Assembly: GCA_000934665.2 (NCBI GenBank) | Contig: KZ538551.1 | Span: 1-64,000 of the forward strand | Reading direction: 5' to 3' | Length of the DNA stretch: 64,000 nt | Source: Catajapyx aquilonaris | Lineage: Eukaryota | Shown here: in pieces, positions 1 to 64,000 of the stretch | Layout: each line of letters starts with the position of its first letter | Numbering within the stretch: position 1 is the first letter of the stretch | Notes under the pieces: generated by a model | The model's database searches: none | Told to the model about the DNA's origin: nothing | The model's input: the letters and a program-made list of their open reading frames with translations, nothing else | Made by a program: the position numbers and the translations under genes

Positions 1-171
1 CCCCCCCCCCCCCCAACTCTTCCTTACAATGCCAACACAATCTGAACGGAAAAATATGGGGGACCTAGCAAGGTTGATAGACGCAACAATCCCCAGTCTT
101 GTCTGAATCCCACCCACCGTTTACAGCGATAACTGAGGGCGATTAGAAGCTCGGAAAGACGCGATGCTGTC

Positions 172-2366
172 ATGTCGTTCATTATTGGACGGGAGATATC
201 GGGAATTATCACGCGGAAGGCATGTCGCGTCTTGATCCTCGTGTGGCACTCGGTTATCGCGGTGGCCGATCAGGAGTGGGTGGTATTCTGGTAAGGCGGG
301 ATGAGCTGCCTTTTAGGGAGAAAGATTGGCAATATTATGAATATTGTAATAAAGTAGGGTATCATGATATACCCAACTATAAAAGCTGATACATCACAGC
401 TTAATATCCTCCAGTGCTTCTGTGTGTTTTATATTAATGTTTGATTTATAACTTATTTCACAATCTCGCTGTAATAATTACAATGAGAACAGCAAATTTA
501 ATTGTATTACTTTTATAAAATTATTGTACAAAATTAACACAATAATAGACGGCATGTGTGTAATGTAGCAAACATATTTATTTTACACTACACATTAGTA
601 ATTGTTTATGATAATTTCTAATTTATGGCGGTCATGTATTAACACCATATTAATTGTCATGTTTTTTTTTACATTTGTATTTAAAATGTAGGTTGCCTTG
701 CCAGGATATCCATGCGCGTCTAATCGTTGGGGGTGATTTTCCCCCCATAAAAATAGCTTTTCATTTGTACACAAGTTACAGTGTCAAACTAGATTTTCTA
801 CTGGTTTTCAGGAAACAATAATCAGTAGTGCCAACAGATTTGGCAGTGCCTAAGGGCATCTTATTGGTCCGAAGAATTTTGGCCCGTTGGCCACTCTCCC
901 ATAGTTGAAGCTTCTACAGTCATCATCGATTGTCTCGGTTGATCTTTTTCTGCCGTGCCTTCAAGGGGGTAAAATACACACGTAGGCCTACCTCCGGGTG
1001 TGTTATACTGTACATTGTGTGTATATGCATCTTTTCCAGGAGTGTTGGTTCGCACCGACCCACCACAAAATGGTAGACGGGGAGGCAGCTAGGCCCCCAT
1101 CCTCTCCCGGCCCCTCCTGGAAAACAGGTTTCAGGCTCCATTATGGAGAATTACTGTACTGTAGGTCCCAACTAGCATGATTCAAACCGGATGGATCCAC
1201 TTAGCACACTGTTAATTGGGTTCTGAATTTTTTACCAGCCGCCATGCTCCCAGCATCTGCCTGTGTGTGTGTGTGTATAGAGCAATGTTCTAGCCCCAGC
1301 TTCATTCCCCCTCAAAAATTGTGTGCATCGTGTAGCCTACATCGTGGCTTGCTGGAGGGCAAATCACTTAATCAGTGTACAGTACAAGATGTAGTACCAC
1401 TAGCCATACCGACCCTGAGAGTGGCTATGCGCCATCTCTGTGAGGGATATAGTACTCTTTTCCAACTAAACAACTTTTCCATTTATTCAGAGGCCACGAA
1501 TCTGCCCAGATTTTTGCATCCCCTAGAAACCATCTTGTCGGCTAGCTAGAAAAATGCTTTTTCCAAGTCAGGAAACAAGCAAAGTTTTGGTTGTGAGTGA
1601 GGAGGGATGTGAGGGAGAGGGGAGAGGAGAGGGATACGCAAGCTCCCTCTCAGGCTCTATTAGCAGCCGCATTTACCAAGCCAGGGAGCCCATGATTTAT
1701 GACTAGCAGCCATCATGCAAGACTCTCCCAAGCCCTACCTGACAACCATGAGAAAATCAGAGCACGTGACGCATTATCAAGATGAGCACCAATCATTTCA
1801 GTCCCTCCATAGCAGTTACAGGGGAAGAAGACTGTGATTTTTGCAAAGAGCTGCTACCGGAGTCAAAAATAGCACAACGCTGCAAATTTTAGCTAAGAAC
1901 GTTAGCTGCTACTGGGGCCAATGATCGCAGAAGGCGGTCCAAAAAAGCGGCTGGTGGTGTATTTACACGTAGTTTGAACACAATTTTTCTTTAATGGTTT
2001 GGACCCAGCCGGTTTGTGAACCTCTCCTAAAAATGGAGCCAATTTAGTCGGGCCTGTAACAATCCGTACCTCTCTCGGCGCCTATTTGGGGGGGGGGGGA
2101 CAGTAGATCGCATTATCATTTCACTAAAGCGGCGTTTTCCGCCAAATCAGGGGGAAAAAACTCTTTTTTTTTCCAACCGGATTTACGGACCCGTCGTCAC
2201 ACAGGTTGCGTGGCGGTACATTTCGCCAGGGAGAGAAAGAGAGAGAGTTTGAGTCCATCCTCATCACGTACAGTTTGGAACAGTCCAACGGGGGGTATCG
2301 GTTTACTGTCGAGTTCGATGGAGAAGAGAGGGCCACCTCTACCCCTCAAAAAAACGAGCAGAGCAA
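172..2366 (+). CDS. Candidate spliced gene fragment (exons 172-290 and 2205-2366), possible signal peptide, product unknown
   Basis: Donor TG|gtaagg, acceptor cacag|G and donor AA|gtgagc have matching phase 2. Joined reading MSFIIG...RVLILVWHSVIAVA-DQEWVVFWLRGGTFRQGEKEREFESILITYSLEQSNGGYRFTVEF is open. No family recognised and no downstream exon confidently found. Confidence 0.35.
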
Positions 2367-4699
2367 GTGAGCATATAATGGCATTCCGACGACTTTTTTC
2401 CCCATTTTTTCAGTCGAGCTCCTGGCAGTGTATATTTATGAAGCTGTATGTGTAGAGAGGGGACTGAACAGCGCAGGATTGGTGCAAAAAGTGTGGCGAA
2501 AAGACTGGAGTTGTGGTCATTGTTGCAAGTGTAAAGCTGCCTGAAGAATGTGAAGAATTTTACAGGGCAATTCTACAGGTATTTTTTACAAATCCCTGAA
2601 GCTTGTTGATTTTTTTTTCATCGTTAGCTGACAGTGACACTGACAAAATTACACTATTCAATAAAAATTAGTAACATTACCCAAAAAATGAAGCGGAGAA
2701 ATCTGCCCCATCAAGAACACCACCATCGCCATCAAAAGAAAAATGGAAGCGCGACACATAATCAAATTACATCTTGTAACATCACAGCGAATAATTCCCC
2801 CTACCCCCAACAGGTTTTTTTTCCTCCCAACAGCTCACAAAAAAGCTCTCTCGAAATATTAATTTAGTTAATCACTGCCCGTCACTTTTCCCAGTCTCAC
2901 CCTGGAATCTCCAGGGATGTCCTGAACTTTTCTTCCCTCACCTTCTCTCTCGAATATTTTTTTTAAAAAGTGGAAAGATTGAAGCAATTACCATCTCGGG
3001 ACTATATCCTGTTTTCTCTCTCCGGTTCCCCCCCAAAAAGTGGAAAAGGGGAGGGCCTCTTTCCGCCTGCATAATTTATCTCCATATGAAAAGGAAGCAT
3101 AAATATTTCTGCCACCGTGGGAGAGAGAAATCTGACATCACTGGAGCATCTCAAAAACCACGGAGAATCTATACCAAACGACAGGTTCCAACCGCACTTG
3201 GAATCAAGCCATTTGTCGTCCTTATTTTTCAATCCGTGAGTGCATAAATTGACACACCTTCTTGCATTATGCGCAATTTATGTATATTTTTATGTATTAT
3301 GGTGTTTAATTTTTTCGTGACTTTTAAGCCTCCTGCCACCCACCAGTTTGACATCTGAAGCTTCTTGATTTAAAATGTTTCCTGGAGCGAACAATAGTAT
3401 ATTCTATACCCTCTATATGAAACTTTGGGCAGTGCTCCACCCTGTATTTTCCTCGAATCTTTTCTGTCAGTTACATGGGCAAATCCGTCTTAAAACTCGG
3501 CCCACGGTTCAATACACTCGCCTCCAATTTGCCGCCCCGGGGCTGCCCCTTCTTTTTTTCCCCTCCCCTCCGCATCTTCCTTCTTTCTATCTCGAGCTGT
3601 ATTTTCCTCCTGACTCGATGCATCATCCTCATTGTAATTCTATTATAGAAACTGGGCCTTATCGAAACCATAAGGCTTTGGCATAATGCTCCACTTGAAG
3701 CGACAAAGCCCCATCGATCTGATTCCTTGCGTTTCGTACTTAGAACGAGAAGGAGGAGGAGGAGGAAAGAAGGGGTGGGAAAGAAGGAAGAAGAAGAAGA
3801 AAAGGAAAAAGAAAAAAGTCGGATGCATGTGTCACGTTCCAAACGGTATTGATTGATCGGGGCCAATTCTGGCGGTTTTTCTTTCCGTTTCGGGGGTTGT
3901 TTTTTTTTTGGGGGGGGGGGGGGCTCTCTTATTTCTTTTGTTTCCGCCCGTCTCACCTTTGTCGACAGGATTCCGCCACAATGTACGTCCGATTCTTACC
4001 ACAAAGCAAATTGTGTTTGACTGCCATTTTTATGAGGGATTTGAACACGTAAGGTTTCACTACCTCTAGTAAACTTTTCGGCTGGAAAACTGGCATGAAA
4101 GTTAACTCTTAACTTGTCAGAAGATTGCAGAAACTGAGCTTAAAGGCATAACAATTGTGTCTTAACCCTGGCCATAAATTTGTCCAACTTCACACCCAGC
4201 ACTTTTTGGTCCAAAAAGAAGAGCAAGTAACAGAAAATTTCGCGTATCTTTTCCTCGGCGTTAAAATCAAGTTTATTAGATGGCTCCGTGGCATGAACCA
4301 CCAAGAGGAGAGAAAGAGCTTAAGCCAAAGACATGGTAATGAGGCAAAACTTGGGGCATTAGAAAGAAAAGTTTCCCGAAAGATTTTGGATTTACAAACG
4401 TAAACTACTGCCTTGAGGAGTGGGGCGGACGCGGGTAGAAGAGAAAGAGAAGAACCAATTAAAAGCCTTTCCCTCTCCTCCTCCTCGTCCTCCTCGTCCT
4501 TCTCTCTCTCAAAACTTTTCCTGGGCCTTGTAACAATTAGCGAGGACTTCCCCTCGCGCCCGATCGGGGAGCAGAAATATGTCGAATAAGAATAGGAGTT
4601 GGGCTAGACACAAAAGAGCCCAACTCCAACCGCATGCATCCCACTAACTGCTCTGCAGCATGTCATTACTGGTAACAGGCTTGTGAGTGACTAAAATGG

Positions 4700-5200
4700 G
4701 ATATCAGCTATTTTCGCACCTCTTGTTCAAAATAGCAGCTATGTGGTCACTGCTACGCGAGATAACAGTTACGTAAATGTGCTATGAATCGCTGCTAAAT
4801 GGAGAATTGAAAAGACATTAACTGTTGTTTTGCTATTTGTCGCTGCTACTCAAAGCAGCAGTTACGTACACCTGCTATTAATTGCTGCTACTGGAGTAAC
4901 ATAATAACTGCTATCTTTCTATTTTGTCGCTGCTGTTGAAAAATAGCAGCTAACATGTCGCTCCTGTAGCAGTGATTCTATCAAATTCATTCTTTCCTTA
5001 TTGAAAAATGAATTTGCTATAAATATTTGCAATGTGAATTATCTGTGAATTACTTCTAATGGAGCATTGCAACGACACAGTAACTGCTACTCTGAGCAGC
5101 AGCGATAAACAGTATCTGTTTTCACAGCAGTGACAAAAATAGCAGTACTAGTAAATTGATAGCAGCGATTGCTACTACTGCTATTGGTATTTGCTACGAT
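4700..5200. repeat. Degenerate AGCAGCTA/ACTGCTA-rich repeat tract
   Basis: Recurrent TAGCAG, CTGCTA and TGTCGCTGCT motifs in both orientations. Confidence 0.6.
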
Positions 5201-7606
5201 TTGTTCAACCAGTTTGCATAATTTCAACGTGTCCAAGTTGCGGTTGTTAATTGCTACTTATAGGAGTCTGGTTGTACAAAAAAAATTGCAATGATTGCCC
5301 ACAGCTACTTATTATCAGGCCGCAGGCAGCCGTGCTAACCGGGTTTGATAAGTGAGTTGCGGTCCCTGACATTACAGCACTCTAATGTCAAATGGAGCTT
5401 GGGAAAATTTTCGCAATCCCCACCGGAAGCAATTAGCTAACTGCCACATGTGCCTCCCACCCGCCCACCCACCCAACACACACACACACAATGACTTTTA
5501 GTCAATCCCCCACCCCTACCCCACCACCCCCACCCTCGAATTAGAATCTGCAAAATCCGGTCTTTCGCCAAAGCATTCAAACTAATTAAAAATAGTGCCG
5601 CTAATTTATATTTTTCTGCTGCTAAATATGCTTGAGCTCACTGCTACACTTGAAGCTAATACTCCGACAGTGTGATTTTAATCTTCAAAAAAATGGTTCC
5701 CTCTGCTAACTCGGATAAACCCGCCCTTCAAAAAAAATATATACCGTGCGTTTTGTATAAACTCGTTGTTGCCATGCTAACCGGTTGCCATGCTAGCTAA
5801 TTCTGGACAAACGAACAAACGTTGCCTTTTACAGTATATTAATGGAGATGATACGCCCGAGTGACCCTTGAGTTGCCCCCATAGAAGTTTCTCATGAAGC
5901 ACCCTGTACGTATGTGAGTGCAATTTGCGCATGCCTTCCAGCACGAGCCTCATTACACGGGCCAGAGTCAATGAGGCTGCTCAAAGCCCTACTTGCATGC
6001 ACAGTACGGAACTTTTCCCCCGGAAAAAAAACCGGGGGTACCTAGGGCACACACACATTGAAGCTCTTGTGCACTAACCTGTTTTTGCAATAATTTAGCT
6101 TTTCCTTTTCCACTGCCACTGCTCAGCAAAATTACTGGGGGAGTTAGAATGAAAACAAGTACAGGTATACAGTGTGTCTGTACTGTCCATTCTTCAGCAT
6201 ACAGTACTTTAAATTAATTTCATGCCGACTTCACATTACGTATAACTCCTGGATACATCTTGGTTGTTTTCCCCTCAATATTTGACCTGACCTCCCAGCA
6301 AAATCCCAGCATCCTTATCAAGATGTAGCCCATTAAACCTGCGACATCCGCCACTTTGTGTCCCTTTTGGCAACCACAGCATCGTGTTTCCTCCCAGTTG
6401 CAATGAAGAATTCAGGCCAGAAAAGTGGACCTACTCCAACAATCAATTTCTGGTGCTGAGTGTTAAAAAAAACGTACAGTAGGCCTACGTGGCATTACAT
6501 CACTGCCAAGTCTACCGTCGCATCCGAAAATATTTACCTCGCAAGAAACTCGGCTCCGACGTTTAAACAGGTGCTGCATGGCTCTGCAGGCAGTAAATTA
6601 TTTTCGCAACGTTCAGACGTTTACACAAGAATTCATCCCCAGTTGAAAATACTCAAAAGTCGGATCCTCCAGACATCCCTAGAGGCACTCACGGCATTCA
6701 ATTACACCAGGTAAAAAAAATATGTATACCAAAAGCCGACGAAGGCTTACTAAAAATCTGACTTTACAAACAGACGTAAGCACTGAATTCTCGCAAGCAA
6801 TATTCTTCGGAAGATCTTTACTACGCGACGAAGTGACGGGAGGCGGGATGGAGGCGGGGGGCAGTTCAGAGAGCGCGTCCGAATGGGTGAAGCTCGCCGT
6901 GGAAAAACCACAATAACGTTCGTTGTCCTGCAGCCCCACAAAACGTACAGTAACTCTTGAGGCTATATAACCCACAATAAGCACCCAGCTCCGCAATTAA
7001 CTAAAATTATCACGCTAATGGACGGACCCTGCCCTGGCGTGCCCACAAAGAACCACAGTTCTTATAGGGATACATAAAAGGCGGCTGAACTTGCGAGTAC
7101 ACGTACGATAGCTTCCCCCCTTGCGAGCACACTCTTTTCTATATGACCAGTTCGGCCAAATCTCTTCTTCCAGGTTCAACAAAGTGCACATTCCATGCCA
7201 AGCGGAAGCTTAATGATCCTCGGGAAAACAGAGACGCTACAAAGCCACTGTCAGCAGCTCTGCATTTTTGCGTGCCACCACCACTCCAGGATATCTGTCT
7301 GCCAGGAGGAGGTTTTTTTTCTCCCTTAAGAGGGGAAGAAGGAGCCAACATTTTAGCTCCAAGACATTTGCCTTCTACTTGAAACCGATTGCCGACTGTG
7401 CCCCTTACCGTTCTCTCAATGTATAGTGCGATACTGGCTCCAGGAACAGGAAGAGCCATTACACTCCACTAGGACCAACTTAACGACTGAGAGCACGATT
7501 CCAACGGACCATTGTCCATCAGTCAGACGAAAGCACTTTTTTTAACCAGTTTCACGGACTACGCTGGATTTATAAGCATGGAGGTCATAACAATTATTGT
7601 ACTCAC

Positions 7607-7661
7607 CGTTCTGTAGTCTCAGGTGGACTTCATGATGAATCCACCACACGTGTCGGGGTCA
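7607..7661 (-). other. Isolated 55-nt exon-like segment with strong splice sites; stop codons in all three frames
   Basis: ctctctctctttgcag| ... ACG|gtgagt. Confidence 0.3.
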
Positions 7662-8099
7662 CTGCAAAGAGAGAGAGAAGAGTTGCACAAATGCATCTCC
7701 TGAGCCAGGGAAATGATTTGGGTAATGGAAATCCGTCCGACAACTTGGGTTCCAAACCCAGGGCAAAGTCCATCGGTTTGTTTGTGTATGGGTTTATGAA
7801 TTATTCACCCGTAGGCATGGAGGCAGCCCTCGGTTCCCAAACTTGGGTCTCTAATCGCCGCTTCCACTCCGGATCCGAACCTGGGCCCAATCAACTAATT
7901 GCTACAGAAAACAGGTGCAGCTCACTCGGCCAGCGAACTAGTCGAAAGAACACGGGGAATCGCTGTACTGTACATAGATGACATTCTGCCACTCTCAGGG
8001 GGGCCGTGCTACAGTGGTATACTACATACACTTCGCTGGACAAACAGAGGCACAGACTCCTAATTCTAGGATGATTTGTGTATTGTACGGTGTATGGTA

Positions 8100-8182
8100 C
8101 CTAACCTAACCGGACTATAATCTATAACCTAACCCTATATTATAATCTAACCATAATCTAACCTAACCTAACGTAACCTAAC
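8100..8182. repeat. (CCTAA)n-like telomere-type degenerate repeat
   Basis: CTAACCTAAC...CTAACCTAACCTAACGTAACCTAAC. Confidence 0.7.
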
Positions 8183-11100
8183 ATGATGAACTGGTTGTCC
8201 AGCCCAGAGTTAACATTTCGAAAAGTCGCGACCGTGGACCCACATCTGGCGATTTCCGTTTTTCTGGAAGCGGAAAAAAAGAGTTGTGGGAGAAATTCTC
8301 GGAGCCAGTGCTGCAGCAATCAGTGGAAAGAAGAAAGAAAGAAAAAAAGGACGAGATGTGTGTGCAGGAGCCGAGGAAAAGTGAACTCATCCGGTGCAGC
8401 CGCTCTTCTTCCCACCGCCCCCACCCCTCTACCCCCCCCCCCCAGGTCTGAATAAACCACTTTCCACCCCCCTCCTCCTCCCCAACCTCCTCTCTTATCC
8501 CTAGATTACTTCCACCTTTCTTGCTTTCAGAACAATAAAGTTCTCGCGTTGCTTTACGTAACTTTGGAGCAGTCGCCGCAACATCACATCTGGAGTCTGT
8601 GCCTCTGTTTGTCCGGCTCGGATAGGTAGTGTGCGCCATCTATGTGACGGATATGATACTACATGGACTGCGTCCGTAACCGGTCCGTACTAAAAAGCAT
8701 CAGGAATCCTCATTACATTTTGAGCTGCTTGTTGCTCCCGCATTCCGGTTAAGAGAAGGAAATTGCGAAAATAAAATCGACGTTAATCAACATTTTTCCA
8801 ATACATGCAAATTTCGAGTTCATTAAATTCCATCCCCCCAAAAAATAATAATGTATTGTGAGGAATGAGCTCCCGACAACATGGGAGGACCGACCCCCCC
8901 GACACTTCCCAGGGGGGGATGTGCCGCATGTCATAATTAACTTAAAATTATTTTTTTCATGTGTGTCGTGATGGGGGTTGGCGTACCGATTTTTTTTAGA
9001 AGTACAGAGAATATCTATGTATAATTATGAACTGCTGAAAAATTATACTTCACAAAAGTCGGCCACAATTTTGACCTCGCAAGAAACAATTATTAGCCAC
9101 CTGCTTCTCTTCTAAAAATGTTTGGCAGTAAAAACCTGAAGAATTTCTTTACTGCCATTTTTGGCGAATTATTGCTTACTCTGTTTCACTCTTTATACTT
9201 CATGCTTACTTTTTACTGCCTTGCCAGACAACCCACAAAGAAATAGAAATGCTGCAGAAAGAATCTCTAGTAAAACGGGGGTGGGACACTGTCCATGTTT
9301 GGAAACTGTCCCGTCGTTTGGGATGGGACATAACGTCGACTTTTTCGTAGAATTCCACTGTCCGGAATGGGTGATCTCGTCACAGCGGAAAACTTCATGC
9401 CTTTTGTTGTCGTTCATGGAGATTAAAGGGATGGGGGAGAGAGACACAAAAAGTATATATCTTCAGTTTGGTCAGTTTCAACCGATTCTGGCAAACGGAA
9501 GAAGAAAATTTCAACTATTCGACAGCAAAAAAAAAGTTTTAACTTATAAAGCCCCCTTAAAAAGTTCATGGAGTGGTGGAAATCGTTCCTCTTTTTTATC
9601 GGGTCAGTTTATATCATTGTGCCAAGATTGAGTTGGAAGTATTGGAATCTGATGGTCAAAATTTAACATGCAAAACGATGTTAATAGCCAAGTTGAGGTT
9701 AGGCCCGATCCTACTACAGCTGCATTTTCGTCGAGCAGAAATTTATTAGTTGAAAGTTTCACCAATGACGTTCCAAACACTTAGCATTACTGTGTTTGTT
9801 ATTAATTACCTTTTTACCACTTTATTTGGCCGTAACCTTGTCTTAAAACTACACACGAGACAGAACAACTGCTCCAAAAATTGCGACTGTAATCCGCGTC
9901 TAATTGGTTAGTCAAAGTAATTCCTTTGTAGCTTGTGACATCAATAAATTCACAAAGAACATTAATTTCTTGGAAGCCGTTTCGATGGGAGAGGCTCAGA
10001 TTTTGCCATCCGTTAAATCATTCCTTAACTTAACTGACTATATCGGATTGATGGTCGATTAATCACCTTCCGCTTTTTTCTCCTTATCTTCCAAATAAAA
10101 CAAGAGGGGAAGAGCCGCACTAAACCTTTAAAAAAAAAAGTCTTTTTGCAGCTTTTTCCTCCACCAAATTTTCTGCACATCTCCCTTTGACCTGCTGAGG
10201 TGATTTATAACCCTTTTCCTTCAATAGAGAAGCATTTCTCACCACCAAGACTGATGCGAGGAAAAACACACACAAAAAAGTTGGTTTATTGTTTCGCATT
10301 TTTTTGTATACTCTATCTTGCAATGAATATAGCACTTGGGCTAGTACCCAGGCGATAAGAAATAGCAATGAAATTGTGACAAATTTAACGCAAAATTTTG
10401 GTATTGTCGATAAACTTGGCAACACTCCCCGTCACGTCTGTCCAGGTAGTACTATACCCATGGCACACTACTGCGGACCAAGCCAATTCTATTGATGCAA
10501 TGATCTTGTGTAATTCTCTTTCAAATAAGTGCTGCAATACATGAGAGAACATTATTATATGTAGCGAGAATCTTGTTGCTACACTCCCACTTTCAAGGGG
10601 TTATCTTATTGAGGGCGTGTTCATATACGCTGCTTGTTCACACAATTTTGGTAACGACTTGTGTGCTTTAGCTCATTACGACACCATCGTTGCTTGCTAG
10701 GAGGTCACATAAGCCGTCTCTGTCGCCAAAATGGCCAGCTGATGCGCAGGTGTGTCAACTAATTTAGCTACTAAGCGACACCGCCAGTTGTTTATTACTC
10801 AGCGGTTAGTTTCAGCGAGTATTTAAAAAATATTAGTTAATAACGAGTAATAGATCAAAAAGGTATTCGTTGGTGGTTAAGGCAAAATCGTCAATTCCGG
10901 CGCAGGAGTAAATACAGTGAGGCAAAATCAGACCAAAAAAAAAATGTGAAGCGCCCAATGGTATAATACATATCCTTGGCGGCGCAATTAATAGGCTTAT
11001 CTCTCTCGGGTAATCCCCAGAGGAGGCCTGATAATAGAAACGGCGCGCGACTAATTAATGCGATGTAATAAAGGGGGTTGGTGTCTGCTGCTGGTGGTGG

Positions 11101-11562
11101 CAAAACCCAAGGCTTTGGCTGTGGGACGACCTGAAGCATCGACTTATTGACAAGAGTCCAGGTAGCACTATTAGTGTCGACTCGTGCCACGATGACAGCG
11201 ATAAAAGCTATCCACCCACCCTCCCTCCCTACCCTCCCTATTCCCGGAGTAGCCTTCGGGTTCTAACTGTGGGAGAGGGGGAAGGAGAAGGCCTGCTGAG
11301 ATAGTCATCTACTCTCTCGAAGCAAGCGCTCTCACTTGAGTGCGGAATCAATTTGAATGAGTTTTAGGGAAGAGGCTTACTTGCCGCACATTTCAAGTCG
11401 ATCCGGGACTAACAGCCGGGTTTTAAATGCGGATCAAAAAGCTGTTGCTCCATGCTGGATTACCGCTAGTTTATTTTTTATATATATATATAAAAACATC
11501 TATCCATTTCGCCACCACAATATTTGTTAAAACTAAGTATAGCCTAGTTAATATTGCTAATG

Positions 11563-11888
11563 CAGGGTGTTTCAACTTTTTTGTCCGAACAGTTATCGGA
11601 AAATTGCATGTAGCTGCTACTTTGTAAGCAGTAACTTGCAAACGGTGATTTTTCGGAAGAACGGAGAATATTCCCTGCGAATCGCAGGTTGGCATACGTG
11701 CTGCTCGCTGAAAATTGAGGGTCAAGCCTGGAAAAAAGAGGGTCACACATGCCATTGGGATGTGTGGCTCTCTTTTTCCCCATTCCCCGTTCCTCCGACA
11801 AATCACCGGTTGCAAGTCACTGCTTACAAAGTAGCAGCTACGTGAAATTTTCCGATAACTGTTCGGACAAAAAAGTTGAAACACCCTG
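11563..11888. mobile_element. Tc1/mariner-type MITE with ~105-bp TIRs
   Basis: CAGGGTGTTTCAACTTTTTTGTCCGAACAGTTATCGGAAAATT... and its reverse complement ending GAAACACCCTG|TA. The left flank is TG (probably a mutated TA). Confidence 0.9.
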
Positions 11889-12622
11889 TATTAGCATTAT
11901 TAACTGTTGTATTGTACAAAACAACTAATATACAAACTCATAAATAAACTAGAACTAATATTATGCTAAATAATATCTGATGCATAACCAACACGATAAC
12001 TAATAAATTTAGCTAATAAGCTAATAGCTGATGCATAACCAATGCGATAAATCTATAAATCAGCTGTGCTACTCCACCCCCTCCCCCTGTGTCACGTACT
12101 GTCACGCAGGCTCCGTCGACGTGACGTTACATGCGAACGGGGTGCCTCGAATGGAAATGTCCAATCGGACCAGACGGAGCAAATTGGACACACTTTTCAC
12201 ATGAGTACTGGTTGCTCCCTTGCTGGTCCACATCTCCACTCCTCCCCACTCTCTCCTCCCCATCCTCTTCCCCTGATGGACTTCCCCCAACATGAGTATC
12301 CCAGAACGTGCTTGGAATGAAGGAGGTCTCGACTACCACAATCGATGGATGGTTGGCTGGCCTCCCCCATTCTCCTCCTCCTCTCCCCTCCTCCCCTCTT
12401 CCCCCTATGTACCGTACACACGCGCCTGCTATTATCTTGCTACACTCTACTTGATGGAGACAGAATTGGGTGTTATTGAGGCAAAGTCAATACTTCTCCC
12501 CCTCTATAGCCAAGGGAGGTCCATTTTCCACACCTTTTGTTGTCAGTTTGTACACACAACAAGCAGGACATAAAATTAGCAGCTATTTCTTATCACTTGG
12601 CGACTGCTACTAGCAAGTAGTG

Positions 12623-12900
12623 GTTAGTTAACGGGCCCAAAAAAGCGGGTGATGTGAATTAGCAGTTATTCCTACAAAATGTCAGTAGCTATGCTAGTGC
12701 TATTTTGTGGAGATTTTGGCAAATTTTGCGAATTAGAGCTATTTCTACGAACCAGCAGTAGCAATTGTTGCTACTGCTGTTTTGTGGACATAGCTGTTAA
12801 TTCCCACCACCCGCTTTTTTCGGTCCGTTAGCTAACTGCTGTGCATTAGTTGCAGTTGCTAATGGTTAGTTAACGGGCCGGAAAAAAACGGGTGGTGTGA
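12623..12900. mobile_element. Palindromic MITE-like element (12623-12836) plus an adjacent extra left end (12863-12900)
   Basis: GTTAGTTAACGGGCCCAAAAAAGCGGGTG... / ...CACCCGCTTTTTTCGGTCCGTTAGCTAAC, then GTTAGTTAACGGGCCGGAAAAAAACGGGTGG again. Confidence 0.7.
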
Positions 12901-13689
12901 CACGATTTCCGTTCTGTATAGCCGCGCAGGTTGACCGCCGTAACAGCTAATTCTGGTGGAACAGACAATGCCAGTTGCAATTCAATTCGCAAACCTGACG
13001 GGCGTGTCAATCATTCCGGGCTCATCCCAGTCCCAAGGTATAATAATTAGCCCACCGTTGTATATGTAACATACAGTTCCGCACACGACACAAGAGAGGT
13101 ATGTATATGGTACATCAGAGAGAGAGAGAGAGGTAGGCCTCAACTTGCGCCGCATTTTGGCAATTAATCGAACTTTCCCTGGATTGTGGGCGACCCATGG
13201 CGCAAAATTTCATCGCCTAATGGGGACAAAATGCGGGCAAAAAGTCATTCCGCCTGACAATATGACGAGTGTGATGTATGCATGAGCGGTTCTTTTCCAC
13301 CCCGCTGAACCCGCTGCATGCCAGTCCACACGATACATGTTTTGACTAATTCAGCAGGGCACTAAGGCCAGACTTATATGACACACAAAACGCACCCACA
13401 GCTTGTCTTGTCTGTTGTAAAACGGAAAACCCAGGCCATGATGACAAGAGCGAGACAACTGCTGGACTCTCTTTGTAAATTATTGCCTCGGACTTAACTT
13501 AATAATTATAGACTTTCAGGCTACTACTATCGTCAACGTCATCGTACAGACACATACTGGTGCACCGGTATGACCGGGATATGTCGGTAATAATAGCCCG
13601 ATTAATTAATTAATTGCTTCTCTCAGGGAAGAGGAAGGTGTTGAGCAAAATTTATTATAAGCTATAATCGCTTATAAAAATAGCATTTC

Positions 13690-13820
13690 TCTGCCTCGTT
13701 CCGGGGTAAGTCATCACATAGGTGCATGTAGTACCACTACCCCTCGCACAGCTGAGAGTGGCAGCAGTGTGCAGAGAGGGAGGATGCGCCATCTATGAGC
13801 GAAAGAAGGTACTTCGTGGA
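13690..13820 (+). repeat. AGATGGCGC-family copy, closely similar to 45130-45235
   Basis: GTCATCAC..ATGTAGTACCACTACCCCTCGCAC...GTGCAGAGAGGGAGGATGCGCCATCT. Confidence 0.8.
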
Positions 13821-29381: not shown

Positions 29382-30292
29382 CACTGGAAAATAGCGCTAA
29401 AATACATCTGCAGATGATAACTGCTACTCAAATCATAACTGCTTCTGAATTATTATTGTAACTGCTGCCGTAATTATAGCTGTTACACAAATTGTCGTTG
29501 TTGTGATATAAATTGTAACTGTTATTCCGTTGCAACATGAATGACAGAAGGCACAACATTAATTTTTGTTGTTTTGATGAGCACAGATAACTGATTTTAG
29601 AGCTACTGCATAATTTGGTAGTAGCTATGAAATATTTTAGGGAAGGCAGCCCCTATAAGTAGGACCGCAATTTCATATCTGCTACCAATAGCTTTAAAAT
29701 TAGTTATCTATGCGCATCAAAAATCAACAAAAATTAATGGTGCGCCATCTGTCATTCATGTTGCAACAAAATAACAGTTACAATTAGTAGGACAGCTATA
29801 ATTCGGTTAGCAGTTACAATTGTCACAATTTGAAGAACAGTTATAATTTGAATCGTAGTTATCATTTGGATAGTAGCTACAATCGAATAGTAGCTACACA
29901 TTGCGAAGCCGTTATAATTTGCATATCAGTTATCATTACAGCAGCAGTTATAATTTTAAGATCAGTTGCAATTTTATTAGCAGTTATGATTTGAGATATA
30001 ATTTGAAAACTTATAATTTGTATAGCTCTTGTAATTTGCATAACAGTTACAATTTGCCCAGTTGCTATCATTTGGATAGCAGCTAGAATTGAGTAGCAGA
30101 TAGCATTATTCTAGCAGTAAGTTATAATTTTAAGACAGTCTGTTATAATGTGTGTAGCAGCTACAATGTAAAAATCAGTTACGTATCGTTTTAATTTTGT
30201 AGCTGTGATCATTTGCATAACGGTCATAATGTGTCAAGAATTTATAATTTGAATAGCAGTTATAATAGTTATCAAATCGCGTTGTCACAGTG
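29382..30292. mobile_element. Foldback-like element: long inverted arms with outer ~18-bp tandem subrepeats and CACTG...CAGTG ends
   Basis: 29511-29635 is the reverse complement of 29668-29785. Outer arrays of ATAACTGCTA..(left) and TAGCAGTTATAATTTG (right) are in opposite orientation. Confidence 0.75.
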
Positions 30293-32340
30293 GGTAAGTT
30301 TTACCCCAGAGCGACCAGGCTATGGAAGAGCAAATCGGCTGCAATATTGTTAAAATTATGAAAATGCGAACTTTCAAGCTCCAATATTCGGGGTAGCAGG
30401 AGGCACCACCATTTCCGTAGCTGCTAATTTAGCTTTAGCCAGCTGTAGTTAATTTTCTCCATCACTAACTGAACCGCACACCTACTCAGCTTATATCTGA
30501 AAGTACTTACTTTCCCCCCTCCCCCCTACCCATTTTGCTCCCCCCCCCCTCTCCACCTCCTTCTCTATATACCTCAGAGCTAATGCAAAGCTTCTTTGTT
30601 GCAAGATATATCGTCGGCTCCACAACCCAAGCAGCAGACGGGAACAATTATTCCCCCTCTCTATTATTAGTCGCTCCTTGTGTAGTTAGAGGCTGGGTTG
30701 ATGCTGGGAGATGGGGAGTGGAGGAGGGGACCCCAGCTCTGGAAATTTACATGTCAAAGCGCGGATGAGCCGACTTGTGCTCCTTGAAACGTCACTGCCA
30801 AATGCTCTGGAAGCGAGGAAGCTTCCTTCTCGTTTCTTTCCCCCGTGACAGTTTGCCTTTTCCCTCAGGCTCGGAGGAATGCACTTTTTATTGCTAACTA
30901 ATCTTTGCGGGTACCGTCTCGAACAAAATGGTAGGCTGTCCATATTATATTATGAAAGAAAGAGAGCGAGTATAATAATAATAATGACTGTGGCAACAAT
31001 TTCTCGTGGTCCAGTCAAGATGTGAAAAGTTTTTTGGAAGTTACATTTATGCTTTTTACAGAGGAAGCGACATTCCTGTGATTGCCTTTTCTCCAAACTA
31101 GTTACTAGAGTGAACAATCCATAACTTATTCCCCTAACCAATTTTTTCTTGGTCAGTAAGAATTCTTGCACATTTACTGAATTTTTTGTGACGTTCTAAA
31201 CTCAAATGTATTAATCCCATACATGCCAAAATAATAAATCCGCTAAATTCTTCAATAAATCCACAAATCCTCTAAATCATTACATAAATCCGTAAATCCA
31301 CTCAATCCAAAGAATATACTGAATCCACTGAATTCTGAGATAAATCCCATAAATCAATAAATTCTAGAAAACCGGAAATCCGCAGCAGGCAGCTCCGCTA
31401 CTCGGAAATCCCGCGAAACAAAGAAAATTTCGCCCTAAACTGTCATGGCGCCCCGTCACTATTTCACCAGTGCAGCGTTTTCAACTGCAAATCCCTGAAA
31501 AAAAATGTCCCCGTTCGTGCCTAAACCCGACAGATCAGTCGGTATTTTTTAAAAAATTTACTGGCCCCATTCATTTTGAGTGGCCTGCGACAAAACCAGC
31601 GATTGATGCACCGATGCTCCTTTCCAGCCAAAAGTTGGACCGGCCTGCATTATTTACCAATACAAACAAGGCCCAGTCGGCAACCGGATTTTTGCCCCGT
31701 CCACCGGTAAACAGACAAACAAACAAACAAGCTCCGGGGGACCTGCTCCCAATTTTATTTTATTTTTTTCTGCCTTGTTTTTTTTTTTGTTGCACCTCTT
31801 AAGCTCCCCTTCGCACCCTGCTGGAAATAGAAGCACTCGGTGCTTCTTTTCACCCCTGCCCGAGGAGATAATTTACACCGGGAGGTCGGACGGAATGAAT
31901 GGCACTAACAAACTATTCCCTGGCCCATGATTGATTGATTGGTTTCGGATTACTTCTTTCCTGCCTTCCTCGCTATAGTAATGGCTGCTCGCTTTTTTGA
32001 ACGAAACCTTCCCGGAGAGACGAAGGGCAGGGGGGGAAAAAAAAGGAGCGAAGGAGAAAAGAGTTAAGAAAGGAGCACACACAATTTATCACCAACAATA
32101 TTCCGCGGATGACATATCGCCAGATGTGTAGTAACGCAAGCCGGAGGGGGCCTGGGAGCTTTAAACGGCCTGTGACGTCAGGCATGCAGAGCTGGGCTTG
32201 GCTCAATACAGAAGGTTTTTGTTGCATTCTGGCCGAATTTCTGCGTCGAAAAGCGGCTGGAGACAAGCGGTTGCGTGAACCTGAGGAAAACAGGACTCCT
32301 AAATGCGCATGTGCCTCTGTCCGCGGTGAGTCATCAGCTC

Positions 32341-32957
32341 AGTGCGCACCCACACTCGCGCAGTTCCATTCTGACAACAACATTGTCAGAGTTACTTCCA
32401 TTTATACTAGTAGAGCATTGGCAACGTCGGAAACGTCGGCCATTTTGATTCCCCTCCCCAAGAGTAGCGTTGGAAATAAGTTCAGCACGTATTTACCAGT
32501 ACACCCACTACACAGATAACTTCTAGGAGTCAATTACAAAAGTATTGCCTGATCAGTAAATATCCTTGCACATTTACTGCAATTTTAGTGCTATTCTTAA
32601 CTCAAAGTACAGGGTGACTCTAAAGTCTGGATACATAGGCAATTGCATTGAAGTGTTGGTTTCCAGTTGTGCCAACTAGCAGATTATTGTCGATAAGTAA
32701 AGTTTGGCACAGTTAGCACTTGGAGTTGGCACAACTGGCAACCAACAATACAATCTAATTACCTATGTATCCTGACTTTAGAGTCACCCTATACTATATT
32801 AATACGTTTCCTAAATCATAAATCCGATAAATCCTATATTAAATCAACTAAATCATTTCAATCATCATATAAGTACTGTAATTAAATCATTGATTATTGA
32901 TAATGCCAACCGTGCAAGTTGCGCGAAGTGTGGTGCGTCGTAAAAAAAAATCATATA
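32341..32957. mobile_element. Copy of the 34168 family carrying a nested ~365-bp insertion, which itself contains the 32610 MITE
   Basis: Left part matches 34197-34340. ATTTACCAGTACACCCACTAC and TGATAATGCCAACCGTGCA are nearly contiguous in the 46450 copy but separated here. Confidence 0.7.
32610..32791. mobile_element. Tc1/mariner-type MITE, TA-flanked
   Basis: TA|CAGGGTGACTCTAAAGTCTGGATACATAGG ... CCTATGTATCCTGACTTTAGAGTCACCCTA|TA. Confidence 0.9.
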
Positions 32958-34167
32958 AGCAGTAGCACCATCTATGTGACAGGTACAGTACTACGTGGAC
33001 AGTCTCGTGGGAGGGCCGAATAATTCAACCCTCCTGGCCACACTATCTGACGTGGCCACCACTAATCACCGTTCCTTAACGCCACCTTAATCCCAGCGGG
33101 TTGTCTCACACCCTCCTCGGTTCCTTCTTCTTCTTCTTCTTCTTCTTCTTCCGTGCGCATGATTCGATTAATATTTCAACTTTCCCAAGGATGAGAAAAG
33201 TTATGGTCTCGGGGCCAGTGTGAGCCACGGAACGTGCTAATTTATAGAAGAGCGGCCGCCTTGCGGGCAATGCTAGTCTCCCTGTGTGGTGACCAACTAG
33301 TCGCCCCAGCTGCTTTCCAACCCCCCCTTCCCAAAATTTATTAACAGGAATCTCCCAGGAAGCCCAGTGAGAACTAGGCGAGCTGATAGTGAATAATTAA
33401 TGCTCAGGCGACACCCTTTCGACAGCGTTATGGCCCCCAATTTTCCCACCACTCCCACATCTTAACGTCTTTCCTGTCAGCACACTCTTTTCTTTATACC
33501 TTCGGCCATGCAATGCACGTGGGTATTATGCAAAAGGAACTTCTTGTGTTTCAACACACCCACCCACCCACCAGGACTGTTTATAGGTGGACCCCAACTC
33601 CTTCCTTAATTGGAAGCGACAAATCACCCGGGTGTAATCACCACTTGCTCTGCGATCATGCGTGATAATCGTCTTTATAGCACTCATAAGGTTACTCATT
33701 AGTCAGACATTTGTCCAGACCCCCACATTCTCATCATAAAGTAAAGATAAGTAAAGAGGAAGAGAATAGCAACTTCTTTTTCGCTAAAAACAGGCAAATT
33801 GTACGAGTAATTCAACTCTAGACAAACCCTCGCTTCGCTCGCATTTTTCTAGGCCTGCGTCCTGCGGTGAGGTGGCCAAAGGACATACTATAATGCACCT
33901 CTGGAACCTCCCACTTTTCAAGTTTCCATGGAAAATGATCTCAACAGTATATGAGTGAACAGTGTCAACGAAAGGTGACTGTTTACTCGTATTGTTGTGC
34001 GAGGGGGGCCAATCGGAAGCTTCTCGGTAACAATATGCGGCAGACCAATAAGAGGCCTCGGTCGAGCAACGGAGGGTTTTAATATTATATATGTAAAAAA
34101 AAAAGTCGTTGCAAATCTTCACATAACGCAAGGAATTTTTCTTAAATAAACTCGGAATATCTATTCA

Positions 34168-34409
34168 TATAGATGAATTTTTTACGAGGGCAACCGAATG
34201 CGCGCCCACACTCGCGCAAGTCCATTGTTTCGACAACAACGTTGCAACCGTTACTCCTCAAATTGCCACCGGTAGCCTCTAAGGTTCGTTCCAGACCCTT
34301 GGCAACGTCGCAAAAGTCGGCCATATTGTCACCCCCCCAAGTGTAATGTTGAAAACCATTTGCGCGAACTGTGTTGCGCACTCGGTTGCACTCGCATTAA
34401 AAATCATAT
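34168..34409. mobile_element. TIR element of a family also present at 25858-25990, 32341-32957 and 46403-46558
   Basis: TATAGATGAATTTTTTACGAGGGCAACCGAATGCGC...CGCGCAA / TTGCGCGAACTGTGTTGCGCACTCGGTTGCACTCG. Core TTGGCAACGTCG...GCCAT shared with the 25.9 and 32.4 kb copies; right end shared with the 46.5 kb copy. Confidence 0.75.
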
Positions 34410-37400
34410 TAAATGTCCAAATAATTCGAAAGGAACAATAATAATGTAGGCTATTGCCGTTTTGTGCAAATAAATGGATCGTGCGGGGATCGTGTAACCA
34501 GCAGGTGTGCCAATCTCTCAAGCAAGGAGGGCATCAACTATAGGCATCTTCCTTTTCGCTTGCTTCCAAACCGAACCCTATAGAACAAGCGCGGTTTTTG
34601 CTTCCATAAAAGGTCTTAAATTCCCTTCTGCAAAGAGAGAGCACTAGCGTAAAGAAAAAGGGAAGAAGAAAAAAATCGGAGAGGGTGAAAAGCTTTGCGG
34701 GAAGCCAAGTCAAGGTTTGCGGTGTGTACGGTTGGAAATATGAATCCCATAGAGAGGCACTTTCTCTCTCGGCTTTTCCACCCACCCTCAGCAGCAAGTC
34801 CTCCGATATTTCAAGGCGACGGACAAGAGGAAACAGGCGTCAAGGAGCCCGGAAACACAGTGCAATCAGGTCGGAAGGAGAATAATGAACGCAAGTAGGA
34901 AAAGCCCCATGATAAATATTTAGGGATCATGATGATGAAAAAACACACTTCATTGGACTGAATACAACATGATTTCCGACTCAGGAGGGAAGGAATAAAT
35001 AACTGGAAAAAAAATCTCATTTCTATTTATAAAACACGTGCTCTCTCTCTTGAGTTTCATCTCATGAATAACACGTGCCAACACCGGTTTACCTTTAATA
35101 TTCAATGCTCGGAGTAATTAGCAGTCTAGGATCTACTTACCAGTACAGTCAGTTTATTCAACCTTTTCACTGACCATTTGAGATAATTATGTAATACATA
35201 CACATCAAAATATTTACTCAATAATAACCAATGGTGCGAGTACTGCGAGGTTTTAATACGGTATGCCAATAACATTGGTCTAGTTTTTCAGTGCAAAAGG
35301 AGCAAAAATATTGCATCTAATGTTAGGTTCAACCATTCAGGCCAGATTCTGCAAAACAATAACATTAAATTAAAATTACAAATGCATATATGGAGTTTTC
35401 CAGGCAGAAAGAAGACCTACATGCAATAGAAATATTTTGCGCCCATTACAGATGGTGTAACTTACTTGAAAATAGCAATTGTTGCTAAAATATTGTAATG
35501 CGCCATTTTTTTACTGATTAAAGTTTTCAAACCAACAAGGGGTGCCAACCCTTCAAGTAAATAGGCCTTCACCTATACACCACCCTGTATCAGCACTGTG
35601 TTACCTCAGCCGTTCAGCCTCCCCATTTATATTCAAATAATAATCAAATGATAGGACGCTTCTCGCAGGCAGGGCGGTGGATTATAATATATGCGCCAGC
35701 TACGTAGGCTCCACTTCAGGCACTTGCCAAAAACTTGCTTCCTCTTCACACACCTGAAGGGGGGTAAGGGAACTAAGAAGATAAAATATACAAGGCCACA
35801 AAATTAGCGGCAGTTTTCTTTCGCCCAGCCATAAAATTTCAAGGGCTTGATGGGGATGGAAACTAATCCAATCTACCTGCAGGCAAAACTTGGGGAGCCG
35901 CAGCACAGGCATAAGTGACTCTTGGCACCCACTTCATCACAAAACTAACACCTTTCGCGCACTTCCAACCCAACCCCCCCACACCCTTTTATTCCCCTAC
36001 TAGGACTCCTTCTATTTTTTCGCGTGCAAAGTACGACAGGCAATTTTCCCCCGACACATTTTCCGCCAATTTCGTCAGAGCTCAACTCAAAACACCTCAC
36101 ATAGATGGCGCACGCCACATGCATCTAGTGATGACTCGCCCCGGACAAACTGAGGCAGAGACTATTCTATCCTAATTAACTCAACAGGAGTCGAGTTTCG
36201 ACTATAATTTTTTCCTGTGATAATCAGACTCGCTCATCCCACACTCACATTAGCGTTTTTTTTTTTCCAGGAGGCTCACATTGCTGAAAGCGCAATAATT
36301 CAACTGTAAGTACTTTCCCCCTACTGACACTTGTACAAACATGAATAAAACGCCCCCCTTTTTATTGCGAGTTCCGGAGCCTCCCCATTTAATATTCAAT
36401 GCGTAACAATGGGCAGCATCACGAGGACTGTATAGGCGAACTGTGCAGCGAGAGAAGAAAAAAATTATTTAAAAATTGCGCAGCTTCACATATAGCCAAA
36501 GCCTCACATAATGACATGCTGGTTTAATCTGGCCGGCTTATACCAACTAAATACGACGGTCGGTTGTAATAACTTATGTATATTTGTGAATTCGGCACAA
36601 ATAATATTTGCAGTGCTATGTACACTCTGTGCATTGCTGGACTAATTGATCAATTTGCCAGTTACGGAAATGCTATTCATGGGGAAGTGCACAGGTCCAA
36701 TAGGAGAAATCCATAAGTATTATTACAACAGTTTAAAATATTTAAAAATTCATTTGTGCATAGTTTTTTTGGCAGAGAATAAATTGTGCACACCGCTGCT
36801 AATTGCTTTAAAAATAAATGTAAAGTTAGTTATTCATTCTTTTGAGTCATTTTTAACTTGATATACCAACTGGCGATGTAATAAATATATTTATAAACTG
36901 CTTTTACGTTTATTCCGGTGAAAGAAACCCCTAAAAAATTGTATTGCTAAAATTAATATTTCAGCAAATAGCTATATACAAAGCAGAAGGTTTGTCCATA
37001 TGTTTGTATGTCCGTGATACTTAACCCACTTTCATACTACTGAGAGTCCCGAAACTTGGCACACCGAATTTTTACGTGCTGCTGATTCAAAAAAAATCGA
37101 AAACGGCACTTTTTGAGTCTAAATACCCAATATTTAGGATTTCCTGTTTCGTATAAAGGTCATAGCGAGCTACAGTGGCCGACATTTCCATAGCTATTAG
37201 CTTCAATCGGTACGCAATATTTAATTTGCAAACCGTTGTTTAAAACTGCGTTCCGGATTTGCCCATGATGGCTCCCACAGGTCACCAGATTTTAGAGCCG
37301 GATACGAAAGTAATCGGAAAAGCCAGGATTTACATGGGGGGAAAATCATTGGCAAAACAGTTCCCGAAAAAAAAAAATCCCGTTCGCATTATACGCAGCT

Positions 37401-38543
37401 CTGAAAAGGCTGTAATTGCGCATTTTCCCTTCCTCAACATGCATTCCGCAATTTCAGGTTACCAGAAAATTGTCATTGTGCTCTTCCTCTTTTTCACTCC
37501 TGTGTGTATATTACCCCCCAACATGTTATATATTCATGCTGCAAAACTGCCTCAACGTGTGGCTCACAATGGCACACCCAGAAGCTCATTTGCATACATC
37601 CATTAACAAACAATGAGAAATAGCCCCACCGGTGTATAAGTAACGGCAGGAATTGAACTACAGCCATGTTTTTTTTCCAGCAAAAAAAATTTTCGCGCAC
37701 TCTCTACCCGAGTTTTTTTTCCACCAATTCCGTCCTGTTCACGTGATGCACTGGCCATTCATCCAGAGGCACAAAGGGATTGTTATCTTCGTTGGATAAA
37801 AGCCAGTTTATCATCAATGACAAATGAGTGAGTGTATAGGGTCCCGTCCACCAATGTCTATTTCTGGGTTTTCGCACAGCTGCAGTCAGGAATAAATATA
37901 AGGCAAATCAATTCGAGGGGGGGAATGGGACCACATATCCGTGCAAAAAAAAATCGCAAATGCATCCACGTCACATTGCATACAAAAAAAGCGCAACCAA
38001 ACATAGATTACACTACTTACAATCTTTCAGAAATTACAGCCCGTTTTTTTCCCCCAGCTGTGTGTCCGAGCTTGAAAATCGCGATAAGGTTTGCAAATAT
38101 AGCGTGCTAAAAATACATTTTTAAAAATTTGCAGGCCATCTCGCTTATAATCCTATAAAAAGCTTAAAGTTTGTGGTGTTAGTGCCCGCAACATATGTCC
38201 GGAATGGATCCCCCCCCCCCCCCTTGCAAAATGTTTTTGCCGCCCGAACTAGAAAACTGGATTTAAATGCACACGGGAGTTTTGGCATTTGAAGATAATC
38301 CGCATTGGTAATTTAGCGTCGCGTTAATCTCGGGGGCGACTCCGACCCTGTAAAAATGAAATACACGCCCAATTTAACCCGCCCCGTTATGTATTGTAGA
38401 GCTAAATTCTGCAATCTGGCTCATTGATTTATTGTTGCTTTACACACACACACATATGCTGGGTTTTATTATTACTTCCAGTATGTGTGGGTTGACCATT
38501 TATACTCAACTAGTGAACCCATTACCAAAATTTGGCAACACTT

Positions 38544-38759
38544 ATCTTTCTTCTAATACCCTATTGGCCTACACTATTTTTTCTTCATCGGATGTTTGTC
38601 CGGCTTGTCGCAATGGAATCCGATTTAACACGTAGTACTAATCTTCACTCATAGATGGCGCACTCTTCACCTGCATACTACTGCCACATGCGGGTGATAG
38701 TGGTACTATCAGATCGGACAAACATCCAACGGAGAGCATAAGCAGATTAGAAGAAGGAT
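38544..38759 (-). mobile_element. Most complete copy of an unclassified AGATGGCGC-motif short repeat family
   Basis: ATCTTTCTTCTAAT...GGATGTTTGTCCG / CGGACAAACATCC...ATTAGAAGAAGGAT inverted ends around the GTAGTAC...ATAGATGGCGCA...CTGCCAC...GTGGTACTA core. Confidence 0.65.
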
Positions 38760-41700
38760 TGAGCAGATGTAAGCATACTTGTTTACATTCTCATAAAAAT
38801 AATGAAACAATATTTTAATATTTGAAACAAAATTTCAATAATAATTTGTTAGATATTCGGCTGAATCCCGAGCCAAGAATATAACCTGGCTCAGTCCCTT
38901 ACAATACGTCAGAAACAGCTGATTCCAATATACGATCAATAAGCAAAATCTCCCCCCTAGCTCACCCCCCTCTGCCCCCCCCCNNNNNNNNNNNNNNNNN
39001 NNNNNNNNNNNNNNNNNNNNNNNNNNNNNNNNNNNNNNNNNNNNNNNNNNNNNNNNNNNNNCCCCCCCCTCCTCCCTCCCTCAACCACCCCAAAAATTTG
39101 TGACACCTCAGTTCGCCAAAGTTCGCCAAAGAAATTCGCAAATCATCTCGCGGGTGGTGGCACCACCTAATATGAACCCGCATCTTAATTGGTGCCCACC
39201 CAATTAAGCCTCCAACTGCAGGGAAGCAAAAAAAAACTATTTATTAACACTCCTAATTAACAAAAGTATTTGCACTTCACCCTTTTTTTGCGAGCCGCCA
39301 TCATAATACTGAGGTTTTTGTAAACAGTTTTTGGGGGTGAGATAAGTCGCGTTATGTACACACAGCAAAAGTATCTGGAGATGTAAATAGTAATTTACAC
39401 CATTCGAAACCGCAGTGTTGTCAAACTTAGGAATAAAGTCACATCTGCAAATGTGTGCAGATAGGTCGTTTTTCTTTTTTTGCAAAGTACGGCGGTGCCA
39501 ACAGAATTCATCCATGTTGACCTTAAATCACGTGATCTGTTTTGGCAATACTGGTCATGACATGAATGAAGAGGTCCCCCCTTCACAATTTCTTCTCCCC
39601 CAAAAAATGTGCTAGTTTGAACTAGGGTTAGTGCATATAGGAGAGGCCTACTCGTACGTAAAAATCAATAGGCGCTACTTCCGCAGCTACGACCAATCCG
39701 TAAGAACAAGGCGAGGGGGGGGGTGGAACAGGGTGGGTCTAAAGTGATAAAAAAGAGCCCCCCCCCCCTCGATTTTCACATGTGTTGAAAAATCGACAGA
39801 AAAATATTTTGGATGTAAAAAGTATGAAGGGACGCAATGCGAAAAACGAAGATTCAGGGTGTGTGCTGGGCCGTACTTCAGGCATGACTGCCATAGCTCC
39901 CCGGAAAAGCGGTTTAGACTAATCCAATCAGCAGAACGGAATTATCTGCGGACAAAACCGCACGGTTTGTTGACACGAAAAGTTATTGCGTACTGGCCTG
40001 CAGTCTTTAAGCGGCGACGATTAAACTCGGTTACCGCAAGATCGACGCTACGGGTTTCACGCCTGCGCACCACGAGAGACACATTACGCAAAAATATACG
40101 CATGCAAAAAAAATTGCATAAAAATATATCCTTAAAAATGATTCACACCACTATTTCTTCGAAGCTTCATAATTTCAAAGCAGACCCAATATTCGAAGTT
40201 TGCTCAGGCTAGGTATTGCAAAAAAAATCATTTCAATTTGACAAAAATTGGCTGCCATTTTTATTACACTAAATGTGGCTTGCGATAGGTAAGAAACTAA
40301 ATGCGTCGTTTTCTTAACTGATCAATTTTAATCAACAGCAGTGCGGTACATGCAGCTTTTACATACGGCGAAGCTGGCCATTTAATTAAAAATATTAACA
40401 TGCAGAAAATATTTAAGATATGAGCCTAAAAGGCAATTTTAATTGTTCAGTGATAATAGATAAGGTTTTGAAAAATGTGCAGCAAACCGGCCAATTTTTA
40501 AATTTAATTACTCCCGAGGTGATTTGTCAGCATGTATTCAACCGCATTTAATTAAGCTCGAAATAAGCATTATTTCACATATTTTTGGCCTCTTCCGTTC
40601 AAACGTTCCCAGACACTGCGTAAAGAATTGCATATGATTTATTCGAGTGAAAATTAAAAATTTTAACATATTAACTGCGGCAGAATCCAACTCATTGCAT
40701 ATCATTCTTAATATTCAGCACACACTGCAGAACCCACATCGAAACATGCTCAATTTTTCTCTTCATCCTGACATTGAAAGCATCCCTTCAGCCTCTCTTG
40801 TTCGTCTGGACGCGTAACTTCCAGGCGCTCTAATCGAGCCAAAAGTTGCCCTGCCTCTCCATCTCTTTTCACAAAATCTAACCAGGGGTAAAAGGTAGCG
40901 ATTCGCTCAACCTACCTCACGTGGGTAACCCTACGCTCAGCCGATGGTTAATTAAGTCAATGTACAACTTACCGCACTGCAAAACCGCTCGTCTCTGCAA
41001 AGTGCAAACTTATATCTCGTTTGCTCCACTTTCAGCAAAACCTCGGCTGCAAAAGTTGGCGCCCAGGCTCACATCGACATGTTATGTCACAATGCTTTCT
41101 AATCCAACGCGTACTTGTCAAAAGCCTGTAGTACACCACAGCGCAATGATATTTATTAACAAATGCATAAACCTGTACGAGTGTACGTATACGGATGCAT
41201 CAAAGGCTGCTTTATGCAAATAAGAAATCCGGCTGGTTTTATCGATATATTATTTACTGGCTTTGGTGCGTCTGGCCCTAACTGGAGGTTAGTATTAGGA
41301 ATTAATTTGTGCAAGGGACGGGTTTTGGTTTAAGCGCAAATAAAAGCGCCCGACATTTAGTTAAGTCATCAGTTATGGACTTATGGATCAAAGCATAAGC
41401 CGGTTTCAAAATCGCTGATATTATTCCAATCTGGAACATTCTGTACATTTTTGCAAACATTTTAAACCGTATGGCATACCAGTAATGGCGCAACCTATAG
41501 GGCATTAACGGCGGGTTATTTCCAATATTATGCACTGAGGTCCACTTAACTTCCATGAAAAATCTTACCAAGCACCGCCAATTATACGTCGAACACCACG
41601 TCACTTGTTGAGAAATCACTGTCGCAGTGTTCACGACACTCTTCAAAAACCATTGATCACCAAACTGCCACTCAATATTCGTGGGTCTGGTCACGATTGA

Positions 41701-42009
41701 ACCGAACCCACCAAGCACAATAGGGGTCACTGAGTCACCGGCAAGTGTTGGCGACCCCTTGTCGCGGTGACAGATTCATCTCGTCGCAAAGAGAGAGAAA
41801 AGAGAAGGGAGGACTTGTGTGTATAGGTTTCCTCAAATCCGAGCACGTAACTTGGAAGCAATCACTCGGGAAATGGCCAACATTCATCAGACCGCAGGAA
41901 GCGATAGGGAACCGCCCCCGCAAAACCGGTCACTTGGTCATTATAGTGCCCGCCCGGGACTTGATAAGTGACTTGATCCTGGGGTCAAACATCCAGCCAC
42001 ACCCCCCTC

Positions 42010-42545
42010 ATTCCTAGCAAAAAAAAAGGCCGTATCTGCAAATAAGAACCGTACACACGGCCACACAGTAAAAACGCCACATCTGCACTGCCACACAGTA
42101 AAAAAGCCATATCTGCAGTCACTAGCACAAAAAAATACGTATCTGCCCGTGCACAGTAAAACGCCCTAGGCTCGCTCATAGGGTCACACAGTAAAAATAA
42201 GTCATATCTGCAATTAGGCCCGTACACAGGGCCACACAGTAAGAAAGCCCTATCTGCAGTCCGGCTATAGCTCACTCTCTCACGTAGTAAAATCTATATG
42301 CAATCCGGGCATCGTTCACTAGCAAAGAAGACGTACCTGCCACACACTGTGCCACACAGTAAGGAAATCCTATCTGCAGACAGCCCCGCACACAGGGCCA
42401 CACAGTAAGAACGCCCTATCTGCAGTCCGGCTCGCTCGCACTCTCACATAGTAAAAAAGGCGTATCTGCAATCCGTCCCCCCCGGTTCACCAGCAAGAAG
42501 GCCGTATCTGCAAACACTTTACCAGGGGGATTTCTGCACACTGGT
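42010..42545 (+). repeat. Degenerate tandem array of CACACAGTAA-N7/8-TATCTGCA motifs with variable linkers
   Basis: About 13 TATCTGCA-like copies spaced ~25-65 bp apart, with a higher-order duplication 42225 vs 42391. Confidence 0.9.
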
Positions 42546-43630
42546 CATACAATACACAACACTCCGGGGTTTTGTAGCTTACCTCCGGTGGGGTGCACCA
42601 TGACGAGTCTCCTGCAGAGGCCCTTTTCCAGCCAGTGGGAGGGAAAGGGGTGGAAAGGGGGGGTAAAAATGAGGTGGGGGGAAAGGGGGGAAGGGAGGGA
42701 AAGGGAAGGGGGGGGGGTGTTACAAGAGGTTGGAATTGGTGGCGTTGGTGGCGGGCAGGTTGAAAAAAAAAAAATTGGTCAACACGCACTCACCTCACAC
42801 ACAACTCATGTACACACACACTCACTGACGGGGGGAAAGGTACACCCGAAAAAAAACTTATCACTTGAGGGATGAAACGGGGGAGGTAGGTGGTGGGGTC
42901 AGAGGTCAAACTTGTAGGCACCACCACCACATCCCCGGCCCCCCGTCAGGCCGTGGGGGCTTGTGTGTGAACCTCCCAGAGAGTGGTGTATGTATGGAGG
43001 GGGTTTGCGGATATCGGGTGGGTGGTGGGGGAAAGATGAAGATGGGGGAGTGTGCCGCACCACTCCCACCACCCTTGACCCCCGAATGGTTGGTTGCTTG
43101 TTTTTTTTTTTTAAAGGGGAGGGTGGCAGGGGGAGGGGGGGAGGGGGTCCCCAACCGGCGCAGAAAATCACCACCCTCGCACAACCCTCCGCACTCTACA
43201 GAGCCATGATTTTTCGGCCCAGGTGCCCCAAGCACCCTTCGCTCCCAGAGTCCATGTCAGGGCGACGAAATCAATAGGGCTTAGCTTCGGCCCCTACTCG
43301 CTGGGAGGTAGCACCGTATTGATCAACACACCCACCCACACCCCCGCACACTGTGGAGATGGGGGAGCTACTGCAGACTTGGAGCACGGCGCAGGCGTCA
43401 GGGGTTTCAAAAAAATCTCATGCGACTACGGGTAGTGTGTAAAAAAAAAAAAGAAAATACGGTAATGACTGTTCAAGTGCAAGGTGCGGCCTTATTGCAC
43501 GATTCTAAGACGAAATTGCTCTAGTCGATTTGGGTCGATTCCGCATCGTTTCGGAGATAACCGCTTGGTAGGGATCAGCGTGCAGGATAGGCCACCCGGG
43601 TTGCCTGACGCGCAGGATGAGCCGGGACAT

Positions 43631-43788
43631 GCTTGTTCACACCCTCGCGATTGGAGCCTCGGTCGCACTACCAGACCCTTTCCGACTGACACAAATGTTC
43701 CGACCGGACCTATAGGGGAACCCATTTTTGTTGGGCACAAAGAGCCTGGTCGTGCGACCGAGGCTCAGATAGTGAGGGCGTAAACAGC
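43631..43788. repeat. Long imperfect hairpin (~50-bp outer stem)
   Basis: GCTTGTTCACACCCTCGCGATTGGAGCCTCGGTCGCACTACCAGACCCTTT / AAAGAGCCTGGTCGTGCGACCGAGGCTCAGATAGTGAGGGCGTAAACAGC. Confidence 0.85.
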
Positions 43789-43799
43789 AGGCCTTCAGA

Positions 43800-44335
43800 C
43801 TTTTCCTATTCCCAAAAAACTCTGTCCGTTCGTCTGTCCGTAGACAGATATCAGGGCCTAAACCGCAAGACGTAGCGACAAACGGTTTTCTGATTCGGAT
43901 TCAGATTAACCAAAAATAGGTTTCGTGGTCAACTTCCGGTTTCAGTTTTCCGGGTTCACTCGATCAAGGTCAATTTACGAGTCAGATTAGCGTTTAAATT
44001 GGGTTCCTCAGCAACGGGAAATGAGACTGACAACCACCAATGTCATTGTTGTCCAATCAGAATCGCACCGTGTCATATCGTATCTCACCGGGTTTGTCAC
44101 CCTCATTTCCCGCTGCCCAATTAGAAAATGTATATTCGAATCAAGTCGCGTGATTTGCCAATCTTGTTTCTCTCTTTTTTTTAAGAGTTATTGCACGGCT
44201 CTGTCCGTCCGTCTGTCCTAAACGGTAAGACAGAGCGACAAACTGTTTTCGGATTCGGATTCGGCGGACCCTAAATATGTTTCATGGTCAACTTGTGGTG
44301 GCCGGCCACTTCCGGTTTTCCGGATGCACTCTATC
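43800..44335 (+). mobile_element. Two tandem Helentron/HINE (DINE-1-like) fragments
   Basis: CTCTGTCCGT(T/C)CGTCTGTCC microsatellite followed by homologous AGCGACAAAC..TTTTC.GATTCGGATTC...TGGTCAACTT at ~43820 and ~44198. Confidence 0.55.
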
Positions 44336-44355
44336 CGCTAGAACCTTCCCTCTTA

Positions 44356-44855
44356 AGGTGGGTTTATACTCCGCCGTAAGGGGCGAGAAGTAGCAGTAGC
44401 GCCGTAAAGAAAGCGAGCCTGCTACTGCAAGCGGTTTATACTAGCTACTGCACGTCTACTGTATGTCAAGCATTGCCGGATTCCTAGTACCCGTGGTGTC
44501 CGCCAGGTGTCCGCAGCTCCGGTCTGCCACGGATTTTGGACTTAAATTTTTTAATACTAAAAACGTCCATGGGTCTCGGCAATGATCATATTAGCTGGCC
44601 AAAAATCAAATCGTTCCGGGAGTATGCCTTACGAGCCAGCTTTCGGACACATACGGCAAGCATTGCGGAGCTTTGCGGAGCCACCTTTTTTTTTTTGCCG
44701 TAGTGGCCTTATGACGTAGCTGAAAAGTTGAATTTCGTTCAACTTTTGCAGCGGCCGTAGGGAGTTGAAATTCATGCCGTAGTGCGCTGGCGATACAGCA
44801 GAAGGCGTGCCGTAAGCTGCCGTAGTGCCCCTTACGGCGGAGTATAAACCCACCT
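44356..44855. mobile_element. PIF/Harbinger non-autonomous element (500 bp)
   Basis: Perfect 29-bp TIR AGGTGGGTTTATACTCCGCCGTAAGGGGC with a TTA target-site duplication on both sides and internal GCCGTA subrepeats. Confidence 0.92.
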
Positions 44856-45129
44856 TTATCGCGTGCCTCTATCAGCTGTACTGGTAGGGAGTGGGGTTGC
44901 CGCTTTGGCGCTGCTGTGATGATGCTCAATTGTGTGGCAATCCTGGCGGACGATGCAACCTTTAGAGCGTCACACCGATGTCAAGACCGTGTCAGAATCG
45001 GCCGCCAGGATCTCAACACAGTTGAGCACTACAGCAGCGCCGGAGCGGAAACCTCATTCCCTACGGGTACAGCTGATAAGGGCAAGGGGGTCTCCGTAAG
45101 GCTGGTGTAGGAGTGTCAGTGGGCTGATC

Positions 45130-45235
45130 TGGGGTGAGTCATCATGTAGTACCACTACCCCTCGCACGACCCTCAAATTGGCAGTACTGTGCAGAGAGGG
45201 AGGATGCGCCATCTCTGCGAGGGCCGAGGGTACTA
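45130..45235 (+). repeat. AGATGGCGC-family copy
   Basis: CATGTAGTACCACTACCCCTCGCAC...GTGCAGAGAGGGAGGATGCGCCATCTCTGCGAGGG. Confidence 0.8.
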
Positions 45236-47369
45236 GATTTATATAGCGAACAAACTCACAAAGAATCTTCGTCAAATATATAGATATAGATTTTTGATTG
45301 CTGTTGGAAGCTAAAGAAGCTTGTTGGACCGGGCGATGGATGAAATGAAAGTGATTTAGAGTGCCGGGTATTTATGTGCAGGCTGCGTATCAAATCCAAT
45401 ATTGCAGAGCAGACTTATTATCTGCAAATATTCGGGGAGGTGCCAACACCCCCTCCCCATTGGTCAGTCCTCCCACTCTCCCCGTGTGTTAATCCGTCCC
45501 GGTAATACCGAAACTTCCGCACGTTCTTATCGACCAACAGCTCACAGCCGATTAGGCCTATAGGCGCTGGGTGGGCTAGTCGCGACTACAAACTACGTTT
45601 TGGGTGGGTGGAGCCGGGGAGAATTCCACGTATAGGCTTGCAGTCTACTTCTGACACACCCTGTGAACCCTGCTTCGATTGCAATATAGACTCGGACGTT
45701 TGTCACTTGATGCACAGTGTTTGATTGTTTGGCACCGCATAACGGGTGGGGAAACCTCACTGGTCGTGACAACAGGCCAGTTGCCGCAAATATTTCAGGG
45801 TCTCAACTCTACGCCCCCTGATCTATGCACAGGGGTCATGCAGCCAGTTGTTGCGCAATTGAACGGTAAAATCATCAAATGTTGTACCGTCAATTAATTC
45901 AGATATGCCTATAGCGTTCTAGAGAGGACACTAACCTGCACAATACTGCCGAATTTTTAGAAATAGTGTTCGTTTGTTTATAAAATGACAAATATTTTTG
46001 CAAATTAAACAAAACAATTGTTATTCAGTTATGGGATGTCAAATTTTGCCAAATTTTGGCATCGCTGCCTCCCCCCCCCCCCCCCAACTTGGGGGTAGTT
46101 GGATATTAGGCTCTCCCTCTGCACACTCCTGCCACTCTGATGGTAAAGTAGTAGGCTACTATGTGCACGTTGGTGATGAGTCACTTTGCGGACAAAGTCC
46201 ACCAGGGTGCTACAGATCCTCGATCCTCTAATTGTTGAACAGAGAAAGTGAAAGCTATGGTAACTACTACCTATAGGTGATTAGTCAACTTGTTTACGGG
46301 GTGGAATCACGTATTGTGAATTCTGCATATTATTATTATGTAATTGTAAGTTTGTTTGTCCATAGAAACGCTCCTCCATGGCATCAAACCATGGAAACAG
46401 GCCTCCCCAAGCGTAGCGTTGGAAACAAGTGCGAACAAGTGCAGCTCTTATTTACCAGTACGCCCACTACATACAGAGAGCTTAGCTATCACTGATAATT
46501 CCAACCGTGCACGTTACGCGAACTGTGGTGCGCACTCGTAAAAAAAAATCCATCTATAGTTTGCAACATTAAATAGAAAAGTAAAACTGAATATTTTTTA
46601 AATCTCAAGTTCGCTGACGACAGTTACAAAACAATGTATATTTTCCAGCTTCCCTGCATTTGAAGGCAAAACTATTTCTTTCCGAACCTTTTTTTTTCCC
46701 CCTTTTTCCTTGTTCGCAGCTCTTCAGCACAAAACGCGTTTACTTTTAAATAACTCGCAACTTTTTTCTCCTCGCAAAGTTGACATGCTCGCATTGAGTG
46801 CAATTTCGACAGACTGTTATTGGCATGTCGGGGTCCACTTCTGGTCCGGTTCGCGTTCAGAATTGCATTATTCAGCAATACAATATACGTATGTGTGTGT
46901 CCACACTCAGCGACCTCCGTGCTGCAGTAATGGAAATGCATGGTCCCCTGATTTTGTTGACACTCCCGAATCGATGACTGCCGCTCTGACAAACCTCAGA
47001 CTCCGACGCGGTTTCCTTATTAGCCCGCCAATATAATTAAAGCCCAGATGGTAGTGACGCAATCGGAAAGTCACTCGGTTTAATTTGCACCACAAATTTA
47101 TTATTGTTATTAATTATTACTTTATACGCACGCAGAGCGGTAGAGTCCGGGTGAAACAAAATTGAGCGATTGTTTACTCTTTCAACCAATTAAGTGTGGC
47201 CAGAAAATAAGTATGAAATGAATAGTTCAAATGATTACATTAATAAACAAAACTGTAATAAAATGAAATAATGAAATACCGGTACGACAAAGTGACAAAA
47301 GTAATACAACACTAATTAAAATTTATAAACATCTTACGTAGATAAGATTTCGATAATATTATTGTATAA

Positions 47370-47495
47370 TCATACATGATTATATATACGGGAAAGTTCG
47401 TTTATTCGTTCGTTCGTTCGTTTGTCCATGGAAACAGGTCTACATTGCAGCAAACCATGGAAACAGTCCGCACGAAGAACGGGCTCTACTGCTAG
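47370..47495 (+). mobile_element. Miniature non-autonomous Helitron (126 bp)
   Basis: A|TC...CTAG|T junctions, a (GTTC)n tract, and an imperfect hairpin GTCCGCACGAAGAACGGGC just before CTAG. Related fragment at 46350-46402. Confidence 0.65.
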
Positions 47496-47528
47496 TGTAA
47501 TAAATAAAATGTAATAAAATCATATGCA

Positions 47529-47556
47529 TAATAATAACAACAACAACAACAACAAC

Positions 47557-47621
<65 letters not shown>

Positions 47622-47629
47622 TAATAATA
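47529..47629. repeat. (AAC)n(AAT)n microsatellite
   Basis: Directly visible. Confidence 0.98.
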
Positions 47630-49779
47630 TTGGGTGTAGTGCAAGCCTCAGAATCGGTTTTTGCACTTTTGTTGATCCTACTGAAACTGGTTGCTGGAGT
47701 TAACAATTCAACGTTAGACTCTGAAACTGTGGGCTTAATTAGTGTAAATCAGCATTGGCTCACCCTGTACATTTTTTAAAATACAAAAAGTGACACCATC
47801 CAACAGTGATCATTGGTTTTCTCTCCTAATCCGTCACGAAAAATTGGCACCGACGATGCGTTACACGTTTTGATGAGTTTTTTTTTCCTTTCAAAAAAAC
47901 AACAACAAAAAATGCACGTATTCGCCACGCTCAAACAAATCCCTATTACCGATATTGTTTGCCAGTATAGAGAAGAGCTGCCATTGCGCACGAGTGAACC
48001 TAAGTTCAATTAGGAAAATGTCAATTTCCGTCAGATTGGTGCGTTCAATTAGCCCTTTCTGTGGTGCATGCTGTGTCTCTCGGTTATGGCGGTACTTCAC
48101 CCGGTATTAAATCACAGGGTGGTTCGCAACTATAGTCGGGCAAATTCTCAGGGTGAGTTACTGTGCATCTGAGTGTCACTTTATGTATAGAGATGTGATT
48201 TGGTTTTCGAAGGCTCGTTATCCAAATAATTGCATTCTAGAGGTTTGTTTGAACCATTATGACTCACTCTGTACATTGGGCTTACATTGTGGCTATGTTG
48301 TTTTACTTTGTAGCTACTGCATGCATTACACACATCAAATATTAACACAACTGATGCAACAATGTGGCCGTTTTCCAAACAAACTTTGTAATATTTCTGG
48401 CACAAATACTGTACGCTGTATGTTGATCCAATTGTGCAATTTAAAAATTTTCCTACCTTTTTTGGGGGGGAAGATGGGAAGCTGCTGCGTCTGACTCGAT
48501 GTCCCAAGCACCTGTAACCTGCGTAGGTTTTGTGCAACACCCGCAGTATAAGTAAAGGGGCCATTATTATTTCACATCCCCCACTCCCCCTTGAAGAGTC
48601 TTAATTTAATCAGCAGCTAAGAGTCACACATTTGCATAATTCATAGCCCTACATTTATAACTGTCATCCTCGACGTCATAAACGCAGTACAATAAACAAC
48701 ATGCACACTCCATGTACTCACAGTCAGAAGCAACATTATATAGCAAGAAAACAAGTAAGTTATTTTCCACCTCCTAAATGCAACTATAGGTCTTGCTTCA
48801 CGTCATGACCAGTCATGAACTGGGCAGGAAATTGTCGCGCAGATTAAATCAAGGTCAAGCCTGCTCCCATATTCTGCAGTCAAATAGAAATCAAGCTCTG
48901 CAGAGCAATTAGCATTATTAAATTATTAATTAATTGGCTGTTTATGCGTGTAAGCAAATTCAGTGTATGCAATTACTCGTATTAAAAATCCTTCACATTT
49001 TTTCCGATATTTTTCTCTGCAGATCTCTAGTTGCATTAGTTGAATAAAATGTGGGGACACACCAGGCCAAGGAACAGGAAAAAGTCGCTTGATTAATCAG
49101 AGTCGGGGAATAAATTGCTCTGGAGGACTATTGCACTAAAAGGACAGAACTATGCATTATTGAGTTAGGAAGAAAAGGGGAAGGAGGGGGCTGGAGGGGC
49201 TACCTATACGACTTGCTGCGTCGACTGTAGAAGATAAAAAAGAGAGGAATCAATCAATAGGTCGGAGAGTATCATCCCCCCCCCCCCAAAAAAAAGAGAG
49301 ATCTTGCACATAAACCAACAACTGATGCAGTATCGAGAGTTTCCGCCCCACTCCGCCCACTCATCTTTATTTTCGACAACAATAGAGCTACAATCGGCTC
49401 AATCACATGGAGGGGGGGGGGGGTTATAGAATCGATGAGATTTTCATGATAAAAACAGTATACCACACCATACATGGGTGGGCTTTCCTAAATGAAATTT
49501 ATTGCAAACGGCTAGCAGGTATAGCATGCACCCCACTAATTACTGGGGGTGGGTAATAAATCCATTGGCCGGTTAATCCATATCAGTAACTTAATAAATG
49601 AAATAGAGTAGCTTCCAATTAGCGCGGTGTCCAACCCCCCCCCCCCTCCCTCTCCCTACAACTTGAACGGTTTCAATGCACAAGGTGATCCAAAACACTT
49701 GATGTCTGAGGTTGCTATTGCAATTTTTTCGCGCCAATCTGCATAATAACACGCCATGAAAATATTAAGAATAGTCATC

Positions 49780-50515
49780 AAATAGGAGTATTAAAAGTTT
49801 AACTAATAATAGTCAACTAATGGGGGTATTAAAAGTAAAGTTCTAATAATAGTCAACTAATAAGAAGTACGGTATTAAAAGTAACTGATACCATTCAACT
49901 AATAACGTATTAAAACTGACAAGAAACCGCTAAAATTAACTGAGTGGCTGAGAAGCAGAGTGGTTCATGTCGAAAAAGTTAGTTTTGAGATACTATAATT
50001 ATGCATTCAAAGTTCTATAGGCTTGCCTTGCAGCCAATGTAAAAGTAAGTCACATTAACTTAATAATTTGATCAGCAAATATTACAAATAATGTCTTCAG
50101 GCCAAGTTACAAAACAGAGTTGGCCATGGGGAATGCCATGCAAGTGACAACTCAAAACGGCCGAATTTCGACATGAACCACTTTGCTTCTCAGCCACTCA
50201 ACTATTAATAAATCATTATACAGTAGCTAATAATACGCCATCAAAAAGAACTAATAAATAACTAATAACAAGCCACTAATAAAGCTGATAAGCGTGACTG
50301 TCAAAGTCTCTAATATTTAACTACTATTTATAGTCTGAAAAGTAACTAATATTTAATTAATAAAGTATTAAAAGTACCTGATAAGAAACCACTGAACGAA
50401 ACTAGTAAACAATAACCATTACAGTATGTCAGTAACTAATAATACGTCATTAAAAGTAACTAATGAGCAGCCAGGATGGGTAACCCATGAGTAACTAATA
50501 AGAAGCCACTAAGTA
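49780..50515. repeat. AT-rich degenerate (AAAAGTAACTAATAA)-type satellite hosting the Sola-like element
   Basis: Many AACTAATAA/TATTAAAAGT copies. A similar tract occurs at 11920-12065. Confidence 0.75.
49942..50199. mobile_element. Sola (Sola2-like) non-autonomous element (258 bp)
   Basis: GAG...CTC termini, ~34-bp TIR GAGTGGCTGAGAAGCA(G/A)AGTGGTTCATGTCGAAA and a 4-bp AACT duplication on both sides. Confidence 0.8.
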
Positions 50516-50619
50516 AGTGCAAGGAGCACTTCGTGGTTACTTTGAGTGGTTATCAAAAATATTGGCTGCTAATATTAGTCTGAACGATATTTTGGATTGC
50601 CCTGTAGGCCTACTGTACA

Positions 50620-50829
50620 CAGGGTGTGTCGCCGGTAATGATTTGGACGAACTTTCAGGATGGACTCTTGGGGGCTGAAGGATTACATTTTATGTGGAGG
50701 TGTCGTTTTGCGGGAGAAACCTTAGTTGCAGAGATAAACACAAGGTAAGTGCAATTTGGTTTTCTTCTCGTTAGACTCTGGGGGTATCTTGCCCCACTGG
50801 AAAAACTGGGGCAGTGCTGCACCCCCCTG
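50620..50829. mobile_element. Degenerate CAGGGTG-ended Tc1/mariner-type MITE
   Basis: CAGGGTGTG... left end and CACCCCCCTG|TA right end. Confidence 0.4.
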
Positions 50830-53800
50830 TATAAGCATCACGTAGTTATTTCCTGGCCTTATTAGCTCCATTGTTACTAGATGAGTACTTTTTTTCAGCT
50901 CTTTTTTTTATTTTTTAGTAGATGCGAGCTGGCCCCTGATGTACTCGGGCAAAACCTCCATTGTTCTGAGTCTGAAGGAAATCCGGGGGGATATCCTGGT
51001 GCCCCAGTCATTCTCCCTTGAGGCCCAAAGTTTTCATCCGGAGTAAAGCCTATAATAGTGGAAGCATAGCTGGATGATTTAGAGATGGGGTGGCGCAGAG
51101 GGGGTAATTAACAAATGGCGGAATATCATTACCTCGTGCCTGTAGGAGATCACCTGGTATGACTCGTGGATCGTAAATCAGTCGCACATGTGAGAGCACG
51201 TTCGATCCGCGATAACATTTCACACATCCGACGCCGTTCATTTTTCCAATGCACTGGACTCCACTTTTAAGTGATTATGTCAGCTGATACGTGATCAAAA
51301 GTACTCTATAAAACAATCCTCAAGTGTCGCTCAACAGGTCAATGTGTCAATAGAGACCATAAAAGGCAAAGTTTGTTTGCATGCTTGTTTATCCAGGTTC
51401 GATTACCATGGCAAATGTTTCCATCAACAACGACTAATTGTTGTTGATTACATTATCATGCCCACTGCTATATATATTAATAACTATTATTATTAAAAAA
51501 TTTATAATTATTATAATCACCATGTCAAGCTGATACATCCGGCTCCGAGAGAAGAAACGTGCATGGTAGGTATAGTGGGTTAAATACGACCGGTATGACT
51601 TATTTATGTACATTGCCATGTCCCATTATTGCAATTACACAGGAGCACTACGTACTGTACACATGCATGTAGCAATAATGCATAGTCCAGAAATCGGTGT
51701 GACATTATTATTAATCATCATTTAATTAGGTCCATTAATTATCAATGAGCAATCTCATTACTATTATGCGGTCGCATTGTCAAAGGAATCATATATTGTT
51801 CCCTGGCGACGAACAGGATTGCAACACACGCGTCGCTAAAATAATGACATAATAATAAATTCTGTGCAATGTTTTTTGAACTCGCATAGATAGTCACTGA
51901 CTGCCTACTCCTTCTGTCGAGCTGGGTAAGTCCAGAACCATGTGTGCAGGGTGTGTTAAGTCGGTTACAGGTAAGTTAATCAAAAAAGGCTACCTGCCAA
52001 AATTAATAAGTGCCTTATGCCATTGCACACTCTTGAGCACATTTTTGTCATACTGGTTATCGAAATCTACTAGTTTGAGTAGCTTCATATTTTAATCATG
52101 CACTGGGTCAGTGCAAAGAGGTCTAATTTTGTTCAATTTCGCCAATCATGACAGCAGACAAGGTACCTAGTACGTATGCTCATGATAATGGCATGTGTGT
52201 GTGTATGATCAAAATAATACATTTTCAGCTACACAACTCGAAACTGAAAGTGTCATTATTTTTCTCATCTGCATTAAATTCGGCGAATTCTGGCAGCCCT
52301 CCTCATTTCCCCAAGTAGGCCTACGTAGTGAGACCTACAAAATAATGCAGCGTCCTAATTGACATTTTGACTAAGAAGCACCTTATTGTCAGCAACGTTT
52401 ACATTAGGCTCGACGACATGAGTATATGCCTAACTTTTAATTTTTTAAAGCACAAACTTAGCATTTAAGGATAGAGTGTTCAAACAGAAATAGGCAGTAT
52501 GTATCTACGTGTGTATATATATAAATATATAAAGGAATTTGTGACACACGACAAGAAAGCCACTCGTAACAGAGGCTTCAGATATTATGAATGTAAAATT
52601 CTTCACATTTATGACTTTAATGTTGGTGTTATTGGGGTGAGGATATTTTCAAAGACCCAAATTAAAATAATATTATGTGACCTTGGAGTCATGTTATTAA
52701 TTTTATAAGAAATAAATTATTTCTTTCGTGACTTACACGACACTTGAAACGTGACTTACACGACACTTTTGTCCTCATTGCTTTCTGATTAGATTCATGA
52801 GAAGAATTTTGGATTTTTAGGACAGAAACAAAGTAATCTCTCGTATTACATGTTATTTTATGAAAACATTTAAATGAGAGGCCTACATGAGAATGTTCAG
52901 GGTTACAATATATTATTCTTAAAATTAACATTTGAACATGTATCATGCATATATAATGTGTTTACCTAAGCAGACAGCAGTGGATTCATTGTATTGTCAT
53001 GTGAGATAACCAGGTGTGATACCTGATGGTCATCGCTGGCCACACTGTCAGGGGATAATAATGCCATGAAGGCGGAATGTGTATGTAGGCGACTACAATA
53101 TAATTATGTAGTCTATACTGTATAAATTGTCCGCTATAAATTGGTACAACTTGCCCAACAAATCATGCAGTGAGTTCTGGTCATTACATTTGCAGTCAAT
53201 CCAGTTATCTGCTTTGTTATCTGTAAAACTAAAAGCGGGTTCACTACTATTTGTAGATTCTGCAGGCAAATAACACATCTGGGATGAATTAGCTCTAGGA
53301 GTACTGGAAGGTTGTGGTACAATGTCTTTAGTCTAGTGTCTAGTGAAAAATAAACAATATAGAACAAAAAAAATTGCAGCATTGGAAATAATAGAATGTT
53401 CTAGTTCATAATGCCCAAGTGTGCTGAAATAATGAGTCAACAAAAGTGGCAGGCTCCACTTTATGATGGTGCAGGTGGACACCCAGCTCTGCACTGTTGG
53501 CCTAAATGGGGGGAAACCATTGCCAAAGTCATTCCATGTGTTTTCGAGGTCAAGACCGGGGGATCAGCTTGGGGTAGGTTAGTTAAAAAAAACTATGGAC
53601 ATACCAGGAGTTCCAAAAGTTGCAAGCGGATGAAATACACACTGTACTCCCTAGCATTAATCCTTGTGTCGACGCGCGCCAAATGTCGGCCATCTTGTGC
53701 TCACTCGCGCCATCTTGTCTAACTCTAGCCTCGCACGGGGACCAACATAGCCGACAGCCCCATCTCGGTATCAACCTGTTGTGACATCACGGAAGCATAG

Positions 53801-54042
53801 CTTCGACACACACTCCCTATATTCCTGTCATGCAACCCCAAACACACCCTTGGCCCCTGGCCCTAACCTGCCCTTCACTACCTCAGCAACAACCCCGTCG
53901 AACAGCATCATGCACCCATAGTGCTCCCAAAAAATGGCCTGCAAAAAAGGCGGTGGTCGACTTATACTTACCATTGTTGGACTTGATGATCTAGTGCTAG
54001 TGTGGACTGTGTGGTCATGTCTGCCCTTGCACAGTTTACGAG

Positions 54043-54345
54043 AGCGGCCCGGGGGTCAGTGAACCCCCTGGGCGAGACAGAGGTAACTGACCCGTCAACA
54101 GCAGCGCGCGCGACATGCGTCCGATCCGAATGAAACTCGGCGGGAAAAAAAGGGGTAGAAGGAAGAGGCTACCCACATCAGCCATCGGTGATGATCAAGT
54201 TCCTGATGGCCTAGGTGGGGGCCAATAAGGCGGGCGACCCCGGAGTCGGTGAACCCCAAGCGCAAGTCACTGACCTAGCAACGGCAACGACGTGCGTCAG
54301 ATGCGCTCGTCGGGACTCGGACAGAAAAGAGGGGAGAAGGGAAAA
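54043..54345 (+). repeat. Diverged ~190-bp-period tandem duplication
   Basis: GGTCAGTGAACCCC...ACTGACC..CAAC.GCA..CGAC.TGCGTC.GAT...ACTCGG...AGGGG.AGAAGG at ~54045 and ~54235. Confidence 0.6.
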
Positions 54346-54593
54346 GACTGTTCTAGAGATGACGTCACAATGTGGAGGACGCTGATTGGCAGACCGTGTC
54401 GGCCGGTGGCGGCCATCTTGGATCCACTGTCTTCAACTGTGCTCATTTGGATCGGATCCAGGGAAGGCTGGAGGATGCTGCCATACTGATCTTGTACCTA
54501 CACAGTATGAGCTAATAAAGTAGTTTGCACATGGGCGTGTATTTTTGTAATTCTATCCCCAAGTAATGTCGAAATTACTGCCATTATACTGTA

Positions 54594-54793
54594 CAGGATG
54601 TCCCACAAGTCTGGAACCATGGGTAGTAATTGTTGTATTGTAGGATTGTATTATTATTGTTGGTTTCCAGTGCTGGTTTCCAGCCTGTAAAAATAATATT
54701 TAATTGGCACAGTTGGCATTTGGAGTTGGCACAACTGGAAACCAACAATACAATCCGATTATCATTATGGTTCCGGATTTGTGGGACACCCTA
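54594..54793. mobile_element. Tc1/mariner-type MITE related to 32610-32791
   Basis: TA|CAGGATGTCCCACAAGTCTGGAACCAT ... ATGGTTCCGGATTTGTGGGACACCCTA|TA. Shares the interior TTGGAGTTGGCACAACTGG(C/A)AACCAACAATACAATC. Confidence 0.85.
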
Positions 54794-54934
54794 TATTTGC
54801 TGTCTTCCTTACCTGTCATTTGATACATTTGGTGTAGGTGTTGCCACAGACATTTTTGGCAAGTGTACAGTAAATACACTACAATGGTGTTGAACCAGGG
54901 TTGAACCAACGATATGCCGAGGGGTCACCTCTTA

Positions 54935-55115
54935 TGAAGTCGTACTGTACTGTACGGTACACATAGATTGAAGTTCGGTTGAAGTCAGGTGAAGTCCGGA
55001 CAAGACGAAGTTCATGAAGTCATACTGAAGTCCAAGTGATGTCCTACTGAAGTCCTTGAAATCAGGTTAATGTCCGACTGAAGTCCACGTGATGTCCGGT
55101 TGAAGTCCGTCGTAC
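54935..55115 (+). repeat. ~11-bp TGAAGTCC minisatellite
   Basis: More than a dozen TGAAGTC/TGATGTCC units. Confidence 0.8.
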
Positions 55116-55723
55116 ACTATATTATAGTCCCTTGGAAGACGTGACCCCTCGCCATCGTCCCTCTTCTAAAAACCTGCCTGAAACCTGTCCCACTCGACAC
55201 TAATCCTTGCAGCACAATAAACTTGGGTGGGTGGTCTCGCTGGGATTGGATCGGTGCACGGGGGGAAAGGGTCGCACGTGCACTGGGATTGTTGGTGGAA
55301 GTGAAGCAACTTTGCACTGAAGAAAAAAAAACACACACACAAAAAAAACATTTATGCCACATAAAAAGAGCTACCAGCTAGATGACTGCCCCCTCTAAGC
55401 TGTCATCCTTCTCCGCTCAGCACAGCCCCCACTTACGATACCCACTTTTTTGTCAATTCAAACAACTGAAAAAATACAGTATGCGTTACTAACAGTAAGT
55501 TAGCAGTAACAAGCAGTGGGACGAAAATTGCACCCATTTTTGTAACGTTTCCAGTTAAATAGACACGAAGTTTCAACAGATTTTTAGCAGGTGTCTATTA
55601 TTTTCCCCAATTCATTTTATTTCCGTGAAATATTATTGCAGACGCTTCCAAGATACCGGTATATACAGTAACACTTCTATAAGTCGAATCTCCATGGGAC
55701 CGGAAAAAAACTTCGAGTTTTAG

Positions 55724-56326
55724 TCTGGAGGCGGACCAACGGCCTTCTGGTCCTGGTGGAGAACGGCAGCCTGGCTTCCTTCAGCATTCTGCAAGGGACT
55801 TCATCCTCCAGATGGATCCCAAGTCGCATGTGTTTGCGCCCGTAAGATGTCCTTTAGCACAGTACCGGCATGTACTGAAGCGGATTATCTCCAGTGCCCC
55901 CATGAAAAGCAGTGTCCTCGCCTGCGTGAAGACAGGACACCTTGCAACTACGAGGTTCGTTTCCAGCCGTTCAGCATGGCTGCTCAGGAGCCACCGACCC
56001 TCCGAGAATGCTTCTGTTACCTGGTGATGAAGCGAGGAGCAAGACCTGACCCTGCTCCGGGGTGGCCCAGGATGGTCCAAGAGGTTCTGAAGCGGCCCCG
56101 ACATGCAATCTGCCGCCTTTGCACAGCGCAAGGAGAACTGGCTGAAGTGGTCGTCACAGCCAAGAAGCATGGAAAGCAAGTATTTTCCGTAACAATGATT
56201 ATTCCCCGCAAGTCCAACTTACTCTCCTTGCAGGCCGACGTACAGATGCACTAAATCCAGCAAGTGGGGCGACCTTTTCCCGGCAAACTTGCTGCCATCG
56301 AAATGCAATGAAGAAGACAGTGATTA
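55724..56326 (+). pseudogene. Unidentified Cys-rich coding remnant, possibly transposon-derived
   Basis: GC-rich open frame ...CVCARK...CPHEKQCP...CRLCTAQGELAEVVVTAKKHGK. A possible GC-AG intron continues it to PTYRCTKSSKWGDLFP...EEDSD*, followed by ATTAAA/AATAAA. Confidence 0.35.
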
Positions 56327-56349
56327 AAGTGTGAAAAGGAAGTTTATTA

Positions 56350-56724
56350 ATGCCTCAAATAAAACTTGTATTTAAAAAAGGTACACGCAGTGCAAAACTT
56401 TGGGCTCTGAGGCTTGGTGATTGGCTTGGACGACTTCTCTACGATAAAACTCTTTGTACTTAGGCACAAAAGGAACAGATTTTACAGATGAGGCAGGAGA
56501 TGGTGACCAAGGCAAAGTGCCTTGGTCACCATCTCCGGCCTCATCTGTAAAATCTCTTCTCTGCGCAGCTTCACGTGCTCATCGCGCTCTTCAAAACTGA
56601 ACTGTTCAGGGCTGGGCACAGTCTTGATTGGCGGTGTTGGCTGCGAGGCCTTAACTGTGGACCTCTTTGGCTTCGTCTCCACCGGTTCTGTCTCCAGCTC
56701 CTTGGCAGCCCTGCAGTTTTGCAA
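56350..56724 (-). pseudogene. Unidentified coding remnant convergent with the previous one, disrupted by a 38-bp inverted duplication
   Basis: NCRAAKELETEPVETKPKRS...FSFEERDEHVKLRREEILQMRPEMVTKAL. The frame reopens (VPFVPKYKEFYRREVV...) when the duplicated arm is removed. A diverged inverted paralog lies at 57363-57510. Confidence 0.4.
56477..56555. repeat. Near-perfect hairpin, 38-bp arms, 3-nt loop
   Basis: AGATTTTACAGATGAGGCAGGAGATGGTGACCAAGGCA-AAG-reverse complement, with one mismatch. Confidence 0.95.
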
Positions 56725-58630
56725 TTGTAATGATCAAGTGTACATGGTTATTTTTTATGCCAACTGACATTTTCATCTGCCTGAACTTCCGCATCGATGC
56801 AAGACTCCGTTTCGGTACAGTCACAGGTGCAGCTTCTCGCCACCAGGCCTAAGCGGGCACCCTCACCTGCACCGATAACAATGTGTTAATGGGAGTACAT
56901 GATACGATAAAGTTGAAGCATACTTGATCACCGGCTCTTGAATTTCTTTGGTGTAGCGACCTGGTACTTCCTCACAGCCTCGGCCATGGACACGAAGGGT
57001 GCAGATGAGGGTGCCCGCTTAGGCCTGGTGGTGCTGGAGCCACAGCTGGAGGTCGGCTGGAGAAACGCGCTGCATACAAACCGGAACGCACCAATACCTG
57101 CATTGCCAATGAAGTGAGCCCCATTCCACGCATGGCATGAGCATGTAACGTACCTGGCGTCGTACCCCTCCTCTTCTTCTGACTAGACTGACTCCCCGAC
57201 TGGGCCGATGGCCTCATCGGCTGAGAAGACCTCGTCCGACTCGACCACATCTGGAAAAATGGAATAGTTGACCCGACATTCCAACAAAACAACGAGCGGG
57301 GTAAGACTGACCGAAGAACTCGTCCGCCCTGTCGTCGTAGCAGGGAACGAGGCCAAGTCCACGAACTGCAGGCGGGCGATCTCCTCGTAGTCCATCGAAG
57401 CCAAAGAGGTCCAGGTAAGGCCCCGCATCCAACCCCGCCAATCAGTGACCTGCCCCTGAACCATTCAGTTTTGAAGAGCGCGATAAGCACATATGAAGCT
57501 GCGCAGAGAGGCACGTGAAAAGGGGCGTTCAGACGAGGCAACTTGGTTTCAGCAGCGTGGCTGCAACCTGGCTGAAATACACGGGAGAGAATAGGAAGTG
57601 TCAGCAACCCAAAAAAATGCTTCAACTTTTCTGCAACCAGGAAACGCGCCCAATACCTGCGTTGTCAATGAGAGTGAGCCACCGCGTGGCATGGCATGAG
57701 CATGTAACGTACCTGGCGTCGTACCGAGGCGTCGTGGCGAGTCGGCAGCTCGACGGACTGACGGAGAAGGAGGGACGACGACCGTTGGCCTGAGTTTAAA
57801 TCTGATTCCCCCAGCCAATGAGGATGAGCCAGGACGACGACGGTGGGGCAGGGTTGCCAGGATATCTAACAACTCGCAGCCTGTAACCTCCCAAGGTAAC
57901 CTCCCACTTTTCAATGGGAAATGAGGGAAATGGGGTTCCCAGTTAGCATAAATGACATTTTTGAAATAATGTTGTCAGTTTATAAAACATTATTTCAAAA
58001 ATGCCATCACTTCCCCCTTATTGCAGGAGAAAAGTTATCAGAACTAGGGGAGACTGCTGAGTTGTTTCCAGAAATAGTTGACCTGGGGGCCAGCATGATT
58101 TTTTTGTGCAGCCTACAGGTCCCTCGATTGTTGAGGCCAGCTAATGTTGCTGTACTGAGTAGTTGCGTTTTGGTTAGCGCAATGCCTGTGAATTATTATT
58201 AATGCGTGGCATTGATTCTGGAGAAGTCAGTTGTGATCATTGTATTTGTCCGGTCTTGGGTATCGCATGATGGGGGAGTGTACTACACTACTACTTAACT
58301 CTGCATTTCACTCACTACATATGGAGGCGTGAAATGCGGAGTTATCACAGGGCCACTGCACACATGACAATAACCCTGCCCTTTTGACGGGTGAGATTTT
58401 AAAAGGCCACGCTTCATTTCTCCTCCCCCTCAGTCCCTGCTGGTGAGTCGTCGTTCACTGTGCAGCTTGATCAGTCATGGACTGGCGTTTGTTCTCCGTC
58501 CAACCCTCCGTCATCTGGAAGCTAATGGCACAAACATCACCACTGTCCACTGGATCACCTCGGGTATGTTTTCTCGGGTCACAGGAGGAGCTTATATTGT
58601 CACGCTGCTGACCGTGCGAAATATTTTCAG

Positions 58631-60397
58631 GCTGCCAGGACGATGATGAGTTCCACCATGATGAGGGAAGAGGAGGAGGGGGAGTGTGCTGACCGGTCAC
58701 CGTCGCATAATATTCATCCAGCAGTGGATTATGTGAACGACATTTCGCCTGTTCCAAGCGGCAGTCAACTGCGCCGACCCCTTCAGCACTCTGATGTTAT
58801 TGCTGAAGATGAACAGCTGCTGGAAATGGCTCCAAATTTACCTCCGCATCAGGCCCGCTGATGAGGGCGCTTTCAATGTAAGATTGTTTTTCTTTATTGA
58901 AACAAGGGTGTGCTTATAGCTTATTATTTTTTGCACCTTTGTTTCAGGAATCGTATTTCAAGGAGTAGTGATACCTGGTGCAGGTACTTTTGCATAAGTC
59001 TCCTTCGGCTTGACTGATATGCATGCATATCATGCATATCGGTCAAACCGAAGGGGACTTATTCAAAAGATATCAGTCAAGACGAAGGAACCTTCAAAAA
59101 TACCTGAACCACGTACAGTATAGCCTACCTCTTGGTGAGTACGAGGCCCTGGTCGGAGTCTGACCGCCTGTGTAGAGCCCACTTTAGACTAGGTTGTGTT
59201 CATATAATCAAATGGTTCTCATTTAACAGGTATACACCTTCACGAAGATCTTTGATGAGACTCTAGATCAGACTGCTTTCTTTGAGGGATGCATCATCAC
59301 AACTGTCCAGGATTTCTTACAGGCCAAGGACAGCCTGGTCTTTTCTTACGGGACAACAAATGCAGGGAAGACCCACACCATTCAAGGTAAACATATAGTG
59401 AATCAAACTCTTGAAACTGGTGATGTAATTGGACTTTGTCATTTTAGGTGTACCTGATGACATCTGTTCCTGCCACGAACAGTTGATGTCATCTTTAACT
59501 TTAACTCTATACAGAGTAACGTGGCCGAACGTGGCAAAGGAAATCAGATGGAAGCCCAAGTCCCAAGGGTTTTAGCCGAGCAGTGAAATTGGGTGAGGAT
59601 GACTCACGAAGGGAAGAGGAGAAAAATCTGGCCGCCATGCGAAACTTGCAACACATTAAGAACTGTAAGTAAAAAAATAATACCTGAAGTAGTGGATTAA
59701 ACTGGGATCTTCTGGCAGTGCCTGTGACGTGTCACTATGGGCAGTCTAGAAATGAGGTTACCTGCTCTGGTGTTATTTTTCCATGGGATGATATTAGATG
59801 GGTAATTAATTATTCCAGCCTGTTAAAGGCTCAGTAATCAACTAACTGCTGAATGGCTCAGTATCATTTTATTGGCACAGGCATTTTCATTACTACCAAA
59901 GTTCTGTTGCTTCTTGGGACCTCATGCCATTGCACTAAACGTACCATTGTTTGGAACACACTCTTGAGTTGATCAGGACAAATTCTGCCTTGGCCTGCGT
60001 TTCCCATTCCAATTTCATTTTTACTGATTGTTATATTGCAGTCTGGGGCTTTGTTTAAAAAGCCTGTGATATCTAGCCAAGACAGCCTCGCCAGTCGTAT
60101 CCCGCTACTTAGTGGAGTCCACTTTAATGGAGGAACGTCGCTGGGATGGCAGGACTCTGACTCTCTCAGGGATAGAGGCCACTACAACTTACACGACGAA
60201 TGTGTGTGTGAATGGGAAGGTCACGTAGCACTGAAGGATGTACAATATGTCTTTACAATTTGTTTCTTAATTTTAGGTTGTCATTTTGTGACTTGGCTGG
60301 AATTGAGAGAACGGAGAAGACTAGGAATGTTGGCATGCGTCTTAAGGAGACGGGAAACATCAACAATAGCTTGATGGTACTTGGCCGCTGTGTGGCC
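58631..60397 (+). pseudogene. KIF20: Kinesin-6 (KIF20A/B-like) motor-domain pseudogene; exon remnants 58631-58877, ~58948-59134, 59230-59386, 59448-59664, ~60042-60219, 60277-60397
   Basis: Motifs IYLRIRP, YTFTKIFDE, P-loop YGTTNAGKTHTIQG, LPRTVDVIFN and [11 protein letters not shown]...[18 protein letters not shown], with GT-AG splice sites. Frameshifts, a MITE insertion, no visible EIYNE/NxxSSRSH segment, and truncation at 60397. Confidence 0.85.
58974..59113. mobile_element. TA-flanked palindromic MITE inside a KIF20-like exon
   Basis: TA|CCTGGTGCAGGTACTTTTG ... CAAAAATACCTGAACCACG|TA, with an internal hairpin TTTTGCATAAGTCTCCTTCGG/CCGAAGGGGACTTATTCAAAA. Confidence 0.7.
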
Positions 60398-61098
60398 AGC
60401 AGCTAACCTCATTTCTAGACTGCCCATAGTGAAACGTCACAGGCACTGCCAGAAGATCCCAGTTTAATCCACTAACTCTAGGTATTTTTTTTTACTTACA
60501 GTTCTAATGTGTTGCAAGTTTTGCATGACGGCCAGATTTTTCTCCTCTTCCCTTTGCGAGTCATCCTCACCCAATTTCATGGCTCGGCTAAAACCCTTGG
60601 GAGCCCAAGGGATGATCAGATGGAAGCCCTTCCATCTGATTTCCTCTGCCACGTTACTCTGTATAGAGTTAAATATGACGTCAACAGTTCGTGGCAGGAT
60701 ACCAATGTCATCAGGTACACCTAAAATGACAAAGTCCAGTTACATCACCAGTTTCAAGAGTTTGATTCACTGTGTTTACCTTGAATGGTGTAGGTCTTCC
60801 CTGCATTTGTTGTGCCATAGGAGAAGACTAGGCAGTCCTTGCCCTGTAAAAAATCTTGGACAGTTGTGATGATGCATCCCTCAAAGAAAGCCATCTGATC
60901 GACAGTCTCATCTAAGATCTTGGTGAAGGTGTACAGTCGGCACGGAAATGGTAAGGACACATTGACGGTTCCAGAATCCTCAAATGTGTCCTTACCTTTT
61001 CCGTCTCCCGACTGTACCTGTTAAATGAGAACCATTAGATAATATAAACACAACCTAGTCTAAAGTGGGCTCTACACAGGCGGTCAGACTCCGACCAG
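60398..61098 (-). pseudogene. KIF20: Inverted duplicate of KIF20-like exons (60780-61017 and 60500-60720) with introns
   Basis: Reverse complement of 59149-59766. Encodes YTFTKILDE...YGTTNAGKTYTIQG|VPDDIGILPRTVDVIFNSIQ. Interrupted by a MITE at 60934-61014. Confidence 0.9.
60934..61014. mobile_element. 81-bp Tc1/mariner-type MITE, TA-flanked
   Basis: TA|CAGTCGG...AAGGACACATT / AATGTGTCCTT...CCGACTG|TA. Absent from the paralogous arm at ~59231. Confidence 0.85.
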
Positions 61099-61200
61099 AT
61101 TCGACCATTGGCTGGAGTGATTATGAACTGTATATGTGTTTCATGGTTATGCCCCATCTTGCATTTTTCTATGGGAATAGCGGCCTGTTTTGATGTGACA

Positions 61201-61265
61201 GTTGACTCCAATTGGCTGGTAGTACAGAGCCCAGGCCTGTACTACTACAGCCAATTGGAGTCGAC
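61201..61265. repeat. 65-nt hairpin
   Basis: GTTGACTCCAATTGGCTGGTAGTACAG / CTGTACTACTACAGCCAATTGGAGTCGAC. Confidence 0.8.
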
Positions 61266-62250
61266 CTGAAGCGAGAGGTTGGCGACTCTTCCTGGAGATT
61301 CTCTAATGTGAACTAGTTTTTTTTTCCCCCATGATTTCATGTTGTGAAGCCAAGTAAGAGTGACTGTTGAAACAACTGGATTGGCTCCTAAATTGGCTCT
61401 TAAAATTCATTTTATCTTTTCTCAAATTTTTATACTTCTCTTTTCAATGTGTGGGATTATGAATAACATGTGTAAACAAGCTGTTTTTCTCTGCAACTTT
61501 TCAAATAAAATACAGTATTTGTCACAAGTCCTTTGTACATTTATTATTTGTACTGTACATCACAGGAATCTTCCTTCAGTAATTAAAGCATACAAAATGA
61601 GGACACTTGAAACAGGAAGGTAGTCACTGATTAAACTGACTAAACGCATTTCAAGTCAAGACTTACGTGGCGCGCACACAAAGTAACCACTCTGCCTAGT
61701 TACAAGACTACAGGACAATTCAACCCATTTTTATTGTCCTACTAGGCACAAAATCGTAAAATGCATTGTCATACAAACATTGTGTCCAATATATTGTGCG
61801 CGCTGTAACAATCATGATTATTGAGCTATGTGCCATTATGGAATGGAATTATGGATGGACTCTTCGTTGGATGTCCGCAATTTCTGATGTACAATCAGCC
61901 AAATATTATTGCCGAGTTTTGTCACATTCATTGCACACACCATGCATGTCTCTTGCCACACACTGGTTTGTCACTCATCGCAGCTATGAAAGAATGAGGC
62001 TTCATAACAATATGGAACAACACATGAGGGTTTGGCCTTTTATATTTTGAGCATAACTTTGCCTGCTAGTCGTCTCCACTCCAAAATGAGAGAGAATTAT
62101 ATGCAAACCTGTAGGAAACCAAACCACACCCGCTGGCATTTACATTTATCTGGTACATTTATTCCACATAGAACAAGTCATAAATATATTTTACTCAACA
62201 CGCATGTATTGTAAACATAATTCCATCTGAAACCTCTACTCACAGCCCAT

Positions 62251-63279
62251 TCATACGTATACCTTGTCAATTATGTGTGTCACACATTGCCTGCAAATGG
62301 GGCATGTAGTTATGGGCATCATGGATTGGAGGCACTGACTACACAAGCAAAAGTGCTTGCAGGGTAAAAGAATAGCTGCTTTAGGCTCTGATTGACAAAT
62401 AACACATGTCAGTTCGTCATGATCTCCAGAATGCTCTTTTATACTTTCTGCCGGCCTCTTCATTAACTCTGTCAACCGTTTCCAGGCTGCAAATGGCGCG
62501 TTAATTGTCCAGGTTGCCCATCGCAGCATGGAAACCCAAAAGCGGATCCGCATCATAATCCACATTATCACTGTGAGTAAGACCAGGCCTGTGTACGTTC
62601 CTGGTGGGGTGTCCATAAAAAAAGTCATCATGGACATCACCATTGAGGACAATAAGGACATGATGCCAAACACAGATCCGATGGCCACATTCGCCAGAGT
62701 TAGGGCGACTTTGGCAACAGTGACAAGAACATATCTGGTGATGTAGTACGGAACGAATGGCAGATAGGAGACTCCTGTGTAAACGCTGGTTCCGAGCAGC
62801 ACCATAGAGGCTCGGAGGAGGATGAAAGGTGCCAACACCACCGACTTCAGGAAGGCCAGGAGGTCCAGCACGGAGAGGCCAACCTGCAGAATGTAATGTG
62901 TTACATCTCACGTATACGAAGGTTAGACAGCATGTAAGTGCGCTGATCTCACCTGGCCGGAAATCTCAACTGTAGTACCCAACGCCAACATAACAGACTC
63001 TCCCATCAGGTGGCACAGGCTATCCATGATCCTGACCACTGCCGCAACCCGTCCTCCAAGCTCCACCGCAAACGAGACAAACTCCTCGATCAAGACTCCA
63101 ACTCCCATCAGCACGTCAGCCATCCCCATGACCACCCCTCTAATGAGGGTGGCCACAATGGTCACGATGCCCTCCCCCACCACATTGCTATAAAATATCA
63201 GCAGGACGCCTCCGATCCACGTATTCTCCAGCACCGACTGCACCAGTCCGCTCACCAACTGCAACACTCCCACCACCAT
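62251..63279 (-). CDS. RNF26: RNF26-like multi-pass membrane RING E3 ubiquitin ligase; join(62953..63279, 62251..62883), 319 aa
   Basis: Two adjacent ORFs are joined in frame by a GT-AG intron (donor CAG|gtgag, acceptor ttctgcag|GTT). Long hydrophobic N-terminal region. C-terminal RING CVICQSEPKAAILLPCKHFCLCSQC...CPICRQCVTHIIDKVYV matches the RNF26 architecture as I recall it. Confidence 0.85.
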
Positions 63280-63384
63280 CGTCGTCGTCTGGTCGCCCTG
63301 CAACGTAATTATCATTAGAAAAGTACTGATGGAACCAGATGGAACTGTCAGCTATAAACTTAACGAATTAACATCATTACGCAC

Positions 63385-63632
63385 ATAATGTATTGCATGT
63401 TATGTATTACATTACTATGTACACATTACATGTTATGTACTGTACAGCATGTATTACATGTTATGTACTGAGTACTGTACAGCATGTATTACATGTTATG
63501 TACTGAGTACTGTACAGCATGTATTACATGTTATGTACTGAGTACTGTACAGCATGTATTACATGTTATGTACAGTGACTTACATGTTATGTACAGCATG
63601 TGTTACATGCAGCATTATGTTATGTACAGTAT
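63385..63632. repeat. 35-bp minisatellite in the first RNF26-like intron
   Basis: TACTGTACAGCATGTATTACATGTTATGTACTGAG repeated ~4 times with degenerate flanks. Confidence 0.95.
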
Positions 63633-63690
63633 TACAAGGTGCGGCCAAGGTGCTACATTATGTAGACTGAATACGACTGAAGGATCTTAC

Positions 63691-63926
63691 ACGACTGTTG
63701 GGATGTCCTTGCAAGAGGCGATGATGTTCAAGGCTTCTGCTGGTTCCGGGTGATGCAACTCGAGGGCAGTGTGTTGTTGGGACTCGACCAAGTTCTGCCC
63801 CTGGTCCGCCCCTGGGTCCGCCCCTAGAGCGGGCAAAGCCAGGCTTGAAGCCTTCGCATCGTTTTTGGATTCTTCTTTTTTTTTGTTATGCAAGATATGA
63901 AAGTTCGAATGCAGGGTTGCCAACAT
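63691..63926 (-). other. Probable upstream (5' UTR) exon of the RNF26-like gene containing an out-of-frame upstream ORF
   Basis: Donor CGT|gtaag at 63690 and acceptor ttgcag before 63297. The 79-aa ORF splices out of frame with RNF26. Confidence 0.35.
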
Positions 63927-64000
63927 GTTAGCGTCAGCCTAACGTTCTCGCAGCTGTTGCCACATTTTAATCATATTCATATTTTAATTACATTTAATGA

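Follow-up and report, generated by a model that had tools for sequence, protein, structure and literature searches.

The window, that is, the whole stretch of 64,000 nucleotides of Catajapyx aquilonaris DNA analysed here, carries near its right end two decayed gene copies that stand head to head, ~500 bp apart (Table 1). Positions 55724–57861 are a decayed copy of C1477:44612–47381, comprising the 3' end of METTL17/Rsm22 and the TPX2 gene, and positions 58354–60396 are a genomic copy of C676:45061–39741, a KIF20-like kinesin gene, from which most of exon 5 has been lost and in which exon 6 is cut. The KIF20 relic is an unprocessed pseudogene, with introns kept, disabling lesions and an open-frame parent elsewhere, and part of it is folded back as a long inverted repeat. 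The sequence-only reading had described this repeat and overlooked the TPX2 relic beside it, which is new here. The locus is real and unusual, and its function as a source of hairpin RNA (hpRNA) is putative.

Table 1. Coordinates of the features of the two relics and their surroundings, in window positions.
Feature	Positions	Strand	Description
METTL17/Rsm22 3' end	55724–56397	+	co-duplicated with TPX2 from C1477
Decayed TPX2 copy	56394–57861	-	parent C1477, PF06886
TPX2 exon-7-derived fold-back	56473–56559	.	42-bp arms, 3-nt loop; common to partial copy C12976
Spliced exon	57312–57571	-	AG...GT-bounded, X5 contig with 0 differences, depth 7.6; carries inverted TPX2 arm
Inverted copy of TPX2 exon 6	57396–57527	+	placed just before relic ATG
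KIF20 relic 5' part	58354–59151	+	copied UTR/promoter-proximal DNA, exon 1, exon 2
Exon-2-derived short fold-back	58976–59075	+	~44-bp stem, 4-nt loop, -59 kcal/mol, pre-miRNA sized
Left arm	59149–59766	+	end of intron 2, exon 3, intron 3, exon 4, start of intron 4
Exon 3 (P-loop), left arm	59230–59386	+	
Exon 4, left arm	59448–59664	+	
Loop	59767–60397	+	intron 4 pieces, exon 5 remnant, end of intron 5, exon 6
Exon 5 5' remnant, first ~155 nt	60042–60195	+	exon 5 remainder deleted
Exon 6 (DLAGIER)	60277–60396	+	cut by inversion junction
Right arm	60398–61111	-	inverted copy of same parent interval, C676:42783–43386
Palindromic MITE, 81 bp	60934–61014	.	inserted at TA, start of exon 3, right arm
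RING-finger gene, presumably RNF26-like	61774–63351	-	converges on right arm; possible read-through source

The TPX2 parent on C1477 has a 504-aa open frame and is the sole PF06886 locus found. Its relic retains CCAAT, TTTAAA and CCGTTG motifs at 57782–57819, all of which are motifs with a cell-cycle role. The inverted copy of exon 6 forms an arm of ~130 bp that pairs with 56555–56675 (104 predicted pairs, ~80% complementary), and two smaller fold-backs accompany it within the same relic, bringing the exon-derived fold-backs across both relics to five in ~4.7 kb. Among the other TPX2 copies, neither the intronless C223 nor C1841 has an exon-derived inverted repeat, and the third, C12976, shares the 42-bp one. 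Intron divergence is 30/216 (14%) for the TPX2 relic compared with 41/612 (6–7%) for the KIF20 relic, by which measure the former looks older. Left of 55.7 kb, none of 114 open frames of at least 82 aa (frames with X or of low complexity excluded) had a Pfam match. An Rfam search of 54–64 kb returned 12 matches, every one far below the gathering score, that on the exon-2-derived fold-back included.

The KIF20 inverted repeat and its parent gene

The sole other long DNA match of the KIF20 relic in the 285.6-Mb assembly lies on contig C676, where nine exons with GT–AG borders were modelled, encoding 802 aa without a stop, with the 3' exons not fully modelled. Kinesin-6 proteins of the KIF20A/subito type have a long loop-6 insertion in their N-terminal motor, and in the C676 protein ~114 residues separate Pfam positions 93 and 121. 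The top PDB matches of exon 5 are KIF20A (E value of 3.5e-18, compared with 2.8e-13 for the next family), and those of its homologs that bear gene names are KIF20A, KIF20B and subito, at 40–55% identity. Judged by its closest relatives, the predicted protein is a kinesin-6 of the KIF20A/subito type. The KIF20-like identity given in the sequence-only reading is upheld by these PDB matches and named homologs, and the intact parental KIF20 that it had suggested looking for is the C676 gene, whose frame is open over the nine modelled exons. C1552 carries a further KIF20-like gene of greater age (protein 54–62% identical). Parent exon-6 alleles are present in an RNA-like sequencing run, X5, and the C676 gene appears to be expressed.

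Self-BLAST of the window aligned 59233–59766 with 60933–60398 at 87.4% identity (548 columns, E value of 9e-174) and 59149–59232 with 61098–61015 at 96.4% identity. In a three-way alignment with the parent, the arms comprise 555 complementary and 43 mismatched columns, including 16 perfect pairing runs of 15–52 nt each. Folding of the 2,051-nt stretch gave 567 (plus strand) and 571 (minus strand) predicted inter-arm pairs, with minimum free energies of -1269/-1220 kcal/mol compared with -553 to -585 in shuffles (n = 4, mononucleotide). The right arm is antisense to the parent mRNA when it lies on a plus-strand transcript.

Short-read contigs bridge the repeat. The outer junction at 61111 is crossed by a contig of a DNA run from the same sample (61069–63400, 0 differences) and is present in a second sample, likewise with 0 differences. 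The border between left arm and loop is crossed by DNA-run contig 59701–60069, and the deletion at 59149 by a DNA-run contig with merely 30 letters on one side. For the inner junction at 60397, bridging is suggested by the window-type depth in run X2, which has the same value, 28.0, on either side (60366 and 60440). The inverted repeat is confirmed as real and no assembly mirror, as the sequence-only reading had argued from private lesions in each arm, which recur in the three-way alignment. The reverse-complement arms it had placed at 59149–59766 and 60398–61098 are those found by self-BLAST and bridged by the contigs, except that the right arm, correctly located, was ended too early, since the match to the parent continues to 61111. 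The P-loop exon, next exon and introns it had assigned to the arms correspond to exons 3 and 4 with the intron DNA around them, and the introns kept in both arms agree with its duplication at the DNA level. In the loop, the DLAGxER exon (exon 6) is indeed cut at the inner junction, but the exon 5 remnant had gone unnoticed.

Of 587 columns free of gaps, 37 (6.3%) separate one arm from the other; divergence from the parent is 12.4% for the left arm and 11.2% for the right, and 49 differences from the parent are common to both. As the arms are closer to each other than to the parent, it was in the copy that the inversion took place. At the MITE site the TA is doubled in both arms, and this doublet is all that remains there in the left arm; the 81-bp element has many copies genome-wide. 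At one point in exon 4 each arm has a different insertion, that of the right arm being made up of short pieces of the adjacent sequence in inverted orientation. We infer that the copy was already disabled when the arm formed and that the arm was made by break repair or template switching. The left arm is frameshifted, its lesions being the TA footprint, -1, +6, +10, +7 and +1, and both exons of the right arm are open apart from the MITE. These private indels and the MITE interrupt the inter-arm duplex. The arm introns are 4% apart between arms, far below the silent rate, and the loop exons have a pN/pS near 1. The intron 4 pieces of the loop correspond to the empty sites of insertions that the parent introns carry. 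Exon 1 of the relic, with its ATG at ~58643, is frameshifted, and six of seven exon-1 indels in the relic–parent alignment are in frame.

Silent-site divergence of the relics

Silent differences from the parent in exons 3 and 4 amount to 23/76 in the left arm and 21/76 in the right, compared with 14/136 in exons 1, 2, 5 and 6 (p = 5e-4 and 2e-3, respectively). Replacement rates are equal under the arms and elsewhere (11–12%), and the arm introns differ from the parent at 14/220 and 12/220 positions. Silent divergence is heterogeneous across the six exons (p = 0.006), exons 1 and 2 also diverging more than introns, and arm-private changes are silent-rich (13/22; p = 1e-4 to 2e-3). Decay of CpG sites was rejected as the cause of the exon excess, since it concerns just 12 of 128 exon differences.

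With C1552 as the outgroup, the shared differences side with the copy 16:5 (p = 0.027; 16 uninformative), the arm-private sites 6:13 and loop exon 6 1:4, and this polarisation points to changes on the parent branch. Silent sites alone gave 8:3 (p = 0.23), and C1552 is near saturation: of 51 codons for the same residue, 28 have unlike third positions. When amino-acid differences were polarised with 23 of 26 distant homologs, 10 sites favoured the parent and 6 the copy, which did not confirm an acceleration of the parent branch. For TPX2, in a test run after the idea of escape from silencing had formed, the parent-branch silent changes are 5/27.5 under the arm compared with 5/94 elsewhere (p = 0.049), and the outgroup and relic branches are likewise 1.7–1.9 times faster under the arm. 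The H/Y difference in GKTxTIQG was rejected as proof of conversion from parent to arm, since Y is the consensus (13 of 15 matched homologs; 11 of 26 did not fit the pattern) and the H of the left arm is derived. The silent excess is real in these alignments, its assignment to the parent branch tentative.

Transcription and predicted targeting

Five sequencing runs are listed, none recorded as RNA and none a small-RNA run, and four were compared with the window. Run X5 is RNA-like: it has a 54-nt skip that is absent from the DNA runs, and its pieces end at splice sites. Its exact piece 57312–57571, with AG and GT borders on the minus strand, shows that the TPX2 relic gives rise to spliced RNA, and the spliced exon holds the antisense arm. 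On the other side, exact X5 contigs cover 61774–62746 and 63066–63297 of the RING-finger gene, which we take to be RNF26-like, and exact low-depth contigs at 61307–61493 and 60902–61222 lie between the right arm and the 3' end of that gene. The X5 contigs being strandless, the latter two pieces could be read-through or DNA carry-over. Depth, a weak measure, is 2.7–3.4 for the KIF20-side contigs compared with 16 for the RNF26-like gene. Among the X5 contigs listed, none extends across both KIF20 arms or across both arms of the TPX2 hairpin. The share of query words found in X5 is 0.15, compared with 0.081 explained by the listed contig and the parent mRNA (p = 1e-4), hinting at a possible unlisted exact contig in 58372–58933. 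X5 depth at 60058–60619 was rejected as relic RNA because it fits the parent exon-6 contig. X5 is without cover at 58934–60057 and 60620–60900, which was weighed neither way.

The sequence-only reading had proposed read-through from the former KIF20 promoter, ~600 bp of dsRNA and a check for A-to-I editing. The promoter is doubtful, because the copied upstream DNA amounts to ~380 bp 5' of the parent ATG and both motifs there, which we take to be Myb-type, are mutated in the relic; the TPX2-relic promoter or RNF26 read-through are alternative sources for the KIF20 side. As for the dsRNA, a stable duplex of ~570 bp is predicted if the repeat is transcribed, but the listed contigs stop short of joining both arms. 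Editing was not seen in the pieces inspected: the A>G and T>C differences of X5 near 55.9–56.1 kb occur in the DNA runs too and are paralog differences, and piece 60902–61222 has zero A>G/T>C differences.

Of the 694 right-arm 21-mers, a number that includes intron and MITE parts, 22 match the parent mRNA (exons 1–6) perfectly, 41 with one mismatch and 59 with two, and the best match to paralog C1552 has two mismatches. In silico, the right arm would thus offer antisense 21-mers complementary to an expressed C676 target. A run of 86 nt is identical between the parent and this antisense arm (permutation p = 4e-4 under a uniform null), although this run spans the conserved P-loop and a short intron. 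G–U wobble pairs in the KIF20 duplex number 11 on the plus strand and 14 on the minus strand (p = 0.69), so that the strand bias expected from selection on pairing, a supporting and not a defining feature of hpRNAs, is not seen. Young amplified selfish paralogs, such as the sex-linked targets of the Nmy/Tmy drive suppressors, were not found: the sole close DNA match of the arms is one conserved gene, and the C1552 gene is unmatched by arm 21-mers. Dicer_dimer occurs at six places in the genome, and a genome search for RdRP gave zero signal, as did its controls, and is uninformative. The locus may make silencing RNAs against both working genes.

Origin of the hairpins and comparison with known systems

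The reading we favour, with a probability of roughly 0.5, is a decaying, hpRNA-like pseudogene hairpin, born of repair, with low and probably unselected or incidental output. The alignments indicate that the 5' six KIF20-like exons were copied as genomic DNA beside the older TPX2/METTL17 relic. The copy would have been disabled first, by the TA-MITE at exon 3 and at the shared lesion site of exon 4, after which local break repair or template switching would have laid ~600 bp back in reverse, cutting exon 6; the same process may have produced the four smaller fold-backs in both relics. Transcription, observed on the TPX2 side and presumed on the KIF20 side, would come from the retained TPX2-type promoter region and/or RNF26 read-through. 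A transcript of both arms would fold into the ~570-bp duplex and be diced to siRNAs, a minority of which would match the C676 mRNA well enough for slight trimming. Such output would be a by-product, and the arms would drift apart.

This reading is set at that level because the arms are decaying with no sign of selection on pairing and because long inverted repeats are frequent: those with arms of at least 300 bp gave 7 alignments across 333,458 bases of fetched DNA, a selection biased towards repeats, with five redundant loci left out. Also in its favour are arms that differ less from each other than from the parent, shared lesion sites, duplex-breaking indels and the MITE, the lack of wobble bias, the lost Myb-type motifs, the low X5 depth and the six Dicer_dimer places. 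Against it stand two neighbouring relics of different age, both from spindle genes and both with exon-derived inverted arms, which the TPX2 copies C223 and C1841 do not have; the TPX2 arm within a spliced exon; the silent excess in the arm exons; the silent-rich private changes; and the 86-nt run. Neutral decay accounts for none of these counter-points (paired spindle relics, spliced arm, silent excess, 86-nt run).

The main rival, held tentatively, is a selected bidirectional hpRNA locus, in which a single promoter region would drive the TPX2 hairpin leftwards and the KIF20 hairpin rightwards and endo-siRNAs would adjust how much of the two spindle proteins dividing or germline cells contain. 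The head-to-head layout with its five exon-derived fold-backs, the spliced RNA that carries the TPX2 antisense arm, the perfect 21-mers to C676 with none below two mismatches to C1552, the identity run between antisense arm and parent, and the X5 word excess with the contig it suggests are consistent with it, as is the precedent of mouse oocyte endo-siRNAs with spindle targets in the accessible text of PMC6555462. The even wobble counts, the many duplex-breaking indels, the low complementarity of the TPX2 arms (just ~80%), the listed contigs that never join both arms of either hairpin, the loss of the KIF20-side Myb-type motifs and the apparent frequency of long inverted repeats in this genome nevertheless keep it at the level of a possibility.

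The silent excess in exons 3 and 4 at equal replacement rates would also fit a relic of genetic conflict, in which the hairpin once strongly silenced an essential spindle kinesin, either selfishly or aimed at a driving paralog, and the parent escaped by synonymous changes in the targeted exons. The outgroup counts with C1552, the TPX2 parent-branch test and the target-site escape of maize Tdr1 (PMC11390486, accessible part) argue for it, but we consider it unlikely: the pattern was found post hoc, the outgroup is near saturation and its silent sites alone are equivocal, amino-acid polarisation runs the opposite way, the other TPX2 branches are faster under the arm too, exons 1 and 2 likewise diverge more than introns, and silencing the promoter of the hairpin would be an easier escape. 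Improbable, too, is the boldest version, a bidirectional hpRNA locus of two separately captured spindle genes in which both parents gained synonymous escape changes in the targeted exons. Silent-rich private changes, right-arm exons open apart from the MITE and mostly in-frame exon-1 indels recall once-functional paralogs, either an inverted working KIF20 pair or a gene-conversion mosaic, fused by a central deletion and with no RNA role; the frameshifting TA site common to both arms, the pN/pS of the loop exons and the similarity of the arm introns render this very unlikely. Next to no weight is given to a B-chromosome-type accumulation of cell-division gene copies, as on the grasshopper B chromosomes with KIF20A and other cell-division genes (PMC5377258, accessible text), or to an assembly artefact, which the short-read nature of the evidence throughout might suggest. 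A single contig of 2,398 nt links the right arm with the RING gene, which is expressed and single-copy, relic depth (23–33) is close to the 33.5 of that gene in one DNA sample, the outer junction recurs in a second sample with 0 differences, and each arm has private lesions.

If siRNAs are made, the locus would be a case of pseudogene RNAi against spindle genes outside flies and mice, with two targets from one promoter region, recalling mouse oocytes, where endo-siRNAs have spindle-gene targets. A silent excess that reflects escape would provide a sequence-only signature for past RNAi conflicts, and if neither holds, the locus is a decayed duplicate of the usual kind, in a genome rich in local inverted copies. 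The literature searched, largely without subscription papers, yielded neither a locus that pairs TPX2 and KIF20 hairpins nor a case of escape from an animal hpRNA through silent sites.

The following comparisons refer to the accessible parts of the cited papers. In mouse oocytes, pseudogene loci such as Au76/Rangap1 (PMC6223193; see also PMC4335007) give rise to endo-siRNAs, which are predicted against Kif4, Kifc1, Prc1, Rangap1 and Hmmr (PMC6555462). The KIF20 relic resembles them in being a pseudogene ~90% identical to its parent and in its spindle or cell-division targets, whereas theirs is a mammalian oocyte pathway with measured siRNAs and pseudogene–parent duplexes, and the relic is an intron-containing fold-back read from sequence. 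In Teosinte Pollen Drive, the hairpin Tpd1 acts on its target Tdr1 through the plant 22-nt Dcl2 pathway, and Tdr1 escape consists of an in-frame deletion and an SNP (PMC11390486). A hairpin against an essential gene and target-site escape make it the model for the boldest version above; drive is proven for Tpd1/Tdr1, whereas the KIF20/TPX2 locus is likened to it by sequence pattern alone. With fold-back and template-switch duplications and pseudogenes (PMC10710096, PMC10622511), the locus shares local inverted copies of tens to hundreds of bases and short templated inversions at lesion sites, but that model does not predict two spindle-gene relics side by side, an antisense arm within a spliced exon or an excess of silent changes. 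Drosophila hpRNA loci, such as D. simulans hp58 and the ballchen hpRNA from a 5' partial duplication (PMC10317233), have as their defining features siRNAs that depend on Dcr-2 and derepression of the target, whereas the KIF20 locus is known from sequence and contigs; unlike theirs, its arms keep introns, lie 11–12% from the parent and have a further hairpin relic as head-to-head neighbour. Like them, it is an inverted repeat from exon fragments of a conserved parent that originated in a partial 5' duplication and could borrow an existing transcription unit (PMC10317233), and in its build the KIF20 locus is a candidate hpRNA-like locus.

Dicer family

The Dicer_dimer domain was found at six places in the genome, on contigs G000:C2162, C3072, C6020 and C2018, with three of these places sharing one contig, and the domain hits suggest that the Dicer family is expanded in this genome.

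The duplicated block and the rest of the window

All eight listed differences between the METTL17 fragment (window 55724-56397) and the expressed copy were A/G or T/C transitions, and a pN/pS of 0.2 was obtained for the fragment from 14 changes. The part of the window to the left of this block (1-55700), which includes three N gaps and several inverted repeats of 60-125 bp, gave no Pfam match for any of its 114 open frames of at least 82 aa that were free of X and low complexity. Three further copies of TPX2 were observed elsewhere in the genome, and these are listed with the other features in the table.

Features in the window and on other contigs of the assembly
Feature	Location	Context
Very high-copy repeat	window, near 55496-55723	left border of duplicated block
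35-bp tandem repeat	window 63420-63594	within RING-finger gene intron
Intronic insertions with inverted ends (n = 3)	G000:C676:44450-43923, 42733-42234, 42103-41341	parent KIF20-like gene
AT-rich palindrome, ~800 bp, 91%	G000:C1552:12774-13579	~10 kb from second KIF20-like gene
TPX2 retrocopy, intronless, frameshifted	G000:C223:113764-114932	
METTL17-TPX2 segmental copy, old	C1841:18131-19209	
TPX2 partial copy	C12976	95% identity to window's TPX2 copy
DLAGSER variant DLAGIER	G000:C676:39860-39732	KIF20-like parent gene
DLAGSER variant DLAGMER	G000:C1552:24410-24294	second KIF20-like gene

KIF20-like genes

The KIF20 relic in the window lacks the three intronic insertions of its parent gene, and the corresponding empty sites are kept. 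The serine of the DLAGSER motif is substituted in both KIF20-like genes; among 26 homologs, this position was occupied by Ser in 24, Ala in one and Thr in one.
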